64,000 bases of DNA from Nitrospirae bacterium GWF2_44_13 (GTDB lineage: Bacteria; Nitrospirota; Thermodesulfovibrionia; Thermodesulfovibrionales; UBA1546): assembly GCA_001805105.1 (NCBI GenBank), contig MHEE01000015.1, forward strand, positions 208,778 to 272,777, given 5' to 3'. Under the pieces are notes generated by a model. It was not told where the DNA came from, searched no databases, and saw nothing but the letters and a program-made list of their open reading frames with translations. Position numbers and translations under genes: made by a program. Position 1 is the stretch's first letter, and every line of letters begins with the position of its first letter. Shown here piece by piece: positions 1 through 64,000 of this stretch.

Positions 1-2
1 CT

Positions 3-212
3 ATGCTTGCGGATGTAGGCATGTATGTATGGAAAATCAAGGAGACACAGGCGCCTGAATCGGACGTGCCCTCATGGGGCAATGCTGAAGAGAGAGGAAT
101 TGCATGGGAGGCAACAACCGCTGCAGCGCTTCTCATGGCAGGCGCAGAACTCTTAATCATGAGGCATCCAAAGGCTGTTGAGGCAGTTGGAAAATTAATA
201 GAAGAACTATAA
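3..212 (+). CDS. acsD: Corrinoid iron-sulfur protein small subunit (AcsD/CdhD), C-terminal fragment; the gene begins upstream of the window
   Basis: The ORF runs off the 5' edge. The tail WGNAEERGIAWEATTAAALLMAGAELLIMRHPKAV resembles the Moorella AcsD C-terminus as I recall it. It sits directly upstream of acsC. Confidence 0.7.
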   Translation: MLADVGMYVWKIKETQAPESDVPSWGNAEERGIAWEATTAAALLMAGAELLIMRHPKAVEAVGKLIEEL

Positions 213-214
213 AT

Positions 215-242
215 ATCGTACGCTTAACGCGTAACGTATTAC
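215..242 (+). repeat. Four degenerate tandem heptamers (ATCGTAC GCTTAAC GCGTAAC GTATTAC) ending at the acsC SD
   Basis: Read directly. GGAGG follows immediately at 243. Confidence 0.7.
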
Positions 243-255
243 GGAGGTTTTAGAT

Positions 256-1599
256 ATGGCTTTATCAGGCGTTGAGATATTTAAATTACTGCCAAAGACA
301 AACTGCAAAAAATGCGGACATCCCACATGCCTTGCCTTTGCAATGAAACTCGCGCAGAGACAGGCATCGCTGGATCAGTGCCCTGATGTATCTGAAGAGG
401 CAAAAAAGATACTCGGAGAGGCCTCAGCGCCTCCGATACGTTCTATAACATTCGGCTCCGGCGACAGGGCGGTAAAGATAGGCGAAGAGACTGTCCTCTT
501 CAGGCATGACAAAAAATTCGTTAACCCATGCGCTCTCGCTGTTGAAATCAAAGACACTCTTTCCGAGGGAGAAATAACAAAGAAGATAGAGGAAGTCCTT
601 GCATCGGAAATAGACAGGGTCGGACAGAAACTAAGAGTTGACGCAATAGCGCTTACAAACGCATCCGGCGATAAAGGAAAGTTTGAGTCAGCCGCAAAAC
701 TTATTGCATCAAAGGCGCCAAATGTTCCGGTAATACTTTCAACAACAGACCCCGCATCTGCAGAAGCGGCCGTAAAGCTCTTTGCCGGTAAGAAGCCCAT
801 CATCTATGGAGCAAACTCAGGCAATGCAGAGGCAATGGCAAATATTGCAAAGACAGAAAAGGCAATACTCGGAGTAGTTGCAAACGGTTTGGATGAACTC
901 TCAACGCTTACGGAAAAGATAAAAGCCCTCGGGGTTGAAGACATGGTTATAGACTCAGGAGCAAAAAAGGCAGAAGAAATGCTTGAAAACAATACCATGA
1001 TAAGAAGGGCTGCGCTTAAGAAAAACTACAAGCCGTTCGGATACCCTGTGATTAACTTCGCACAGAGAGACGACAGCCTCCATGAGGCTTTGATTGCATC
1101 TGTAGGAATAACAAAATATGCATCAATCATAGTTGTCAGCGGCATTGAGAAATGGAAAAACCTCGCCCTCTTCACTTTAAGGCAGAATATCTACACCGAT
1201 CCGCAGGTGCCGATGCAGGTTGAACAGAAAATATACAAGATCGGAGAGGCAACGCCTGATTCACCGCTTACAATTACGACAAACTTCTCCCTTACATATT
1301 TTATTGTTTCAGGCGAGATAGAAAACAGCAAAGTTCCGTGCAGGCTTGCAGTCATGGACTGCGAAGGATTATCGGTATTGACCGCATGGGCGGCAGGAAA
1401 ATTCACTGCTTCAAAAATTGCAACCTTTATAAAAGAGAGCGGCATTGAGAATGAAGTAAAACACAGGGAACTGATTATCCCCGGCTATGTCGCGATATTA
1501 AGCGGCTCTATAGAAGACAAACTCGAAGGCTGGAAGGTGACAGTCGGGCCGAGAGAGGCAAACGGGCTTCCGGCATTTTTAAAAGCAAGAACAGCATAA
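256..1599 (+). CDS. acsC: Corrinoid iron-sulfur protein large subunit (AcsC/CdhE)
   Basis: N-terminal [4Fe-4S] motif CKKCGHPTCLAFAMKLA...C. Size is 447 aa. SD GGAGG lies upstream. It is flanked by acsD and acsB. Confidence 0.9.
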   Translation: MALSGVEIFKLLPKTNCKKCGHPTCLAFAMKLAQRQASLDQCPDVSEEAKKILGEASAPPIRSITFGSGDRAVKIGEETVLFRHDKKFVNPCALAVEIKDTLSEGEITKKIEEVLASEIDRVGQKLRVDAIALTNASGDKGKFESAAKLIASKAPNVPVILSTTDPASAEAAVKLFAGKKPIIYGANSGNAEAMANIAKTEKAILGVVANGLDELSTLTEKIKALGVEDMVIDSGAKKAEEMLENNTMIRRAALKKNYKPFGYPVINFAQRDDSLHEALIASVGITKYASIIVVSGIEKWKNLALFTLRQNIYTDPQVPMQVEQKIYKIGEATPDSPLTITTNFSLTYFIVSGEIENSKVPCRLAVMDCEGLSVLTAWAAGKFTASKIATFIKESGIENEVKHRELIIPGYVAILSGSIEDKLEGWKVTVGPREANGLPAFLKARTA

Positions 1600-1688
1600 T
1601 AGTGTCAGTGAATAGTGACAGTGTCAGTATTAGCATAAGAAACGATAGAAAAACTGACACAGAACACTGACACTAAAAACTAATACTG
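1598..1688. repeat. Long imperfect hairpin built from 6-7-mer NNNYAGT units and their complement ACTRNNN
   Basis: The left arm is TAGTGTCAGTGAATAGTGACAGTGTCAGT. The right arm is ACTGACACAGAACACTGACACTA. The acsB SD follows at 1689. Confidence 0.85.
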
Positions 1689-1697
1689 GAGGTAACA

Positions 1698-3896
1698 ATG
1701 TCCAAGTTAATAGCCTCTGCAGCCATAAGAGGCGCACATACGCTCGTAAAGCAGGCAGAAGAACTGCTTGAAAAAACCACCGCGGAAAAAGGCAAAGACT
1801 TCACTTTTGAATTCCCTGACACCGCTTTTTATCTTCCGATGATTTACGCAATGACAGCCTTCCCCGTTAAAACGCTGGGTGATATGAAGGTTGCGCTGGG
1901 TCTGGCAAAGGAACTGCTTCATGACGAGCCTGAAGAGCATTTGTGGAAACCGTATCTCGGCGAGGCGCTGGACTCAGGCATGGCAACTCTCTTTGCAGAA
2001 GAACTACTGCTTGCATTGAAATATATCAACGGACTGGAGCCTGCTAAAGATCCCGAGACAGGTTATATATATAACGGTTTTATCACCGACACTATCCAGC
2101 GGAATCTGGGTATCCAGCTTGTTGACGGCACAATGCCGGGCTTTGCCGCAATTATAGGCGCTGCTCCGAGTGACGATGTAGCCGTAAGCATTGTCAGGGA
2201 ACTTCAGGAAAAGAATATCCTCACATTTCTCTCAGGCAATGTAAACGGCAATAGCGTTACAAAACAGCTTTTAAGAAAGGGTGTTGAATTAGGATGGGAC
2301 ACAAGAATCGTACCGCTCGGCCCTGACACAGAACATACGCTCTATGCTCTTGACTGGGCCATAAGGGCGTCCCTGATATTCGGAGGCAAAAAACCCGGAG
2401 ATTACAAAGAGCATCTCAAATACCAGAAAGACAGGGTCTTTGCATTCGCAGTGGTTCTCGGCGAGCTTAACGACATAATATGGACTACAGGCGCAGGAGC
2501 AATTAACATGGGATTCCCTGCCATTGCAGATACGGACGTTCCGGTCATACATCCTACAGGAGTATGCATATACGAAGAAGTGGACAAAGAGCTTGACCAT
2601 GGGAAGATAGTGCAGAGGGCTATTGAACAGAGAGGGTTAAAGATTACCGTTGAAAAGCCTCCGATACCTGTTGCATACGGGCCGGCCTTTGAGGGCGAGA
2701 GAATAAGAAAAGAGGATATGTTCATTGAATTCGGCGGACAGAGAACACCTTCGTTTGAATGGGTGAGGACAAAAGAACTGAACGAGATAGAAGACAACAA
2801 GGTAATTATTGTAGGAGACGGCTGGCAGGAGAAGTACGAAAAAGGCGGGCAGATGCCGTTGGCCATCGTAATAGATACGGCAGGCAGAAAAATGCAGAAG
2901 GACTTTGAGTCTATCATTGAAAGGAAAATACACCATAACATAAACGAGGCACAGGGACTCTGGCACATGGGCCAGCGCGACCTCAACTGGATAAGAATCA
3001 GCAGCAATGCCAAAAAAGAAGGCATAACATTAGAACACATTGGCGTGGTCATGGCAACCATGACGCACCACAGATTTAAATCAATCGTGGATAAGGTGCA
3101 GGTTACCATATACACCGATGAAAAAGATGTCCTTGCCATACAGGAAGAAGCGAGAAAGGCATACAAGGAGCGTGACCAGAGGCTTGGTTCTCTTACTGAT
3201 GAGGCAGTGGATATTTTTTACTCGTGCCTCCTCTGCCAGTCGTTTGCGCCAAGCCATGTATGCGTCATAAGCCCTGAAAGGCTTGGCCTTTGCGGCGCAT
3301 ATAACTGGCTGGACGGAAAGGCTGCTTATGAGATAGACCCGACAGGAGGCAACCAGCCGATCCCGAAGGGCGCGCTCATGGACGCAAAATACGGAAGATA
3401 CACAGGCATAGACGAATACCTCAAAAAGGCGTCAGCCGGAGCAGTCGAGACCCTTAACTTATACACAATAATGGAAAACCCGATGACTTCATGCGGCTGC
3501 TTTGAATGTATCATCGCAATAATCCCTGAAGCAAACGGCGTGATGATAGTACAGAGGGGACATACAGGAATGACACCTGCAGGAATGAAATTCTCTACCC
3601 TTGCGGGAAGCGTAGGAGGCGGAACGCAGAACCCGGGCTTTATGGGCATAGGAAGAAACTTCATTGTAAGCAAGAAATTCCTTCACGGCGACGGCGGGAT
3701 AAAGAGAATAGTATGGATGACCAAAAATCTTAAGGAAGGCCTTAAGGATGAGTTCAGCAAAAGGGCTGCCGAGGAAGGCGTGCCTGACCTGCTCGACAAG
3801 ATTGCCGACGAAACGGTTGCAGAGGACTCAGAGAAGCTGCTTGAGTTCCTTACACAGGCAGGACATCCTGCTCTCAGCATGGATCCGATGTTATAA
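1698..3896 (+). CDS. acsB: Acetyl-CoA synthase (A-cluster subunit, AcsB/CdhC)
   Basis: 732 aa. A-cluster ligands are present: CLLCQSFAPSHVCVISPERLGLCGA and the Cys-Gly-Cys element SCGCFEC. SD GGAGG lies 5 nt upstream. Confidence 0.93.
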   Translation: MSKLIASAAIRGAHTLVKQAEELLEKTTAEKGKDFTFEFPDTAFYLPMIYAMTAFPVKTLGDMKVALGLAKELLHDEPEEHLWKPYLGEALDSGMATLFAEELLLALKYINGLEPAKDPETGYIYNGFITDTIQRNLGIQLVDGTMPGFAAIIGAAPSDDVAVSIVRELQEKNILTFLSGNVNGNSVTKQLLRKGVELGWDTRIVPLGPDTEHTLYALDWAIRASLIFGGKKPGDYKEHLKYQKDRVFAFAVVLGELNDIIWTTGAGAINMGFPAIADTDVPVIHPTGVCIYEEVDKELDHGKIVQRAIEQRGLKITVEKPPIPVAYGPAFEGERIRKEDMFIEFGGQRTPSFEWVRTKELNEIEDNKVIIVGDGWQEKYEKGGQMPLAIVIDTAGRKMQKDFESIIERKIHHNINEAQGLWHMGQRDLNWIRISSNAKKEGITLEHIGVVMATMTHHRFKSIVDKVQVTIYTDEKDVLAIQEEARKAYKERDQRLGSLTDEAVDIFYSCLLCQSFAPSHVCVISPERLGLCGAYNWLDGKAAYEIDPTGGNQPIPKGALMDAKYGRYTGIDEYLKKASAGAVETLNLYTIMENPMTSCGCFECIIAIIPEANGVMIVQRGHTGMTPAGMKFSTLAGSVGGGTQNPGFMGIGRNFIVSKKFLHGDGGIKRIVWMTKNLKEGLKDEFSKRAAEEGVPDLLDKIADETVAEDSEKLLEFLTQAGHPALSMDPML

Positions 3897-3991
3897 TAAA
3901 GAAGCAACATAGTGTCAAAAAGTAAAAGTGTCACATAATGCTTTGACACGCTGAAACTCTGATGCTTGATACTTAAAGTTTGGAGGAAACA

Positions 3992-5977
3992 ATGGATAAG
4001 GCAGTAAAGAGTGCAAATAAAGAAGCCGAACAAATAATTGAGTGGGGAAAATCCCATGGAATTGAGACCTGTTTTGACAGGGCGGAAAAACTTAAACCAT
4101 GTCCGATCGGCGAGACAGGTGCGTGTTGTAAGGTTTGCCATATGGGACCTTGCAGGCTCGTCGGCAAAAACGCCGAAGAAGAGGCAAAAGGCGTATGCGG
4201 GGCAAGCCTTCCCACAGTTGCTTCAAGGAACCTTTTAAGAATGATTGCAGCAGGAACAGCAGCTCACTCTGACCATGCAAGAGACATGGCATTTACCCTG
4301 CTTGCAGTTGCAAACGGAGAGACAAAGGATTTCAAGGTAACAGATGTGAGAAAACTATACAGGGTTGCCGGCTACCTCAATATTGAGTTCGAGGGCAGAC
4401 CTGTTAATGATGTCGCGAGAGATGTCGCAACAAAATTTCTTGAGGACTTCGGCAGACAGAAAGGGGCTATAAATTACCTTAAGCGGGCTCCTAAAAAGAC
4501 CCAGGAAAGATGGGAAAAATGGGTCATTGCTCCAAGGGCTATAGACAGGGAAGTTGTCGAGGCCCTGCACAGAACCAATATTGGAGTTGACCATGAACCG
4601 GACCATCTTCTTCTGCACGGTTTAAGGACCGCATTGGCTGATGGATGGGGCGGCTCTATGATATCAACAGACATTACTGACATATTGTTTGGAACCCCCA
4701 AACCTCTTAAATCAGAGGCAAGTTTTGGAATATTCAAAGAAGATGAAGTAAACCTCGTTGTTCATGGCCATGAACCTACCCTTGCTGAGATTATTGTAGA
4801 CGTGGTGTCAGAACCTGAGATGATAGACTATGCTAAATCAAAAGGCGCTAAGGGGATTAACCTTGGCGGGATGTGCTGCACTGCAAATGAAGTGCTCATG
4901 AGGCACGGAATTCCTACGGCAGGCGGTTTTACAAATCAGGAACTCGGTATAATGACCGGTCTTGTTGATGCAATAAGCGTGGACGTCCAGTGTATAATGC
5001 CTGCCATTGCTGAACTTTCAAAGAAATTTCACACAAAGGTTATAACAACCTCTGAGAAGGCAAAGATGCCGGGTGCGGTTCATATTGAATATGACGAGCA
5101 CAGGGCAAGGGAAGTGGCAAGAGAAATAGTAAAAACCGCAATAGACAACTTCCCAAACAGAAAAACCAGGGGCAGCCATATCACAGACAAGTTCCCTGTA
5201 ATAGTCGGCTTCTCACATGAATACATTGAATATATGCAGGGAGGAAGATGGAGGGCGTCATTCAGGCCATTAAATGACGCAATTATTGCAGGAAGAATTC
5301 GCGGAGTTGTGGGTCTTGCAGGATGCGACAATCCAAGAGTGCCTTCAACTGGACTTCACCGATTCCTCGCAACAGAACTCATAAAGCATGATGTGCTTAT
5401 TGTCTCAACCGGCTGCGGCTCAGCAGCGTGCGCAACTGCAGGGTATCTTACTCCTGAGATGGCGCTCGAAAACGCAGGCCCAGGTTTACGCGAGGTCTGC
5501 GAGGCGATCGGAATTCCCCCGATACTGCATCTCGGCTCCTGCGTGGACAACACGAGGATACTAACCATTGCCACCGCCATGGCCGCGGAGGGCGGTTTAT
5601 CGGATGAGATCGGAGGCATGCCAGCCGTCGGTATTGCTCCTGAATGGATGTCTGAAAAGGCTATTGCAATAGGCTGTTATTTTGCAGCGTCAGGCATCCC
5701 TGTAATATTCGGCGGCGAATCACCTGTAGGGGCAAGCAAGGAAGTTACGAGAATAATGACAGAGGTCTGGTTTGAGAGGTTCAAAGGAGCATTGCATTTC
5801 GAACCCGATCCTGAAAAGATACTTGAAATGGCGCTTGACTACATTGATAAGGCGAGAGAGGCGCTTAAGCTCAAGAAGTATGAGCCGGGAAAATTCGGCA
5901 CCGAAAAGGTGCTCATGGATATGGCGGCAAGGCGTGAGATTGAAAGAGTAGCTAAACCGCATATCGGGATTTATTAA
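3992..5977 (+). CDS. cooS: Anaerobic carbon-monoxide dehydrogenase catalytic subunit
   Basis: Cluster motifs CCKVCHMGPCRL, GMCCTANE, AGCDNPRV and GSCVDN. I start at the ATG at 3992 because GGAGG at 3982-3986 precedes it; the track ORF starts at a TTG at 3980. Confidence 0.92.
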   Translation: MDKAVKSANKEAEQIIEWGKSHGIETCFDRAEKLKPCPIGETGACCKVCHMGPCRLVGKNAEEEAKGVCGASLPTVASRNLLRMIAAGTAAHSDHARDMAFTLLAVANGETKDFKVTDVRKLYRVAGYLNIEFEGRPVNDVARDVATKFLEDFGRQKGAINYLKRAPKKTQERWEKWVIAPRAIDREVVEALHRTNIGVDHEPDHLLLHGLRTALADGWGGSMISTDITDILFGTPKPLKSEASFGIFKEDEVNLVVHGHEPTLAEIIVDVVSEPEMIDYAKSKGAKGINLGGMCCTANEVLMRHGIPTAGGFTNQELGIMTGLVDAISVDVQCIMPAIAELSKKFHTKVITTSEKAKMPGAVHIEYDEHRAREVAREIVKTAIDNFPNRKTRGSHITDKFPVIVGFSHEYIEYMQGGRWRASFRPLNDAIIAGRIRGVVGLAGCDNPRVPSTGLHRFLATELIKHDVLIVSTGCGSAACATAGYLTPEMALENAGPGLREVCEAIGIPPILHLGSCVDNTRILTIATAMAAEGGLSDEIGGMPAVGIAPEWMSEKAIAIGCYFAASGIPVIFGGESPVGASKEVTRIMTEVWFERFKGALHFEPDPEKILEMALDYIDKAREALKLKKYEPGKFGTEKVLMDMAARREIERVAKPHIGIY

Positions 5978-6022
5978 GAATAGGTCTTATAAGTCCTATA
6001 TGACCTATATTTTGGAGGTTAG

Positions 6023-6508
6023 ATGAAGGCAGCAGAAATTGATGTCAATGAAAAGATAGGCAATGTCAGGGAAATTCTGACGGACACGCAGAAAAAAAGG
6101 GGTATATTAATACATGCATTCCAGCAGATACAGAAGGCGCATAATTACCTCCCGGAGGAACAACTGATATTACTGTCAAGAAAACTTGATATACCTTTAT
6201 CGGAGGTATACAGCACAGCTTCTTTTTACAAACATTTCTATTTTAAGCCCCGGGGCAAAAATGTTGTCTGCGTCTGCGCAGGAACAGCCTGCCATGTCAG
6301 GGGCTCGCATAAAGTGCTCGAAAAATTTGAAGAGGCCTTCGGCGTAAAAGAAGGAGAGACAACGCCTGACCTTGCTCTGACTCTGGAGACAGTCGGATGC
6401 GTAGGATGCTGTGGACTTGCTCCCGTTGTCACAATCAATGAAGAGGTAGTAGGAGATCTGTCTGCCAAAAGGGTTGAGGCCCTGATAAAAGAAGTAAAAG
6501 GGAAATAG
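6023..6508 (+). CDS. NuoE/HydC-like [2Fe-2S] thioredoxin-fold subunit
   Basis: 161 aa with the Cys pattern CVCAGTAC...CVGCCGLAP typical of NuoE-family 2Fe-2S proteins. Confidence 0.85.
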   Translation: MKAAEIDVNEKIGNVREILTDTQKKRGILIHAFQQIQKAHNYLPEEQLILLSRKLDIPLSEVYSTASFYKHFYFKPRGKNVVCVCAGTACHVRGSHKVLEKFEEAFGVKEGETTPDLALTLETVGCVGCCGLAPVVTINEEVVGDLSAKRVEALIKEVKGK

Positions 6509-6510
6509 CC

Positions 6511-8397
6511 ATGGAGAGATTAAAATCCATAGATGATCTTAAAAAACTCGGGGAACGCCTCAAAGACGAGACCTTCAGGCCTGAGATACCCAGAGTAAGA
6601 ATCTGCAGCGGAACAGCCTGCACTGCTACGGGAACTCCCAAGGTGCTCTCTGCAATGGAAGAAGAGGCAGGCAAACGCGGAATTAATCTTGACATCGTTA
6701 AAACCGGCTGCCAGGGCCTTTGCCAAAAGGGGCCTGTAATGAAAGTAGAACCGCTTAATATGTTCTATCAGAAGGTGAAACCGGAACATGCAAGGTCTAT
6801 CCTTGCGTATACCGTGCAAGGCGGGATGCCCTTCAGGCAGAGCCTTTACAGGCAGGATTTCCTGAGTGAGCCTATCCCTGAGATGACAAACGTGCCCTTC
6901 TACAAAAAGCAGCTCAGAATCGCATTAAGGAATAACGGGCTTATAGACCCGAAAAACATATATCACTATATCGCAGTGGGCGGTTATTCTGCTCTGGGAA
7001 AAGCCTTGGGCTCAATGACCCCTGACGGAGTGCTGGCTGAAGTTGATAAGGCAAACCTCAGAGGAAGGGGCGGCGCAGGATTTCCCGCAGGCAAAAAATG
7101 GAAACACACAAAGAGCGCACAGGGCAAGACAAAGCTCGTTATAGCCAATGGAGACGAAGGCGACCCCGGAGCATTCATGGACAGGTCTGTCATGGAAGGA
7201 GACCCTCACAGCCTGTTTGAGGGGATGCTCTTATGTGCATATGCAATTGGCGCTGAATACGGCTTAATATACGTAAGGCACGAATATCCTCTGGCAGTTA
7301 AAAACCTTACACACGCAATCAATCAGGCAACAGAACTTGGGCTTCTCGGCAAAAATATACTCGGGACAAATTTCAATTTCACGATTGATATAAGAGAAGG
7401 CGCAGGAGCATTCGTATGCGGGGAATCAACAGCACTCATTGCTTCTGTCGAAGGCGAAAGGGGATTCCCAAGGCCAAGGCCTCCAAGGCTTTCAGAACAA
7501 GGCGGAGGCGCATGGGGTTATCCGAGCAACCTGAATAACATAGAGACATACGCATGCGTGCCTCAAATTATAGAGAAAGGCGCTGACTGGTTCCTTGGCA
7601 TTGGCACAAAGAATTCTCCTGGCACAAAGGTATTTGCGCTTACAGGGAAGGTTGTTAACACAGGCCTTGTTGAAGTTCCCATGGGAATTACTCTTAAAGA
7701 GATAATATACGAGATTGGCGGCGGAGTCATGGACGGAAAGAAATTCAAGGCTGTGCAGACAGGAGGGCCGTCAGGAGGATGCATACCTGAGCACCTGCTT
7801 GATACGCCTGTTGACTTTGATACGCTCGCAAAGGTTGGTTCCATGATGGGTTCAGGCGGAATGGTTGTTCTGGACGAGGACAACTGCATGGTTGACGTCG
7901 CAAAATACTTCCTTTCATTCTGCAAGTCAGAGTCCTGCGGTAAATGCCCTCCATGCAGGATAGGCACATTCCAGATGCTCGAGATACTGGAAAAAATTAC
8001 GACAGGAAAAGGCGAAGCAGGAGATATAGAAAAACTGACAGCGATAGGAGAAAAGGTCAAGGAGAGCGCGCTCTGCGGCCTTGGAAACAGCGCGCCTAAC
8101 CCGGTTCTCACTACAATAAAATATTTCAGGGATGAGTACGAGGAGCATATCCATGACAAATACTGCAGGGCAAAGGCATGCAGCGGGCTTGGAACATTCA
8201 GCATTGATCATGAACAGTGCTTCCTCTGCGGTTTATGCAAACAGGCATGCGCATTCGATGCGGTGAAGGAAACATCCAGATCGTTCTTTATAGATCAGGA
8301 CTATTGTACAAAATGCAAGGCATGTTACCTTGCATGTCCAATTGGCGCTGTGAAGGTGGAAAAACAGGCTAAGCGTCATGGCGTTGAGCGTTCATAG
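6511..8397 (+). CDS. NuoF/HydB-like FMN- and NAD(P)H-binding flavoprotein with an N-terminal 2Fe-2S domain and a C-terminal 2x[4Fe-4S] domain
   Basis: GRGGAGFPAGKKW (NADH/FMN site), ESCGKCPPCRIG (N3 cluster), and C-terminal CxxCxxCxxxCP twice. Confidence 0.88.
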   Translation: MERLKSIDDLKKLGERLKDETFRPEIPRVRICSGTACTATGTPKVLSAMEEEAGKRGINLDIVKTGCQGLCQKGPVMKVEPLNMFYQKVKPEHARSILAYTVQGGMPFRQSLYRQDFLSEPIPEMTNVPFYKKQLRIALRNNGLIDPKNIYHYIAVGGYSALGKALGSMTPDGVLAEVDKANLRGRGGAGFPAGKKWKHTKSAQGKTKLVIANGDEGDPGAFMDRSVMEGDPHSLFEGMLLCAYAIGAEYGLIYVRHEYPLAVKNLTHAINQATELGLLGKNILGTNFNFTIDIREGAGAFVCGESTALIASVEGERGFPRPRPPRLSEQGGGAWGYPSNLNNIETYACVPQIIEKGADWFLGIGTKNSPGTKVFALTGKVVNTGLVEVPMGITLKEIIYEIGGGVMDGKKFKAVQTGGPSGGCIPEHLLDTPVDFDTLAKVGSMMGSGGMVVLDEDNCMVDVAKYFLSFCKSESCGKCPPCRIGTFQMLEILEKITTGKGEAGDIEKLTAIGEKVKESALCGLGNSAPNPVLTTIKYFRDEYEEHIHDKYCRAKACSGLGTFSIDHEQCFLCGLCKQACAFDAVKETSRSFFIDQDYCTKCKACYLACPIGAVKVEKQAKRHGVERS

Positions 8398-8425
8398 CGC
8401 TAAAACCCAATAACGCAATAGAGGT

Positions 8426-9016
8426 ATGATGGCAGAACAGAAAGAAAAAAAGGTTGAAGACATAAAAAAAGAAGCAGAGGCAAAGAAATGCCCTGTAAGT
8501 AAGTCCCTTTACTATATAGAAGCATTCCTTGCAGGCCCTATGTGCGGCAAGTGTTTTCCCTGCGAGATGGGCGTTTATGAAGCAAAGATACGGCTTAAAA
8601 ACCTTACAGACGGTAAAGGCTCTGAGGCTGACATCTTTGCCATCAAGAGAATAGCCTCAGACATGCTTGAATCTTCAAGGTGCAAGAGAGGAAAAGACAC
8701 CGCTGCATTCATCCTTGAATGGATGGGAACAGATGTGTTTAAGGAGCATGTTGAAGGAAGATGCCCTGACAGGGAATGCATCTCGCTAATTGAATACAGA
8801 ATAATCCCCGAGAAATGCATCATCTGCGGTGATTGTCAGGATGCTTGCAAATATGATGCAATCACTGGAGAAAAGAAAAAGGGTTACAAGAGCGGCTATC
8901 TTCCGTTTGAGATACGGCAGAAGAGATGCGTTAAGTGCGGCGACTGCATAAAGGTATGCCCGACGAACGCAATTATACTTGTTGACGTAAAAAGCAAAGA
9001 ACCGGTGGGAGTTTAG
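8426..9016 (+). CDS. Stand-alone NuoF-N3-like [4Fe-4S] helical module fused to a 2x[4Fe-4S] ferredoxin
   Basis: MCGKCFPCEMG...SSRCKRG resembles the NuoF C-terminal iron-sulfur region. It is followed by CIICGDCQDAC and CVKCGDCIKVCP. Confidence 0.6.
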   Translation: MMAEQKEKKVEDIKKEAEAKKCPVSKSLYYIEAFLAGPMCGKCFPCEMGVYEAKIRLKNLTDGKGSEADIFAIKRIASDMLESSRCKRGKDTAAFILEWMGTDVFKEHVEGRCPDRECISLIEYRIIPEKCIICGDCQDACKYDAITGEKKKGYKSGYLPFEIRQKRCVKCGDCIKVCPTNAIILVDVKSKEPVGV

Positions 9017-9028
9017 CTTGGAATTGTC

Positions 9029-9090
9029 ACCCTGAACTTGTTTCAGGGTCTAAATAAATATGGAATACGATGCTGAAACGAGTTCAGCAT
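9029..9090 (+). repeat. Two paralogous 8-bp-stem hairpins (ACCCTGAA-cttgt-TTCAGGGT and ATGCTGAA-acgag-TTCAGCAT)
   Basis: Perfect stems at 9029-9049 and 9070-9090, in the spacer before the NuoG-like gene. Confidence 0.85.
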
Positions 9091-9111
9091 GACACTTTGA
9101 TGGAGGACTAA

Positions 9112-11127
9112 ATGGCAAACATGATAAAACTTACGATAGACAGCAAGGAGATTCAGGCGCCTGAGGGCTCCAATCTCATTGATGCCGCTGAAACTGCGGG
9201 GATTCACATTCCCAATCTATGCTATTTAAAAGGCATGCCCGGCATTGGAGCTTGCAGGCTCTGCCTTGTAGAGATTGAAGGAGCAAAGGCGCCGGTGATT
9301 GCATGCAATACAAAGGTCAAGGAAGGCATAGTTGTCAATACCAAAACAGATAAAATAACGGAGACAAGAAAGTTTGTCATTGACCTTATTCTCTCTATGC
9401 ATCCGCTGGACTGCATGACATGCACAAAGGCAGGCGTCTGCAACCTTCAGCAGTATGCTTACGACTTTGGGCTTAAGGAATCCACTTTTACAAGAAAGAA
9501 ATTCGGGTTTTCAATAGACGAGGGGAATCCGTTCATAAAGCGCGACCCTGACTACTGTATCCTATGCGGCAGATGCGTCCGTGTATGCAGGCATCAGGGG
9601 ACCAATGTCCTTGACTTCATGGGCCGCGGCGTAGGCGCAAAGGTAATAACGGCAAACGACAAGCCCCTTCAGGAATCTTCATGCACCTTCTGCGGAAGCT
9701 GTGTTGACGCCTGCCCTGTTAATGCCCTGCTTGAAGCTGACAGGTGGAGAAAAGGAAGAGAATGGGAATACGAAAAAACAAAGTCAGTCTGCCTCCTCTG
9801 CGGAAACGGCTGCGATATATCAGTAAGCACAAAAGAAGGCAGAGTCGCAAAGATAAACTCAGGCGGAGCTGACGGCTCAGTTGAAAAATATATCTGCGCC
9901 TATGGCAGGTTCGGATTCGATTGCATAGAAGCAGAGACAAGGGTAACATCTCCGATGAAAAAAGTCGGGAATGAACTGAAAGAAACAACATGGGAAGACG
10001 CAATAAACATAGTTGCCGGAAAACTAAAAAAAGCAGGCGCATCAGCAGGCTTTGTAAGCACGGCAGGGATAATGAATGAGGATGCACTTGTCCTTAAACA
10101 GCTTGCTTCTACCATAAAGTCAAAGAATTTAGATACAACGGCAAGCCTTTATTCTGACGCCGATTCCCTGAAGAACGAGAGCGTTGATATTGATTCAGCA
10201 GACCTTATCATTCTTGCGGGACTGAATCCCAGCCAGTGGACAAGGGTATTGCCCGCGCTTGATGCAGCAGTAAGAAGGAGAGTGAATTCAGGCGCAAAGC
10301 TTATTGTGGTAAATTCAGGCGATACAAATATATCAGCAGTTGCGGCATTAAGCATCAAAGGTGATGAGGCAAAGATACTCTCCGAAATTGCGCAGGGAGT
10401 TATCTCAAAAGGCGCGAAGGTCCCAAAAGAGCTGGTTCATGCGCTCGCATCCGTTGATCCCTCGGATGATGCGATAAAAGGCGCAGAGCTATTCATGGCA
10501 GCGAATAACCCATTGATATTCGCCTCCCCTTCCCTTTACGATGCATCTGCAAATCTATCTTTGATAAAGGGCGCTGCTGTTGCGGTTCCAATTGAAAGCA
10601 ATGCAAAGGGCGTTGTATTAATGGGGATTGACGGCAAAGGGAAATCCTATAAAGAAATGGTCAACGAAGGCATGAGTGTTCTGTATGTAATCGGAGAGCT
10701 TCCTTTGAATAAGAGGCCTAAAACAGATTTTCTCGTAGTCCAGAACTCTCACCTGACAGAACTCGCGAAGCAGGCGGATGTGGTCCTTCCGTCAGCAGCG
10801 TTCCTTGAGGCGTCAGGGACAATGGTTGACTATATGGGAAGGCTTAAATGCCTCTGCAAGGCGATAGAGCCGGCAGGACAGGCAATGTCTCACAGGGAAA
10901 TATTAATGGCAGTCGCAAAAGCAGCCGGCATGGATATCAAGGAGCCAAAGGATGCAGACATAAAGAAGGCATTAAAGGCAAAACCAAAGGTTTCGCTTAA
11001 GCCTTTCAAGAAAAAAGAAGGTTTGGATGTGAATCCTCAGGAGATGATAGAGTCAATCAATGCATCTGTAATCAACGGCTCAAGGCTTCTCTGGCTCAAA
11101 GAATCTGAAAAGGCAGTGGCAGTTTAA
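9112..11127 (+). CDS. NuoG-like / truncated molybdopterin-oxidoreductase-like Fe-S subunit
   Basis: N-terminal 2Fe-2S (CRLC...C) and His/Cys 4Fe-4S (HPLDCMTCTKAGVCNLQ) motifs, then CILCGRCVRVC and CTFCGSCVDACP, then an MopB-type CLLCGNGCD cluster. No H-cluster motifs are seen. Confidence 0.75.
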   Translation: MANMIKLTIDSKEIQAPEGSNLIDAAETAGIHIPNLCYLKGMPGIGACRLCLVEIEGAKAPVIACNTKVKEGIVVNTKTDKITETRKFVIDLILSMHPLDCMTCTKAGVCNLQQYAYDFGLKESTFTRKKFGFSIDEGNPFIKRDPDYCILCGRCVRVCRHQGTNVLDFMGRGVGAKVITANDKPLQESSCTFCGSCVDACPVNALLEADRWRKGREWEYEKTKSVCLLCGNGCDISVSTKEGRVAKINSGGADGSVEKYICAYGRFGFDCIEAETRVTSPMKKVGNELKETTWEDAINIVAGKLKKAGASAGFVSTAGIMNEDALVLKQLASTIKSKNLDTTASLYSDADSLKNESVDIDSADLIILAGLNPSQWTRVLPALDAAVRRRVNSGAKLIVVNSGDTNISAVAALSIKGDEAKILSEIAQGVISKGAKVPKELVHALASVDPSDDAIKGAELFMAANNPLIFASPSLYDASANLSLIKGAAVAVPIESNAKGVVLMGIDGKGKSYKEMVNEGMSVLYVIGELPLNKRPKTDFLVVQNSHLTELAKQADVVLPSAAFLEASGTMVDYMGRLKCLCKAIEPAGQAMSHREILMAVAKAAGMDIKEPKDADIKKALKAKPKVSLKPFKKKEGLDVNPQEMIESINASVINGSRLLWLKESEKAVAV

Positions 11128-11128
11128 C

Positions 11129-11437
11129 TCAGCCGCCAATAACTGCGGTGTCTGCTTCTAATGCCTCGGCTATCTCACGCTTAACAATTGGATAGGTTAC
11201 CGAATTCCATGCGTCGCCAAAATGAGTGGAAAGCAAATGCAAGGCATCCGGGTCATCAGTTTCAATAATCAAAATGATTTTCAAAGGCGATATTCCTAAC
11301 ACTTCGTATCTGTTAATTGCTTTACACTTCTGCTGAAAAATCCTGTCCCTGCCCTTTTTCAGCCATTCCATTCTTTCGCGATTGATCTCTGATCTGGTAA
11401 TGCCCTCTTTGGCATCAAAGATAGAAACATACCACAT
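11129..11437 (-). CDS. Hypothetical small protein (102 aa)
   Basis: Clean ORF with SD AAGGAGG upstream. It is convergent with, and abuts, the NuoG-like gene. No family recognised. Confidence 0.5.
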   Translation of the reverse strand: MWYVSIFDAKEGITRSEINRERMEWLKKGRDRIFQQKCKAINRYEVLGISPLKIILIIETDDPDALHLLSTHFGDAWNSVTYPIVKREIAEALEADTAVIGG

Positions 11438-11611
11438 CTTAACCCTCCTTAATTTATGGTTTCTAACATTACCTTATCGCTATTTTTCGCTGCTGTCAAC
11501 TTTAATATAAATAATGTTAAAAAGTTTATTCCCCTTTGCCTTGATTGGGAAAAATAAATTATAATATGACTTCCAGATAATACTTTCTAAAATTTTTAAA
11601 GGAGATTAAAA

Positions 11612-12562
11612 ATGTTCAGGCCGGAAATCAAGGTTATAGACTGCTCCGTACGTGACGGCGGTTTAATGAATAAGTGGCAGTTTGACGACGCCTTTGTCTG
11701 CAAGGTTTATACGGCTTGCACAGAGGCAGGCGTAGATTACATGGAGATCGGTTATCTGAGTTCGGAAACCGCTTTTTCACGGGATGAGGTAGGTCCCTGG
11801 AAATTTTGCGCTGAAGCGGATATTCAGCGCATTATCGGCAACAGTGAAAAAAAGATTAAGCTTTCCGCAATGGCCGACATCGGCAGGATCGAATATCACG
11901 ACATCCCGCATAAATCCGAGAGCGCACTGGACATGATACGGGTTGCATGTTATGCGCATCAGACCGACGCTGCCATAGGCCTGGCGCATCACTGCATCGA
12001 CAAAGGGTATGAGACAACCATTAATCTCATGGCTGTGTCCACCGTGGGACTGCGGGAACTGGATGAAGCGCTTGACGATCTCTCTAAAAGCCGGGTGCCT
12101 ATAGTTTATGTTGTGGACAGCTTCGGCGCTTTTTATTCCGAGGACATAGATCTGCTTGCAAAAAAATACATGGAGCGCCTGCCCGGCAAGACCATAGGAA
12201 TCCATTGCCATAACAACCAGCAGCTGGCATTTGCAAATACCATATCCGCTATCATCTCCGGCATCAATTATCTTGATGCCAGTTTATATGGCATTGGGCG
12301 CGGAGCCGGCAACTGTCCTCTGGAACTTCTTATTGCATTCCTGAAGAATCCCAAGTTTAAAGTGCGCCCGCTTATTGAGGCCATTGAGGCAGAAATCCTT
12401 CCGTGGCAGGAAAAAATTGATTGGGGATACTACATTCCTTACATGGTCACAGGCGTATTGAACCAGCACCCGCGCACTGCCATGGCGCACATGGAGTCAG
12501 ACAAAAAGAATAAAGTTACACAATTCTTTGATCAGATGGCCAATTCCACCGAGCTGGAATAG
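11612..12562 (+). CDS. HMGL-like / pyruvate carboxyltransferase-fold aldolase family protein
   Basis: N-terminus VIDCSVRDGG and an HCHNN metal-binding motif typical of the DRE-TIM metallolyase family. SD AAAGGAG lies upstream. Confidence 0.7.
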   Translation: MFRPEIKVIDCSVRDGGLMNKWQFDDAFVCKVYTACTEAGVDYMEIGYLSSETAFSRDEVGPWKFCAEADIQRIIGNSEKKIKLSAMADIGRIEYHDIPHKSESALDMIRVACYAHQTDAAIGLAHHCIDKGYETTINLMAVSTVGLRELDEALDDLSKSRVPIVYVVDSFGAFYSEDIDLLAKKYMERLPGKTIGIHCHNNQQLAFANTISAIISGINYLDASLYGIGRGAGNCPLELLIAFLKNPKFKVRPLIEAIEAEILPWQEKIDWGYYIPYMVTGVLNQHPRTAMAHMESDKKNKVTQFFDQMANSTELE

Positions 12563-12594
12563 AAAGATGCATGGCAACCCGCGGTCCGTTGCGC

Positions 12595-12960
12595 TTATTC
12601 GGGGCTGATTTTCTTCAGGATTTCAATTACCTTGTCTTCCTCAAAAGGTTTCAGGATATAATGATTGGCCCCTGCTTTCAGGCATTCTTTTACCCGGTCC
12701 ATTGAATCGAGCGCACTGACCATTATTATCTTCAGTTCCTTATTCATGGATCTTAGCATTCTCAGGGCTTCTATGCCGCCAAGCTGCGGCATGATGATAT
12801 CAAGCATGATGATGTCAGGAGACAGGGAATTGCAGAGCTTTATGGCCTCTGTGCCGCTTGACGCCTCTCCAACAACCGTGTAGTTATTTTTTTCAAGAAT
12901 CTCTCGGAGAGCTTTACGCACCTGCTGAGAATCGTCTGCAATCAATATCTTCTTTGACAT
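12595..12960 (-). CDS. CheY-like single-domain response regulator
   Basis: Canonical receiver residues: ADDS, IIMLDIIMP (phospho-Asp), MVSA and KPF. Confidence 0.9.
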   Translation of the reverse strand: MSKKILIADDSQQVRKALREILEKNNYTVVGEASSGTEAIKLCNSLSPDIIMLDIIMPQLGGIEALRMLRSMNKELKIIMVSALDSMDRVKECLKAGANHYILKPFEEDKVIEILKKISPE

Positions 12961-12984
12961 AGGCCATTATACCATCACACAAAA

Positions 12985-14688
12985 TTATTTTGTTTCCTTT
13001 GTCACTCTGAGAAGCTCTTCAACACTTGTTATTCCTTCAATCACTTTTTTGATGCCGTCGAAACGCATATCTTTGTATCCGATCTTTGCCGCCGCTTCCC
13101 TCAACGCGGCAACAGAGGCTTTCTGGGTAATTAGCTCTCTTATTCGTTCATCCACAACCAGTATCTCGTGGATAGCGGTCCTTCCTGAATATCCTGTATG
13201 CTTGCAATTATCACAGCCCATTCCCTTATAGAATTTCAATCCTTCAATAGCTATGTCAAGGCCGGCTGCCTTCAATTCGTTTTTTGACGGAGTGTAAGCC
13301 TCTTTGCACTTTGTGCATATCTTTCTCATTAGCCTCTGGCCAACAATGCCTATAAGAGACGGCGCAAGCAGGAACGGCTCAACACCCATGTCAGTGAGGC
13401 GAGTTATTGAGCTGGGCGCATCATTAGTATGCAATGTGCTGAGAACAAGATGTCCTGTAAGCGCTGATTCGGCGGCAATCGCCGCTGTTTCAGGATCTCT
13501 TATCTCTCCGATCATGATGATATCAGGGTCCTGTCTGAGAATGGCCCTCAGGGCATTGGCAAAAGTGACATCTTTTTTCGGATTTACCTGCATCTGATTT
13601 ATAATCGGCAGCTGGTATTCAATCGGGTCTTCAACAGTTATTATGTTTTTCTCTACAGAGCTTATTTCATGAAGCGCGGCATACAAAGTTGTCGTCTTGC
13701 CGCTTCCCGTAGGCCCGGTAACAAGCACTATGCCGTAGGGCTCATTTATGAGCTCAAGAAAAGTTTTGTGATTTTTTTCTGAAAAATCAAGAGCATCAAT
13801 GCTTACCCTTACATTGGCCCTGTTCAGCAGCCTCATCACCGCTTTTTCGCCGTAGAGCGTTGGTATGCATGAAACCCTGATGTCTATTTCCTTTTTGTCT
13901 ACTTTTATCTTTATTCTGCCGTCCTGCGGCTTCTGTTTTTCAGAGATATCCATCTCGGAAAGTATCTTAATCCTTGACAAAATCCCGGGATGCATTTTCA
14001 TGGGATATGTGCCTGTGTCCCTCAGAATCCCGTCAATCCTGACTCTGACAGAAAGACTGGTTTCATGCGGCTCTACATGAATATCGCTTGCATTATCTTC
14101 AACTGCCTCTATTATTATTCTGTCGACAATTTTTACAATGGGAAGGTCGGCTCCTGACATCTTTATTTCTTCTATTTCAGCCCTGCTTATTGAAGTCGGA
14201 GACAGTTTCAATGCTTTTTCACTGCTTTCTGTCTCAACTTTCATAAAATAATGCCTGTTTATCGCTTTTGAGATGTCAGAAGGAGTCGATATAACAGGGA
14301 TTACCCTGCATCGGGCTTCGGCGGCGACGAGATCTATAACAAGAATGTCAGTCGGGTCAGATACGGCAAGCGTAAGCTCATTGCCAACCTTGAAAAGAGG
14401 CATGATATTATATTTCTTTGCAAGGGTTTCTGAAATCACGGCAGTCACTTCGGGTTTTATCCTGAGGCCTTCAATCCGCATCACAGGCAGGTTGTATTGT
14501 GCGCCAAGAACATTGGCAATATCAACTTCAGCAGCATACCCGAGAGAAATAAGATAACTTCCTAATTTTTGATTGTCTGCGCTGTGTTTCTTTTGTTCTT
14601 TGAGGGCGGTATCAAGCTGGCCCTGGCCGATAATCCCCCTTTCCACAAGGATTTCGCCAATTTTCAGATCGTCTTCTCTTGAAAACAT
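12985..14688 (-). CDS. GspE/PilB/MshE-family secretion ATPase with an N-terminal MshEN (c-di-GMP-binding type) domain
   Basis: Walker A GPTGSGKTT, Asp/His boxes, and a C-terminal tetracysteine CTKC...CDNC. The N-terminus carries two 24-residue MshEN-like motifs, KIGEILVERGIIGQGQLDTALKEQ and KLGSYLISLGYAAEVDIANVLGAQ. Confidence 0.88.
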   Translation of the reverse strand: MFSREDDLKIGEILVERGIIGQGQLDTALKEQKKHSADNQKLGSYLISLGYAAEVDIANVLGAQYNLPVMRIEGLRIKPEVTAVISETLAKKYNIMPLFKVGNELTLAVSDPTDILVIDLVAAEARCRVIPVISTPSDISKAINRHYFMKVETESSEKALKLSPTSISRAEIEEIKMSGADLPIVKIVDRIIIEAVEDNASDIHVEPHETSLSVRVRIDGILRDTGTYPMKMHPGILSRIKILSEMDISEKQKPQDGRIKIKVDKKEIDIRVSCIPTLYGEKAVMRLLNRANVRVSIDALDFSEKNHKTFLELINEPYGIVLVTGPTGSGKTTTLYAALHEISSVEKNIITVEDPIEYQLPIINQMQVNPKKDVTFANALRAILRQDPDIIMIGEIRDPETAAIAAESALTGHLVLSTLHTNDAPSSITRLTDMGVEPFLLAPSLIGIVGQRLMRKICTKCKEAYTPSKNELKAAGLDIAIEGLKFYKGMGCDNCKHTGYSGRTAIHEILVVDERIRELITQKASVAALREAAAKIGYKDMRFDGIKKVIEGITSVEELLRVTKETK

Positions 14689-14696
14689 TGCTGTGC

Positions 14697-15077
14697 TCAG
14701 TCGTTCCCCTTTTCAAACATCCTGTCAAGCGCATCCTGAGATAGCTCACCTGCTTCTGTGGTTTCCTTCTTTTTGATTTTTTTCTCTTTCTTGTCCGGCT
14801 GGGAGCCAATCAGTTCTTTAATATCTTCTGCAGTATATTTTGCCGACGTGAATATCCCCGCTGCTGATGGTGTGTTTTCTCCTACTCCTTCCGGCAAGGG
14901 TGCTGCCCCGAGCATCTCGGGACTCATTGATAAGCCGCAGCCTCCGCAATACTTGTCTCCAAATGAATTGTGAAAACCGCACTTCCTGCAGAAGTTGGCT
15001 ATTAAAGCGCCGCACTCCCTGCAGAATTTTCTTCTGTCAGGATTCTCAGCCTTACATTTCAAACATATAAGTGTCAT
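14697..15077 (-). CDS. Double zinc-ribbon protein with an acidic/lysine-rich tail
   Basis: CLKC...CREC...CRKC...CGGC arrangement in the first 50 aa. It lies 8 nt upstream of the GspE-like gene. Confidence 0.65.
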   Translation of the reverse strand: MTLICLKCKAENPDRRKFCRECGALIANFCRKCGFHNSFGDKYCGGCGLSMSPEMLGAAPLPEGVGENTPSAAGIFTSAKYTAEDIKELIGSQPDKKEKKIKKKETTEAGELSQDALDRMFEKGND

Positions 15078-15141
15078 TCTTGATTACGATTATATCAGAC
15101 CAATGCTGTTTAGTAAATCAGTATAATTAAGCTTATATCCC

Positions 15142-16572
15142 TTATTTCTTAACATCCCCTTCCCTCAAAAACCTGTTTATATCTGCCGCAGCCCTTTTCC
15201 CTGCGCCCATTGCGCTTATTACAGTTGCAGAGCCTGTTACAACATCGCCTCCAGCCCAGAGCCTTTCCCTTGATGTCCTGCCCGTCTCATTGTCAGCAAC
15301 AACAGTCCCCTTATTCGTCCTTCTGAGATTTGCGTTATTGGTAAATACCACGGGATTCGGGCTTGTTCCGAGAGCCATTATCACAGTGTCAACATCTATG
15401 GTAAATTCAGAATTTGCCAAAGGAACAGGTTTTTTTCTTCCTGAAGCGTCAGCATCCCCAAGCTTTATCCTGATACATTTTATCTCTGTCACGTTCCCGT
15501 CAATGTCACCAAATATCTCTACGGGGATTGTGAGGAAGTCAAAGATTATCCCTTCTTCCTCTGCATGATGAAATTCCTCTAATCTTGCAGGAACCTCATC
15601 ACAAGACCTTCTGTAAATAACATGAACCTCTCCTGATTTCATTCCCATTGATTTCTGAAGCCTCACAGCGCACCGCGCTGAATCCATCGCAACGTTCCCC
15701 GCTCCTATTACAGCTATGCGCCCGCCAATCCTTACGGGAGTGTCATATTCAGGAAAACGATATGCCTTCATAAGATTAATCCTCGTGAGAAACTCATTGG
15801 CAGACATGACACCGCTGTAATTTATTCCCGGTATTTTCATGAAATTAGGAAGCCCTGCGCCGGTGCCTATAAAAATAGCGTCATACTCTTCGAGAAGCTC
15901 ATCAAGCGTAATTGTCCTGCCGATAATATGGTCTGTCTTTATCTCTATGCCGAGGCACTGAACAGCATAATCTATCTCTGAATGAACGACCGGCTTTGGA
16001 AGCCTGAATTCCGGGATGCCGTATATGAGAACCCCCCCTGCTGAATGGAGAGATTCAAATATCGTAACTTTGTGCCCTTCCCTGCCAAGGTCCACAGCAC
16101 ATGCAATGCCCGCTGGGCCTGAGCCCACTACAGCAACTTTCTTCCCTGTATCATGCGGCTTAACCATCGGGCACGTTCTGCGGCGAAGCTCATAATCTCC
16201 AATATACCTTTCGAGCCTTCCTATTGCGAGAGGCTCGCCTGTCTTCCCTAATATGCAGTTTCCCTCGCACTGATTTTCCTGAGGGCATACGCGGCCGCAG
16301 ACAGCAGGCAGATTGTTCTTTATCTTCATAACCCTTATGGACTCGTTTATGTCTCCTTCACGCAGAGCCTTGATAAACTGCGGGATGAGTACTCCTACGG
16401 GGCATCCTTCTACGCATTTAGGTTTTTTACACTGAAGACAGCGCTCTGCTTCCTTAACGGCAAGAGCTTCCGGTAAACCCAGAGACACCTCTTCAAAGTT
16501 ACCCCTTCTAATCAGCTCATCCAGCAAAGGCATCTCCTGCCTTGGTATTTTCATCCGCTCCTGTTTTGTCAT
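15142..16572 (-). CDS. nfnB: NfnB / GltD-like NADPH-dependent oxidoreductase large subunit (2x[4Fe-4S], FAD)
   Basis: 476 aa glutamate-synthase small-chain fold with VAVVGSGPAG and AIGAGNVAMD. It overlaps the upstream nfnA-like gene by 4 nt. Confidence 0.8.
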   Translation of the reverse strand: MTKQERMKIPRQEMPLLDELIRRGNFEEVSLGLPEALAVKEAERCLQCKKPKCVEGCPVGVLIPQFIKALREGDINESIRVMKIKNNLPAVCGRVCPQENQCEGNCILGKTGEPLAIGRLERYIGDYELRRRTCPMVKPHDTGKKVAVVGSGPAGIACAVDLGREGHKVTIFESLHSAGGVLIYGIPEFRLPKPVVHSEIDYAVQCLGIEIKTDHIIGRTITLDELLEEYDAIFIGTGAGLPNFMKIPGINYSGVMSANEFLTRINLMKAYRFPEYDTPVRIGGRIAVIGAGNVAMDSARCAVRLQKSMGMKSGEVHVIYRRSCDEVPARLEEFHHAEEEGIIFDFLTIPVEIFGDIDGNVTEIKCIRIKLGDADASGRKKPVPLANSEFTIDVDTVIMALGTSPNPVVFTNNANLRRTNKGTVVADNETGRTSRERLWAGGDVVTGSATVISAMGAGKRAAADINRFLREGDVKK

Positions 16573-17462
16573 TTGTCCTTATCCACGTTTAGAGATTTAT
16601 TTCTAACGGGGTTATCCCCTGATACAGCCTTATCCAGATTGCAGATATGCTCCCATCTCTCGGAAGCTATGCGTTCTTCATTCAGGTATATTCTCTGCCT
16701 TGAAAAAAGGCTGTCCCAGTCAATCTTATGGCCATCGAACTCAGGGCCGTCAACACATACGAACTTTGCGCCCTCATCAAGAAGCACCCTGCATCCTCCG
16801 CACATGCCGGTGCCGTCTATCATTATCGTATTAAGGCTAACAACTGTGGGCACATTAAATTCTTTTGTAAGCATAGAGACAAACTTCATCATTATTGCAG
16901 GGCCTATCGCCCAGACATGAGAGATATTCTTTGCGCTCAGGATCTCCTTCAACGGCTCAGTGACAACTGCCTTTCTTCCATAAGAGCCGTCATCTGTGCA
17001 GACGATAAGCTCATCAGATACGGTTCTTATCCTCTCTTCCCAGAATAAGAGTCCTTTATTCCGCGCGCCTATTATGGAGATAACATTGTTCCCCGCTTCT
17101 TTCAGCGCTTTTGCAATAGGATAAACCGGAGCTATCCCTACACCCCCTGCCACACAGATGACAGTGCCGTATCTTTTAATCTCTGTCGGATGTCCCATCG
17201 GGCCTGCAAATGTAGCGAGTTTACCTCCTGCATTGAGGGCGCCGAGATGCTTTGTAGATTTTCCAACTTCCTGAAAGATTATCGTAACTGTGCCTGCATT
17301 GCGGTCAAAATCAGCGATGGTTAAAGGAACCCTTTCTCCGAAATCATCTATTCTCACGATCACAAACTGGCCGGCGCTCGCCTTTCTTGCAACATGGGGC
17401 GCCTCTATGACCATGAGCTTGACTGCATCGTTAAGTATTTGTTTTTCCAAAATGGTATACAA
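16569..17462 (-). CDS. nfnA: NfnA / sulfide-dehydrogenase-B-like FAD/NAD-binding subunit with a C-terminal 2Fe-2S site
   Basis: Ferredoxin-NADP reductase-like fold (GQFVIVR, AGGVGIAP) plus MCGGCRV...C. Confidence 0.8.
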   Translation of the reverse strand: MYTILEKQILNDAVKLMVIEAPHVARKASAGQFVIVRIDDFGERVPLTIADFDRNAGTVTIIFQEVGKSTKHLGALNAGGKLATFAGPMGHPTEIKRYGTVICVAGGVGIAPVYPIAKALKEAGNNVISIIGARNKGLLFWEERIRTVSDELIVCTDDGSYGRKAVVTEPLKEILSAKNISHVWAIGPAIMMKFVSMLTKEFNVPTVVSLNTIMIDGTGMCGGCRVLLDEGAKFVCVDGPEFDGHKIDWDSLFSRQRIYLNEERIASERWEHICNLDKAVSGDNPVRNKSLNVDKDK

Positions 17463-17632
17463 GAAAAGCCTCCATGGTAAAATCTATCTATATTTAATCA
17501 TTCTAAGCCTTTTCATATTTTAATAACTCAAGCCCAAGATTTACAACCAATAACTTCATTTAAACAGGCTTATTCAGGGCAGATTCAGAGATTGAGTTTT
17601 ATGGCCGGAATCAGCTAAACTGAATAACAAAA

Positions 17633-18394
17633 ATGGACTCAACGAATTCCCTGAATATTTATAACATAAAGGTTCCTATTTTCGAAGGCCCCCTTGACCT
17701 TCTGCTCCATCTTATCAAAGAAAACAAGGTGGACATCTATGACATTCCTATCGCAGTAATCACAGGGCAGTATCTTCAGTACCTTGAGATGATGGAAGAA
17801 CTGAACCTTGACGTGGCAGGCGATTTCCTTGTTATGGCAGCTACACTCATACATATCAAATCAAGGATGCTTCTCCCTGTTGATGAAGAAGCTCCCGGAG
17901 AGGAAGAAGACCCGAGACTTGAACTAATCCAGCGGCTTCTTGAATATCAGGCATTCAAAGACGCATCTCTCGGCTTAAGAGAAAAAGAAGAGGAATGGAT
18001 GAACATTTTCCATAGAGAACCTGTCAAAGATGAGGAGGCTGAAGCAGAATCCACAGAGCCTGAACTTTATCTGTTTGACGTCAACCTCTTTGACCTTCTC
18101 GGCGCATTTAAAAAGATTCTTAACACCGCGCCTCCGGAGGCAGTCAGGATAACAAGAGAGGCTTTGACTGTAAAAGACAAGATTTCTCATATCATGGAAA
18201 TGCTTGAGCATAATGACACAGTAAGGTTTGAAGACCTCTTTAAGGAAGACAGGTCAAGGGTTCAGATTGTAGTTACATTTGTCGCCCTCCTTGAACTGAT
18301 AAGGCTGGGCCTGATCAGGGCCTATCAGGAAAATGATTTTGGGAATATATGGGTAATAAATCCTCAAAGGAAAGAGGCGCAAACCCAGCCTTAA
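17633..18394 (+). CDS. scpA: Segregation and condensation protein A
   Basis: N-terminus FEGPLDLLLHLIKENKVDIYDIPIA is the ScpA signature. 253 aa. Confidence 0.88.
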   Translation: MDSTNSLNIYNIKVPIFEGPLDLLLHLIKENKVDIYDIPIAVITGQYLQYLEMMEELNLDVAGDFLVMAATLIHIKSRMLLPVDEEAPGEEEDPRLELIQRLLEYQAFKDASLGLREKEEEWMNIFHREPVKDEEAEAESTEPELYLFDVNLFDLLGAFKKILNTAPPEAVRITREALTVKDKISHIMEMLEHNDTVRFEDLFKEDRSRVQIVVTFVALLELIRLGLIRAYQENDFGNIWVINPQRKEAQTQP

Positions 18395-18424
18395 GATTTG
18401 AATTTTTTAGAATAAACTGTTAAA

Positions 18425-25151: not shown

Positions 25152-27731
25152 ATGTCTGAATTGACCCCTGTAATGAAACAATACTCAAGCATCAAAGAGA
25201 AACATAAGGACTGCATCCTTATGTTTCGGCTCGGAGATTTCTATGAAATGTTCGGCGAGGACGCGAAAACAGCGTCAAGGATACTTCAGATCGCCCTTAC
25301 ATCAAGAGATAAATCCAAGGAAGAGCCTATGCCGATGTGCGGAATACCACACTTTGCCTCAGAAACATACATAACAAAGCTTATCAAGGCGGGTCACAAA
25401 GTCGCAATATGCGAGCAGATGGAAAACGCCAAAGAGGCAAAGGGTATTGTCCAGAGAGATGTGGTGAGGGTAATAACGCCCGGCACGCATACACCCGAAC
25501 GTCCGAAGGAAAACAACTACATTATTAGTTTTTTCCCCAGCGGCAAAAAACACGGCATCGCAGCAGCCGATGTATCCACAGGAGAATTTATTATTTATGA
25601 GACATTAGAGCCTGTCGAAGACGAATTCAGCAGGTTTGAACCTAAGGAGATTCTATATCCTGAAACCCTCAGGGGAAACATCCATTACTCGGAATCGCTA
25701 AAAGATTTTTACAGTACCGTTTACGAAGACTGGGCGTTTGACTACACAGAAGCCTATAAAACCCTCTTAATGCACTTTAAGGTGTCTTCTCTTGAAGGTT
25801 ACGGATGCGAGGGCATGCCTGCTGCAATATCCGCTGCCGGCGCGCTTATAAATTATCTTGAAAAGACACAGAAGGAAAATCTGAATTTCAGAAAGATTGC
25901 CACAATAAACCAGACATCTTTTATGTTCCTTGACGCTGCAACACAGAGAAATCTCGAATTAATCCACAATCTCAAAAGCAGGACAGAGGAAAATACACTT
26001 CTATGGGCGCTTGATGAGACACTGACGCCTATGGGGGGAAGATACCTAAGAGGATTAATCCTCAGGCCCTTCATAGACATAGATGAAATACGCAAAAGGC
26101 AGAATGCCGTAGAATACCTCGTTGAAGATTACGAACTCATTGAGACACTGCGCGGCAATCTCAGGAAACTTCAGGATATTGAAAGGCTGTCAAACAGGAT
26201 TGGGGCGAAGAGCGCAAATCCGAGAGACCTGACAGCAACAAAAAATTCCATAATGCATCTGCCCTTCATAAAAAAGGCGCTTATTTCTTCAAGAAATGCA
26301 TATCTAAAGTCAATGGCAGACGAAATATCCGAATTCTCTTCGCTGAAGTCATTGATAGAGTCGTCCATCATGGACACTCCTCCGCTGGGCGTTAGAGACG
26401 GAGGCATTATAAAGCACGGTTATAACAAAGAGATAGACAGCCTGAGGAAAATAGCAACAAGCGGAAAAGACTTTATTGCAGAGCTTGAGATGAGTGAAAA
26501 AAAGAAAACGGGGATTTCATCCCTTAAGGTCGGGTATAACAAGATATTCGGATATTACATTGAGGTTACAAATGCAAATCTTGACCAGGTTCCAGAACAC
26601 TACATAAGAAAGCAAACCCTCGTGGGCGGAGAAAGATTTATAACGCCCGAACTTAAAGAATATGAGTCAAAGGTCATCGGCGCTGAGGAAAAGCTGAAAA
26701 ACCTCGAGTATCAGGTCTTTAATGAAATCGTGAATGAGGCACAGAAAGAATCGCCGAGCCTTGTAAAAACAGCTCATTCCATCGCAGTTGCGGATTTTCT
26801 GACATCACTGGCAGTTGTGGCAAAAAGGCATAATTACGTAAAGCCGCGCATAGATGAGAGCGGCATAATTGAGATAACGGACGGAAGGCATCCCGTGCTT
26901 GAAAGGATTCCGGGAGAAGAGCGGTTTATTCCCAACAGCATTTATCTTGATAATGAAAAACAAAGGCTTATGATAATCACAGGCCCCAATATGGCGGGAA
27001 AATCCACATACATGAGGCAGATAGCCCTCACAGTCCTTATGGCGCAGATTGGAGGTTTTGTCCCTGCTGCGGAGGCAAGGATAGGGATAGTTGACAGGAT
27101 ATTCACAAGAATCGGGGCGTCTGATTATATAACAAAAGGGCAGAGCACATTCATGGTTGAGATGATAGAGACAGCCAACATACTCAACAATGCCACATCA
27201 AAAAGCCTCATAATCATAGACGAGGTCGGAAGGGGCACAAGCACATTTGACGGAATAAGCATTGCATGGGCTGTCGCTGAATATATAGCCAAAACAATAG
27301 CGGCAAGAACTCTCTTTGCCACACATTACAATGAGCTTACGGAACTCGCAATTACGCTTGAGGGCGTAAAAAACTACAATGTGTCTGTTAAGGAATGGGG
27401 AGATCAGATAATATTTCTCAGAAAGGTTGAAGAAGGCCCTGCCGACAAGAGCTATGGGATTCAGGTCGCGCAGCTTGCAGGGCTTCCGCAAGAGGTGATA
27501 GGAAGGGCAAAAGAAGTCCTTACAAACCTTGAGAAAGAGGAACTGGATGAGGCAGGAGAACCTAAATTCGCATCCCATAAACATAAAAAGAGAACTGTTC
27601 AGCTTGACCTCTTTGGAGCAAGAGAGGATTCCCTGCTGTCCGAGTTAATGAGCACGGATATGGAAGCGCTATCTCCGGAAGATGCATTAAACAAATTCAA
27701 AGAACTGAAGAAAAAGTGGATAAAATCCTGA
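25152..27731 (+). CDS. mutS: DNA mismatch repair protein MutS
   Basis: N-terminus TPVMKQY...FYEMFGEDA and Walker A GPNMAGKST, plus DEVGRGTST. I start at the ATG at 25152 rather than the track TTG at 25080. Confidence 0.93.
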   Translation: MSELTPVMKQYSSIKEKHKDCILMFRLGDFYEMFGEDAKTASRILQIALTSRDKSKEEPMPMCGIPHFASETYITKLIKAGHKVAICEQMENAKEAKGIVQRDVVRVITPGTHTPERPKENNYIISFFPSGKKHGIAAADVSTGEFIIYETLEPVEDEFSRFEPKEILYPETLRGNIHYSESLKDFYSTVYEDWAFDYTEAYKTLLMHFKVSSLEGYGCEGMPAAISAAGALINYLEKTQKENLNFRKIATINQTSFMFLDAATQRNLELIHNLKSRTEENTLLWALDETLTPMGGRYLRGLILRPFIDIDEIRKRQNAVEYLVEDYELIETLRGNLRKLQDIERLSNRIGAKSANPRDLTATKNSIMHLPFIKKALISSRNAYLKSMADEISEFSSLKSLIESSIMDTPPLGVRDGGIIKHGYNKEIDSLRKIATSGKDFIAELEMSEKKKTGISSLKVGYNKIFGYYIEVTNANLDQVPEHYIRKQTLVGGERFITPELKEYESKVIGAEEKLKNLEYQVFNEIVNEAQKESPSLVKTAHSIAVADFLTSLAVVAKRHNYVKPRIDESGIIEITDGRHPVLERIPGEERFIPNSIYLDNEKQRLMIITGPNMAGKSTYMRQIALTVLMAQIGGFVPAAEARIGIVDRIFTRIGASDYITKGQSTFMVEMIETANILNNATSKSLIIIDEVGRGTSTFDGISIAWAVAEYIAKTIAARTLFATHYNELTELAITLEGVKNYNVSVKEWGDQIIFLRKVEEGPADKSYGIQVAQLAGLPQEVIGRAKEVLTNLEKEELDEAGEPKFASHKHKKRTVQLDLFGAREDSLLSELMSTDMEALSPEDALNKFKELKKKWIKS

Positions 27732-27784
27732 TATGCGTATTCCTATAGTCTGTTCATTATTTAAAGCCCTTCTTTAACTGTTTC

Positions 27785-28132
27785 ATGCCCTGCAAAAATA
27801 TTAAACTAATCCATGAGGTTATGGCTAAAAAGTGGCAGCATTTCATAGAGGAAGGTTATCTGCTTGTTGATGTATTTATTCAGGCCTTGGCCCTTGGCGC
27901 CGTCATTATACTAATCCCTCTTCCCGCCTTACTTAAAGTTAAACTTAAAGTAAATTTTCCGCCTTACTTCGCTCTCCTCGGCATCGGATTTATATTCATA
28001 GAAATATCGCTGATACATAGCGTAATACTGATGATAATGTTAGCACTGGAAACAGAATTTACAGCAGCGCTCTTAACCGTAGGCCTGACATATACGATAG
28101 CGCTCTGCTACTTAAAAAGAATATTTTTCTGA
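27785..28132 (+). CDS. Hypothetical membrane protein, possibly a gene remnant
   Basis: Hydrophobic 115-aa ORF with no convincing SD. The segment YFALLGIGFIFIEISLI is vaguely like membrane spermidine-synthase-like proteins. Confidence 0.3.
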   Translation: MPCKNIKLIHEVMAKKWQHFIEEGYLLVDVFIQALALGAVIILIPLPALLKVKLKVNFPPYFALLGIGFIFIEISLIHSVILMIMLALETEFTAALLTVGLTYTIALCYLKRIFF

Positions 28133-28225
28133 ACAAATTAAGGATATGGCCTATAATATTTTCACCTATTACCTAAGCCCTTGCTCAACGCCTCAATAAT
28201 CAGCCTTTTTTCCATAAAAAAATAC

Positions 28226-28255
28226 TTGATATTTCTTTATGGAAAAGAGTATATT
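28226..28255 (+). promoter_or_regulatory. Candidate promoter (TTGATA-N18-TATATT) for the TerC-family leader
   Basis: The hexamers lie ~180 nt upstream of the TerC-family start codon. Confidence 0.4.
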
Positions 28256-28435
28256 ATGAGGCATTTGTTAGAGAAGTATACAAGTCTATCAGGCATACTT
28301 ATCGTGTAAATGTAATGCCTATTTACTTTTTGGCGGGGTGGTATTCCCCCTGCCTGAGATCAAATAGTACGCTTCAGGCGGGAAGGGAAAACCTGCCTAT
28401 TACATTATTTAAGATATAAGATATAGGCGGTTAAT

Positions 28436-29155
28436 TTGGATTTAGGAATATTCGGCTCTATCAGCTTTGACTGGCATTTTGTTTCGGCACTTTTCAGCAT
28501 TGTAATAATTGACCTTATCCTTGCAGGAGACAATGCCGTTGTCATTGCCATGGCTGTAAGGTCCCTGCCGACACAACAGAGGAAAAAAGGAATTCTCTAC
28601 GGCGCTGGCGCTGCCGTCCTATTAAGAGTAATAGCCACATTTTTTGTAGCGCAGTTGCTTACGATAAGTTTTATTAAGCTTGTCGGAGGCATAGTAATAT
28701 TATGGATAGCCGTAAAACTCTTCATTGAAGGCGCGCCTGAAGACGGCATGCAAAAAGAAGCCACGACAATTGCGCAGGCTATAAAGTTAATAGTTGTAGC
28801 GGATATCTCAATGTCAATAGACAATATGCTTGCGGTTGGAGGCGCATCTCACGGAAACATGTTCCTTCTACTTTTCGGACTCGGCCTAAGCATCCCTCTC
28901 GTTGTCTTTACAAGCAATTTATTGTCAATACTCATGGATAAATATCCAATAATTATTTATATAGGAGCTGCAGTTCTCGGAAAAGTAGGCGGAGAGATGA
29001 TGATCACGGATCCTTTTACAGTGGGTATTTTGAATCCAAGCAAATTTGCTGTATATTCAGTTGAAGTAATCTTCGCAATAGGGGTTATCTTAGCAGGCAA
29101 GCTTTATATGAAGTGGAAAATATCCAGAGCAGAGAACGAAAAATCATGTTCATGA
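28436..29155 (+). CDS. TerC/YjbE-family integral membrane protein
   Basis: Paired LAGDNAVVIAMAV and SIDNMLAVGG motifs typical of the TerC family. The track uses a TTG start. Confidence 0.8.
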   Translation: MDLGIFGSISFDWHFVSALFSIVIIDLILAGDNAVVIAMAVRSLPTQQRKKGILYGAGAAVLLRVIATFFVAQLLTISFIKLVGGIVILWIAVKLFIEGAPEDGMQKEATTIAQAIKLIVVADISMSIDNMLAVGGASHGNMFLLLFGLGLSIPLVVFTSNLLSILMDKYPIIIYIGAAVLGKVGGEMMITDPFTVGILNPSKFAVYSVEVIFAIGVILAGKLYMKWKISRAENEKSCS

Positions 29156-29177
29156 AAGATAAAACTGTGGAGGAACT

Positions 29178-29990
29178 ATGGCGATTTTAACCATATCAAG
29201 AGAATTCGGAAGCGGCGGCAGAGAAATAGGTCAGGCAGTTGCCAAAATTTTGAATTATGAATTCATCAATAAAGCACGGCTGCTTGATGAGATACGCGCC
29301 ACGGGCAAAAAATGGGAAGAATGGGGCCAAAACCTTGATGAACACTGCCCTACTATGTGGGAAAAATATGACTGGTCGTTCAGGGGTTTTACTGCCATGC
29401 TCCAGAGCCTTATCCTGAATTATGCGCTTAACGACAAAGTGGTAATCATGGGAAGAGGCGGAAACTTTCTGCTGAAAGATATTCCTTATGCGCTCAGAGT
29501 CCGCGTTACAGCGTCTATTGAACAGAGAGTGCAAAGAATCATGAAAAGAGAATCTATGGATAAAGACACTGCGCACTGGCTTATTGAAAAGACTGACAAA
29601 GAGAGGGCATGTTTTATCCATTTGATATATGGTAAACACTGGGACAGCCCTGAAGAATACGACATGGTGCTGGACACAGGTTCAAAATCCATTGATGAGC
29701 TGACCGGTATTGTTAAAGAATCCCTGCTGAAAAAAGACAGGTTTAAGACAAAAGAGGCAGGGAATAACCTCATAATGAGGGCACTTGCGGCAAAGATAAA
29801 GGCAGAACTGCTTACCGACCCTTCGTTCTTCATCCCTACACTGGATGTTATTTATAACGGTAAAGAGATTATCCTCCGCGGCGTTATACACAATCCTAAA
29901 GAACACAAGCGCATTGAGGAAAAGGCAAAAGAGCTTGCAGGAGCCGTCTCCATAAAATGCGAACTGCATTATAGAGGTGAAAATCCATAA
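29178..29990 (+). CDS. Cytidylate-kinase-like family protein with a C-terminal BON-like domain
   Basis: N-terminus ILTISREFGSGGREIG is characteristic of the cytidylate-kinase-like family. SD GGAGG lies upstream. Confidence 0.7.
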   Translation: MAILTISREFGSGGREIGQAVAKILNYEFINKARLLDEIRATGKKWEEWGQNLDEHCPTMWEKYDWSFRGFTAMLQSLILNYALNDKVVIMGRGGNFLLKDIPYALRVRVTASIEQRVQRIMKRESMDKDTAHWLIEKTDKERACFIHLIYGKHWDSPEEYDMVLDTGSKSIDELTGIVKESLLKKDRFKTKEAGNNLIMRALAAKIKAELLTDPSFFIPTLDVIYNGKEIILRGVIHNPKEHKRIEEKAKELAGAVSIKCELHYRGENP

Positions 29991-30052
29991 AACTGCTTGA
30001 ACCCTTGCAGTATAATATTCAACTGACAATTAATTCCTTTTTTTAGTTGATT

Positions 30053-30097
30053 AAGAGCGCTTGCATAGAGATTTTTTTGACTCTATCTTGCGCTCTT
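30053..30097. terminator. Hairpin between convergent genes (possible bidirectional terminator)
   Basis: AAGAGCGC...ATAGAG / CTCTAT...GCGCTCTT inverted repeat around a T7 run. Confidence 0.45.
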
Positions 30098-30108
30098 TAG
30101 TGTGGATG

Positions 30109-30672
30109 TTAGCTCATCTTCTTCCACACATGATAAACCCTCTGCAAAACCGTCACATGCGTAAGGATGAGCATTGTCCATAGAATTGGCGTAAACCATC
30201 CGGTCAGCAAAGCGAATATCAGAAGAATAATCCTCTCCGGCCTTTCCATAATGCCGGTGCTGCATGATTCGCCGAGACCCTCTGCCCTTGCCCTTGCATA
30301 GCTGATTAAAAATGCGCCAACCAATGTGCCAAGGCTTAAGAATGCCCCTGTATGCTCGCCTATTGAAGCAAGATACCATGCAACAGAAAGAAAGAGAAAC
30401 GCATCGGAATATCTGTCAAGCACTGAATCAAGAAATGCCCCGCACTTTGTAACCTTATTGTTTACCCTCGCAGAAACGCCGTCAAGCATGTCAAACAATC
30501 CGCCGATGAGAATAAGCATACCGCCAAGTCTTATGTTATATGGAAGGACAAAAGCCGCAGCTACAGTTATAACAAAGCCGGCCGCTGTGAGCATATTAGG
30601 ATTTAATGGAATATTTTTTACGAGAGGAGTTAAAGGCTTGTCTAAGAAATGACCGAATTTAGCGCCAATCAT
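30109..30672 (-). CDS. CDP-alcohol phosphatidyltransferase (phosphatidylinositol-phosphate synthase-like)
   Basis: Motif DMLDGVSARVNNKVTKCGAFLDSVLDRYSD matches D-G-x2-A-R-x8-G-x3-D-x3-D. It overlaps the MIPS gene by 4 nt. Confidence 0.85.
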   Translation of the reverse strand: MIGAKFGHFLDKPLTPLVKNIPLNPNMLTAAGFVITVAAAFVLPYNIRLGGMLILIGGLFDMLDGVSARVNNKVTKCGAFLDSVLDRYSDAFLFLSVAWYLASIGEHTGAFLSLGTLVGAFLISYARARAEGLGESCSTGIMERPERIILLIFALLTGWFTPILWTMLILTHVTVLQRVYHVWKKMS

Positions 30673-31775
30673 CTATCCCTTTTTCCGGCAATAAATTCTT
30701 CCAGCATATTACGCGCCTCTTCATCGGAAAACTGCTTCATGGGATGCTTCATGAAATATGCTGAGGGAGAAATAAGAACTCCCCCTATTTTTCTGTCACG
30801 CGCAATCCTGCAGCATCTTATGGCATCTATAACAACGCCCGCGCTGTTTGGAGAGTCTTCAACAGAAAGCCTGAGTTCAAAATTAACAGGGATATTCCCG
30901 AAACCCCTACCCTCCATCCTTAAAAAACAGACCTTGTTATCATTCAGCCATGGGATATAATCAGAAGGGCCTATATGAATATTATCCGCATTAAGGGGAT
31001 TGGCAAGCTGCGACTGGACAGCCTCTGTCTTTGAAATTTTCTTGGATTTTAGCCTTGTATGATTCAGCATGTTCAGAAAATCGGTATTGCCTCCGACATT
31101 CAACTGATAAGTATTGTCAATCTTGACGCCTCTGTCCATGAACAGCTTTGTAAGCATCCTGTGTATTATTGTTGCGCCTATCTGGCTCTTGACGTCATCT
31201 CCTATAATTGGAATGTTTTTCTCTTCAAAGCGCTTTGCCCATGATTTATTTGACGCTATGAACACTGGGATGCAATTTATCAAGCTTACGCCGGTTTTCA
31301 GGCACGCCTCTGCATAAAAGGCAGTTGCCTTCTCCGAGCCTACAGGGAGATAGTTTAAGAGGATATCCGCTCCGCTCTGTTTTAAAACTCTTGCAGCGTC
31401 ACACGGTTTTTTATCAGCAGCAACAAATCTGCGTTTCTCAGAATAATCTTTCATGTGCTGTGATATGCCGTCCAGTATTTCTCCCATCTGAACTGTAACG
31501 GAATATTTATGGAGTTTCTTATTGAATATCTTTGTGCAGTTCGGCTCCGCAAATACGGCCTCTTTCAGCGGCCTGCCCACTTTTCTCTTATCAATGTCAA
31601 ATGCGGCGACTATGTCTATATCAGCAGACTTGTATCCTCCGAGGTCATAATGCATCAGGCCCAAGGACTTGTCAGGATGCCGGTCTGCCAATCCCTTATA
31701 ATATCCAATCCCCTGTATCAGAGAGCTTGCACAGTTTCCGACTCCGGCAATCGCGATGCGTATCTTGCCTTTCAT
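30669..31775 (-). CDS. ino1: myo-Inositol-1-phosphate synthase
   Basis: 368 aa short bacterial/archaeal-type MIPS. The N-terminal Rossmann motif is IAIAGVGNCASSLIQG, and there is a GDDVKSQIGAT segment. Confidence 0.85.
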   Translation of the reverse strand: MKGKIRIAIAGVGNCASSLIQGIGYYKGLADRHPDKSLGLMHYDLGGYKSADIDIVAAFDIDKRKVGRPLKEAVFAEPNCTKIFNKKLHKYSVTVQMGEILDGISQHMKDYSEKRRFVAADKKPCDAARVLKQSGADILLNYLPVGSEKATAFYAEACLKTGVSLINCIPVFIASNKSWAKRFEEKNIPIIGDDVKSQIGATIIHRMLTKLFMDRGVKIDNTYQLNVGGNTDFLNMLNHTRLKSKKISKTEAVQSQLANPLNADNIHIGPSDYIPWLNDNKVCFLRMEGRGFGNIPVNFELRLSVEDSPNSAGVVIDAIRCCRIARDRKIGGVLISPSAYFMKHPMKQFSDEEARNMLEEFIAGKRDR

Positions 31776-31840
31776 CTCTCTTCAAAAACCTCCATTCATT
31801 ATGTTCTGGCCTTTAAATTCCTACTGTAAAGCAATGTTTT

Positions 31841-31917
31841 TGGTCGGGGCGACCCGATTTGAACGGGCGACCACTCGCACCCCAAGCGAGTGCGCTACCA
31901 GGCTGCGCTACGCCCCG
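31841..31917 (-). tRNA. tRNA-Pro (anticodon GGG), CCA encoded
   Basis: The reverse complement folds as a cloverleaf: acceptor CGGGGCG/CGCCCCG, D arm GCGC-AGCCTGGTA-GCGC, anticodon arm CTCGC-TTGGGGT-GCGAG, T arm GCCCG-TTCAAAT-CGGGT, and 3' ACCA. Confidence 0.93.
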
Positions 31918-31919
31918 AT

Positions 31920-32306
31920 TTACTGAATCTTGCTCAGAATTTCCTTGAGCCTTTTCCTTACATGCCCCAGGATTTTATCCGGCGGTGGGGTATCAGCCGC
32001 TTTAGACTCTGCGGCATGCCTGACATAGGAGGTGTTCTCTCCAAACCTTTTCCTTACGCCTTCAATAGTATATCTCTCCTGATAAAGAAGCCTTTTTATC
32101 TCCAGAATAAGTTCAAGGTCTTTTTTAACATACACTCTCTGGCCGGACTTATTCTTTCTCGGTTTTAAAAAAGCAAATTCAGTCTCCCAGTATCTGAGCA
32201 CATAAGGCTCAATCTCCGCAATCCTGCTGACCTCTCCTATCTTATAAAAGAGCTTATCAGGAATAGGATTCCGGGCTTCAACAGTTTTAACAGAATGTTT
32301 ATACAT
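31920..32306 (-). CDS. MerR-family transcriptional regulator
   Basis: HTH segment [24 protein letters not shown]. It lies immediately downstream of the IHF-like gene. Confidence 0.8.
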
Positions 32307-32309
32307 GCC

Positions 32310-32582
32310 TTACTCTATTATTAACTTTAATTTGTTGCTGGCCCTGAATGTAATTACCTTGCGCGGCGATATCTCAAGGTCTTCGCCGGTCTTGGGATTT
32401 CTTCCCCTCCTTGCAGCCTTTTTCCTGACATGGAAAGTTCCAAAACCGGAAACCTTAACAGACTCGCCTTCTTTAAACGTCTGTTTGAGTGTGTCAAATA
32501 TTATTTCAATTATGTCCTGCGCCTCTTTTTTAGAGAGGCCTACCTTCTCAAATATTGAATCTGCGATGTCAGCCTTTGTCAT
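32310..32582 (-). CDS. Integration host factor / HU-family DNA-binding protein
   Basis: 90 aa with GFGTF...RKKAARRGRNPKTGE (the beta-arm of the HU/IHF fold). Confidence 0.88.
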   Translation of the reverse strand: MTKADIADSIFEKVGLSKKEAQDIIEIIFDTLKQTFKEGESVKVSGFGTFHVRKKAARRGRNPKTGEDLEISPRKVITFRASNKLKLIIE

Positions 32583-32737
32583 ATTTACTCCTTTTTACTC
32601 ATTAAATCATATGTTATTTAGAATACTAATTTTCTTAATTATATTAAGGAGATAGCTCCTTGTCAAGAAGAAATTAGTTTAAATCTTAAAATAGCCAACA
32701 ATCTGTCCTCTGTGCTATTATAACAACGAGGAATTTT

Positions 32738-34243
32738 ATGGCATACAGAGATCTCAGGAATTTTATAAATCTGCTTGAAAAAAGAGGGCTTTTGCACCGC
32801 ATAAAGGCAGAGGTTGACCCCTTGCTTGAGATATCCGAGATTACAGACAGGATGTCAAAGAGCCCTAACGGCGGAAAAGCATTGCTGTTTGAAAATGTAA
32901 AAGGCTCTTCTTTCCCTGTTGCCGCAAACCTCTTCGGCTCATTTGAAAGGATGTGCATAGCGCTTGAAGTAAGCAAGTTTGATGACGTAGCAAAGCGCAT
33001 AGAGGACTTGCTTAATCAAGCGCCTCCGAAAACATTTCTTGAAAAAATTGCAATGCTTCCGAAGCTGATTGAGCTTTCGCAATATCTTCCTAAATATGTT
33101 AAAAGCGCGCCATGTCAGGAGGTCATAGAAAAAGACAACCCCGACCTTTCAAAATTTCCAATAATAAAATGCTGGCCTCATGACGGGCAGGCAAATACAG
33201 CAATCAGCGGTCAGCAGTCAGCAATCAGCAATCCAGAGAACGAGGGGAGGTTCATTACGCTTCCGATGGTCTTTACAAAAGACCCTGAGACAGGAAGGCC
33301 CAACTGCGGGATGTACCGCATCCATATATACGATAAGAAAACAACGGGAATGCACTGGCATATACATAAGGACGGAGCACGGCATTATGAAAAATATAAA
33401 GAGCTTGGACAGAGAATGCCTGCCGCAATTGCCGTTGGAGGCGACCCTGCCGTAATCTATTCCGCAAGCGCGCCATTGCCTGAGGCTATAGACGAGATGC
33501 TCTTTGCCGGTTTTCTGAGAAAGGCTCCTGTAGAAATGGTGAAGTGCGTAACAAGTGATATTCAAGTCCCTGCCAACAGCGAGCTTGTCATAGAGGGTTA
33601 TCTTGAACCCGGAGAGATGCGCATCGAGGGGCCCTTCGGAGACCACACAGGTTTTTACTCTGCCGCAGAACCCTACCCTGTCTTTCATGTGACATGCATC
33701 ACGCACAGGAAAGACATGATATACCCTGCAACGCTTGTAGGTAAACCCCCGATGGAAGACTGCTATATGGGAAAGGCGACAGAGAGAATCTTTCTGCCCT
33801 TACTAAGGCTGGATTTCCCTGAGATAAAGGACATAAACCTTCCGATGGAAGGCGTATTCCATAACTTTGCTTTAATCTCGATAAAGAAAAGCTATCCGGG
33901 CCATGCAAAAAAGATAATACACGGGTTATGGGGAAAGGGACAGATGACGTTTGCCAAGCTGCTCATCGTTGTTGACGATGATGTTGACGTTCAGAACCTT
34001 TCATACACCGCGTGGAGAGTGCTTAACAATGTTGACTGGAAGAGAGATGTTGTGATTTCAGAAGGCCCACTTGATGCGCTTGACCATGCCGCAAACTGGC
34101 CGAAATACGGTGCAAAGATGGGCATAGATGCGACGAGGAAGATGCGTGAAGAGGGGATGATGCGTGACTGGCCCGAAGAGATTTACATGTCAGAGGAAAT
34201 AAAGCAACTCGTTGATAGAGGATGGAAAGAATACGGATTTTGA
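32738..34243 (+). CDS. UbiD-family (prenylated-FMN-dependent) decarboxylase
   Basis: MAYRDLRNFINLLEKRGLL...ITDR...FENVKGS N-terminus and a GPFGDHTGFYS motif. It carries an in-frame repeat-derived insertion at residues ~150-168. Confidence 0.88.
   Translation: MAYRDLRNFINLLEKRGLLHRIKAEVDPLLEISEITDRMSKSPNGGKALLFENVKGSSFPVAANLFGSFERMCIALEVSKFDDVAKRIEDLLNQAPPKTFLEKIAMLPKLIELSQYLPKYVKSAPCQEVIEKDNPDLSKFPIIKCWPHDGQANTAISGQQSAISNPENEGRFITLPMVFTKDPETGRPNCGMYRIHIYDKKTTGMHWHIHKDGARHYEKYKELGQRMPAAIAVGGDPAVIYSASAPLPEAIDEMLFAGFLRKAPVEMVKCVTSDIQVPANSELVIEGYLEPGEMRIEGPFGDHTGFYSAAEPYPVFHVTCITHRKDMIYPATLVGKPPMEDCYMGKATERIFLPLLRLDFPEIKDINLPMEGVFHNFALISIKKSYPGHAKKIIHGLWGKGQMTFAKLLIVVDDDVDVQNLSYTAWRVLNNVDWKRDVVISEGPLDALDHAANWPKYGAKMGIDATRKMREEGMMRDWPEEIYMSEEIKQLVDRGWKEYGF
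33198..33232 (+). repeat. Five tandem heptamers CAGCNNT (CAGCAAT CAGCGGT CAGCAGT CAGCAAT CAGCAAT) inside ubiD
   Basis: Read directly. A 19-nt string, CAGCAGTCAGCAATCAGCA, is shared with the thiE 5' end (reverse strand, 45901-45928). Confidence 0.9.
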
Positions 34244-34285
34244 TTTTAGCTTTTAGCTGATAGCTTTCAGCTGACAGCTTAAGAC
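34244..34285 (+). repeat. Six degenerate tandem heptamers NNNNAGC
   Basis: TTTTAGC TTTTAGC TGATAGC TTTCAGC TGACAGC TTAAGAC, starting right after the ubiD stop codon. Confidence 0.85.
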
Positions 34286-34343
34286 AGGAATATTCAGCTT
34301 TGGCGCAATGCCAGAGAAAAAACTGAAGGCAAATTAATCAATT

Positions 34344-34727
34344 ATGTCTCATATTTTCATAAAATGGCTTATAAACACAATAGCAATCATGCTTGCTATT
34401 AAATTCGTTCCGGGAATTACCTTTTCCGGTGAATGGTGGGGGATTCTGCTCACAGGCGTTGTCTTCGGCCTTGTGAATACATTCATACGCCCTCTCATAA
34501 AGTTCTTTACCCTGCCGCTTCTCATATTCTCACTCGGACTCTTTACATTCGTGATAAATGCCGCAATGCTCGGCGTCACTTCATGGGTGTCGGAAAGAAT
34601 GAATCTTGGTTTTCACGTTGATGGTTTTAAGTCTGCTTTCATAGGAGCGTTTCTCATCAGCATCGTAAGCCTGGCGCTCTCCTGCTTCGTGAACGGAGGA
34701 GACAGAAAACAGCATCCAGAAAGCTGA
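34344..34727 (+). CDS. DUF360 / phage-holin-4-like small membrane protein
   Basis: 127 aa with four hydrophobic segments. The pattern WLINTIAIMLA...G...LVNTFIRPLI is typical of the YvlD/DUF360 family. Confidence 0.65.
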   Translation: MSHIFIKWLINTIAIMLAIKFVPGITFSGEWWGILLTGVVFGLVNTFIRPLIKFFTLPLLIFSLGLFTFVINAAMLGVTSWVSERMNLGFHVDGFKSAFIGAFLISIVSLALSCFVNGGDRKQHPES

Positions 34728-34811
34728 GAGTTTTTCATGTGTTTTTCTCTTGTTTACTCTGTCCGGCAGGTATAAAATATAAAACTTAGAGAAGCAACCA
34801 AGGCAATCACA

Positions 34812-36623
34812 ATGGAAAAACAATCACAGACAAAGGGCATAATCAGGTCGCTCGGCCTTGTCTTTGGAGACATCGGGACAAGCCCGATTTATACGGTCAC
34901 TGTTGTATTTCTCCTCCTGAAACCTACGCATGACAATGTTATCGGCGTCCTGTCTTTAATAGTCTGGACACTTGTAACCCTTGTCACAGTGCAGTATGCC
35001 TGGCTTGCCATGAGCCTGAGCAGAAGAGGCGAAGGCGGAGACATCGTGCTCAGAGAAATCTTTCTTTCACTTACAGGTTCCAAAAAAAGATTATTGTTTA
35101 TAGCCATACTGCCAATCATAAGTGTTTCACTGCTTATCGGTGATGGAGTAATCACGCCTGCCATCAGTATATTGAGCGCTGTAGAAGGTTCCCGTTTAAT
35201 CCCAGGACTCAAAAATCTTCCCAATCTATCTATTGTCTTTATTGCCGGGATAATTGCCATTATACTATTCTCATTTCAGCGCAAAGGCACAGAGAAAGTT
35301 GCAGGCGCATTCGGGCCTATTATGGTTGTATGGTTCACATCCCTTGCAACAGTGGGCATCTTATCTGTCCTTGAAGCGCCAGAGGTCTTAAAGGCGTTAA
35401 ATCCGTACTACGGGATAAAATTTCTATCAGATAATGGTTTTATAGGATTCATAGCCCTTGGAGAGATAATCCTCTGCGCAACAGGCGGCGAGGCATTATA
35501 TGCAGACATGGGGCATCTTGGCGGGAAACCTATACGCCAGGCATGGTCAGGAGTCTTTATCGCCCTTGTGCTTAATTACCTTGGGCAGGGGGCATTCTTA
35601 TTAAGATATCCCGAGACAAAGACCATACTCTTCGAAATGGTTTTCCATTACATAGAAATCCTGTATATACCGTTCCTGTTATTAAGCATAACAGCAACTG
35701 TGATTGCCTCGCAGGCAATGATAAGCGGAATGTTCTCAATAGTCTATCAGGGGATAAACACGAGACTGATGCCCATGTTCAAAGTGGATTACACATCTAC
35801 TGAGAGAAGGTCACAGATATACTTAAGTTCTGTAAACTGGTTCCTTCTTATTTCAGTGCTTTTCATAATGTTTGAATTTAAGGAATCAAGCAGCCTTGCC
35901 GCAGCCTACGGCCTTGCAGTTACAGGCACAATGACCCTGACAGGCATAATGATGGCTCTTATCTTTTATCTCAAAAAGAAACCTCTGCTCTCAGCTATTT
36001 CCGTTCTTGTAACATGCATTGATGTTGCATATTTCACTGCAAATTTCTACAAGATACCTCACGGCGGCTACTGGTCGCTCATAATTGCCTCAATACCTTT
36101 TGGAATGATAATCCTTTATACAAAAGGGCAGAAAAGGCTTTACAGAAATATGAGCTTCATGCCGTTAGAAGAATTTCTGCACAAATTTACCAGAGTATAC
36201 GAGACAACCGAAAGGATAAAGGGGACAGTGCTGTTTCTTATAAGGGACGCAAAAGAGCTTCCTTTTTATATAACACAGACTATGTTTTATCACGGCATCT
36301 TATACGAAGACAATATACTTGTATCCATAATCAAGAGGGACGACCCTTTCGGCGTTACGGGTTTCTTTAAAGAAGGCCTCGCAAAAGGCCTCAGGGTGTT
36401 TGAGATACAGATGGGATATATGGAAATGGTTGACATAGAGGAGATATTGAGAGAGGCAGGCGTAGAGGAGAGGTCTGTCTTTTATGGGGTTGAAGAAATT
36501 GCCACCAGCAACCCGATATGGAAGGCTTTCTATTTCATCAAGAGAAATACCTCAACGTTTATCCGTTTCTACCAGTTCCCTCCTAAAAAACTTCACGGCG
36601 TCATTACAAAGGTGGAGTTATAG
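34812..36623 (+). CDS. kup: KUP-family potassium transporter
   Basis: N-terminal motif LGLVFGDIGTSPIYT. 603 aa polytopic protein with a C-terminal cytoplasmic domain. Confidence 0.9.
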   Translation: MEKQSQTKGIIRSLGLVFGDIGTSPIYTVTVVFLLLKPTHDNVIGVLSLIVWTLVTLVTVQYAWLAMSLSRRGEGGDIVLREIFLSLTGSKKRLLFIAILPIISVSLLIGDGVITPAISILSAVEGSRLIPGLKNLPNLSIVFIAGIIAIILFSFQRKGTEKVAGAFGPIMVVWFTSLATVGILSVLEAPEVLKALNPYYGIKFLSDNGFIGFIALGEIILCATGGEALYADMGHLGGKPIRQAWSGVFIALVLNYLGQGAFLLRYPETKTILFEMVFHYIEILYIPFLLLSITATVIASQAMISGMFSIVYQGINTRLMPMFKVDYTSTERRSQIYLSSVNWFLLISVLFIMFEFKESSSLAAAYGLAVTGTMTLTGIMMALIFYLKKKPLLSAISVLVTCIDVAYFTANFYKIPHGGYWSLIIASIPFGMIILYTKGQKRLYRNMSFMPLEEFLHKFTRVYETTERIKGTVLFLIRDAKELPFYITQTMFYHGILYEDNILVSIIKRDDPFGVTGFFKEGLAKGLRVFEIQMGYMEMVDIEEILREAGVEERSVFYGVEEIATSNPIWKAFYFIKRNTSTFIRFYQFPPKKLHGVITKVEL

Positions 36624-36624
36624 T

Positions 36625-36852
36625 ATGCGTGATAAATGCGGCGGCGCAGCAAATCTGAGAACCCCTATCCTTAAGGTAAAGCGGTGTCCCGAATGTGATG
36701 CCGATGTGGAAATCTTTTCAACCGATATCGAGACAAAATGCGGCAAATGCGGATTTATCATATACAATGAGATTGAGTCGTGCATCCAGTGGTGCAAATA
36801 TGCAAAGGAATGTGTTGGAGAGGAACTTTATAAGAAATTGAAAAAGCAATAA
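36625..36852 (+). CDS. Small Cys-rich zinc-ribbon protein (75 aa)
   Basis: CPECDADVE...CGKCGF plus a C-x3-C-x5-C tail. The ATG lies 1 nt after the kup stop; the longer track ORF from 36484 overlaps kup and is rejected. Confidence 0.55.
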   Translation: MRDKCGGAANLRTPILKVKRCPECDADVEIFSTDIETKCGKCGFIIYNEIESCIQWCKYAKECVGEELYKKLKKQ

Positions 36853-36863
36853 AAGCACTTTAA

Positions 36864-38306
36864 TCACCTTTGCCGTTTATACTCTTCTGCCTTCTTTATC
36901 ATCCCGCTTGTCCATTCAGGCGTTCCGAGTGCGTGGGTATGCGTATACGTTGCAAGGACATTCTTATAGCACAGGCCGTCCAGTTTATCTGTAATCCCCT
37001 CTCCCCTCTTCATCCCAAAGGCAAAAGAGATATTCCCTGCATTGAATTCTGAGGCTGCTTCAGGGTTAATGACGCGGGAATAATGGAACTCATGCCCTTT
37101 AAGCACAGCGCCCTCAGGATAAAAGGGATTGGCTTTCCGCACCTCTGCTATTGAATAACCGTGAGCCTGCGGCTTCTTCTCAAGAGAAAAAATGAACGGA
37201 AAAATTTCTGTCATTGGATATGTCCTGCCGTCTACGACAAGGGACTTGCCTAAATACATCAGCCCTCCGCACTCAGCATAGACAGAAAGCCCTTTTTCAA
37301 TGGCTTTCCTCAGAGAATCTCTGAAATCACTGTTTTCAGCAAGGGCTATCGCATGTGTCTCAGGAAACCCTCCGCCGATATAAAGCGCATCAATATCAGG
37401 AAGCGACTTTTCCTTTAATGCGCTTATCTCTATTATTTCCGCTCCCAGCGCCTTAAGCTCTTCAAAGTTTTCGGGATAATAAAACTGAAAAGCAGAATCC
37501 CTGATAACGCCAATTTTAAGTCCTGATGATGCATGATGCATGATGCATGATGCACGATTTCCTTCATCCTGTATCCTGCATCGTGTATCGTGTATCGTGT
37601 TGGTCATGGGCTCTGCCTCTTTTGCAATCTTTAAAATAGCATCAACATCAATATATTCCTCAGTTATCTCAAGCGCTTTATCAATTGCCTTCTGAGCCCC
37701 TATATGTTCCTGAAAAGGCACCAGCCCCATATGCCTCTCCGGAAAATTTTCTTCTCTCATTCTGGGAAACGCTCCAAGGACTGGAATCTTGCAGTATTTC
37801 TCTATAGAGTTCCTGATTATGAATTCATGCCTGCTTCCCGCGATATAGTTCAGGACAACGCCCTTTATTTCAACACCTGAATCAAACTTCTGAATGCCTG
37901 CTATTATTGCCGCAATCGTCCTTGTTGCCTTTGTGCAGTCAACAATAAGCAGGACAGGCGATTTAAGCATCTTTGCAAGCTCTGCTGTGCTGTGAGTGCC
38001 TTGCTCGTCCATCCCGTCATAAAATCCCCTATTGCCTTCTATCACGGCAATATCAGCAGTTTTCGCATGATTCATAAACGAAGGGATTATCCGCGATTCG
38101 CTGACTAAAAATGTATCAAGGTTATAGCACGGGGTTCCTGCTGCGGTTGAAAGCCATCCGCCGTCAATATAATCAGGGCCTTTTTTGAATGGGATAACTT
38201 TCATCCCTTTCTTCCTGAATGCTGCTATCAACCCAAGCGAAAGAGTTGTCTTGCCTGAGCCGCCCTTCAAACCTGCTACAATAATTCTCGGATATTTCAT
38301 TTTCAT
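36864..38306 (-). CDS. dsrN: Cobyrinate a,c-diamide synthase-like amidase (DsrN-type siroheme amidase by context)
   Basis: CbiA-type P-loop AGLKGGSGKTT and a C-terminal GATase domain (YAECGGLMYL). It lies downstream of dsrABD and contains a 26-codon repeat-derived linker insertion. Confidence 0.8.
   Translation of the reverse strand: MKMKYPRIIVAGLKGGSGKTTLSLGLIAAFRKKGMKVIPFKKGPDYIDGGWLSTAAGTPCYNLDTFLVSESRIIPSFMNHAKTADIAVIEGNRGFYDGMDEQGTHSTAELAKMLKSPVLLIVDCTKATRTIAAIIAGIQKFDSGVEIKGVVLNYIAGSRHEFIIRNSIEKYCKIPVLGAFPRMREENFPERHMGLVPFQEHIGAQKAIDKALEITEEYIDVDAILKIAKEAEPMTNTIHDTRCRIQDEGNRASCIMHHASSGLKIGVIRDSAFQFYYPENFEELKALGAEIIEISALKEKSLPDIDALYIGGGFPETHAIALAENSDFRDSLRKAIEKGLSVYAECGGLMYLGKSLVVDGRTYPMTEIFPFIFSLEKKPQAHGYSIAEVRKANPFYPEGAVLKGHEFHYSRVINPEAASEFNAGNISFAFGMKRGEGITDKLDGLCYKNVLATYTHTHALGTPEWTSGMIKKAEEYKRQR
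37527..37601. repeat. Two heptamer arrays inside dsrN: (TGATGCA)x4 and (TCSTGYA)x5
   Basis: Four perfect TGATGCA units occupy 37527-37554. The units TCCTGTA TCCTGCA TCGTGTA TCGTGTA TCGTGTT occupy 37567-37601. Confidence 0.9.
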
Positions 38307-38362
38307 TCAATCGTTCCTTTGAATACGATATATTGCCTTAAATTTTGGTGATAATCAACCGT

Positions 38363-38405
38363 CCAAAAAAAAGGCACTGGGAGCATACTGCTTCCACTGC
38401 CTTTT
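38363..38405 (-). terminator. Stem-loop plus T8 run after dsrD (possible intra-operon attenuator/terminator)
   Basis: On the minus strand: GGCAGTGGAAGCA-gta-TGCTCCCAGTGCC (13-bp stem with 2 mismatches) followed by TTTTTTTT. Confidence 0.45.
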
Positions 38406-38431
38406 AAAATCAGTTGATTAAACTGCTGGAT

Positions 38432-38680
38432 TTACTTTATAAGTCCTTTTTCCCTGAGATACTCTTCGCTTGGAATTTCCACCGAGCTTGCACCGCCGCC
38501 GTAGGAATACATAAGCCTTCCTACATCTATCATTCCCCTCATCGCCTTTTTAACCACATCCTTATCAATCCCGGTCTCAGCGCTCATGCCGTTGATGATA
38601 TCCTTTTCTTTCAGTTTCTTTTTACCTTTTGCGGCCTGTACGAAGGCAAAAATTTTGTCTTGCAGTTCAGCTGTTTCCAT
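38432..38680 (-). CDS. dsrD: Dissimilatory sulfite reductase D (DsrD)
   Basis: 82-aa lysine-rich winged-helix-like protein immediately after dsrB. I start at the ATG at 38680 because GGAGG lies 8 nt upstream. Confidence 0.8.
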   Translation of the reverse strand: METAELQDKIFAFVQAAKGKKKLKEKDIINGMSAETGIDKDVVKKAMRGMIDVGRLMYSYGGGASSVEIPSEEYLREKGLIK

Positions 38681-38768
38681 ATACCTTACCTCCATGATAG
38701 CTTTTATAGAGTTTATAAGAAGGGCAGTCCAGAGAATCGGGACTGCCCTTGTCCTTAAATCCCTAATA

Positions 38769-39839
38769 TTACCACTTGAATGCTGGCGAAGTCCTCAAGG
38801 TATCTCTCATAAAGGTGAAGTCATCGATAGAATGGAATGTGAACTCAATGCCGGTAAGAGAGAAGAACCTCTCCCATCCGACCCTCTCAATCCATTCACC
38901 AACCCTCTCGTGTTTCCGTGCATTCGCAGCATAAACCTCAACAATATGTTTTACTGCTGCAACAACCTTCGGCCATCTTGGCGGCTCGTTTGAGATGTAA
39001 GGGATAACGAGCTTGGAGAATTTCGGGTTAGTCCTTAAGGTGCTGACCTTACCGCCGACAACGATTGCAATACCGTCTCTCTCCGGATCCTTGATGCTCA
39101 TCGGTGGACATACGGTGAAGCAGTTACCACAGAACATGCACTTTTCAGGGTTGATCTTGACACTCTTCTGTGCAGTATCAGGGCTGATTGCGCGGGTCGG
39201 ACAGGATCCGATGACCGTAGGAAGCTCGCACATGTTCTTAAAGTTTGCGTGGGCAATTGTAGGGATCTTTGTATGCACCGCAACAATGGCTATGTCAGAG
39301 CAATGAACAGCTCCGCACATATTCACACAGCAGGCGACCGCGAGTCTAAGCTTATTGGGGAGCCTCTTTGACTCAAAGTATTCATAAAGTTCATCCATCA
39401 TGGATTTTACAAGTCCTGACGCGTCAGTGGCAGCGCTGTGGCAGTGTACCCATCCCTGGGTATGGACAATGTTGCTGATACCATAACCAATACCACCCAT
39501 CTTGAAGCCTTTATCTTTAAGCTCCTTCTTCAGCGGCTCAAGTTTCTTCTCGTCTGAAACTATGAATTCCACATTGTTTCTTGTTGTGTACCTTAGGTAT
39601 CCGTCGCAATACTTTTCTGCAATATCGCACTGCTCACGGATTGTCGCAGTGGACAAGAGCCTCGGAGATGCAACTCTGACTGTCCATATCTTGTCTCCAC
39701 TCTCTCCAACATGAACCATTGTCCCCGGAGTCAGTACCTCATGGTACTTCCACTTGCCGTAATTCTTTTGTATAACAGGCGGCAAGAACTGTTTATAATG
39801 AGGCGGCCCAATGTCTGTTTTCCTCTGTGGTAATGCCAT
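38769..39839 (-). CDS. dsrB: Dissimilatory sulfite reductase beta subunit
   Basis: 356 aa with siroheme/[4Fe-4S] cysteines (CHSAATD...[15 protein letters not shown]) and a ferredoxin insert CPTRAI...[12 protein letters not shown]. Confidence 0.92.
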
Positions 39840-39867
39840 CTTTAATATCCTCCTTATTCAGATTTTA

Positions 39868-41100
39868 TTAAAATTTATATTTTCCTGTTTTCTTTTCTTC
39901 TGCTTCTTTCGCCTTGTATGCAGTTATATCTTCTTCTGTATAGAACATGAAGGGATCCTTCCTCGGCTCCTTAATCTGCTGCGGTAGAGGCGGCACGCCA
40001 ATATACTCAAGGAAGGACCGCATGCCTTTCGTCTCGATGACCTCACCGATTCTCTCTCTCGGCTTTGCATTCTCATCCCACCAATCCCAAATCTTTCTGA
40101 TTAATTCTTTCAGTTCTGTATATGGCGGCTCAAGCTTGATGAACGGAACGACAACCCATGAAAGAAGAGAGCCGACAACGATCGGGGCCTTACTGCCGAT
40201 ACAGATGGTTGCTCCTTTTTCACCACTAGGCTTCAGGGCCTTTGTCATCTTTGCTATACAGTGCATGCACCTGCTGCACTCAGCATTATCTATCTTCATT
40301 TCCTTGCCGTCATAGCTGATACACTGGGTCGGACACATATTCACAATTTCGGCGTTGATATCCATCCTATTCTTGGCATAATTCTTGACTTCGGCCTGGT
40401 CGATCACGATATTACCCTTCCATGTTCCGATAATTGACATGTCGGAACGCGCGAGTGATGCAACACAGTCGCAGGCGCAACCTGACAACTTAAACTTAAA
40501 TTTATAAGAGAACGACGGCCTGTGCATCTCATCCTGGAATTCCTGTGTCAACGCATAGTTCAGATCGAGGGTATCATAGTTTGCCCATTCACAGCGGGCA
40601 GGGCCAACGCAGCAGCTCGGAGTTCTGAGCGCTGAACCTGAACTGCCGAGGTCCCATCCGCGGGAGGAATATTCAGCAAATACCGCCTCAAGCGATTCTG
40701 TCCTGCAACCCAGAAGAACCAAGTCGCCTGTTGAACCATGCATGTTTGTAATGCCGCTTCCGTATTTATCCCATATATCGCATATCTCTTTAAGCGCCTT
40801 GCTTGTGTAGAAAAATCCGCTCGGCTGGTTTAATCTGACGGTATGGAAATGCGCCACACCTGGGAATTCATCGCCTAATTCAGAATACCTTCCGATAACT
40901 CCGCCTCCGTACCCAAGAACGCCGACTATACCACCGTGTTTCCAGTATCCAACCTTGGTGCTGTAACATTTTTCAAGATGACCGACAGCGTCATTCGCCA
41001 TCTCATTGGTCTTGGCAGCTTTTTTCATCTCCGTGACAAAGCTTGGCCACGGACCCTTTTCAAGGTCGTCAATTAAGGGCGTATTATACTTTTTCATCAA
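39868..41100 (-). CDS. dsrA: Dissimilatory sulfite reductase alpha subunit
   Basis: 410 aa with GPWPSFV, the LSGCACDC cluster motif, and a ferredoxin insert CPTQCI...CSRCMHC. SD AAAGGAGG lies upstream. Confidence 0.92.
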   Translation of the reverse strand: MMKKYNTPLIDDLEKGPWPSFVTEMKKAAKTNEMANDAVGHLEKCYSTKVGYWKHGGIVGVLGYGGGVIGRYSELGDEFPGVAHFHTVRLNQPSGFFYTSKALKEICDIWDKYGSGITNMHGSTGDLVLLGCRTESLEAVFAEYSSRGWDLGSSGSALRTPSCCVGPARCEWANYDTLDLNYALTQEFQDEMHRPSFSYKFKFKLSGCACDCVASLARSDMSIIGTWKGNIVIDQAEVKNYAKNRMDINAEIVNMCPTQCISYDGKEMKIDNAECSRCMHCIAKMTKALKPSGEKGATICIGSKAPIVVGSLLSWVVVPFIKLEPPYTELKELIRKIWDWWDENAKPRERIGEVIETKGMRSFLEYIGVPPLPQQIKEPRKDPFMFYTEEDITAYKAKEAEEKKTGKYKF

Positions 41101-41351
41101 ATTCCTCCTTTGTGTGATTTTTATAGCCTAATTTTCGTGAAAAAATGTAAACTAAACAGATTAAAACACCTCTTATCTAATAGTCAAATAAAAAAATTAA
41201 TTTATTAATCACAATTATTTATTATCAATAAATTCTCTGCAGTTAAGTGTTCGATCAGGCTTTAGAGCCATCGCTTAATGCCTCCGGCCAAGGGAATGTC
41301 ATCAAAATATGCTATAACTATAGGTTTTTAAAGATAATTTTGTCAATGATA

Positions 41352-41879
41352 TTACGCATCTCTGCTGAGAAATCTTATGGCTTCTTTTACCTTCTCTAAA
41401 TCTACCTGAGTATTGAGGCAGGGGCCAAAAGGCCGCTCGTTTGGAATGCCAAGCACAGGCAGCGGATAGGTATCAACAATCCCGCTGCTAAGGTCTGCTT
41501 CGCATGCGACAGCAACTATTGCATCGGGCCTTAAATCTTTTATAATCCTCCTTGCAAGCGTACCGCCTGTTGCGACAGAAAGGTTAAGCTTATTCTCATC
41601 TGCAATCTGTATGAGATCTTTTATCTCGCACTTGCCGCATCCTTCACAGTTATAAATATTATGCGTAAGCCGGATTGTGCACTCATCTATCTGAAGGCAG
41701 TGCGGCAAGAGAAGCAGTATCTTCTTTGTCTTCGGATTTTCAGCCCTGACAAGTTTATTGTTAAGGTTTATGATAAACTGCTGAAGCTGTTCTTTCTTAT
41801 CCTTTCTGAAAGAGCCTATAACCATAAGCATTGGATACAAAAACCTCAGCGCCAATCCCCTTATCCACCTACGCTTCAT
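41352..41879 (-). CDS. DUF116-family protein
   Basis: Cys-rich 175-aa protein (PHCLQ...CEGCGKC). It overlaps the end of fmt, the usual DUF116 context. Confidence 0.65.
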   Translation of the reverse strand: MKRRWIRGLALRFLYPMLMVIGSFRKDKKEQLQQFIINLNNKLVRAENPKTKKILLLLPHCLQIDECTIRLTHNIYNCEGCGKCEIKDLIQIADENKLNLSVATGGTLARRIIKDLRPDAIVAVACEADLSSGIVDTYPLPVLGIPNERPFGPCLNTQVDLEKVKEAIRFLSRDA

Positions 41880-42795
41880 CGAAATACGTCCCTTCCTTTA
41901 TGTTCCTGCCCTGAAGAAAAGCCTTTGCCGGCATCATTTTTTTGTTCTGCGGCTGAAGTGCAATAATGGAAAGCAGCCCGCAGCCCGTGCCTGCAATAAA
42001 CTCACCATCATGCGCTTTTTCTATCCGCCCGGCCATTCCTGAGCCGGAAACCGCCTTAACACCAATAAGTTTAATCATTTCCCCATTCAAATAACAATAC
42101 GCCCCGGGCCATGGGTGCATTCCCCTCACAAAATTGGACAGTTCCGGTGCTGTCTTTGTCCAGTTCACCCTGCCATCCTCTTTTTTGATAATTGGAGCAT
42201 AAGCAGCCTCTTTTGACTGTTTCTGCGGTTTCAATGAGCCGTCCTTTATACTGCTTATCGTCTTAAGCAGCAGCGATGCTCCAATTTCAGACAACCTAAG
42301 GCTCAGGGTTTCTGTTGTATCATCACCTCTAACCTCAAGCTCTTCCTGAAGCAGAATATCGCCTGTGTCAAGCCCCTTATCCATAAGCATGGTTGTAATG
42401 CCTGTTTTTTTCTCGCCGTTTATTATCGCCCACGCAATCGGAGCCGCGCCCCTGTATTTTGGGAGAAGTGATGCATGGACATTTATGCAGCCCAGCTCAG
42501 GAAGCCTGAGTATCTCCTCCGTAAGAATCTTTCCGTAAGCCACAACCGCTATAAGCTCCGGCTTTATTGACGAAAGTTCATTCAGAAAAGCAGTGTCATT
42601 CATTTTCTTCGGCTGAAGCACGTTTATCCCGTTTTTTACAGCAAGTTCTTTCACAGGCGACTGCGAAAGTAAATGCCCCCTTCCTTTTTTTCTGTCAGGT
42701 TGTGTTACAACTGCAGAGATTTCTTCTCCAGCCTGAAGTAGCGCTTTAAGTGATGAGACTGCAAACAAAGGGGTACCGAAAAAGACTATACGCAT
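41869..42795 (-). CDS. fmt: Methionyl-tRNA formyltransferase
   Basis: MRIVFFGTP...VVTQPD...NVHASLLP motifs. Confidence 0.92.
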   Translation of the reverse strand: MRIVFFGTPLFAVSSLKALLQAGEEISAVVTQPDRKKGRGHLLSQSPVKELAVKNGINVLQPKKMNDTAFLNELSSIKPELIAVVAYGKILTEEILRLPELGCINVHASLLPKYRGAAPIAWAIINGEKKTGITTMLMDKGLDTGDILLQEELEVRGDDTTETLSLRLSEIGASLLLKTISSIKDGSLKPQKQSKEAAYAPIIKKEDGRVNWTKTAPELSNFVRGMHPWPGAYCYLNGEMIKLIGVKAVSGSGMAGRIEKAHDGEFIAGTGCGLLSIIALQPQNKKMMPAKAFLQGRNIKEGTYFDEA

Positions 42796-42811
42796 TTATC
42801 TCCAATAAAAG

Positions 42812-43330
42812 TTATGATTTCTTAGATTTTTCACTTAAAATTTTTTTATAGCGCTTCTTGAAAAACTCTCTCTTGATGGGGCTCAATCTGTCAATGAAGA
42901 GTAATCCGTCAAGATGGTCTATCTCATGCTGAAGCGCCCTTGCAAGAAGGTCTCCGCCTGCTATCTCTATGGGTTTGCCTTTTCTGTCTAACCCCTTTAC
43001 CAGAACCTCCTCTGCCCTTTTTACTTTTGCCCTGTACTCATGGATGCTCAGGCACCCCTCTTCATCTTCAACAGAGCCTTTTCTTTCAACAATCTCCGGA
43101 TTTATGAGTACTATAAGGGGTGTTTTTTCATCAGCCATGCTTATATCTATCACACACAGCCTCTTTGAAACTCCAACCTGATTAGCTGCAAGGCCAACCC
43201 CTTTCGCAGCATACATTGTTTCTATCATGTCATCTATCAATCTCTGGATGCTGCTGTTTATGTCAACAACAGGAGCAGTTTTTTCCTTTAAAACCTTTTC
43301 AGGATATTTTTTAATCTCAAGCAGCGCCAT
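42812..43330 (-). CDS. def: Peptide deformylase
   Basis: GVGLAANQ, EGCLS and HEIDH metal-site motifs. Confidence 0.95.
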   Translation of the reverse strand: MALLEIKKYPEKVLKEKTAPVVDINSSIQRLIDDMIETMYAAKGVGLAANQVGVSKRLCVIDISMADEKTPLIVLINPEIVERKGSVEDEEGCLSIHEYRAKVKRAEEVLVKGLDRKGKPIEIAGGDLLARALQHEIDHLDGLLFIDRLSPIKREFFKKRYKKILSEKSKKS

Positions 43331-43448
43331 TCTTTATTATAAACCATTTTAAGGTAAGTGAAGAAATGATAATAACAGGAATAAGGATGCTTAATAGTTT
43401 TTGTTTTACTTTAAATGTCTCCCTTATCCAAATCTGTTAGAATATTCC

Positions 43449-43997
43449 ATGCATCCTATAGAGATAATCAGAAAATACTACAATCCAGAATCCGAGGCTT
43501 ATAGTTTCCTTGTTCAGCACAGCAGGATGGTGGCAAAAAAGGCAGCTGAAGTTGCTGAGAGGGTCAGGCATCTGAATCCTGATATAAAATTTATTGAAGA
43601 GGCAGCAATGCTGCATGACATAGGGATATTCATGACAAATGCGCCGCAGCTTGGTTGCTATGGAGACAAACCCTATATCTGTCACGGTTATCTCGGAAGA
43701 GAACTGCTGGAGAGGGAGGGATTCCCAAGACACGCAATCGTGTGCGAAACGCATATTGGCGTAGGATTATCTGTTAAAGACATAGAGAAAAACAATTTTC
43801 CTATTCCGAAACGAGATATGATTCCGACAACTATTGAAGAAAAAATTATATGCTTTGCGGATAAATTCTTTTCAAAAGACAACGAACCCCTCAAAGAAAA
43901 ACCGATTTCAAAAGCAAGAGAATTCATAGCAAGATTCGGAGACGGTAAACTTAAGCAGTTTGATGAATGGGTAAAGTTGTTTAAAGAAACAGAGTAA
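43449..43997 (+). CDS. HD-domain phosphohydrolase
   Basis: An HD dyad in MLHDIG and downstream His residues. I take the ATG at 43449; the track uses a TTG at 43401. Confidence 0.7.
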   Translation: MHPIEIIRKYYNPESEAYSFLVQHSRMVAKKAAEVAERVRHLNPDIKFIEEAAMLHDIGIFMTNAPQLGCYGDKPYICHGYLGRELLEREGFPRHAIVCETHIGVGLSVKDIEKNNFPIPKRDMIPTTIEEKIICFADKFFSKDNEPLKEKPISKAREFIARFGDGKLKQFDEWVKLFKETE

Positions 43998-43999
43998 CT

Positions 44000-45280
44000 T
44001 TACTTATTCAGCGCCCTCTCAACAGTCCTTATTGCACAGAACTCTCCACACATGCTGCACACTTCGCTTTCCGTTGGAGGAATCTCCGCCCTCCATTCTT
44101 TTACCTTTTCAGGATTAAGGCTCAAGGCAATCTGGCCATTCCAGTCAAGCGCCTTCCTGCATTTTGCCATCTGAATATCTTTATCAATTGCTCCTTTTAT
44201 CCCCTTTGCTATGTCAGCGGCATGGGCAGCAAGCTTTGATACTATGACTCCTTCTTTTACATCCTCTATGGTCGGAAGCCTTATATGCTCTGAAGGAGTA
44301 ACATAGCACAGGAAATCTGCTCCGGCTGCTCCTGCAATCGCGCCTCCGATAGCTGCTGTTATGTGGTCATAACCCATTCCTATGTCTGTTACCAATGGCC
44401 CCAGAACATAAAACGGCGCTCCTTTGCAAATCTCCTTTTCGAGCCTTACATTCAGCTCAACCTGATTCAAAGGAACATGGCCCGGCCCTTCGATAATTAC
44501 CTGAATATTTTTCTCTACAGCCATATCCCTTAGTTCTCCAAGTGTGAGGAGTTCCTCTATCTGAGTTCTGTCTGTTGCATCTGCAAGGCATCCCGGACGC
44601 ATCCCGTCTCCGAGGCTCAGTGTCATGTCATATTTACAGGCAATCTCAAGAAGCCTGTCATACTGCTCATAAAGAGGATTTTCTTTCTGATTGTATATCA
44701 TCCATTCAAGGAGAAACGAGCCTCCTCTGCTTACTATGTCAAGAATCCTTCCCTCTTTTTTCAATCTCTCGACCGCCCTCATTGTGAGTCCCGAATGAAC
44801 AGTAATGAAGTCAACGCCCTCTTCTGCATGTTCTTCTATTACTTTAAAAAGGTCGTCTGCTGTCATCTTTGCTATTGCGCCTTTCTTTTCAGCAGCACGA
44901 ACAGCAGCCTCATAGATTGGAACTGTCCCAACTGCAACAGGAGATTTTTTAATCATCATCTTCCTGAGTTCTTTTATCGGCCCTCCTGTTGAAAGGTCCA
45001 TCACAGCATCAGCGCCGTACTTAACAAGGACTTCAAGTTTTTCCATCTCCTCGTCTATTGAAATCCTGTCTCTTGAGGTGCCGATATTGGCATTTATTTT
45101 TGTGCGCATGTTTTTTCCGATACCCATAGGCTTTATCTTGTGGTTTATGTTTATCGGGATAACACTCACGCCTGATGCAATATCTCCCGAAAGCTGTTCG
45201 GGCGTCAACCCCTCATCAGATGCAACAAGCTTTACCTCATCTGTGATAATCCCCTTTTTCGCCAGTTCTATTCTCGTCAT
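44000..45280 (-). CDS. thiC: Phosphomethylpyrimidine synthase
   Basis: Radical-SAM-like C-terminal CSMCGEFC and conserved GPGHVP and TPSEH segments. Confidence 0.93.
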   Translation of the reverse strand: MTRIELAKKGIITDEVKLVASDEGLTPEQLSGDIASGVSVIPININHKIKPMGIGKNMRTKINANIGTSRDRISIDEEMEKLEVLVKYGADAVMDLSTGGPIKELRKMMIKKSPVAVGTVPIYEAAVRAAEKKGAIAKMTADDLFKVIEEHAEEGVDFITVHSGLTMRAVERLKKEGRILDIVSRGGSFLLEWMIYNQKENPLYEQYDRLLEIACKYDMTLSLGDGMRPGCLADATDRTQIEELLTLGELRDMAVEKNIQVIIEGPGHVPLNQVELNVRLEKEICKGAPFYVLGPLVTDIGMGYDHITAAIGGAIAGAAGADFLCYVTPSEHIRLPTIEDVKEGVIVSKLAAHAADIAKGIKGAIDKDIQMAKCRKALDWNGQIALSLNPEKVKEWRAEIPPTESEVCSMCGEFCAIRTVERALNK

Positions 45281-45930
45281 TTCAATAACTCCAAAAACTT
45301 CGTTGTTTTTTCTTTAATATCTTTAGCCCCTAAAATTCCACTTATCAGCGCAATGCCATCAGCGCCTGCATCCATAACCTCTTTAATTCTATCCTGCTTT
45401 ATTCCCCCAATTGCAAAAACCGGAATTGAAATCTCAGCCTTTGCTTTTCTGTTAATATCAACTCCGAGAGGCTGGCCATATTTCATCTTTGACGGTGTTT
45501 TATAAACAGGACCGAGCGTTATAAAATCAGCGCCTTCCTTCTCTGCTTGCATTGCCTCTTCAATGCTGTGCGCTGATACCCCTATCATAAATTTATCTTT
45601 GGCGATTTTTCTTACAGCATGAGGAGGTATGCTATCCTGCCCGAGATGAACGCCATCAGCCTCAACAGACAGCGCAATATCAACCCTGTCATTAATGAAT
45701 AATTTCGCCCTGTATTTATCTGTTATTTCCCTCATTCTGTATGCCATATATAGCAATTCCCTTGTGCCTAAATCTTTTTCTCTTAACTGCACTGCTTTCA
45801 CGCCGCCTTTTAATGCCGCTTCAACAGCAGTGAATAGCGAACAGCTTTCAGCTATCAGCTTCCTGTCCGTTATTAAATATAATTTAAAGTCAACAGGCTG
45901 ACTGCTGATTGCTGACTGCTGATTGCTCAC
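45277..45930 (-). CDS. thiE: Thiamine-phosphate synthase; GTG start and first ~11 codons lie in a heptamer repeat
   Basis: LYLITD...VQLREK...HLGQDS...GPVY.T.SK core. The N-terminus MSNQQSAISSQ is encoded by (CAGCAAT/CAGCAGT) units. Confidence 0.88.
   Translation of the reverse strand: MSNQQSAISSQPVDFKLYLITDRKLIAESCSLFTAVEAALKGGVKAVQLREKDLGTRELLYMAYRMREITDKYRAKLFINDRVDIALSVEADGVHLGQDSIPPHAVRKIAKDKFMIGVSAHSIEEAMQAEKEGADFITLGPVYKTPSKMKYGQPLGVDINRKAKAEISIPVFAIGGIKQDRIKEVMDAGADGIALISGILGAKDIKEKTTKFLELLK
45901..45928 (-). repeat. Four tandem heptamers (CAGCAAT CAGCAGT)x2 on the minus strand
   Basis: Read directly. These are the same unit family as the ubiD insertion. Confidence 0.9.
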
Positions 45931-45932
45931 TT

Positions 45933-46703
45933 TTACAGCATCCCCTCTATCGGACTGCTCGCAGCGGCATAAAGTTTTTTAGGAATCCTCCCTGCCTTAT
46001 ACGCAAGCCTGCCTGCAATCACCGCATGTTTCATAGCGCTTGCCATCGCAATCGGATCTTTTGCCCCTGCAATCGCAGTGTTAAGAAGCACCGCATCGCA
46101 GCCTAATTCCATCGCAACAGCAACGTCAGACGCAGTTCCTACACCAGCGTCCACGATAACAGGAGCTTTCACTGTCTCTAAAATAATCTTGATATTGTAT
46201 GGATTCCTTATTCCAAGTCCGGAGCCTATCGGAGCAGCCAACGGCATCACAGCAACAGCGCCTGCATCAATCAGCCTTTTCGCCATTATTGGATCATCAT
46301 TGGTGTATGGGAATACAAGGAAGCCTTCCTTTGCGAGAATCTCAGTAGCTTTGAGCAGGCCGATAACATCAGGGAAAAGTGTCTTTTCGTCTCCTATTAC
46401 CTCAAGCTTAATCATATCCGAAATACCTGCCTCTCTTGCAAGCCTTGAATATCTGAGGGCATCCTCAACATTGTAACAGCCGGCAGTATTCGGAAGAATC
46501 TTGTATTTCCTGGGGTTAATATAGTCAAACAGGTTTTCGGATTTCCTGTCTATGATATTCACCCTTCTTACAGCAACAGTGACAACATCAGCGCCTGATG
46601 CCTCAATAGCCTTCTTCGTCTCCTCAAAGTCCTTATACTTTCCTGTCCCCACCCAGAGACGGGATTTGAATTCTATCCCTTTGATTATCAACTTATCTTC
46701 CAT
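45933..46703 (-). CDS. thiG: Thiazole synthase
   Basis: [10 protein letters not shown]...LPNTAGC...KLEVIGD...[10 protein letters not shown] motifs. Confidence 0.94.
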
Positions 46704-46903
46704 TGCCCTCCTCCAACAAAATTCACAATCTCAATCCTGTCCCCGTCTTTCAACCTGCAACTGCCATAATCAGACTTCTTTATTATTGAAAGATTTACCT
46801 CAACAGCAACCCTCTCAGGTTTAATGCAAAACTCTCCAAGAAGCTCCTGAAGAGTCTCAGCCTTTGACACTTCTAAATCCTCTCCGTTTATAATCAGCCT
46901 CAT
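46688..46903 (-). CDS. thiS: Sulfur-carrier protein ThiS (with 5 residues after the Gly-Gly)
   Basis: MRLIINGE...[13 protein letters not shown], then QWKIS and stop. I start at 46903 because the upstream ATG at 46921 lies inside the riboswitch terminator. Confidence 0.8.
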
Positions 46904-47038
46904 AAAAACAAAAAACCGCATCCATGGAAAAGGATACGGCCTGCCTTCCCATCCCTACGCCGGCATTATCCGTATCAGGTTCATGGGGTCTCCCGATAAA
47001 ATCGGGACTCTCAGGCTCTCGCCTCCCCCAGGGGTTGA
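46904..47038 (-). ncRNA. TPP (THI-box) riboswitch with an intrinsic terminator expression platform
   Basis: The minus strand reads GGGGGAGGCGAGAGCCUGAGAGUCCCGAUUUUAUCGGGAGACCCCAUGAACCUGAUACGGAUAAUGCCGGCGUAGGGA. This is followed by the hairpin CCGUAUCC-uuuuccau-GGAUGCGG and UUUUUUGUUUUU. Confidence 0.92.
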
Positions 47039-47068
47039 TTTAAGTATAGTGGAGATTTTAAAGGAATG

Positions 47069-47806
47069 TCAAATCAGCGTATTTATCTTATGCGCCAGAC
47101 ACCCTGCCCCGAATCCATTGTCCACATTCATGACGGCAATTCCCGGCACGCATGAATTAAGCATAGCAAAAAGCGCAGTTAATCCACCGAGGCTCGTGCC
47201 GTATCCTGTTGATGTAGGCACAGCAATTATAGGCTTGTCTGTTAATCCTCCCACAACTGATGGAAGCGCGCCCTCCATTCCGGCAATAACAATGATAACC
47301 CTGGCGTCTTTAATATGTTTCTTATTATCCATGAGCCTGTGAAGTCCGGCAACACCGACATCATAAAGAGCATTAACCCTGCTTCCAAGAAACGAGGCTG
47401 TGACAGCTGCCTCCTCTGCAACGGGGATGTCTGATGTTCCCGCTGTAAGAATAAGAACATTCCCTGTTTTTTTCTTTTCTCTTCCTATTGAAATAATTCC
47501 TGATGCAGGATGAAAAACAGCGCCCCTGATTTTAAGGGTGTTATAAACATCTTTAGCGGCTTTAGTAATGAGGAATTTTTTGCTTTTTTTATACATTGCC
47601 TTTGCAATGCTAATCACCTGTTCCTTTGTCTTTCCCGACGCAAAGATAACCTCCGGCACTCCCTGCCTCAGATACCTGTGATGGTCAACCTTTGCAAATG
47701 AGATGTCTTCGTATGGAAAGTGCTTAAGTTTTTTTACTGCGCCTTCAACAGAGATGCCGCCGCTTTTTACCGACGAGAGAATCTTCTTTATCTTGTCGTT
47801 ATTCAT
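47069..47806 (-). CDS. larB: LarB-like (PurE-fold) nickel-pincer cofactor biosynthesis carboxylase/hydrolase
   Basis: 245 aa with an N-terminal extension plus an AIR-carboxylase fold (ILTAGTSD...VIAGMEGALPSVV). Confidence 0.7.
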   Translation of the reverse strand: MNNDKIKKILSSVKSGGISVEGAVKKLKHFPYEDISFAKVDHHRYLRQGVPEVIFASGKTKEQVISIAKAMYKKSKKFLITKAAKDVYNTLKIRGAVFHPASGIISIGREKKKTGNVLILTAGTSDIPVAEEAAVTASFLGSRVNALYDVGVAGLHRLMDNKKHIKDARVIIVIAGMEGALPSVVGGLTDKPIIAVPTSTGYGTSLGGLTALFAMLNSCVPGIAVMNVDNGFGAGCLAHKINTLI

Positions 47807-47814
47807 CCCTGGAA

Positions 47815-48804
47815 TTAAAACTCAGACTTTAATGCGCGGTTCATGAGGTCATTGACAGCCTCTGCGGGACTTTTGTCCTCGTAGAGGACTTTGTATACCT
47901 GCTCCACAATAGGCATCTCAACATTATATTTTTTTGAAAGGTGATAGGCTGATTCAGCGGTATCCACACCCTCTGCAACCGCCCTTGTCTGTGAGAGAAT
48001 ATCAGCGAGTTTCATGCCCTGAGCAAGTTTAATCCCTGTCGTGTGATTCCTTGAAATTGTGCTTGTGCATGTCAGCACCAGATCGCCAAGCCCGCTTAAT
48101 CCCGAAAAAGTCTCCTCTTTGGCGCCCATCGCAAGGCCAAGCCTTCTCATTTCCGCAAGCCCTCTTGTAATCATCGCTGCGCGCGCGTTGCTGCCCAGTC
48201 CGAGGCCGTCAGATATTCCTGATGCGATAGCCATCACATTTTTCAGCGCCCCGCCAAGTTCAACGCCGATTAAGTCATTGTTCGTATAAACCCTGAAATG
48301 ATTTGTATTTAAAATTTCCTGAAGCAGCAAGCCTGTATCCGTATCTTCTGTTGCAAGCGTTACTGCTGTAGGTTTTTTCATTATCGCCTCTTTTGCAAAG
48401 CTGGGGCCGGAAATTACAGCGATCTTATGCGCTGTAATTTCTTTGAATATAGAAGAAACCGTAAGGAGGGTCCCCCGCTCTATGCCTTTTGATGCGCTTA
48501 TGATTACAGCCTCATCGGGAATATAAAAATCCGCCTTTTCGAATACTGCTCTTGTATATTGTGTCGGTATAGCGCTCACAACATATCTGGCCTGTTTTAC
48601 GGCTTCATTCAATTTATGCGTGATTCTTATGTTGTCGGGAATAGCAATATCAGGCAGGTAAATACCGTTTATTCTTGTGTTCCTTATCTCTTCGGCAAGA
48701 GATTCCTCATATACCCATAGAGAAATGTCAAAACCCTTCTCGGATAAAATACACGCAAGGGTTGTCCCCCAGCTTCCTGCGCCTATGACTGCAATATAGC
48801 CCAT
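47815..48804 (-). CDS. gpsA: NAD(P)H-dependent glycerol-3-phosphate dehydrogenase
   Basis: IGAGSWGT Rossmann motif, GALKNV, and a GLGDLVLTC segment. Confidence 0.93.
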   Translation of the reverse strand: MGYIAVIGAGSWGTTLACILSEKGFDISLWVYEESLAEEIRNTRINGIYLPDIAIPDNIRITHKLNEAVKQARYVVSAIPTQYTRAVFEKADFYIPDEAVIISASKGIERGTLLTVSSIFKEITAHKIAVISGPSFAKEAIMKKPTAVTLATEDTDTGLLLQEILNTNHFRVYTNNDLIGVELGGALKNVMAIASGISDGLGLGSNARAAMITRGLAEMRRLGLAMGAKEETFSGLSGLGDLVLTCTSTISRNHTTGIKLAQGMKLADILSQTRAVAEGVDTAESAYHLSKKYNVEMPIVEQVYKVLYEDKSPAEAVNDLMNRALKSEF

Positions 48805-48805
48805 A

Positions 48806-48852
48806 AATATCAGTAAACAGTGTTAGTTATTAGTGTCAGTAACTGACACTCT
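48806..48852. repeat. NNNYAGT 6-7-mer tandem tract ending in the perfect palindrome AGTGTCAGT-A-ACTGACACT
   Basis: The palindrome is at 48832-48850. The same GTGTCAGT/ACTGACAC words occur in the acsC-acsB spacer. Confidence 0.85.
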
Positions 48853-48856
48853 AAAT

Positions 48857-49837
48857 CTACCATTTTATCAACACCGACGCCCATGTAAGCCCGCCGCCGA
48901 AAGCCTCAAGAAGAACATAATCTCCGTCCCTTACCCTGCCCTGCCTTACGGCCTCATCAAGCGCAATAGGTATGGAGGCGGCAGATGTATTCCCGTATTT
49001 ATCGATATTCACAAAAACCTTTTCCACCGGAAGGTTAAGCCTCTCGGCAGTTGCCTGTATGATTCTCAGATTAGCCTGATGAGGGATTAAAAGGGAAATC
49101 TGGGATGCCTTGAGCTTGTTTTCTTCGAGGGTTCTTGACACAAGATTTTCCAGTGTCCGCACAGCAACCTTGAAGGTCTCGTTGCCTTTCATCTTAAGAT
49201 AGTGCATCTTCTTTTTCAGTGATTCTTTAGAGGGAGGATTAATTGAGCCGCCGCCCGGCATATGCAGGAGTTCCCACAGTGCTCCGTCAGACCTTATATG
49301 TGCAGAGACTATCCCTCTGTCTTCATCTGTCGCTTCCAGTATTGCGGCTCCGGCGCCATCGCCAAAAAGCACGCAAGTTGTCCTGTCTTCCCAGTCGGTA
49401 AAGCGCGAAAGGACTTCAGCGCCTACGACCAGTATTCTCTTATAAGTGCCGTTTTTTATAAAACTGTCCGCTATAGAAAGTCCGTAAAGGAATCCCGAAC
49501 ATGCGGCATTCACATCAAAGGCAGCAGCTTTTTTTATGCCGAGCTTATGCTGAAGATGGCATGCTGTTGCAGGTATAGGCATGTCCCCTGTGACCGTTGC
49601 AACAATTATCAATTCAATATCTTTTGCTTTTATATCCGCTTTTTTCAGGGCCGCCTTTGCCGCCTCATACGCAAGGTCCGATGCCGCCTCTTTCTCGCTT
49701 GCTATCCGCCTTTCCCTGATGCCTGACCTTTCCCTTATCCATTCATCAGACGTATCAACCATCTTTTCAAGATCAAAATTGGTAAGCACACGCTCCGGCA
49801 CATAAGAGCCTGTTGCGATAATCTTAGCCCTTAACAA
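48857..49837 (-). CDS. fabH: 3-oxoacyl-ACP synthase III
   Basis: Active-site segment AACSGF, then HQAN and a GNTSAAS segment. Confidence 0.94.
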   Translation of the reverse strand: MLRAKIIATGSYVPERVLTNFDLEKMVDTSDEWIRERSGIRERRIASEKEAASDLAYEAAKAALKKADIKAKDIELIIVATVTGDMPIPATACHLQHKLGIKKAAAFDVNAACSGFLYGLSIADSFIKNGTYKRILVVGAEVLSRFTDWEDRTTCVLFGDGAGAAILEATDEDRGIVSAHIRSDGALWELLHMPGGGSINPPSKESLKKKMHYLKMKGNETFKVAVRTLENLVSRTLEENKLKASQISLLIPHQANLRIIQATAERLNLPVEKVFVNIDKYGNTSAASIPIALDEAVRQGRVRDGDYVLLEAFGGGLTWASVLIKW

Positions 49838-50846
49838 CAGCCTTCTCCTTTGTGCGAAGGTTCAATATCTCCTCTGATATAATCTCATGAACTTTCTTTC
49901 TGGAAAACTCTGCTGCAACCTTGATTGCATTTCTTACTGCGCGCGATGAAGATCTTCCGTGGCTTATTATGCATGTGCCGTTTATTCCAAGCAGGGGCGC
50001 GCCGCCATATTCGGCATAGTCTGTTTTCTTTCTGAAGTTCTTCAGCGCAGGCTTCATAAAAAGATACCCGACCCTTCCTGTTGCCATTCCCGCAATCTCC
50101 CTCTTGAGCATTTTTATTATCATATCAGCAAGCCCTTCGCTGGTTTTCAAAAACACATTTCCTATAAACCCATCGCAGACCACCACATCAGCATCGCCGG
50201 AAAAAACATCTTTCCCCTCTATATTTCCTGTAAAATTCAGATTTGTGCCTTTAAGAAGCTTGAAGGCCTCTCTGGTAAGTTCGTTGCCCTTAACATCTTC
50301 CTCTCCTATGCTCAGAAGCGCCACCTTTGGCTCGCGCTTGCCTAAAATCGCCTTGTAATATGAGCTGCCCATCAATCCGAACTGAAGCAGATTCTCTGCC
50401 CTGCAGTCAACATTTGCGCCGGCATCTATCAGAACAAACAGGCCTTTGAGTGTAGGTATTGTAGCTGCGATAGCAGGCCTGTCAACGCCTTTTGATGTTC
50501 CGAGAACAAAGAGCGCCGAAGCCATTGCAACGCCTGAATTGCCTGCGCTCACCACTGCGTCAGCTTCTTTATTTTTCACAGCGTCAACAGCGCGCCTGAT
50601 AGAGGAATCCTTTTTTTTCCTGAGAGCGGTAACAGGAGACTCATGCATTCCTATGACCTGAGATGTGTGCCTGATTTGAATACGGTTGGATGTGCAGCGC
50701 CTGTCTTTCAGTTCTTTTTTGAGCTGTGCCTCATCCCCGAAAAGTATGACCTCAAGGTCGTCGTATTCTCTTACAGTCTCAACAGCGCCCTCTACCGTAA
50801 CAGCAGGGGCATAATCGCCCCCCATGGCATCAAGGGCAATCCTCAT
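49824..50846 (-). CDS. plsX: Phosphate acyltransferase PlsX
   Basis: IALDAMGGD N-terminus. It lies between rpmF and fabH. Confidence 0.93.
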   Translation of the reverse strand: MRIALDAMGGDYAPAVTVEGAVETVREYDDLEVILFGDEAQLKKELKDRRCTSNRIQIRHTSQVIGMHESPVTALRKKKDSSIRRAVDAVKNKEADAVVSAGNSGVAMASALFVLGTSKGVDRPAIAATIPTLKGLFVLIDAGANVDCRAENLLQFGLMGSSYYKAILGKREPKVALLSIGEEDVKGNELTREAFKLLKGTNLNFTGNIEGKDVFSGDADVVVCDGFIGNVFLKTSEGLADMIIKMLKREIAGMATGRVGYLFMKPALKNFRKKTDYAEYGGAPLLGINGTCIISHGRSSSRAVRNAIKVAAEFSRKKVHEIISEEILNLRTKEKAVVKG

Positions 50847-51031
50847 GCTTCTTTTTCAACTGTTTCAAGAACCTTGTTGCCGTTGTACGAACCGCAGCTT
50901 GGGCACACCCTGTGCGACAGCTTTAGTTCCTTACACTCAGGGCAAGAGCTTAAATTGGGCGTCTGTCCCTTCCAGTTTGCCCTGCGTTTGTCTCTTCTTG
51001 TCCTCGTATGTCTGTGCGTCGGATTAGCCAT
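50843..51031 (-). CDS. rpmF: 50S ribosomal protein L32
   Basis: MANPTHRHTRTRRDKRR...CPEC...CPSCG. Confidence 0.93.
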   Translation of the reverse strand: MANPTHRHTRTRRDKRRANWKGQTPNLSSCPECKELKLSHRVCPSCGSYNGNKVLETVEKEA

Positions 51032-51035
51032 TTTT

Positions 51036-51551
51036 TTACTCCCTTCTTAATAATTCTTTTAATTCTTTCAGTCCCTCAAGTCTTGAGTCTGTTTTATCTA
51101 AAGTGCAACTGCATTTATTCACATTTAAGTCTGTCCCGCATTTCGGGCATATTCCCTTGCAGGTTTCACTGCACAGCGGTTTCATGGAAACATTCAAAAG
51201 TATCTGTTCTTTCAGCAGTTCCGTGAGTTCAAGCTCATCCCCGAAATAAAATCCTGTCTCCAGTTCATCTTCCCTGATCTCGCACTTGCCCTCTGCCTTC
51301 AATTCCTCGGCAGGGTGGTACGTTACAATAATTGGAGCGCTTATTTCAGATGTATAGTTTTTCAGGCATCTGCTGCATTCATGCTCTGCACTTGCCGTTA
51401 TCTCACCCTGTATTACAACCTCGGGCATTATCTTCCTTATGCTTAACTGCCCTTTTACAGGAGAAACCAGTTTTATAACATCTGACTCAAGCGTCTCATC
51501 AATTGTAAGTTCCAGACCCTCGTCAGGTATCTCTGAAATCAGTATCTTCAT
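51036..51551 (-). CDS. yceD: YceD/DUF177 family protein
   Basis: 171 aa acidic protein with CSRC...CPKCG, directly upstream of rpmF. Confidence 0.85.
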   Translation of the reverse strand: MKILISEIPDEGLELTIDETLESDVIKLVSPVKGQLSIRKIMPEVVIQGEITASAEHECSRCLKNYTSEISAPIIVTYHPAEELKAEGKCEIREDELETGFYFGDELELTELLKEQILLNVSMKPLCSETCKGICPKCGTDLNVNKCSCTLDKTDSRLEGLKELKELLRRE

Positions 51552-51580
51552 CTTTGCGTACCAATAGAGAAAAGTGTTTA

Positions 51581-51610
51581 ATTATAAAGAATACCCTAAA
51601 AACATGTCAA
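51581..51610 (-). promoter_or_regulatory. Sigma70-like promoter (TTGACA-N18-TATAAT) for yceD-rpmF-plsX-fabH
   Basis: The minus strand has TTGACA (51610-51605) and TATAAT (51586-51581), ~30 nt upstream of the yceD ATG. Confidence 0.55.
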
Positions 51611-51957
51611 GGAAACCCAATGTGAAATTTACCTTGACCAACATTTTGGCATCTTATAATATTGCTAACATGGGGATAGAGAATATAAAACAATGACAGA
51701 GCGATCTCTGATTTTCAGAGGGCTTGTAATATGGGGGATGAACATGGGTGCAGGAATTTAAAGAAGGCTTTACAAAGCAGATAAACCAAAAAATGGATGC
51801 GGGCGGCTGATAGCCACCGATGAATTAAACAAGCTCCTCTATGCCTTGGCGCTTGAGACAGTGGACGCGAAGCAAGCATATGTTCCTCTCAATAACCTAT
51901 GCGGAAATCGGGCCTTTCATTTATCCTCCGGTTAGGAATTAGGATTTGTAATTCTCC

Positions 51958-52062
51958 TTAACTGCACTGCATGCCTACGAAATAAGCTGCAAAAATGCCT
52001 ATGCCGTAAAAAATTGCATGCAAACCAAACTCAGCCAGTAAAGATGATGTTGCTATCTCCAT
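51958..52062 (-). CDS. Unannotated 34-aa hydrophobic peptide ORF (MEIATSSLLAEFGLHAIFYGIGIFAAYFVGMQCS)
   Basis: The ATG is preceded by AAGGAGG at an 8-nt spacing, 23 nt downstream of the lexA stop on the same strand. It is below the ORF-track length cutoff. Confidence 0.45.
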   Translation of the reverse strand: MEIATSSLLAEFGLHAIFYGIGIFAAYFVGMQCS

Positions 52063-52085
52063 AAATCTGTCCTCCTTTTTAAATT

Positions 52086-52679
52086 TTACCTGTATTTCCT
52101 TATCACAGCAGTTACGACTCCAGCTATCTTCAGTTCTTTTTGGGGCTTTATCGGTTTAAATTTAGGATTCGCGGGGATAAGTGTTACAGCGTCTCCGCTT
52201 TTGTCCAGATATTTCATTGTCCATTCAGCATCAATCTCTGCAATCACAATATCTCCGCTTTTGGGAACCTGTCCCTTATCAACAATAACCATGTCTCCAG
52301 GAAGTATGCCTGCCTCTGACATTGAGTAGCCTGAGACCTTTAAGAGAAAAGTGGCCTGAGGATTTTTTACGAGGAAATCATCAAGTGAAAGGGTGTCTGA
52401 AAGCTCCTCTTCGGCGGGGCTCGGGAAACCTGCCTCAACAGTGCCGAGCATCTTTACGGAAGATGCTATTGAGACGGGTATGAGTCTGCCTTTGTCATCT
52501 CTTTCCAGAACCTTGAGTTTTTCAAGCTTATTGACCAGTTTATAAACCGCGTTCTTGGACTTCATCCCAACCATATCTCCTATTTCAGAAAAACTCGGCA
52601 TCCTGCCTTTGTGGTGGTAGAAGTCTGCTATGTCCCTGATTCTTGCCTTTAGCCTGTTTTCCCTTAAGTCTTTTGTCAT
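52086..52679 (-). CDS. lexA: LexA repressor (S24 peptidase)
   Basis: N-terminal wHTH domain, cleavage-site region VEAGFPSP, and Ser/Lys dyad context GYSMSEAGILPGD...MKYL. I start at the ATG at 52679. Confidence 0.88.
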   Translation of the reverse strand: MTKDLRENRLKARIRDIADFYHHKGRMPSFSEIGDMVGMKSKNAVYKLVNKLEKLKVLERDDKGRLIPVSIASSVKMLGTVEAGFPSPAEEELSDTLSLDDFLVKNPQATFLLKVSGYSMSEAGILPGDMVIVDKGQVPKSGDIVIAEIDAEWTMKYLDKSGDAVTLIPANPKFKPIKPQKELKIAGVVTAVIRKYR

Positions 52680-52693
52680 GGCTTTATTATATG

Positions 52694-52709
52694 GTGAACG
52701 ATGGTTCAC
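52694..52709. promoter_or_regulatory. Cheo-type LexA box palindrome GTGAACGATGGTTCAC (GAAC-N4-GTTC)
   Basis: Perfect 16-bp palindrome. On the minus strand it lies 2 nt upstream of a TATAAT hexamer, which itself ends 6 nt before the lexA ATG. Confidence 0.75.
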
Positions 52710-52799
52710 TGTCAAGAGAATTCTTAAAACCAACCGCCCCACCCTGCGTATTTCAATGTATAATCGCCGACCTCATTTTTTGGTAAGATATACCTGAAC

Positions 52800-53999
52800 A
52801 TGAAAAACATCAGAAAAATAGTCCTTGGAAACAAAATCAACTCAAAGGTATTCTCCCCCGAGCGGCTCGGGGTCTATATCGTCGGAGGGTATCTTAGGAA
52901 TCTCCTAATTGGCAAGGAATCAAAAGATATTGACTATATTGTCCGCGGAGATATCAAGGAATTTGCAGCGCAGCTGCTTGTGCAGAAGCGCGGCAGCGCA
53001 ACCATAGTTGAATTAAAAAAGGAGCGGATGATAAGGATTGTTCTTAAAAACGGGCTTACCCTTGATTTTACAGAACTCAAAGGTGATATTAAGGGCAATC
53101 TTGGAGAGAGGGATTTCACAATGAATGCTGTCGCATGGTCACCCGGCACAGGCACTATTGATCCGTTTAACGGCGTAAAAGACATCGCAAAGCACAGGAT
53201 TAAAGCTATATCAATAGATAATTTCAGGAATGACCCGTTAAGGCTGCTAAGAATTTACCGCTTTGTTTCAGAACTCGGATGGAAGGCAGAGCCTGAAACC
53301 AGAAAAATGGCAAGACATCTGAGAGAAGAAATCAGGAAATCAGCGTCTGAAAGGATCACGCTTGAGTTTTTTAAGCTCCTTAATTTTAAAAACTTCCACA
53401 ATGCCCTGAAAATAGCGTCAGATGATGGGCTGCTTGAATGCTTCCTGTCCATAACACATAAAGGTGTTTCTGAAAATATCAAAAGTATTCCTCGTCTTGA
53501 ATCGGAAATTAAAAAACTTCCATCAAAATTCAAGCAGAATCTTGAAAAACCTTTTTCTCAGGAATTAACGCTTCACGGGCTTCTCCGGCTTGAGCATGTC
53601 CTTTACGGCTCGGCATTGAACAGAAACAGGCTAAGGTTGAGCAGAGTGATCAGAGAAAGGCTTAAGATAACGCATAAGCTTCTTCACAAAACAAAAAAAC
53701 AGGATATATTTTCTCAGAAAAATCTCTTTGAAACTTTCTTTAAGGCAAAAGATTCTGCCTTTGACCTCCTGATTCTCTCAGAAAATGTAAAACTTCTTAG
53801 TCAATTTGAAAGGTTTAAGAAGATATGGAAAAGAAGTTTTCTTACGTCAGAGGAGATTATGGATATAACAGGGCTTAAAGGAGGAGTAAAACTCGGAAAG
53901 CTCATTTATGGATTGAAAAAGATACAGTTTGAAGATACGCTTAAGACGAAAAAAGAGACAGAGGAATGGCTGAAACAAGAAAGGAGAATCCGCCATTAA
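52800..53999 (+). CDS. cca: CCA-adding enzyme / poly(A) polymerase-family tRNA nucleotidyltransferase
   Basis: Head-domain motif VGGYLRNLLIGKESKDIDYIV...ERDFTMNA. Confidence 0.8.
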   Translation: MKNIRKIVLGNKINSKVFSPERLGVYIVGGYLRNLLIGKESKDIDYIVRGDIKEFAAQLLVQKRGSATIVELKKERMIRIVLKNGLTLDFTELKGDIKGNLGERDFTMNAVAWSPGTGTIDPFNGVKDIAKHRIKAISIDNFRNDPLRLLRIYRFVSELGWKAEPETRKMARHLREEIRKSASERITLEFFKLLNFKNFHNALKIASDDGLLECFLSITHKGVSENIKSIPRLESEIKKLPSKFKQNLEKPFSQELTLHGLLRLEHVLYGSALNRNRLRLSRVIRERLKITHKLLHKTKKQDIFSQKNLFETFFKAKDSAFDLLILSENVKLLSQFERFKKIWKRSFLTSEEIMDITGLKGGVKLGKLIYGLKKIQFEDTLKTKKETEEWLKQERRIRH

Positions 54000-54927
54000 A
54001 CGCTACATCCTAAAAAGGTTTTTTATCTTAGTCCTTCTCCTGTTCGGCATTACGCTTCTTACATTTTCACTTACAAAGGCGCTTCCCGGAGACCCTGTGC
54101 AGAGCATGGTCGGCGAGAGGGCGCAGCCTGAAGTAATAGAAAAGATAAGAAAAGAACTCGGCGCTGATAAAGACGTCTTCAGCCAGTATGCAGGATACAT
54201 AAAACTCTTACTCCAGGGCGAGATGGGAAGGTCATATTACACAAACAGAAAAGTCCTTGACGACATACTTATAAAATTCCCCAACACTATGAAACTCGCA
54301 TTCGGAGCAATGGTCATTGCAGTCCCGATAGGAATTTTTTTAGGTTTTATTGCCGCATATAAAAAAGATACACCTGTTGACAGGATTATATCGGCTGTCT
54401 CCATAACAGGCCTGAGCGTTCCTGTATTCTGGAGCGGCCTTCTCATAATGCTGTTTCTCAGCCTTAAACTGAGACTTTTCCCGCCGTCAGGCACGGGTGA
54501 CTTGCGATTTCTCGTTATGCCTGCTCTTACACTATCTCTTCCTGCCATTGCAATGCTCGCAAGAATTACACGCACCTCTATAATAGAAATAACAGGAATG
54601 CCTTTTATAGGCACGGCAAGGGCAAAAGGCCTGACCGTCTTTAGAATTAATGCCATACACATATTCAGAAATATACTTATCCCTTTGGTCACTGTAATCG
54701 GGCTTGATATCGCAAGTTATTTAAACGGCGCCGTGCTTACGGAAACGATTTTCGGCTGGGACGGCATCGGAAGATTTACGATGGACGGAATAATAAAGAG
54801 GGATTATCCTGTTATCATGGGGTGCATAATCATAGGCACCGTTGTTTTTGTTCTTATCAATATCATAGTTGACGTCCTGTATCACTATCTTGATCCGAGG
54901 GTAAGGCTCTATGCATCTGACAGGTAA
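53995..54927 (+). CDS. ABC peptide/nickel-type transporter permease (DppB/OppB-like), probable ATT start
   Basis: The family-typical N-terminus (I)KRYILKRFFILVLLLFGITLLTF...LPGDP lies upstream of the first ATG at 54097. The frame opens after a TGA at 53971. The only plausible initiator is ATT at 53995, with AAGGAG 8 nt upstream. Confidence 0.7.
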   Translation: MKRYILKRFFILVLLLFGITLLTFSLTKALPGDPVQSMVGERAQPEVIEKIRKELGADKDVFSQYAGYIKLLLQGEMGRSYYTNRKVLDDILIKFPNTMKLAFGAMVIAVPIGIFLGFIAAYKKDTPVDRIISAVSITGLSVPVFWSGLLIMLFLSLKLRLFPPSGTGDLRFLVMPALTLSLPAIAMLARITRTSIIEITGMPFIGTARAKGLTVFRINAIHIFRNILIPLVTVIGLDIASYLNGAVLTETIFGWDGIGRFTMDGIIKRDYPVIMGCIIIGTVVFVLINIIVDVLYHYLDPRVRLYASDR

Positions 54928-55714
54928 AATAGCCAGCTCTGTAATAATTATAATATCCATCCTTGCGGTATTTTCCTCTGTTCTTTCACCTTATGACCCT
55001 GAAAAAATTGACCTTGACAGCATAAAAGAACCGCCTGGCATAAAACATCCGTTTGGTACTGACAACAAAGGAAGAGATATTCTTTCAAGGGTGCTTTACG
55101 GCGGAAGAATATCCGTAAGCATTGCCGTGATAGCGGCATCCATCTCTATGTTCCTCGGGCTTGTTATGGGGCTCTGCTCAGGCTATCTCGGCGGCAAGAT
55201 TGATACGGCAATCATGGCTGTTGTAGACCTCATTCTTGCATTCCCTTCCCTGCTGCTTGCAATAGGCGTCTCCATCATATTCCCTGCCGGAATATATACG
55301 GTGATGATCGCTATAGCCTTTGTGGGGTGGGCTTCATTCGCGCGGCTCATAAGGGGACACGTCTTAACCTTAAAAGAGGAAGCATACATAGAAGCCGCTG
55401 AAGCCATTGGATGCAGCAGATTCAGGATACTCTTCGTGCACCTAATGCCTCAGTGCCTTCCTATCGGACTTGTTATGGCAGGAATCAAACTCGGCGGATA
55501 CGTTTTAACAGAAGCATCGCTGAGTTTTTTAGGGCTTGGCGCCCAGCCTCCGATGCCGACATGGGGCTCTATGGTAAGCATGAACAGGGCCTATATTGCG
55601 TCAGAGCCGTGGATGGTTTTATTTCCCGGGTTGGCAATAGCCGTTACAGCGCTGTGCTTTAATGTCTTAGGCGATGCCCTTAGAGATAAATCCGGGTTAA
55701 AAGTAAAAATGTAA
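54911..55714 (+). CDS. ABC peptide/nickel-type transporter permease (DppC/OppC-like)
   Basis: PFGTDNKGRDILSRVLYG N-terminal motif and an EAA-loop region EAAEAIGCSRFRILFVHLMP. Confidence 0.85.
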   Translation: MHLTGKIASSVIIIISILAVFSSVLSPYDPEKIDLDSIKEPPGIKHPFGTDNKGRDILSRVLYGGRISVSIAVIAASISMFLGLVMGLCSGYLGGKIDTAIMAVVDLILAFPSLLLAIGVSIIFPAGIYTVMIAIAFVGWASFARLIRGHVLTLKEEAYIEAAEAIGCSRFRILFVHLMPQCLPIGLVMAGIKLGGYVLTEASLSFLGLGAQPPMPTWGSMVSMNRAYIASEPWMVLFPGLAIAVTALCFNVLGDALRDKSGLKVKM

Positions 55715-55735
55715 TATCTGCGGCTCACAGGGAGG

Positions 55736-56293
55736 TTACGACTCCCGTATCCTCTCTTCTTCTTCCTGCTGGGTCTTGCATTCCATACAGAGCGTAGTTA
55801 CAGGCCTCGCGTCAAGTCTTTTGATATTTATCTCCATGCCGCACTCATCGCATATTCCAAATGTACCGTTATCTATTCTGTCCAGCGCATCGTCAATTTT
55901 CTTGATTAGTTTCTGTTCCCTGCTTCTGAGCCTGAGCATAAAATTCCTGTCTGTTTCTGCCGTTGCCTGGTCGCCCATATCAGGGAATACAGTCTGTCCC
56001 GGCAGGGCATTTAAAGCCTCTTTAGCCTCTGCGAGCAACAACGCTCTCTGCTTCAATATTTTTTTTCTTATCTCGTGAAGTTTCTTTACCCTGAAAATGT
56101 CCCTGAGAGTAGGTTTCTTGGCCTTTTCCTTCTGTGCAGCGGCTTTTACCGCCTTTAATTTTACCCGTGTCTTTGGGACTGCAGGCTTCCTGCTTTTCTG
56201 CTGTTTCTTTGAAGGTTTTGAGGAACGGGCTAATTTATTTTTCCCCGCCTTCTTAGCTGCTGCTGAAGTCTTAGTTTTTTTCTTCTTTGTCAT
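55736..56293 (-). CDS. DksA/TraR-family C4 zinc-finger protein with an ~80-aa lysine-rich N-terminal extension
   Basis: C-terminal CDECGMEI...CMECK zinc finger and a coiled-coil region. The N-terminus is MTKKKKTKTSAAAKKAGKNK... Confidence 0.8.
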   Translation of the reverse strand: MTKKKKTKTSAAAKKAGKNKLARSSKPSKKQQKSRKPAVPKTRVKLKAVKAAAQKEKAKKPTLRDIFRVKKLHEIRKKILKQRALLLAEAKEALNALPGQTVFPDMGDQATAETDRNFMLRLRSREQKLIKKIDDALDRIDNGTFGICDECGMEINIKRLDARPVTTLCMECKTQQEEEERIRES

Positions 56294-56410
56294 CGTTAGC
56301 TCCTGAAAGAATTTTTTTAACCTAACAGAAACAGTGCTGCTTAGTCAAGGTGCACTCAGGGACAAGGAATTATTGTTGACAAAAAAAGAAGTATATAAAA
56401 CAATAGGGAT

Positions 56411-57451
56411 ATGACAAAAGAGATATTCCCCGAAGGCCAGGTAATATTCAAGAATAAGCCTTACACGAGTGAGTTTCTTAGCATTACCATGGATGAGATA
56501 GACAAGGCAGGAGAATCATTCTTGGGGATGCTCAAAGCCGATGAACCGGACGCTGCCTATTTCCTGTTTTTCCTTAAGGGAGACGCTTATGCGGCAGGCT
56601 GCATCAGAAACGACAAGCCCATGCCGATAAGCATAAAGGATTTCATGCAGCATATTTCAACAGATGCATCCAAGAGAACACTTTCCCTGCATAAAACAGA
56701 CCCTGTGCTGCTTAAGGGGATGCTCGTGTTCCTTCAGAGAGATCCTTCCACAAAAGTAACAACAGACATGATTAATCTTGACAGCTTCCTTAACCAGATT
56801 AAGAGCGAACAGGCAGCAGCCTTTGTCATCCTGAAAAGAAATAATACTTACAACTTCTTTTATTTTCATTCCGGCGAACCGAAAATGGCGCATTTTGCAG
56901 ACGCATCACATGCAGGAATAACAGACAGCCCCATCGCAGAGCAGATGCTCCTTTACGCATATCCTGCTGATAAAACACCTGTTGAGGTATTGGTCTACCG
57001 CGATATTAAAACATCTGAAGCAAGCGATACTGCTGATGTAAAACAATTCCTGATAGCCGATGATCTAATGCACGAATCCCGAAGCATCGGGACAAAGCAG
57101 GCGGATGTGGCCCCTCCTCCAGTCCCGGGCATCTCGGGAGCAGAAAAAGAGGAAAAAGCATTAAGGGTAAGGATTGAGGTTACAGATGGGCCGCAAAAGG
57201 GCAATAAATTTAATGTACCGCTTCCTTGCACGATAGGCAGAAGAGACGCAACTATCAGGATTAGAGATATGACTGTCTCAAAAACACATGCAGCCCTTGA
57301 GGTGAATGAGGGTAAAATCATTTTCAGAGACCTGGACAGCACAAATGGCAGTATTGTTAACGGGAAACCGGTTAAGGAGATTGAATTGTCGAGTGGTTCT
57401 ACTGTACAGATGGGCAATACCACTTTGAAAATTCATTTTGTAACAAGCTGA
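56411..57451 (+). CDS. FHA-domain protein with an uncharacterised N-terminal domain
   Basis: C-terminal FHA signature CTIGRRDATIRIRDMTVSKTHAALE...FRDLDSTNGSIVNG. Confidence 0.8.
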   Translation: MTKEIFPEGQVIFKNKPYTSEFLSITMDEIDKAGESFLGMLKADEPDAAYFLFFLKGDAYAAGCIRNDKPMPISIKDFMQHISTDASKRTLSLHKTDPVLLKGMLVFLQRDPSTKVTTDMINLDSFLNQIKSEQAAAFVILKRNNTYNFFYFHSGEPKMAHFADASHAGITDSPIAEQMLLYAYPADKTPVEVLVYRDIKTSEASDTADVKQFLIADDLMHESRSIGTKQADVAPPPVPGISGAEKEEKALRVRIEVTDGPQKGNKFNVPLPCTIGRRDATIRIRDMTVSKTHAALEVNEGKIIFRDLDSTNGSIVNGKPVKEIELSSGSTVQMGNTTLKIHFVTS

Positions 57452-57466
57452 AACAAGGAGGGCATA

Positions 57467-57997
57467 ATGGTAATTGGAAAACCTTTTTTTACGGCAGAGC
57501 AGATTAATAATAAAGTTAAAGAACTCGCTGACAGGATATCAGCGGATTATGAGGGGAAAAATCTTCTTGCTATTGGAATACTGAAAGGGGCCTTCATGTT
57601 CTATTCCGACCTTGTGAGAATGATAAAAGTTCCCCTCACCATTGACTTCATAACAGCTTCAAGTTATCTGAAAACCATCTCAACGGAAAAGGTCAGCATC
57701 CACTGTGACATCAGAGAAGACATCAGGGGCAAAGATGTCCTGCTTATTGAAGACATTGCAGATTCAGGCATAACTCTTAATTATATCCGTGAGCGAATAC
57801 TCGCGGCATCGCCAAGCAGTGTCAGGATATGCGTATTCCTAAATAAATGCGGCCGCAGGGTAGTGGACGTGCCTCTTGATTATATAGGTTTTGAGATACC
57901 GAATGAATATGTGGTAGGCTATGGCCTTGACTATGACAACAAATTCAGAAACCTTCCATACATATCCATTTTTAAAAAGACTACTGATGAGGGGTAA
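57467..57997 (+). CDS. hpt: Hypoxanthine phosphoribosyltransferase
   Basis: PRPP-binding motif VLLIEDIADSGITL. Confidence 0.9.
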   Translation: MVIGKPFFTAEQINNKVKELADRISADYEGKNLLAIGILKGAFMFYSDLVRMIKVPLTIDFITASSYLKTISTEKVSIHCDIREDIRGKDVLLIEDIADSGITLNYIRERILAASPSSVRICVFLNKCGRRVVDVPLDYIGFEIPNEYVVGYGLDYDNKFRNLPYISIFKKTTDEG

Positions 57998-58018
57998 TGA
58001 AGGAGCAGGGGAGACAAT

Positions 58019-58390
58019 ATGTTTGAATTGATGGTAGATACGACATTTGCCGCCGCACACCAGTTGAGAGGCTACAAAGGCAAATGCGAACAGCTGCACG
58101 GGCATAACTGGAAAGTTCAGGTGCATGTTGTTGCCGAAAAACTTAATGATGTGGACATGGCAATGGACTTTCACGATTTAAAAGAACTTCTAAATGAAGT
58201 TGTAGCTCCGTTAGACCACTCTTTCCTGAATGACATCTTTCCGTTTACGGAAAAGAATCCGTCATCTGAAAACATAGCAAAGTGGATATATGATTCCCTT
58301 AACAAAAAGTTGTCCGATGAACAGGTGCAGGTGTCTGCGGTCACGGTATGGGAATCAGAGACGGCAGCCGCAACATACTATGAAAACTAA
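58019..58390 (+). CDS. queD: 6-carboxy-5,6,7,8-tetrahydropterin synthase
   Basis: FAAAHQL...CEQLHGHNW motif. 123 aa. Confidence 0.9.
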   Translation: MFELMVDTTFAAAHQLRGYKGKCEQLHGHNWKVQVHVVAEKLNDVDMAMDFHDLKELLNEVVAPLDHSFLNDIFPFTEKNPSSENIAKWIYDSLNKKLSDEQVQVSAVTVWESETAAATYYEN

Positions 58391-59747
58391 CAGGGAGTTT
58401 GCGTCTAACTTGGTGGGGCTTGCCCTCAGAAACGGCGCGGAGCAGGCAGAGGCATACATAAAGTCATCCAGAAATCTGTCTCTGGAAGTGAAAAATCAGG
58501 AATTAGACGCCGTGGAATCCTCTCTGAGTTTCGGTTATTCCCTGCGCGTTATACGGAATGGGAAACTCGGATTTTCCTACTCAACATCTACTGATGAGTC
58601 GGAATCAGTCATAAAAAGTGCGATAGAGGCGGCAAAATGGGCTGATGCGGATGAATATCTGGACATGCCCCGAGTTGCTCGGGGCTCACCGCAGGCAACG
58701 GAATACGGAAGCCTTGAAGTATTTGACGGAAAGGGATGGGACATAAAAGAAGACGAGGCGGTAAAGCATGTTCTCATCATAGAAAAAGCGGCAAATGATT
58801 TTGACAAAAGGATAAAGAAAACGAGAAAGGCCACAGGGGCCTTCAGCAGCGGCGAGATATTTATACTGAATTCAAAAGGAATTGACATATCATATCCGTA
58901 TACAAAATTTACCGCGCAGGTTATGACCGTGGCCGAGGAAAACGGCGAGAGCCAGATGGGATGGGATTTCAACGGAAGCAGGCTTTTGCAAGACGTATCG
59001 TTTGAAGATGTCGGCAGAAATGCCGCAAAGCGTGCGGTCCAGATGCTTGGTGCAAAAAGGATTAACACCGTAAAAGCGCCCATAATCCTTGACAATTCAG
59101 TGGCATCCGAGTTTCTGGGCATATTTGCATCGTCTTTTTCAGCGGAATCAGTGCAGAAAGGCAGGTCGTTATTAAAAGATAAAATCGGGCAGAGGGTAAT
59201 AAGCCCGAAGGTCAATCTTATTGACAGCGGCATCATTCCGCGCAGGCTCGGCACAAGGCCTTTTGATGATGAAGGAGTTCTGACATCCGAAAAAGTTTTG
59301 ATAAAAGAGGGAGAGTTGATGGGCTTCCTTCACAATACTTACACCGCAAAAAAAGAAGGGGCGCATTCCACAGGCAATGCAGTTCGCGGAGGGAATGAAA
59401 AAATGGGGCTTCCATCAGCAGGGATATTAAATCTGTACCTGAAAACCTCTTCCGAATCCGATGTCATACCCTTCAACACTCTCATCGCATCTATGGATAA
59501 AGGCCTTTACATAACAGAGGCTATGGGCGTACATACTGCAAATCCCATAACAGGAGAATTTTCCATTGGAGTTTCGGGTTTGTGGATAGAAAACGGGATA
59601 ATAAGATTCCCCGTAAAAGAGGCTGTAATCTCAGGAGACATGCTCGGCCTTTTTGAGAGGATAGAGGCAGTAGGCGATGATATGAGATTCTACGGCAATA
59701 TAGGAACTCCGAGCCTGCTTATCGGGCCGACAGACATAAGCGCGTAA
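58380..59747 (+). CDS. TldD/PmbA-family metalloprotease-like protein
   Basis: N-terminus ...ALRNGAEQAEAYI and a C-terminus typical of the PmbA/TldD family. I start at the ATG at 58380, overlapping the queD stop; the track ORF from 58290 overlaps queD. Confidence 0.85.
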   Translation: MKTNREFASNLVGLALRNGAEQAEAYIKSSRNLSLEVKNQELDAVESSLSFGYSLRVIRNGKLGFSYSTSTDESESVIKSAIEAAKWADADEYLDMPRVARGSPQATEYGSLEVFDGKGWDIKEDEAVKHVLIIEKAANDFDKRIKKTRKATGAFSSGEIFILNSKGIDISYPYTKFTAQVMTVAEENGESQMGWDFNGSRLLQDVSFEDVGRNAAKRAVQMLGAKRINTVKAPIILDNSVASEFLGIFASSFSAESVQKGRSLLKDKIGQRVISPKVNLIDSGIIPRRLGTRPFDDEGVLTSEKVLIKEGELMGFLHNTYTAKKEGAHSTGNAVRGGNEKMGLPSAGILNLYLKTSSESDVIPFNTLIASMDKGLYITEAMGVHTANPITGEFSIGVSGLWIENGIIRFPVKEAVISGDMLGLFERIEAVGDDMRFYGNIGTPSLLIGPTDISA

Positions 59748-59779
59748 AACAAATCTAATACAAACGCAATAAATAGCGT

Positions 59780-59860
59780 GTCATTGCGAGGAGTGAAACG
59801 ACGAAGCAATCTTGTATTTACTGCGAGATTGCCACGCTCTCTTCGGTCGCTCGCAATGAC
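59780..59860. repeat. 81-bp compound palindromic element (GTCATTGCGAG...CTCGCAATGAC with inner GCAATCT/AGATTGC)
   Basis: The 11-bp terminal inverted repeats are perfect. It lies between two convergent genes. Confidence 0.85.
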
Positions 59861-59916
59861 AATGTAAAAATAGTTAATGCGTTTATATTAATCTGTTCCT
59901 CTTAGCCCTCTAAAAA

Positions 59917-62900
59917 TCACTTGCCCGTCTTCCCTATCGGAAAAGCCTGTCCGCTTATCGATATTGTCGGATACTGCGCCTTCTTAAAAACTCTTTCCGC
60001 AAGAACAGGCACTTCACTATCAACATAATCAGCAAGCTCTGTAGTCTTAACATATCCTGTCTTTCCCTTATCAGCCTTCCCCTTTAATCCTTCAACAAGC
60101 ACATAAGTGAACAGGCCATGCCCCTGATAACCTTCAACAGCCTCCTGCAAAGATGTTGAAGCTGAAAGGATGGTTGAGCCCACAGCCCTGCTTAATATCT
60201 TCATTGCAGTGTCTTCGCTCATTCCCCTTGTAAGCATCGCCACCTGTATTGCCTCTCCCAAAGCGCCTGCGCTGCATGTGTCAATAATAATCAGTTTCTT
60301 TGTTACCGGGATATTGGCTATAAGCTCTTTAAGCATTCCCTGCGGCAATGCATCTGTCTTTAGTTTTTCTGTTCTTGTTGAGCCGACATTTGAGGTAATA
60401 AGAAAATACTCTCCGTTATCAACTGTTCCGTGACTTGCAACAAAAAAGACAAATACATCGTCAGGGTTCAATGATTTATAGGCTTTAAGCTCTTTTATGA
60501 TGCTTTCATTTGTCGTCTTTTCTTTTGTAACGAGTTTTTTAATATTTACTTTTTCAAAAAGCCCTGCTGTAACTTTTTTAAGAGTATCTTCAAAAAGTTC
60601 TGCGTCTGAAACCGCATACTTGAGTTGCAGCTTCGGGTTTTTATATTCGTTGATACCTACTATAATGGCATTTAAAGACGGCTTTGTCAGGGATTTGAAT
60701 GTGGCGGTTATCTCATAAAGCACATCATTGCTCTGCATTGTATTTTCACCGTTAAAGGCGATTGCACGGATAGTGTTCAAGCCGTTTGAGAGTTTAAGAT
60801 TATATACCTTATAAACTGCCTTATAAACTGCCTTGTCGTCCTTAGGGATTATCTTTACTCCCCTTGCGCTGTCAAGGACTACAGCAGAGCCGTTGAGATA
60901 GAGCCTTATGTCTCCTATGCCTCCGCCAATGTCAGTTATCTTAAGGGTTATCGCTGCTACGTTCTTATCCGTGCTTTTCGGTGTATCAACAAGCGTTACA
61001 ACCGGCGGCTGCTTAACATCAGCCAATGTCTTAAAGTCTTTTAAAGAGCCGCCTGATAGGGCAAGTTTCACAAGGTCAGGACGATAAAATGCTTCGCGGT
61101 AATTTTCAATGCCATAGACGTTATTGCCGATTCTTACATTCAGGTGCTTGTCGCCATTGGCAGATGAGTTGTAATAGCCCTCAGGAGTAATCACTATCCA
61201 TTCGCCATCGGTGAAGCTGATAAATTGGGCAAGTTCTTTGCCTGTATTTATATCCCAGATTCTCGTTGTGCCATCAGCACTTCCTGAGAATGCATATCTG
61301 CTATCAGGGGAAAAGGCGATGGAAGTAACATATCTTGTATGTCCTAAAAAAGTTCTTATCTTTTTTTCAGTTGATATATCCCAGAGTCTTAGAGGATGAT
61401 AATTTTCGTCCCCTGACAATGCATAGTTACCGTCAGGAGAAAAAGCTAATGACTTAAGCCAACCATATGAGAACTCAGGAAATTTTCTTATCTCCTTTCC
61501 TGTTAATATATCCCATATCGTTATCGTTCCATCCACACTCCCCGACAAAACATACCTGCCATCAGGGGAAAAAGATGCGGAGAACCCCCTAGTTAAAAAT
61601 GTCCTTATTTCTTGCCCTGTTGATATATCCCAGAGTTTAATGCCTTTAGAATCACCCGACAATGCATATTTCCCGTCAGGGGAAAAGGCAACCGAGGTTA
61701 CACCACCAATAAGGTTTGTATGCCCTGTGAATGTCCTTATCTCTTTGCTTGTTTCCGCATCCCAGAGTTTGAGGGTGGCATCCAAATGTCCTGACAATAC
61801 ATATTTCCCATCGGGAGAAAAGGCTGCGGAATTAACCATGCTTTTATGCCCTGTAAATTGTTTTATCTCTTTGCCTGTTTCTATGTCCCAGAGTTTGAAG
61901 GTCACATCCTGACTTCCTGACAACACATATTTGCCGTCAGGGGAAAGAGCTATAGAGCTAATCCAGCTGCTATGCCCTGTAAAAACCTTTGTTTTTTTGC
62001 CTGTTGAAATATCCCAAAGCCTAAGGATGCCATCCTCGCCCCCTGCATACACGCCATTAGGAGAAAAAGCTACAGAGGAAACCTTAATTGAATGCCCTGA
62101 AAATGTCCTTATCTCTTTACCTGTTGCAACTTCCCAAAGTATAAGGGTCTTATCTTCACTTCCTGACAATGCATATCTGCCATCAGGGGAAAAGGCAACA
62201 GAGCTAACACTAGCTGTATGTCCCTTAAATGTCCTTATCTCTTTACCTGTTGCAACTTCCCAAAGTATAAGCTCCCAACTTCCAGACAATGCATATTTAC
62301 CATCAGGGGAAAAAACAACAGAATCAACTCCACCGATTACTCGCTCCATAGCAAATTGCCTTATTTCTTTTCCTGTAGAAATATCCCAGAGCTTAAGAGT
62401 GTCACCACCTCCACCTGACAATGCGTATCTGCCGTCAGGGGAAAAAGAGACTGAGTAAACATATTTTGTACCTTCTTCAAATGTCTTTACTTCTTTACCT
62501 GTAGCTACATCCCAGAGCTTGAGGGTTTTATCGCTGCTTCCTGACAATACATATCTGCCATTAGGGGAAAAAGCTACTGAGCTAACTTTATCTGTATGAC
62601 CTGAAAAAGTTCGTATCTCCTTGCCTGTTTCTACTTCCCAGAGTTTGAGGGTATGGTCATCATCAACCCCACCACCTGCCCCTGACAATGCATATTTCCC
62701 ATCAGGAGAAAACGCAACGGAGGCAATCCAACTTCTATGCCCTGTAAATGTCCTTATTTCTTTGCCCGAAGCAATATCCCACAGTTTGAGGGCTTTGTCC
62801 CAACCCCCAGACAATGCATATCTGCCGTCAGGGGAAAAGGCAACAGAGCTAACTTTATCTGTATGGCCTGAAAAAGTCCTTATCTCTTTTCCAGTTGCAA

Positions 62901-63105
62901 CCTCCCAAAACTTGAGGGTTTTGTCGTAACTCCCTGACGACAGTGCAAATCTGCCATCGGGGGAGAAAACAACGGAATTAACAGTCCCCGAATGCCCCAT
63001 CTGCACAAAAATCTCCGGTTTCTCCGCGGCAGCGCTTGATTTTGAGAAAAGCACAAGCAGAAAAAGACTTATAAATACTTTCTTTGCAAGAGAGGTTCTA
63101 TACAT
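59917..63105 (-). CDS. Secreted 14xWD40-repeat protein with a C-terminal caspase-like (peptidase C14) domain
   Basis: Signal peptide MYRTSLAKKVFISLFLLVLFSKSSAAA. There are fourteen GH...WD/WE units, some near-identical. The C-terminal domain has SHG and DTCSAG (His/Cys dyad). I start at the ATG at 63105 with GGAGG upstream. Confidence 0.85.
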   Translation of the reverse strand: MYRTSLAKKVFISLFLLVLFSKSSAAAEKPEIFVQMGHSGTVNSVVFSPDGRFALSSGSYDKTLKFWEVATGKEIRTFSGHTDKVSSVAFSPDGRYALSGGWDKALKLWDIASGKEIRTFTGHRSWIASVAFSPDGKYALSGAGGGVDDDHTLKLWEVETGKEIRTFSGHTDKVSSVAFSPNGRYVLSGSSDKTLKLWDVATGKEVKTFEEGTKYVYSVSFSPDGRYALSGGGGDTLKLWDISTGKEIRQFAMERVIGGVDSVVFSPDGKYALSGSWELILWEVATGKEIRTFKGHTASVSSVAFSPDGRYALSGSEDKTLILWEVATGKEIRTFSGHSIKVSSVAFSPNGVYAGGEDGILRLWDISTGKKTKVFTGHSSWISSIALSPDGKYVLSGSQDVTFKLWDIETGKEIKQFTGHKSMVNSAAFSPDGKYVLSGHLDATLKLWDAETSKEIRTFTGHTNLIGGVTSVAFSPDGKYALSGDSKGIKLWDISTGQEIRTFLTRGFSASFSPDGRYVLSGSVDGTITIWDILTGKEIRKFPEFSYGWLKSLAFSPDGNYALSGDENYHPLRLWDISTEKKIRTFLGHTRYVTSIAFSPDSRYAFSGSADGTTRIWDINTGKELAQFISFTDGEWIVITPEGYYNSSANGDKHLNVRIGNNVYGIENYREAFYRPDLVKLALSGGSLKDFKTLADVKQPPVVTLVDTPKSTDKNVAAITLKITDIGGGIGDIRLYLNGSAVVLDSARGVKIIPKDDKAVYKAVYKVYNLKLSNGLNTIRAIAFNGENTMQSNDVLYEITATFKSLTKPSLNAIIVGINEYKNPKLQLKYAVSDAELFEDTLKKVTAGLFEKVNIKKLVTKEKTTNESIIKELKAYKSLNPDDVFVFFVASHGTVDNGEYFLITSNVGSTRTEKLKTDALPQGMLKELIANIPVTKKLIIIDTCSAGALGEAIQVAMLTRGMSEDTAMKILSRAVGSTILSASTSLQEAVEGYQGHGLFTYVLVEGLKGKADKGKTGYVKTTELADYVDSEVPVLAERVFKKAQYPTISISGQAFPIGKTGK

Positions 63106-63140
63106 CTTGCACCTCCAAGTTCTTGAAATCAACTATCTGG

Positions 63141-63183
63141 ATTCCCGCCTGAGTTTATCCCGCAGTTGATGCGGGGCGGGAAT
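63141..63183. repeat. Nested hairpin element ATTCCCGCC...CCCGCA-gttga-TGCGGG...GGCGGGAAT in the 5' leader of the WD40-caspase gene
   Basis: Perfect 9-bp outer and 6-bp inner inverted repeats, read directly. Confidence 0.8.
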
Positions 63184-63213
63184 GACGGAATTAGCTGTTT
63201 TTCATGCTCTCAA

Positions 63214-63240
63214 ATTATATCAGCGCACCCTTTTTGTCAA
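63214..63240 (-). promoter_or_regulatory. Promoter-like module TTGACA-N15-(TG-A-)TATAAT upstream of the WD40-caspase gene
   Basis: The minus strand reads TTGACAAAAAGGGTGCGCTGATATAAT, which carries an extended -10 TGATATAAT. Confidence 0.5.
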
Positions 63241-63274
63241 GGTAATTTTCACATCACGAAAACAAATCAGAATT

Positions 63275-63646
63275 TTATGTTATAGGTAGTTTTCTGATAC
63301 GATACTCTTTTTCATCTATTGATATAATTGCCCCTTCAGCCAGTTCGGTTTTAATTAACGGCAACACTGTTATTAGAAGCCTTGTGATTATATCAGGCTT
63401 AGCATTATCTACACGCAATGAAATAACACTCGGCCAGTTAAGTCCGCTTTATGCAATTAGCGCAGAAAAATCCAGATCCTGCGTGATAATTACGGCTTGT
63501 TCCCGATATGCCAATTGGATAATCTCAGCATCTGAAGATGTAGCCGGAAGTTTATCTGTGACACGGACAATGTTGTAGCCTCTATTTTTTAACTCTTGAA
63601 TGGTGATGGGAGATATGTGGATATCTGCTATAAACTTAAATTCCAT
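63275..63646 (-). pseudogene. DUF5615 (PIN/Mut7-C-like) toxin-like gene interrupted by one in-frame TAA
   Basis: MEFKFIADIHISP...ITQDLDFSALIA, then TAA at 63449-63451, then an in-frame continuation SGLNWPSVISLRVDNAKPD...RKLPIT to 63275. The combined length is the ~122 aa I recall as typical for the family. Confidence 0.6.
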
Positions 63647-63651
63647 ATCCT

Positions 63652-63891
63652 TTATTCGGCATAGGCATGAATAGGACGATGATACTCGCCTGCAAGCCAC
63701 GCCGCATATTCAATAACCTGAAGGATATCTTCTTTCTCAAGCTCGGGATACGCCTTAAGGGTTTCTTCATGCGTCATGCCGGAAGCCAAAAGTTTGAGCA
63801 CAAAGGCAACAGTTATACGCATCCCGCGTATGATAGGTTGTCCCATACAAACTTCCGGATTGACGGTTATACGATCAAATAGTTTAGCCAT
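63652..63891 (-). CDS. DUF433 antitoxin-like protein
   Basis: ITVNPEVCMGQPIIRGMRITV...ILKAYPELEKEDI is the DUF433 signature. It lies 5 nt upstream of the DUF5615 gene. Confidence 0.8.
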   Translation of the reverse strand: MAKLFDRITVNPEVCMGQPIIRGMRITVAFVLKLLASGMTHEETLKAYPELEKEDILQVIEYAAWLAGEYHRPIHAYAE

Positions 63892-63944
63892 GGCAAATCC
63901 TCCTTTAGAAGTATTATATCAATCCTCACATCCGAATTGCACAA

Positions 63945-63972
63945 AATTATATCAACGCCCTCTTTCCCGTCA
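63945..63972 (-). promoter_or_regulatory. Second copy of the promoter-like module (TTGACG-N16-TATAAT with TGATATAAT) upstream of the DUF433 gene
   Basis: The minus strand reads TTGACGGGAAAGAGGGCGTTGATATAAT. It is ~80% identical over ~45 nt to the module at 63205-63262. Confidence 0.5.
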
Positions 63973-64000
63973 AGGTAATTTTCATATATCATAATTTTCA

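Follow-up and report, generated by a model that had tools for sequence, protein, structure and literature searches.

How could a tandem repeat of seven nucleotides come to be translated as part of a conserved enzyme of respiration, and what would allow it to stay there? Heptamers are the most over-represented long microsatellites of bacteria and are described as intergenic. To our knowledge, the origin of bacterial heptamer repeats is unexplained. Here we analyzed a window of 64,000 nucleotides from the uncultured Nitrospirota bacterium Nitrospirae bacterium GWF2_44_13 (the whole stretch of DNA under study), in which such repeats are predicted to be read as protein within ubiD, and compared it with the remainder of the genome and with relatives of the host gene.

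The host gene and its repeat-encoded loop

The array lies in an open reading frame (Table 1) whose 501-aa product is, as judged from its sequence, a predicted UbiD-family menaquinone biosynthesis decarboxylase of the TIGR03701 type. The protein contains three Pfam domains, UbiD_N (PF20695), UbiD (PF01977) and UbiD_C (PF20696), and scores 639.7 bits against NCBIfam TIGR03701, above the equivalog-level cut-off of 495.9, with a match that the insert divides into two stretches. Its score against the E. coli-type UbiD model NF008175 (416) falls below the cut-off of 788. An AlphaFold model of the protein (mean pLDDT 81.6) was matched by Foldseek to E. coli UbiD structures 5m1d and 2idb (E = 7e-55, TM 0.77-0.88), which points to a UbiD fold. 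Residues N189, R194, H208, H210, E253, E297 and D302, which are putative counterparts of the Fdc1 and UbiD catalytic residues (the metal and cofactor residues and the Glu-Arg-Glu/Asp network), are invariant across 41 aligned sequences (alignment A1). The dN/dS of ubiD against its relatives is 0.05-0.09, and strong purifying selection acts on the host gene.

Tandem Repeats Finder returned the array with a period of 7, 5.1 copies, 86% matches and the consensus CAGCAAT, starting 456 nt into the ubiD coding sequence. A sequence-only reading of the window had described five in-frame heptamers here that encode a Ser/Gln/Ala-rich loop, and both points were borne out: the translation across the array is DGQANTAISGQQSAISNPENEGRFITLP, and a stretch of the predicted protein there reads DGQANTAISGQQSAISNPENEGR. 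Its estimate that about 17 residues had been added was right as to the presence of extra residues and wrong as to their number, since the insert measures 14 residues when compared with its nearest relatives, whose proteins have 487 aa and read ...DGQAEDEGRF..., and the loop is 19 residues longer than the canonical DG-GRF motif of outgroups. At the DNA level the insert equals six heptamer-lengths. It belongs to the cofactor-binding domain and precedes the invariant N189-x-G-x-Y-R194 motif by about 23-36 residues. The loop is predicted to be disordered, with pLDDT values below 50 confined to residues 153-165, residues 447-454 and the C-terminus.

Having 5.1 copies, the tract lies above the threshold of at least three head-to-tail 7-nt units used for bacterial heptanucleotide SSRs (LSSRs). 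No hairpin of its own was found for the UbiD array (RNA fold MFE -11.3 kcal/mol, z = -0.21 vs shuffles), and there were no convincing terminal inverted repeats, target-site duplication or conserved element ends at the insert. Although the insert is in frame, we therefore rejected its identity as a Rickettsia palindromic element (RPE) or an in-frame MITE. A TAACTGA or STRR-type intergenic repeat was likewise rejected, because the units are CAGCAAT, CAGCAGT and CAGCGGT instead (the STRR units compared were CCCCAAT, TTGGTCA and CAACAGT) and because the array is deep inside a gene. One CCCCAAT array is found elsewhere in the genome.

Table 1. Positions of the repeat arrays and associated features within the window.
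Feature	Position	Strand	Basis and remarks
Predicted UbiD-family menaquinone biosynthesis decarboxylase gene (ubiD)	32738..34243	+	ORF, 501 aa, intact; SCO4490 / futalosine-pathway type
42-nt in-frame insert, codons 153-166, N-T-A-I-S-G-Q-Q-S-A-I-S-N-P	33194..33235	+	Codon alignment against insert-free L002, L003, L004 and L006; gap placement ambiguous by a few bases
Heptamer tandem array, CAGCAAT CAGCGGT CAGCAGT CAGCAAT CAGCAAT	33198..33233	+	Tandem Repeats Finder and sequence
Right junction, E-N-E-G (GAG AAC GAG GGG)	33236..33247	+	Asn coupled to insert presence; Asp in insert-free alleles
Further array, 2.4 copies of TAGCTTTCAGCTGA, same superfamily as the ubiD array	34244..34280	+	Tandem Repeats Finder; directly 3' of ubiD stop codon
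Complementary arm AGCTGAT AGCTGAA AGCTG inside thiE	45842..45860	-	Pairs with the 5' array; hairpin around thiE start
Sister array CAGCAAT/CAGCAGT x5	45897..45931	-	thiG stop / thiE GTG start

Presence, absence and rewriting of the loop among relatives

The closest relatives, at 92-94% amino acid identity, are without the insert and have QAEDEG as their loop. Outgroups and Thermodesulfovibrio-type UbiD sequences carry the unexpanded motif W-P-x-D-G-G-(R/K)-F-I-T-L-P, much as the sequence-only reading had given it (with P/R at the variable position), and no equivalent loop was found in unrelated lineages. By these alignments the insert is lineage-specific. Among 194 orthologues, the loop is the sole recurrent internal indel site; about 40 of them bear 5-43 extra residues there, with insert lengths concentrated at 13-15 residues. 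Transitions between insert and no insert number 28 on the best tree, and supported branches provide 12 independent contrasts.

The inserts differ in sequence as well as in length, and eight unrelated loop sequences can be seen within one 90%-identity cluster. At the DNA level, heptamer inserts in orthologues are built from CAGCAAT/CAGCAGT, CAGCTAT, CAGAAGT or ACAGAGC (CAGAGCR) units, some orthologues have octamer inserts (GGAGACAC), and the loop of some relatives contains a dispersed element, palindromic and bounded by GGGGACTGTCCC, which is sometimes nested. What appears to be new at the ubiD locus is this combination of a single recurrent indel loop with differing repeat units, even inside one 90%-identity cluster.

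The residue at the right junction covaries with the insert: 33 of the 41 alleles that carry an insert have Asn there, and Asp is found in 130 of the 137 that lack one. Across the 12 supported independent contrasts, 8-9 changed in the same direction and none in the opposite one (p about 0.004). This recurrent Asp-to-Asn switch points either to a junction inherited in common or to compensation in the structure, and suggests a loop that is not wholly neutral. The independent MAG L001 shows no differences from the window over the 42-nt insert at a dS of 0.17; because the difference-free stretch spans 180 nt (estimated p about 0.04 after correction), this identity is not specific to the array. L002 differs from the window at 9 positions in the 27 nt 3' of the insert, with an estimated p of about 0.02 that allows for the many four-fold and six-fold degenerate codons in this segment. 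Sliding identity gave weak hints of recombination import of the array, with no clear tract in the flanks.

The repeat family in the window, the genome and the class

The 19-nt identity that had been reported between the UbiD array and the minus strand near 45901-45928 is real. The 19-mer CAGCAGTCAGCAATCAGCA is present at 33212-33230 (+) and 45903-45921 (-), a match of which none is expected by chance (100 shuffles), and it is part of a dispersed CAGCNNT family. The same unit family does occur at the thiE start, as the sequence-only reading had noted, where the array would encode S-N-Q-Q-S-A-I-S-S-Q before the ThiE profile (TIGR00693 begins at ORF residue 16). Paired with the complementary arm, it is predicted to form a hairpin of -35.4 kcal/mol (z = -5.8) that none of 200 shuffles equalled. 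In thiE of genome G005 there is no stretch matching this arm, and in thiE of G002 both hairpin arms have been exchanged together for another complementary unit pair. The array directly downstream of ubiD is also predicted to fold into a hairpin (-19.4 kcal/mol, z = -4.1).

A genome-wide count found 93 period-7 arrays, compared with 0-14 for periods 5, 6 and 8-12, and reversed-pattern controls for the heptamer counts returned 0. The arrays comprise 44 unit classes, and the classes seen in the UbiD loop make up about 13 of the 93. Arrays in the CAGC phase (CAGCNNT) occupy about 25 loci, at about 15 of which they are translated as Q-x-S-A-x-S-x heptads. The view that a non-coding-type repeat had colonised an ORF was not upheld: 61 of the 93 period-7 arrays lie deep within open frames that span 150 codons or more, such frames constitute 88% of the genome, and the arrays are distributed roughly in proportion to coding density.

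In a comparison of five genomes, the unit family of the UbiD loop follows the family that is abundant in the same genome. Matches to (CAGCART)3 numbered 35 in G001, 104 in G005, 6 in G002 and 3 in G006, and those to (CAGAGCR)3 numbered 10 in G006 and 0-4 in the others. Arrays of one family are found at dozens of loci in relatives. Across the class, 58 of 151 sampled genomes were array-positive, including none of the 11 in genus g7. A failure of mismatch repair was rejected as the cause, since the genome contains intact frames for both MutS (885 aa) and MutL (604 aa).

Proposed origin of the tract and known repeat systems

The tract is probably a tolerated, fast-turning-over translated heptamer microsatellite in a permissive UbiD loop. 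Six CAGCNNT unit-lengths (42 nt) occupy the turn between W-P-x-D-G and G-R-F-I-T-L-P in the prFMN-binding domain and would be read as a 14-residue disordered Ser/Gln/Ala-rich excursion. The UbiD array is one member of a genome-wide and lineage-wide period-7 population, whose arrays may persist given a total length that keeps the frame, no sense-strand stop in any phase, and the tolerance of a floppy loop. [quoted passage not shown] The tract would be translated and harmless, presumably without a function of its own, and its turnover may proceed by replication slippage plus exchange among arrays of the same genome. Against this reading, some 40 inserts at one loop, made of CAG-type units only, are more specific than a model in which arrays land anywhere and are filtered by tolerance predicts.

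It is possible, though doubtful, that families of 7- and 8-nt arrays pass from locus to locus within one genome through a process guided by homology or driven by an enzyme, with cassette-like sites at a few permissive protein loops whose content is swapped before the host protein gains 10% substitutions and whose flanking Asp/Asn co-adapts; the arrays would then represent an undescribed self-renewing translated microsatellite of Thermodesulfovibrionia-class Nitrospirota. An active self-propagating element, copied between loci by a dedicated or homology-dependent mechanism (an enzyme, for instance, or template switching or ectopic gene conversion), with the UbiD loop as its preferred target instead of just a tolerant site (the codons CAG CCN / ACA GAT giving a CAGC or CAGA seed), is unlikely. 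Such an element could account for CAG-type units alone at the UbiD loop even though most of the genome's arrays are of other types, for a UbiD unit family that is the abundant one in the same genome, and for the restriction of recurrent insertion to one site along 500 aa; the 19-mer common to ubiD and thiE, the one-family arrays of relatives and the joint swap of both thiE hairpin arms in G002 also agree with it. However, nothing transposase-like, no duplicated target site and no conserved ends were found for the array, the UbiD array is without a hairpin, and the genome comparison comprises five genomes only. In addition, the units are connected by single-base steps (CAGAAGT to CAGCAGT to CAGCAAT to CAGCTAT), for which local mutation and slippage could suffice, and the common right junction (..GAA AAY GAR GG) fits descent from a few old insertions.

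Recruitment of the repeat-encoded excursion for a function, such as active-site gating, prenyltransferase or membrane contact, or the tuning of oligomerisation, seems improbable. The proximity to the N189-x-G-x-Y-R194 motif, the narrow range of common lengths, the coupled Asp/Asn change and the tract shared with L001 would be consistent with it, but the sequence, unit and length are wholly different among proteins at least 90% identical, the excursion is absent from the nearest relatives and predicted to be disordered, and an in-frame palindromic element serves equally well at the same loop. Contingency repeats in coding regions include CTCTT pentamers in opa of Neisseria and tracts of tetranucleotides and heptanucleotides in Haemophilus. 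A heptamer example has been described (PMC8262952, PMC12721329). Like such repeats, which lie within a coding sequence or at its start, the UbiD tract has a unit whose length is not divisible by three; adding or dropping a single 7-nt unit would shift the reading frame and could toggle menaquinone synthesis. Contingency tracts are long, perfect, high-rate switches in surface or virulence genes, whereas the UbiD tract is short, has three unit variants in its five copies, an imperfection that dampens slippage, and sits in a conserved housekeeping respiratory enzyme. No frameshift at the tract was seen in 80 genomic loci or in about 200 proteins, and we consider a phase-variation switch very improbable. 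Apparently split genes in the P0002 cluster, with short 'partial' proteins, were rejected as frameshift alleles, as L087 is intact at the tract (an annotation choice) and L088 contains an N run that marks a scaffold gap. An assembly or binning artefact, in which the tract is a mis-join or a chimeric read product, has a negligible probability. Such repeats do break the assemblies of relatives, with contig ends and an N-gap at the UbiD insert site, yet the independent MAG L001 holds the identical 42 nt, the exact 501-aa protein is encoded on 7 contigs from several sources, and the frame is intact with flanks that are colinear with relatives; independent assemblies agree on the tract.

The tract shares features with two further known types of repeat. 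RPEs, as outlined in the account that PMC10969869 gives of Ogata et al. (2000, 2002), are palindromes of about 100-150 bp with a conserved peptide, in ten families. Both RPEs and the UbiD tract are short repeats, dispersed in many copies and inserted in frame in unrelated housekeeping genes, that would be read through as extra surface peptide and appear compatible with the host fold; unlike RPEs as described there, the UbiD tract is made of 7-nt units in tandem (42 nt), lacks both a palindrome and a conserved peptide, and turns over within one site. Some relatives do have a true small palindromic element in the UbiD loop.

Heptamer repeats have been reported as TAACTGA in Beggiatoaceae, Cyanobacteria and Bacteroidetes (PMC4679880) and as GGGAATC / GGGGA(T/C)T in Xanthomonas and Nostoc (PMC4692102), two papers that cite the LSSR survey of Mrazek (2007). 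In common with these and the cyanobacterial STRR repeats, the local arrays have 2-6 tandem copies, many loci per genome, a patchy phylogeny and 7-nt length steps between strains, and the reverse strand of their units (TTGCTGA, CTGCTGA, TAGCTGA) has the CTGA core of TAACTGA. The SAVSYQL loops of UbiD relatives resemble the LSVISYQ-type heptads that TAACTGA gives in reverse orientation (MacGregor, PMC4679880). The great majority of published heptamers lie between genes (in Xanthomonas 89-93%, in Microcystis 22 of the 24 sets that were mapped; PMC4679880, PMC4692102), whereas two thirds of the local arrays are deep inside genes and in frame. The local arrays also belong to many unit classes and include one protein loop rewritten repeatedly. 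BOGUAY heptamer repeats are mostly just upstream of start codons (PMC4679880). Between the ubiD and thiE arrays, only the thiE copy sits at a start codon. A literature search on heptamer or 7-bp repeats in Nitrospirae, Nitrospirota and Thermodesulfovibrio found nothing relevant.

Across a natural radiation, the arrays of a single UbiD loop have been gained, lost and rewritten many times. The locus thereby offers a natural experiment on the birth and exchange of repeat DNA, on the unstructured sequence that an enzyme turn absorbs, and on the adaptation of flanking residues. In practical terms, such tracts divide profile matches, break assemblies at the UbiD site and yield truncated gene calls in public MAGs.

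An in-frame heptamer array in a UbiD-family gene

The sequence-only reading had placed a heptamer repeat in frame inside a UbiD-family decarboxylase gene, and this is borne out by the sequence, Tandem Repeats Finder, Pfam and TIGR03701. The tract reads CAGCAAT, CAGCGGT, CAGCAGT, CAGCAAT and CAGCAAT, and its host ORF carries three UbiD Pfam domains. The protein passes the equivalog TIGR03701 ('menaquinone biosynthesis decarboxylase', SCO4490 type) with 639.7 bits (cut-off 495.9), and the HMMER match is broken into two stretches at the insert. Strong purifying selection acts on the host gene (dN/dS 0.05-0.09 in comparisons with eight relatives). An assembly artefact as the origin of the tract was ruled out by the identical 42 nt in an independent metagenome-assembled genome (MAG; locus L001) and by the exact 501-aa protein on 7 contigs from several sources. 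Both the observation and, in its essentials, the interpretation offered with it were upheld.

Features and their positions (window coordinates unless a contig is named)
Feature	Position	Strand	Description
mutS	26970-27533 (G000:C15:235747-236310)		intact, 885-aa frame
UbiD-family host ORF	32738-34243	+	501 aa, encloses heptamer tract
Insert	33194-33235	+	42 nt, 14 extra codons, residues 153-166
Five heptamers as read	33198-33232	+
Tandem Repeats Finder array	33198-33233	+	period 7, 5.1 copies, 86% matches
19-mer in ubiD	33212-33230	+	CAGCAGTCAGCAATCAGCA
CAGCT-superfamily array	34244-34280		TAGCTTTCAGCTGA x2.4, begins on first base past ubiD stop codon
480-aa ORF	36864-38306	-
Two-array composite in 480-aa ORF	37526-37600		in frame
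Two-armed heptamer hairpin at thiE start	45835-45935	-	-35.4 kcal/mol
19-mer at thiE	45903-45921	-	CAGCAGTCAGCAATCAGCA
Tandem-repeat region	61719-62964		three overlapping calls, 126-nt period (42 codons), 71-75% matches
Third 19-mer locus	C10:6065		18 of the 19 bases
Palindromic element	G000:C14:99943-100002		only copy in this genome

Among 120 homologues from databases and 80 loci from genomes, the turn that receives the insert, which lies between W-P-x-D-G and G-R-F-I-T-L-P, occurs in three states. Firmicutes, other outgroups and Thermodesulfovibrio-type sequences have the canonical D-G-G-R-F; 131 of 194 sequences have a version longer by five residues, D-G-Q-P-x-D-E-G-R-F; and about 40 carry 5-43 further residues at this position. 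The extra codons of the window were counted against its nearest relatives (L002, L003, L004 and L006; 91-93% DNA identity), in which the loop reads QAEDEG, and the reading frame is kept because 42 nt equals six heptamer-lengths. An AlphaFold model of the host protein, built on 41 sequences (mean pLDDT 81.6), resembles E. coli UbiD crystal structures (TM ~0.8), and pLDDT falls below 50 only at residues 153-165, 447-454 and the C-terminus. The insert is therefore predicted to be a disordered segment that loops out of a UbiD fold of otherwise normal shape.

Among the 80 loci there were no frameshifted alleles at the tract, and apparently split genes in one cluster proved to reflect a scaffold gap and an annotation choice instead. 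In public MAGs, calls of this gene often stop short or break at precisely the loop that holds the repeats (proteins P0135-P0143; loci L087 and L088). Contig ends, an N-gap and a 325-aa call beginning at MVFTKDPETG were the causes seen; the repeats give rise to these database artefacts.

Variation of the loop among orthologues

No second internal position with recurrent insertions was found in the 194-sequence alignment. On a tree built without the loop columns, insert-bearing and insert-free alleles are intermixed: the best FastTree tree has 28 changes of state, and its well-supported branches provide 12 independent contrasts. Within one 90%-identity cluster the loops comprise TSAVSYQLSAISS, TTEQRAESTEHRA, TAISNQQSAVSNS, TSRVKSQKSEVRSL, ATEVRSS, TTEVRSQRSEVRSS, IGGDCPEFTDEVKRSRRIGTVPAA and a 40-residue composite. 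In nucleotide sequence, these inserts consist of tandem arrays or of small repeated elements. The heptamer units are CAGCTAT, CAGAGCR, CAGCAAT/CAGCAGT and CAGAAGT, and another sublineage (L043, L011, L020) has the octamers GGAGACAC / CGGAGAAA. The octamer arrays encode 8-residue periodic peptides (GDTETRRH); this genome has 14 period-8 arrays. A palindromic element of 50-85 nt, with ends GGGGACTGTCCC...GGGACTGTCCCC and a frame open throughout, occupies the loop in L084, L085 and L087. In one instance it sits nested next to a heptamer array (L084, L085), and the L085 copy carries a further nested hairpin. It belongs to a dispersed family with up to 15 copies in relatives (G005), and in the loop of some relatives it encodes the peptide GDCPEFTDE..RIGTVPA.

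In the window's subgroup the array is present in the window and L001, L085 (89% DNA identity) combines a CAGCTAT array with the palindromic element, and L002, L003, L004 and L006, of intermediate similarity, are insert-free. The Glu of their Q-A-E-D-E-G matches the E in P-E-N-E-G, the junction of insert-bearing alleles; insert-free alleles usually have T or G at this position. On the simplest reading, the array would be older than the subgroup, its unit would have been rewritten, and a clean deletion would then have removed it from the L002-L006 branch. Just before E-G, 33 of 41 insert-bearing alleles have Asn, and 130 of 137 insert-free alleles have Asp; 8-9 of the 12 supported contrasts run in this direction and 0 in the opposite one (sign test p ~0.004), and the window's subgroup includes a real D/N change alongside gain or loss of the insert. 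Most insert-bearing alleles may have an old junction (..GAA AAY GAR GG) in common, its interior rewritten; alternatively, Asn may be favoured in a long loop and Asp in a tight turn.

Heptamer arrays across the genome and turnover of the tract

Period 7 accounts for 93 arrays in this genome, compared with 0-14 for periods 5, 6 and 8-12; the 93 fall into 44 unit classes, which group into a few families. The label of a non-coding-type repeat did not hold: 61 of the 93 are found 50 codons or more within open frames of 150 codons or longer, 24 fall in the first 50 codons or leader, 2 in the last 20 codons and 6 outside any long frame. Such open frames cover ~88% of the genome, so the arrays roughly follow the DNA, although gene starts have more than their share. 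Successive units of a heptamer array pass through all three codon phases, and the array is therefore translatable only on a strand that is stop-free in every phase; the CAGCAAT strand is open in all phases and its complement contains TGA, which fixes the orientation in ubiD and at thiE. Loss of mismatch repair as the cause was ruled out, as MutS and MutL (contig C6) are intact; richness in heptamer arrays coexists with mismatch repair.

The 19-nt identity proposed between ubiD and the thiE start stood, and shuffled sequence gives no such match. At least three CAGC-phase units occur at 25 loci, ~15 of them in long frames encoding Q-x-S-A-x-S-x heptads, and the identity therefore shows a common family and not necessarily direct copying.

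Units in the UbiD loop are only CAG-type heptamers and one octamer, while CAG-type arrays make up ~13 of the 93. The host codons CAG CCN and ACA GAT contain CAGC and CAGA and may have acted as seeds. The loop unit also tends to match the family abundant in the same genome, and these two patterns together suggest that turnover is not purely local. The five-genome pattern, an anecdote in size, fits exchange among the arrays of one genome. Of 151 genomes sampled from the class, 58 contain (CAGCART)3 arrays, and the 11 genomes of the coded genus g7 have none. Separately, Thermodesulfovibrio-type UbiD sequences have the unexpanded D-G-G loop.

Array matches and UbiD-loop units in five related genomes
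Genome	(CAGCART)3 matches	(CAGAGCR)3 matches	UbiD loop
G005	104	1	CAGCAGT
G001	35	0	CAGCART
G004	10	4	CAGCAAT/CAGCAGT
G002	6	0	no insert
G006	3	10	ACAGAGC

The tract is most probably a tolerated microsatellite, predicted to be translated, in the enzyme's one permissive turn, without a function of its own and turning over via slippage and exchange with sister arrays. Active spreading of arrays, homology-guided or enzyme-driven, would be the interesting outcome if true, and we consider it unlikely; terminal inverted repeats and target duplications were sought at the tract and none were found.

Bacterial heptamer repeats are abundant, unexplained and mainly intergenic (PMC4679880; PMC4692102): TAACTGA repeats lie mostly just upstream of start codons (PMC4679880), and Xanthomonas repeats are 89-93% intergenic (PMC4692102), the latter source stating that heptameric repeats had no detailed literature. 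The UbiD array is likewise a tandem 7-nt repeat but sits in a coding frame with predicted read-through. Rickettsia palindromic elements, as relayed in PMC10969869 (Ogata 2000, 2002), are likewise in-frame repeat DNA in housekeeping genes, whereas the UbiD case consists of tandem 7-nt arrays. It unites the two phenomena in one repeatedly rewritten loop. We found no paper on such in-frame heptamer arrays in Nitrospirota, and the hot-spot behaviour, Asp/Asn coupling and unit-family tracking are new for this locus.

Neighbouring arrays in the window

The UbiD array has no hairpin of its own (fold z = -0.21), in contrast to the thiE copy (z = -5.8) and the post-stop array (z = -4.1), whose hairpin is followed by no T-run. 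At thiE the hairpin wraps the start, and the conserved N-terminus VDFKLYLITDR sits in its loop. At the thiG-thiE junction of G002 (L105) both arms are swapped together for another complementary pair, GAAGTCA (upstream) and ACTTCTC (inside thiE); the inner arm is missing in G005, and G004 has no array at thiE. Judged from these sequences, the arms appear to covary across genomes.

The composite in the 480-aa ORF, a putative cobyrinic acid a,c-diamide synthase, joins GATGCAT-type and CAGGATA/CACGATA-type heptamer arrays and encodes TNTIHDTRCRIQDEGNRASCIMHHASSG. Among five related genomes searched, this ~73-nt composite has 10 to 41 matches in each of G001-G004, and in G005 the gene-length match alone. 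The region of 126-nt repeats may be a repeat protein gene.

Follow-up and report, generated by a model that had tools for sequence, protein, structure and literature searches.

A probably exported caspase-like protein with a conserved protease module and exchanged WD40 propellers in Nitrospirae bacterium GWF2_44_13

Introduction

The window analysed here, a stretch of 64,000 nucleotides from Nitrospirae bacterium GWF2_44_13 (GCA_001805105.1 MHEE01000015.1:208778-272777), contains a gene for a protein that combines an N-terminal leader, a long series of WD40 units and a C-terminal caspase-like protease. To our knowledge, the literature on bacterial caspase homologues treats them almost exclusively as proteases of death or immunity in the cytoplasm. 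The locus raises the question of what a caspase fold behind an apparent export signal might do, and what the propellers in front of it contribute. A preliminary description of the sequence had pointed to NLR-like death and immunity sensors.

The gene and its product

The complete coding sequence of the WD40-Ig-caspase protein and its features are listed in Table 1. The start codon, read from the sequence, is the ATG at 63105. A longer alternative beginning with TTG at 63132 is unlikely, because the ATG is preceded by a Shine-Dalgarno sequence and the leaders of the family begin at the ATG. The promoter scan flagged no canonical promoter upstream of the gene. A TTGACA-15 nt-TGATATAAT module is present upstream and is absent from the list of that scan because its spacer falls outside the range considered.

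Table 1 Features of the gene and the encoded protein, with positions counted from the first nucleotide of the window
Feature	Position	Strand	Basis
Complete CDS of the WD40-Ig-caspase protein	59917..63105	-	ORF list and translation; 1062 aa plus stop
Shine-Dalgarno sequence GGAGG	63112..63116	-	direct sequence reading; 6 nt before ATG
Predicted Sec/SPase I-type signal peptide, aa 1-27 (MYRTSLAKKVFISLFLLVLFSKSSAAA / EKPE)	63025..63105	-	hydropathy and AxA motif; AF2; leaders of relatives
Fourteen WD40 blades, aa 28-627	61225..63024	-	14 anchors; Pfam WD40; AF2; Foldseek
Putative propeller 1, about aa 28-340; putative propeller 2, about aa 341-627	within 61225..63024	-	
45-nt exact direct repeat, copy 1, unit 6, LILWEVATGKEIRTF	62227..62271	-	exact-match extension
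45-nt exact direct repeat, copy 2, unit 7	62101..62145	-	exact-match extension
Segment without DNA alignment to the positional orthologue L012 (propeller "cassette")	61276..62989	-	blastn of the window against L012
Conserved junction, aa 628-700 (FISFTDGEWIVITPEGYYN...RPDLVKLAL)	61006..61224	-	invariant residues; ~70 aa
Ig-like beta-sandwich, aa 701-805	60691..61005	-	AF2 pLDDT 80-95; Foldseek; ~105 aa
Peptidase_C14 (caspase/metacaspase-like) domain, aa 806-1062	59920..60690	-	Pfam; Foldseek
Asp834 codon, equivalent of TbMCA2 S1-pocket Asp95	60604..60606	-	invariant; aligned to the Asp of "CCND" in 4AFR
Catalytic His892 codon (VASHG)	60430..60432	-	invariant; aligned with the catalytic His of TbMCA2
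Asp942 codon (Cys-2), equivalent of TbMCA2 S1-pocket Asp211	60280..60282	-	invariant; placed by motif
Catalytic Cys944 codon (IIIDTCSAG)	60274..60276	-	invariant; only cysteine in the protein

Predicted export

The N-terminus has the three-part form of the Sec-type signal peptide that was first proposed for it. Assessed by rule, it combines the basic n-region (R3, K8 and K9), the h-region and the small residues at -1 and -3 of a Sec/SPase I leader: the hydrophobic core comprises 11 residues (VFISLFLLVLF) with a Kyte-Doolittle mean peak of 3.25, and alanines occupy positions -3 to -1 before E28 (AAA/E). Hydropathy revealed no second hydrophobic segment in the 1062 residues, and the AF2 model shows a helix from residue 2 to 23 followed by a disordered stretch. 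Among the relatives at least four unrelated leader sequences precede one common mature start, EKPEIFVQ(L/M)GH, which marks the boundary before EKPE across the family. Relatives of about 770 residues carry lipoboxes in place of the signal-peptidase-I leader. In a census of 115 relatives beginning with Met, with the lipobox called by a crude pattern, 73 had a lipobox and nine an AxA motif; most of the 33 unclassified sequences were incomplete, had a miscalled start or carried a leader with a different cleavage motif. All 30 relatives that were read by eye possessed an N-terminal signal peptide or lipobox. The catalytic Cys944, as the sole cysteine, was likewise counted towards export. Because of these leader features and their conservation across the family, the protein is probably exported from the cytoplasm and either periplasmic or secreted, as the preliminary description had predicted.

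The protease module

Domain HMM searches, suggested at the outset as a check, recovered both main parts of the protein, namely WD40 (PF00400) with an E value of 6.6e-146 and Peptidase_C14 (PF00656, clan CD) with 63.6 bits against a cut-off of 21.4 for aa 813-1050; a whole-genome scan gave 65.1 bits for the latter. The proposed His/Cys dyad was found in its expected place, with H892-G893 and C944 invariant in 30 sequences of two subfamilies, across which Asp834 and Asp942 are invariant as well. Both catalytic residues follow strands (254-260 and 306-312 in the numbering of the fragment model, corresponding to E884-891 and E936-943 in the full-length model). Foldseek matched the domain to the large subunits of caspase-8 (TMt 0.54) and caspase-2 (TMt 0.48) with E about 2e-3. 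The caspase domain is moderately modelled, with pLDDT below 50 for aa 945-993 and a poor p10-like half. At the sequence level, a caspase-only profile reached TbMCA2 in the PDB weakly (E 0.13); a profile from the first alignment had been discarded since its WD40 columns swamped the search. A PDB sequence search with the C-terminal 435 residues returned chance matches to pestivirus polymerases alone, and the NCBIfam model NF047832 (caspase_w_EACC1) scored 71.9 bits, below its cut-off of 140.

In TbMCA2, Asp95 and Asp211 are the acidic S1 residues that accommodate a basic P1 residue (PMC4357240; PMC6426788). From the acidic S1 residues Asp834 and Asp942, cleavage after Arg or Lys is predicted for the protease of the window. 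The invariant Arg960-Gly961 lies in a poorly ordered loop behind Cys944 and is a speculative candidate for an autoprocessing site.

The region between propellers and protease was first seen as one beta-rich spacer of 150 residues. Its beta-rich part is recovered in the AF2 model as the Ig-like sandwich, matched by Foldseek to CARDB (3idu) and to Ig-like domains of glycosidases; the single spacer gives way to two elements, since a separate junction precedes the sandwich. Big_7 (PF17957) had no Pfam match in the window protein at E <= 1 and was matched in the paralogue subfamily. The junction is poorly modelled in AF2, and its invariant residues in subfamilies A and B include E635, W636, T640, G643 and Y644.

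Propellers and internal repeats

The anchor [FL]SP[DN][GS] located 14 WD units, and the AF2 model resolves the blades into 14 groups of four strands with pLDDT mostly between 80 and 95. Their top Foldseek matches were the tandem double propellers 2YMU and 1NR0, the former aligned over 588 columns with 38% identity. These fold matches suggest a 7+7 split into two seven-bladed propellers, in agreement with the arrangement originally put forward.

The internal repeats had also been called near-identical, which overstates their similarity. A nucleotide identity matrix of the 14 units, proposed in the same place, yielded mean pairwise identities of 55% (protein) and 64% (DNA), and the best pair, units 2 and 4, reached 79% and 81%, respectively. 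The 29-residue pair quoted as an example agrees in 27/29 residues and in 74/87 nucleotides (85%), with the same codon in 18 of the 27 identical residues. Tandem Repeats Finder reported a period of 126 with 71-75% matches. The only long exact DNA repeat in the gene is the 45-nt repeat of units 6 and 7, which have a codon in common at 93% of their identical residues. WD40 proteins are regarded as highly repetitive when their internal identity is at least 0.7 (Hu et al. 2017, PMC5587647). With 0.55, the window protein lies below this cut-off and is classed as moderately repetitive (Hu et al. 2017, PMC5587647). The suggested recent duplication or concerted evolution is thus upheld locally, by units 6 and 7, and not for the remainder of the propellers.

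Propeller exchange and selection

Three alleles were compared at one syntenic site, the TA-pmbA locus: those of the window, of a metagenome contig and of a congeneric genome. Their flanks are 91-98% and their protease modules 85-87% identical at the nucleotide level, whereas the propeller middles are unalignable (38% amino acid identity) and differ in size; propellers with 7 blades, with 14 blades and of irregular form occur at this locus. In the blastn comparison with L012 the flanks and both gene ends align and the middle does not, and the G008 allele shows the same loss of alignment from 61392 upward. The joints lie at aa 611 versus L012, at aa 572 versus G008 and inside the junction in P0009, which is a chimera. 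Alleles and paralogues have exchanged their propeller regions through homologous recombination. Joints that differ between comparisons fit general homologous recombination, and a site-specific cassette mechanism was rejected on these grounds. A diversity-generating retroelement was rejected too: the reverse transcriptase near one relative is of the group II intron type (RVT_1 plus GIIM), and none was found near the window gene.

Selection was assessed against P0002, the closest homologue of the window gene. Compared with it, the window gene is a mosaic, with dS values of 0.81, 0.075 and 0.18 along its length. The dN/dS analysis, initially envisaged per site on the propeller surfaces, was run by region and gave 0.72 for propeller 2 versus 0.08 for the C-terminal module, with nonsynonymous to synonymous counts of 36.5:14.5 and 13.5:45.5 (odds ratio 8.4, p 4e-7). 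Six repeat positions were defined independently, from P0111. The differences to P0002 are enriched at these positions (30/83 vs 67/497, odds ratio 3.6, p 4e-6); when only the recently diverged propeller 2 is considered, the enrichment is non-significant (7/42 vs 26/252, p 0.29). The protease module is under strong purifying selection, and the propeller diverges fastest at the top-face, ligand-facing repeat positions. As dN/dS stays below 1 everywhere, this divergence may also be read as relaxed constraint on the propeller.

Beta-propellers gate substrates in other peptidase families. An exported enzyme with an intact dyad, as predicted here, could accordingly serve general nutrient acquisition, its propellers acting as a scaffold or as an active-site gate of the prolyl oligopeptidase or Tricorn type. 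Co-evolution with the protease would be expected of a scaffold or gate, however; in the alleles compared the propeller part is instead replaced wholesale at one locus, and the variation is concentrated at top-face positions. Many family members, moreover, are membrane-tethered lipoproteins by their lipobox pattern. We regard nutrient acquisition as highly improbable.

Family and genomic context

The C-terminal module defines a family with no fewer than 2,232 clusters at 50% identity, nearly all of which carry a signal peptide or lipobox. Its members are named "caspase family protein" at NCBI, and the family was catalogued in outline in 2012. The sensor-first, protease-last and apparently exported layout noted as unusual is therefore confirmed as a layout; it is the rule in this family and not a rarity. 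The C-terminal 430 residues are 72-97% identical across Nitrospirota, Desulfobacterota and Nitrospinota, and the propellers of the same relatives vary in blade number and sequence; two of the relatives, P0008 and P0111, are truly highly repetitive WD40 proteins. Some relatives contain a PDZ domain inside the propeller, and one is followed by an overlapping OmpA-domain gene. The family extends to thousands of lineages, most of them anaerobes to judge from the source names.

The initial suggestion of an NLR-like death or immunity sensor, whose WD40 part would sense an invader and whose caspase would kill the cell or cleave a death effector, draws on several of these traits. The WD40 region is variable, with hot-spot positions like those of highly repetitive sensor repeats, and the distribution is patchy, with matches in 15 of 31 related genomes and 0-7 matches per genome. 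Some neighbourhoods hold a toxin-antitoxin pair or mobile elements; beside the window gene, the neighbourhood of a toxin-antitoxin-like pair and repeats described earlier was borne out, with a DUF433/DUF5615 pair upstream. The build of the protein is nevertheless not NLR-like, because it has no NTPase domain, has no room for one and is apparently exported. Neither NACHT nor NB-ARC nor another NTPase was detected with Pfam and NCBIfam, and leader, 14 blades, junction, Ig-like domain and C14 domain fill its length. If exported, the protein could not meet cytoplasmic phage products. A gasdermin or other effector partner is absent. The matches in PADLOC-DB 2.0 were a weak one to "caspase" (30.5 bits) and one to HEAT-ARM_XIII driven by the repeats, with no partner genes nearby, and the subthreshold caspase_w_EACC1 score points in the same direction. 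What survives of the analogy is that the propeller is the variable part, swapped and varied at its top face; an NLR-like sensor in the proposed sense appears very unlikely.

A role in an envelope signalling or monitoring cascade, in which the protease would make or destroy a periplasmic signal together with DUF4384, DUF4139/DUF4140 and FecR-like proteins, exported CHAT proteases and a CHASE2 cyclase, is suggested by the surroundings of relatives. In the genome of the window, a paralogue is flanked by a CHAT gene, a DUF4140/DUF4139 gene and a DUF4384 gene; G008 shows the same layout, and the closest homologue P0002 sits inside such a cluster. In G024, a subfamily-A gene is accompanied by FecR, DUF4384, two more caspases, TPR-CHAT and a CHASE2 cyclase, and a serpin gene ends 2 nt before it. 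The genome of the window itself holds one CHASE2 and two CHAT proteins. The window gene and its two positional orthologues, however, stand alone, away from such clusters, and the serpin is absent from the window's genome. The survey of neighbourhoods proposed in the preliminary description was carried out and found no common neighbour of the subfamily-A genes, whose contexts differ; two members have small upstream ORFs, which proved unrelated, and no conserved partner of the window gene pointing to a substrate emerged. Moreover, if the protease served a housekeeping signalling step, close relatives should have kept one recognition domain instead of replacing it entirely. We consider a cascade role rather unlikely.

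Discussion

The explanation that we favour, with a probability of roughly 0.6, is that of an exported clan-CD cysteine endopeptidase in which a constant protease module is combined with swappable recognition propellers. The 27-residue leader would direct Sec export and be cut by signal peptidase I after Ala27, leaving a mature protein that starts with EKPEIFVQMGH. The 14 blades would fold into two seven-bladed propellers, as the models support, and their variable top-face residues may bind a protein or peptide partner. Junction and Ig-like sandwich presumably link the propellers to the protease, where His892 and Cys944 would catalyse cleavage after Arg or Lys selected by Asp834 and Asp942; Arg960-Gly961 might, speculatively, be processed by the enzyme itself. 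Homologous recombination exchanges the propeller region, and the protease module is conserved.

The role is the least certain step of this explanation. A variable or non-self extracytoplasmic protein, for example a phage protein, a bacteriocin, a protein of a competitor or a variable surface protein, is in our judgement the most likely partner, at somewhat less than even odds. A more specific form of the idea, which we rate as quite unlikely, is an extracytoplasmic, NTPase-free recognition system in which recombination-swapped propellers aim a constant caspase-type protease at non-self proteins entering or contacting the periplasm. Its targets would be, for instance, phage ejection or tail proteins, bacteriocins or competitor effectors, and the propeller allele at the fixed locus would differ from strain to strain. 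If true, it would be a periplasmic counterpart of repeat-based innate immune receptors.

In this family a caspase fold that appears to be active, probably with Arg/Lys specificity, is placed outside the cytoplasm. The new point is that the effector module is constant whereas close relatives carry wholly different binding modules at one chromosomal site, as is typical of the evolution of recognition molecules. Should substrate choice lie with the propellers, the family would amount to a naturally occurring collection of binding specificities mounted on a single protease and would point to an unexplored layer of envelope biology, in defence and competition or in proteolytic signalling. Otherwise, the protein is one more member of a large unstudied family.

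Among known systems, the Arg-specific gingipain R (MEROPS C25) presumably resembles the window protein in being an extracytoplasmic clan-CD cysteine protease with an Ig-like domain adjoining the catalytic domain. We take the differences to be that the window protein belongs to C14 instead of C25, has neither a propeller-free prodomain nor a T9SS C-terminal domain, and carries its Ig-like domain in front of the catalytic domain. In RgpB, Asp163 sits in S1 (PMC4357240), comparable to the predicted S1 Asp residues of the window protein.

The orthocaspases and metacaspases (MEROPS C14B; Microcystis MaOC1, T. brucei MCA2 4AFR/4AF8) share Peptidase_C14, the His/Cys dyad and the Gly after His, and both acidic S1 residues for a basic P1 recur in the window protein. 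In contrast to these N-terminal proteases, that of the window is C-terminal, follows a junction and an Ig-like domain and is predicted to be exported, and its sequence match to the solved metacaspases is weak. Prokaryotic caspase homologues are most often combined with WD40 (10.9%; Asplund-Samuelsson 2012, PMC3501461; Kaur 2020, PMC7159879). The prokaryotic metacaspase-(NACHT)-WD40 proteins and Apaf-1 or fungal NLR-type sensors (PMC3501461; PMC7159879) resemble the window protein in joining WD40 to a caspase and in top-face repeat variation. The window protein differs from them by the lack of an NTPase, a reversed domain order and a signal peptide, so that sensing, if any, would take place outside the cytoplasm and without nucleotide-driven oligomerisation. 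With the highly repetitive WD40 proteins (Nostoc 2YMU; Hu et al. 2017, PMC5587647) it shares the modelled tandem double seven-bladed propeller and the 42-residue units, and Nostoc 2YMU is its best structural and sequence match. Compared with these proteins its repeats are moderately repetitive, and its propellers are fused to a protease module and apparently exported.

Domain organization and catalytic residues

The WD40-Ig-caspase gene is preceded by GGAGG, read from the sequence 6 nt ahead of the ATG at 63105; a longer start at TTG 63132 is unlikely. The 14 WD40 units and the C-terminal peptidase C14 domain of the preliminary description were borne out. Pfam detected WD40 repeats in the protein (E 6.6e-146) and, with the C-terminal 435 residues as query, Peptidase_C14 at aa 813-1050 (63.6 bits, cut-off 21.4). 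The anchor [FL]SP[DN][GS] occurred 14 times at a spacing of 38-47 residues, and the full-length AlphaFold2 model contained 14 four-strand groups with pLDDT mostly 80-95. Its top structural matches were tandem double propellers, among them Nostoc 2YMU (38% identity, 588 aligned columns), Pwp2, Aip1 (1NR0) and Apaf-1. The spacer described between propellers and protease is present, but resolves into two parts, a junction and an Ig-like sandwich (table). Within the protease domain, structural matches to the large subunits of caspase-8 and caspase-2 (TMt ~0.5) covered the front half; the stretch past the catalytic Cys was poorly modelled.

Features of the WD40-caspase gene and its surroundings (window coordinates unless stated; P0002, closest homologue; L012 and G008, metagenome contig and congeneric genome)
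Feature	Position	Strand	Characteristics
WD40-caspase CDS	59917-63105	minus	single open frame, 1062 codons
Gene start	62990-63117		12 nt of leader and first 38 codons; 86.7% nt identity to L012
Middle	61276-62989		no nt alignment to L012 or G008; 38% aa identity
Last ~450-500 codons			85-87% nt identity to L012 and G008
Conserved junction	aa 628-700	minus	
Ig-like sandwich	aa 701-805		well modelled; structural matches include CARDB 3idu and further Ig-like domains
45-nt exact repeat	62227-62271 (unit 6), 62101-62145 (unit 7)		copies 126 nt apart
Leader vs P0002			unrelated, 37% aa identity; dS and dN/dS not applicable
Propeller 1 vs P0002			dS 0.81; dN/dS 0.17
Propeller 2 vs P0002			dS 0.075; dN/dS 0.72; 36.5 nonsynonymous : 14.5 synonymous
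Protease module vs P0002			dS 0.18; dN/dS 0.08; 13.5 nonsynonymous : 45.5 synonymous
14-repeat WD40 gene	L010 1745-4972		1075-aa product; two genes upstream of P0002
~130-nt stretch	59759-59888		between gene stop and pmbA
Palindromic REP/MITE-like element	59780-59860		within the ~130-nt stretch
DUF5615 gene	63275-63646	minus	PIN-like, toxin-type; adjoins DUF433
DUF5615 codon 66	63449-63451	minus	TAA; CAA (Gln) in L012
DUF433/DUF5615 cassette with promoter region	63211-63987		98.3% identical to L012
Promoter-like module	63205-63262	minus	upstream of WD40-caspase gene
Promoter-like module	63935-63995	minus	upstream of toxin-antitoxin pair

Two subfamilies with ~40% mutual identity contributed 30 sequences to an alignment in which the proposed dyad His892 and Cys944 was invariant, together with Gly893, Asp942, Asp834-Ala835 and a p10-like motif (S983...Q987...E991...G995-H996-G997-F999-T1000). 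A caspase-only profile aligned weakly (E 0.13) with the Trypanosoma brucei metacaspase MCA2; in this alignment the catalytic His pairs with His892, and the Asp of "CCND" with Asp834. The S1 pocket of MCA2 is lined by Asp95 and Asp211 and accommodates basic P1 residues (PMC4357240, PMC6426788); Asp942, at Cys-2, has the same placing as Asp211. The conserved dyad and the acidic residues matching Asp95 and Asp211 predict that the enzyme would be active and Arg/Lys-directed. The likewise invariant Arg960-Gly961 lies within the disordered loop past the Cys and is, speculatively, a candidate self-cleavage site.

Predicted export

The leader contains basic residues (R3, K8, K9), a hydrophobic core of 11 residues and A-A-A ahead of Glu28. 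No further hydrophobic segment was found in the whole protein, and its only cysteine is the catalytic one. The predicted mature start EKPEIFVQ(L/M)GH is common to members with mutually unrelated leaders, such as MYRTSLAKKVFISLF..., MFRFKSLFRFLAVW..., MKRIFQILCAFAV... and that of G008, and the ~770-aa forms carry lipoboxes (e.g. LFLSSC, VTGC, LSAC). This family-wide pattern is a stronger argument for export than the protein's own leader, and two further features of relatives add to it. Some members, among them P0019, P0024, P0135 and P0149, contain a PDZ domain within the propeller region; PDZ domains are a common means for periplasmic proteases to bind substrate C-termini. An OmpA-domain gene overlaps and follows one family member.

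Propeller replacement at a fixed locus

The gene occupied the same place in all three genomic contexts compared, i.e. the window, L012 and G008, which share the neighbours pmbA, PTPS, HPRT and an FHA protein at 91-95% nucleotide identity. The 3' part of the gene aligned in both comparisons and its start in that with L012, and its middle did not align (table). The products differ in size and form, with 14 blades in 1062 aa in the window, irregular blades in 1118 aa in L012 and seven regular blades in ~740 aa without leader in G008. The dS of the protease module against L012 (0.64) exceeded that of the flanking genes (0.12-0.39); the history of the whole gene body therefore differs from that of its surroundings.

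The closest homologue overall, P0002 of Nitrospirae bacterium GWB2_47_37 (89.6% nucleotide identity), lies in a different neighbourhood, and relative to it the gene is a mosaic (table). Propeller 2 and the protease module contrast strongly in their nonsynonymous and synonymous counts (odds ratio 8.4, p 4e-7). P0009, a further relative, is a fusion of a lipoprotein-type propeller, 93-95% identical to that of P0027, with a window-type protease module 88-100% identical to the window's protein; the joint falls within the junction. A site-specific cassette system was rejected, since the position of the joints varied from one comparison to the next; the exchanges resemble ordinary homologous recombination involving alleles and paralogues.

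In P0111, a regular 14-repeat relative, repeat-to-repeat entropy peaked at six register positions, directly past the "GH" with which strand A opens and around the B-C turn Asp, which are classical top-face positions. Differences between the window's protein and P0002 were enriched there (30/83 versus 67/497 elsewhere; odds ratio 3.6, p 4e-6), though not significantly in propeller 2 alone (p 0.29). In no segment did dN/dS against P0002 exceed 1, which falls short of demonstrating positive selection.

The repeats had been called near-identical, which proved too strong: mean unit identity was 55% (amino acids) and 64% (nucleotides), the most similar pair reached 79% and 81%, and Tandem Repeats Finder reported a period of 126 with 71-75% matches. 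The 29-residue pair originally quoted is identical at 27/29 residues and 74/87 nucleotides, with differing codons at 9 of the 27 identical residues. The criteria of Hu et al. 2017 (PMC5587647) class the protein as moderately, not highly, repetitive. The 45-nt exact repeat in units 6 and 7 is one sign of recent local exchange.

The 1075-aa protein encoded near P0002 has 14 WD40 repeats, and its first 25 Pfam matches were all WD40/propeller families, with no protease domain among them. Its repeats share 70-75% DNA identity with those of the window gene, so it is a possible donor for repeat exchange.

Genomic neighbourhood

The gene itself is isolated between a toxin-antitoxin-like pair and the convergent pmbA. 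A paralogue of ~985 aa in the same genome (C15:27000-38000; mature start EKPEIFVQLGH, module 41% identical) stands in a cluster for exported proteins, ordered CHAT protease, DUF4140/DUF4139, TPR, 183-aa protein, paralogue, DUF4384 and MlaEFD; G008 shows the same layout and P0002 lies within a similar cluster. In genome G024 (C1:942000-961999), FecR-TPR, DUF4384, a 962-aa caspase, a CHASE2 adenylate/guanylate cyclase, TPR-CHAT, a 954-aa caspase, a zinc-ribbon protein and a serpin accompany a subfamily-A WD40-caspase. The serpin stop lies 2 nt ahead of the WD40-caspase start, and the two may make up a protease-inhibitor pair; no serpin was found in the window's own genome, which encodes one CHASE2 and two CHAT proteins. 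These clusters and proteins support a competing reading, an envelope proteolytic signalling cascade, but the links they provide do not attach directly to the gene studied here.

The toxin-antitoxin-like cassette has its own features. The DUF5615 orthologue in L012 has 123 codons, and the sole base difference places a stop at codon 66 in the window, so a nonsense mutation interrupts this copy. DUF433 showed no differences (dS 0), and the cassette exceeds the housekeeping flanks (92-95%, dS 0.12-0.39) in identity; it looks, by this comparison, recently transferred or swept. In the 12-kb G008 segment compared, no matching DNA was found upstream of the allele. The two promoter-like modules ('gaaaattaccttgac...gatataat') each comprise TTGAC, a 15-16 nt spacer and an extended -10 (TGATATAAT). 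A consensus promoter scan did not flag the module upstream of the WD40-caspase gene because its 15-nt spacer lies outside the scan range; the scan covered 59700-63400 and thus not the other module. Beyond the gene stop, the palindromic element noted earlier falls within the ~130-nt stretch, which is missing in both L012 and G008 and is therefore an insertion in the window's genome.

Family context and comparison with known systems

With the C-terminal 432 residues as query, 30,571 cluster representatives passed E <= 1e-3, and 2,232 of them also passed E <= 1e-30. The module was C-terminal in the best 150 matches, most of them proteins of 500-1470 aa, and NCBI names members "caspase family protein". 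Word-indexed searches told apart subfamily A, which includes this gene (72-97% identity across the module), and subfamily B, to which the sole other C14 gene of the genome belongs (41%). Both occur in Nitrospirota, Smithellaceae, Syntrophales and Nitrospinota, and subfamily B additionally in Cloacimonadota and candidate phyla. Among related genomes, 15/31 had matches (0-7 each), and only 6/31 had subfamily A. Our literature search found no paper on the exported layout or testing a family member.

The initial observations were thus largely right except for the repeat identity, and their interpretation partly so. The evidence best supports an exported caspase-fold protease, probably Arg/Lys-specific, whose propellers would serve as an exchangeable, fast-evolving recognition part. 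The protein has no NTPase and so is not built like an NLR. The protein is typical of its very large, unstudied family, and the interest of the gene lies in the exchange of propellers between alleles at one chromosomal site, not in rarity. WD40 was already the commonest partner domain of prokaryotic caspase homologues in the survey of Asplund-Samuelsson 2012, which also proposed that their N-terminal helices may be signal peptides (PMC3501461).
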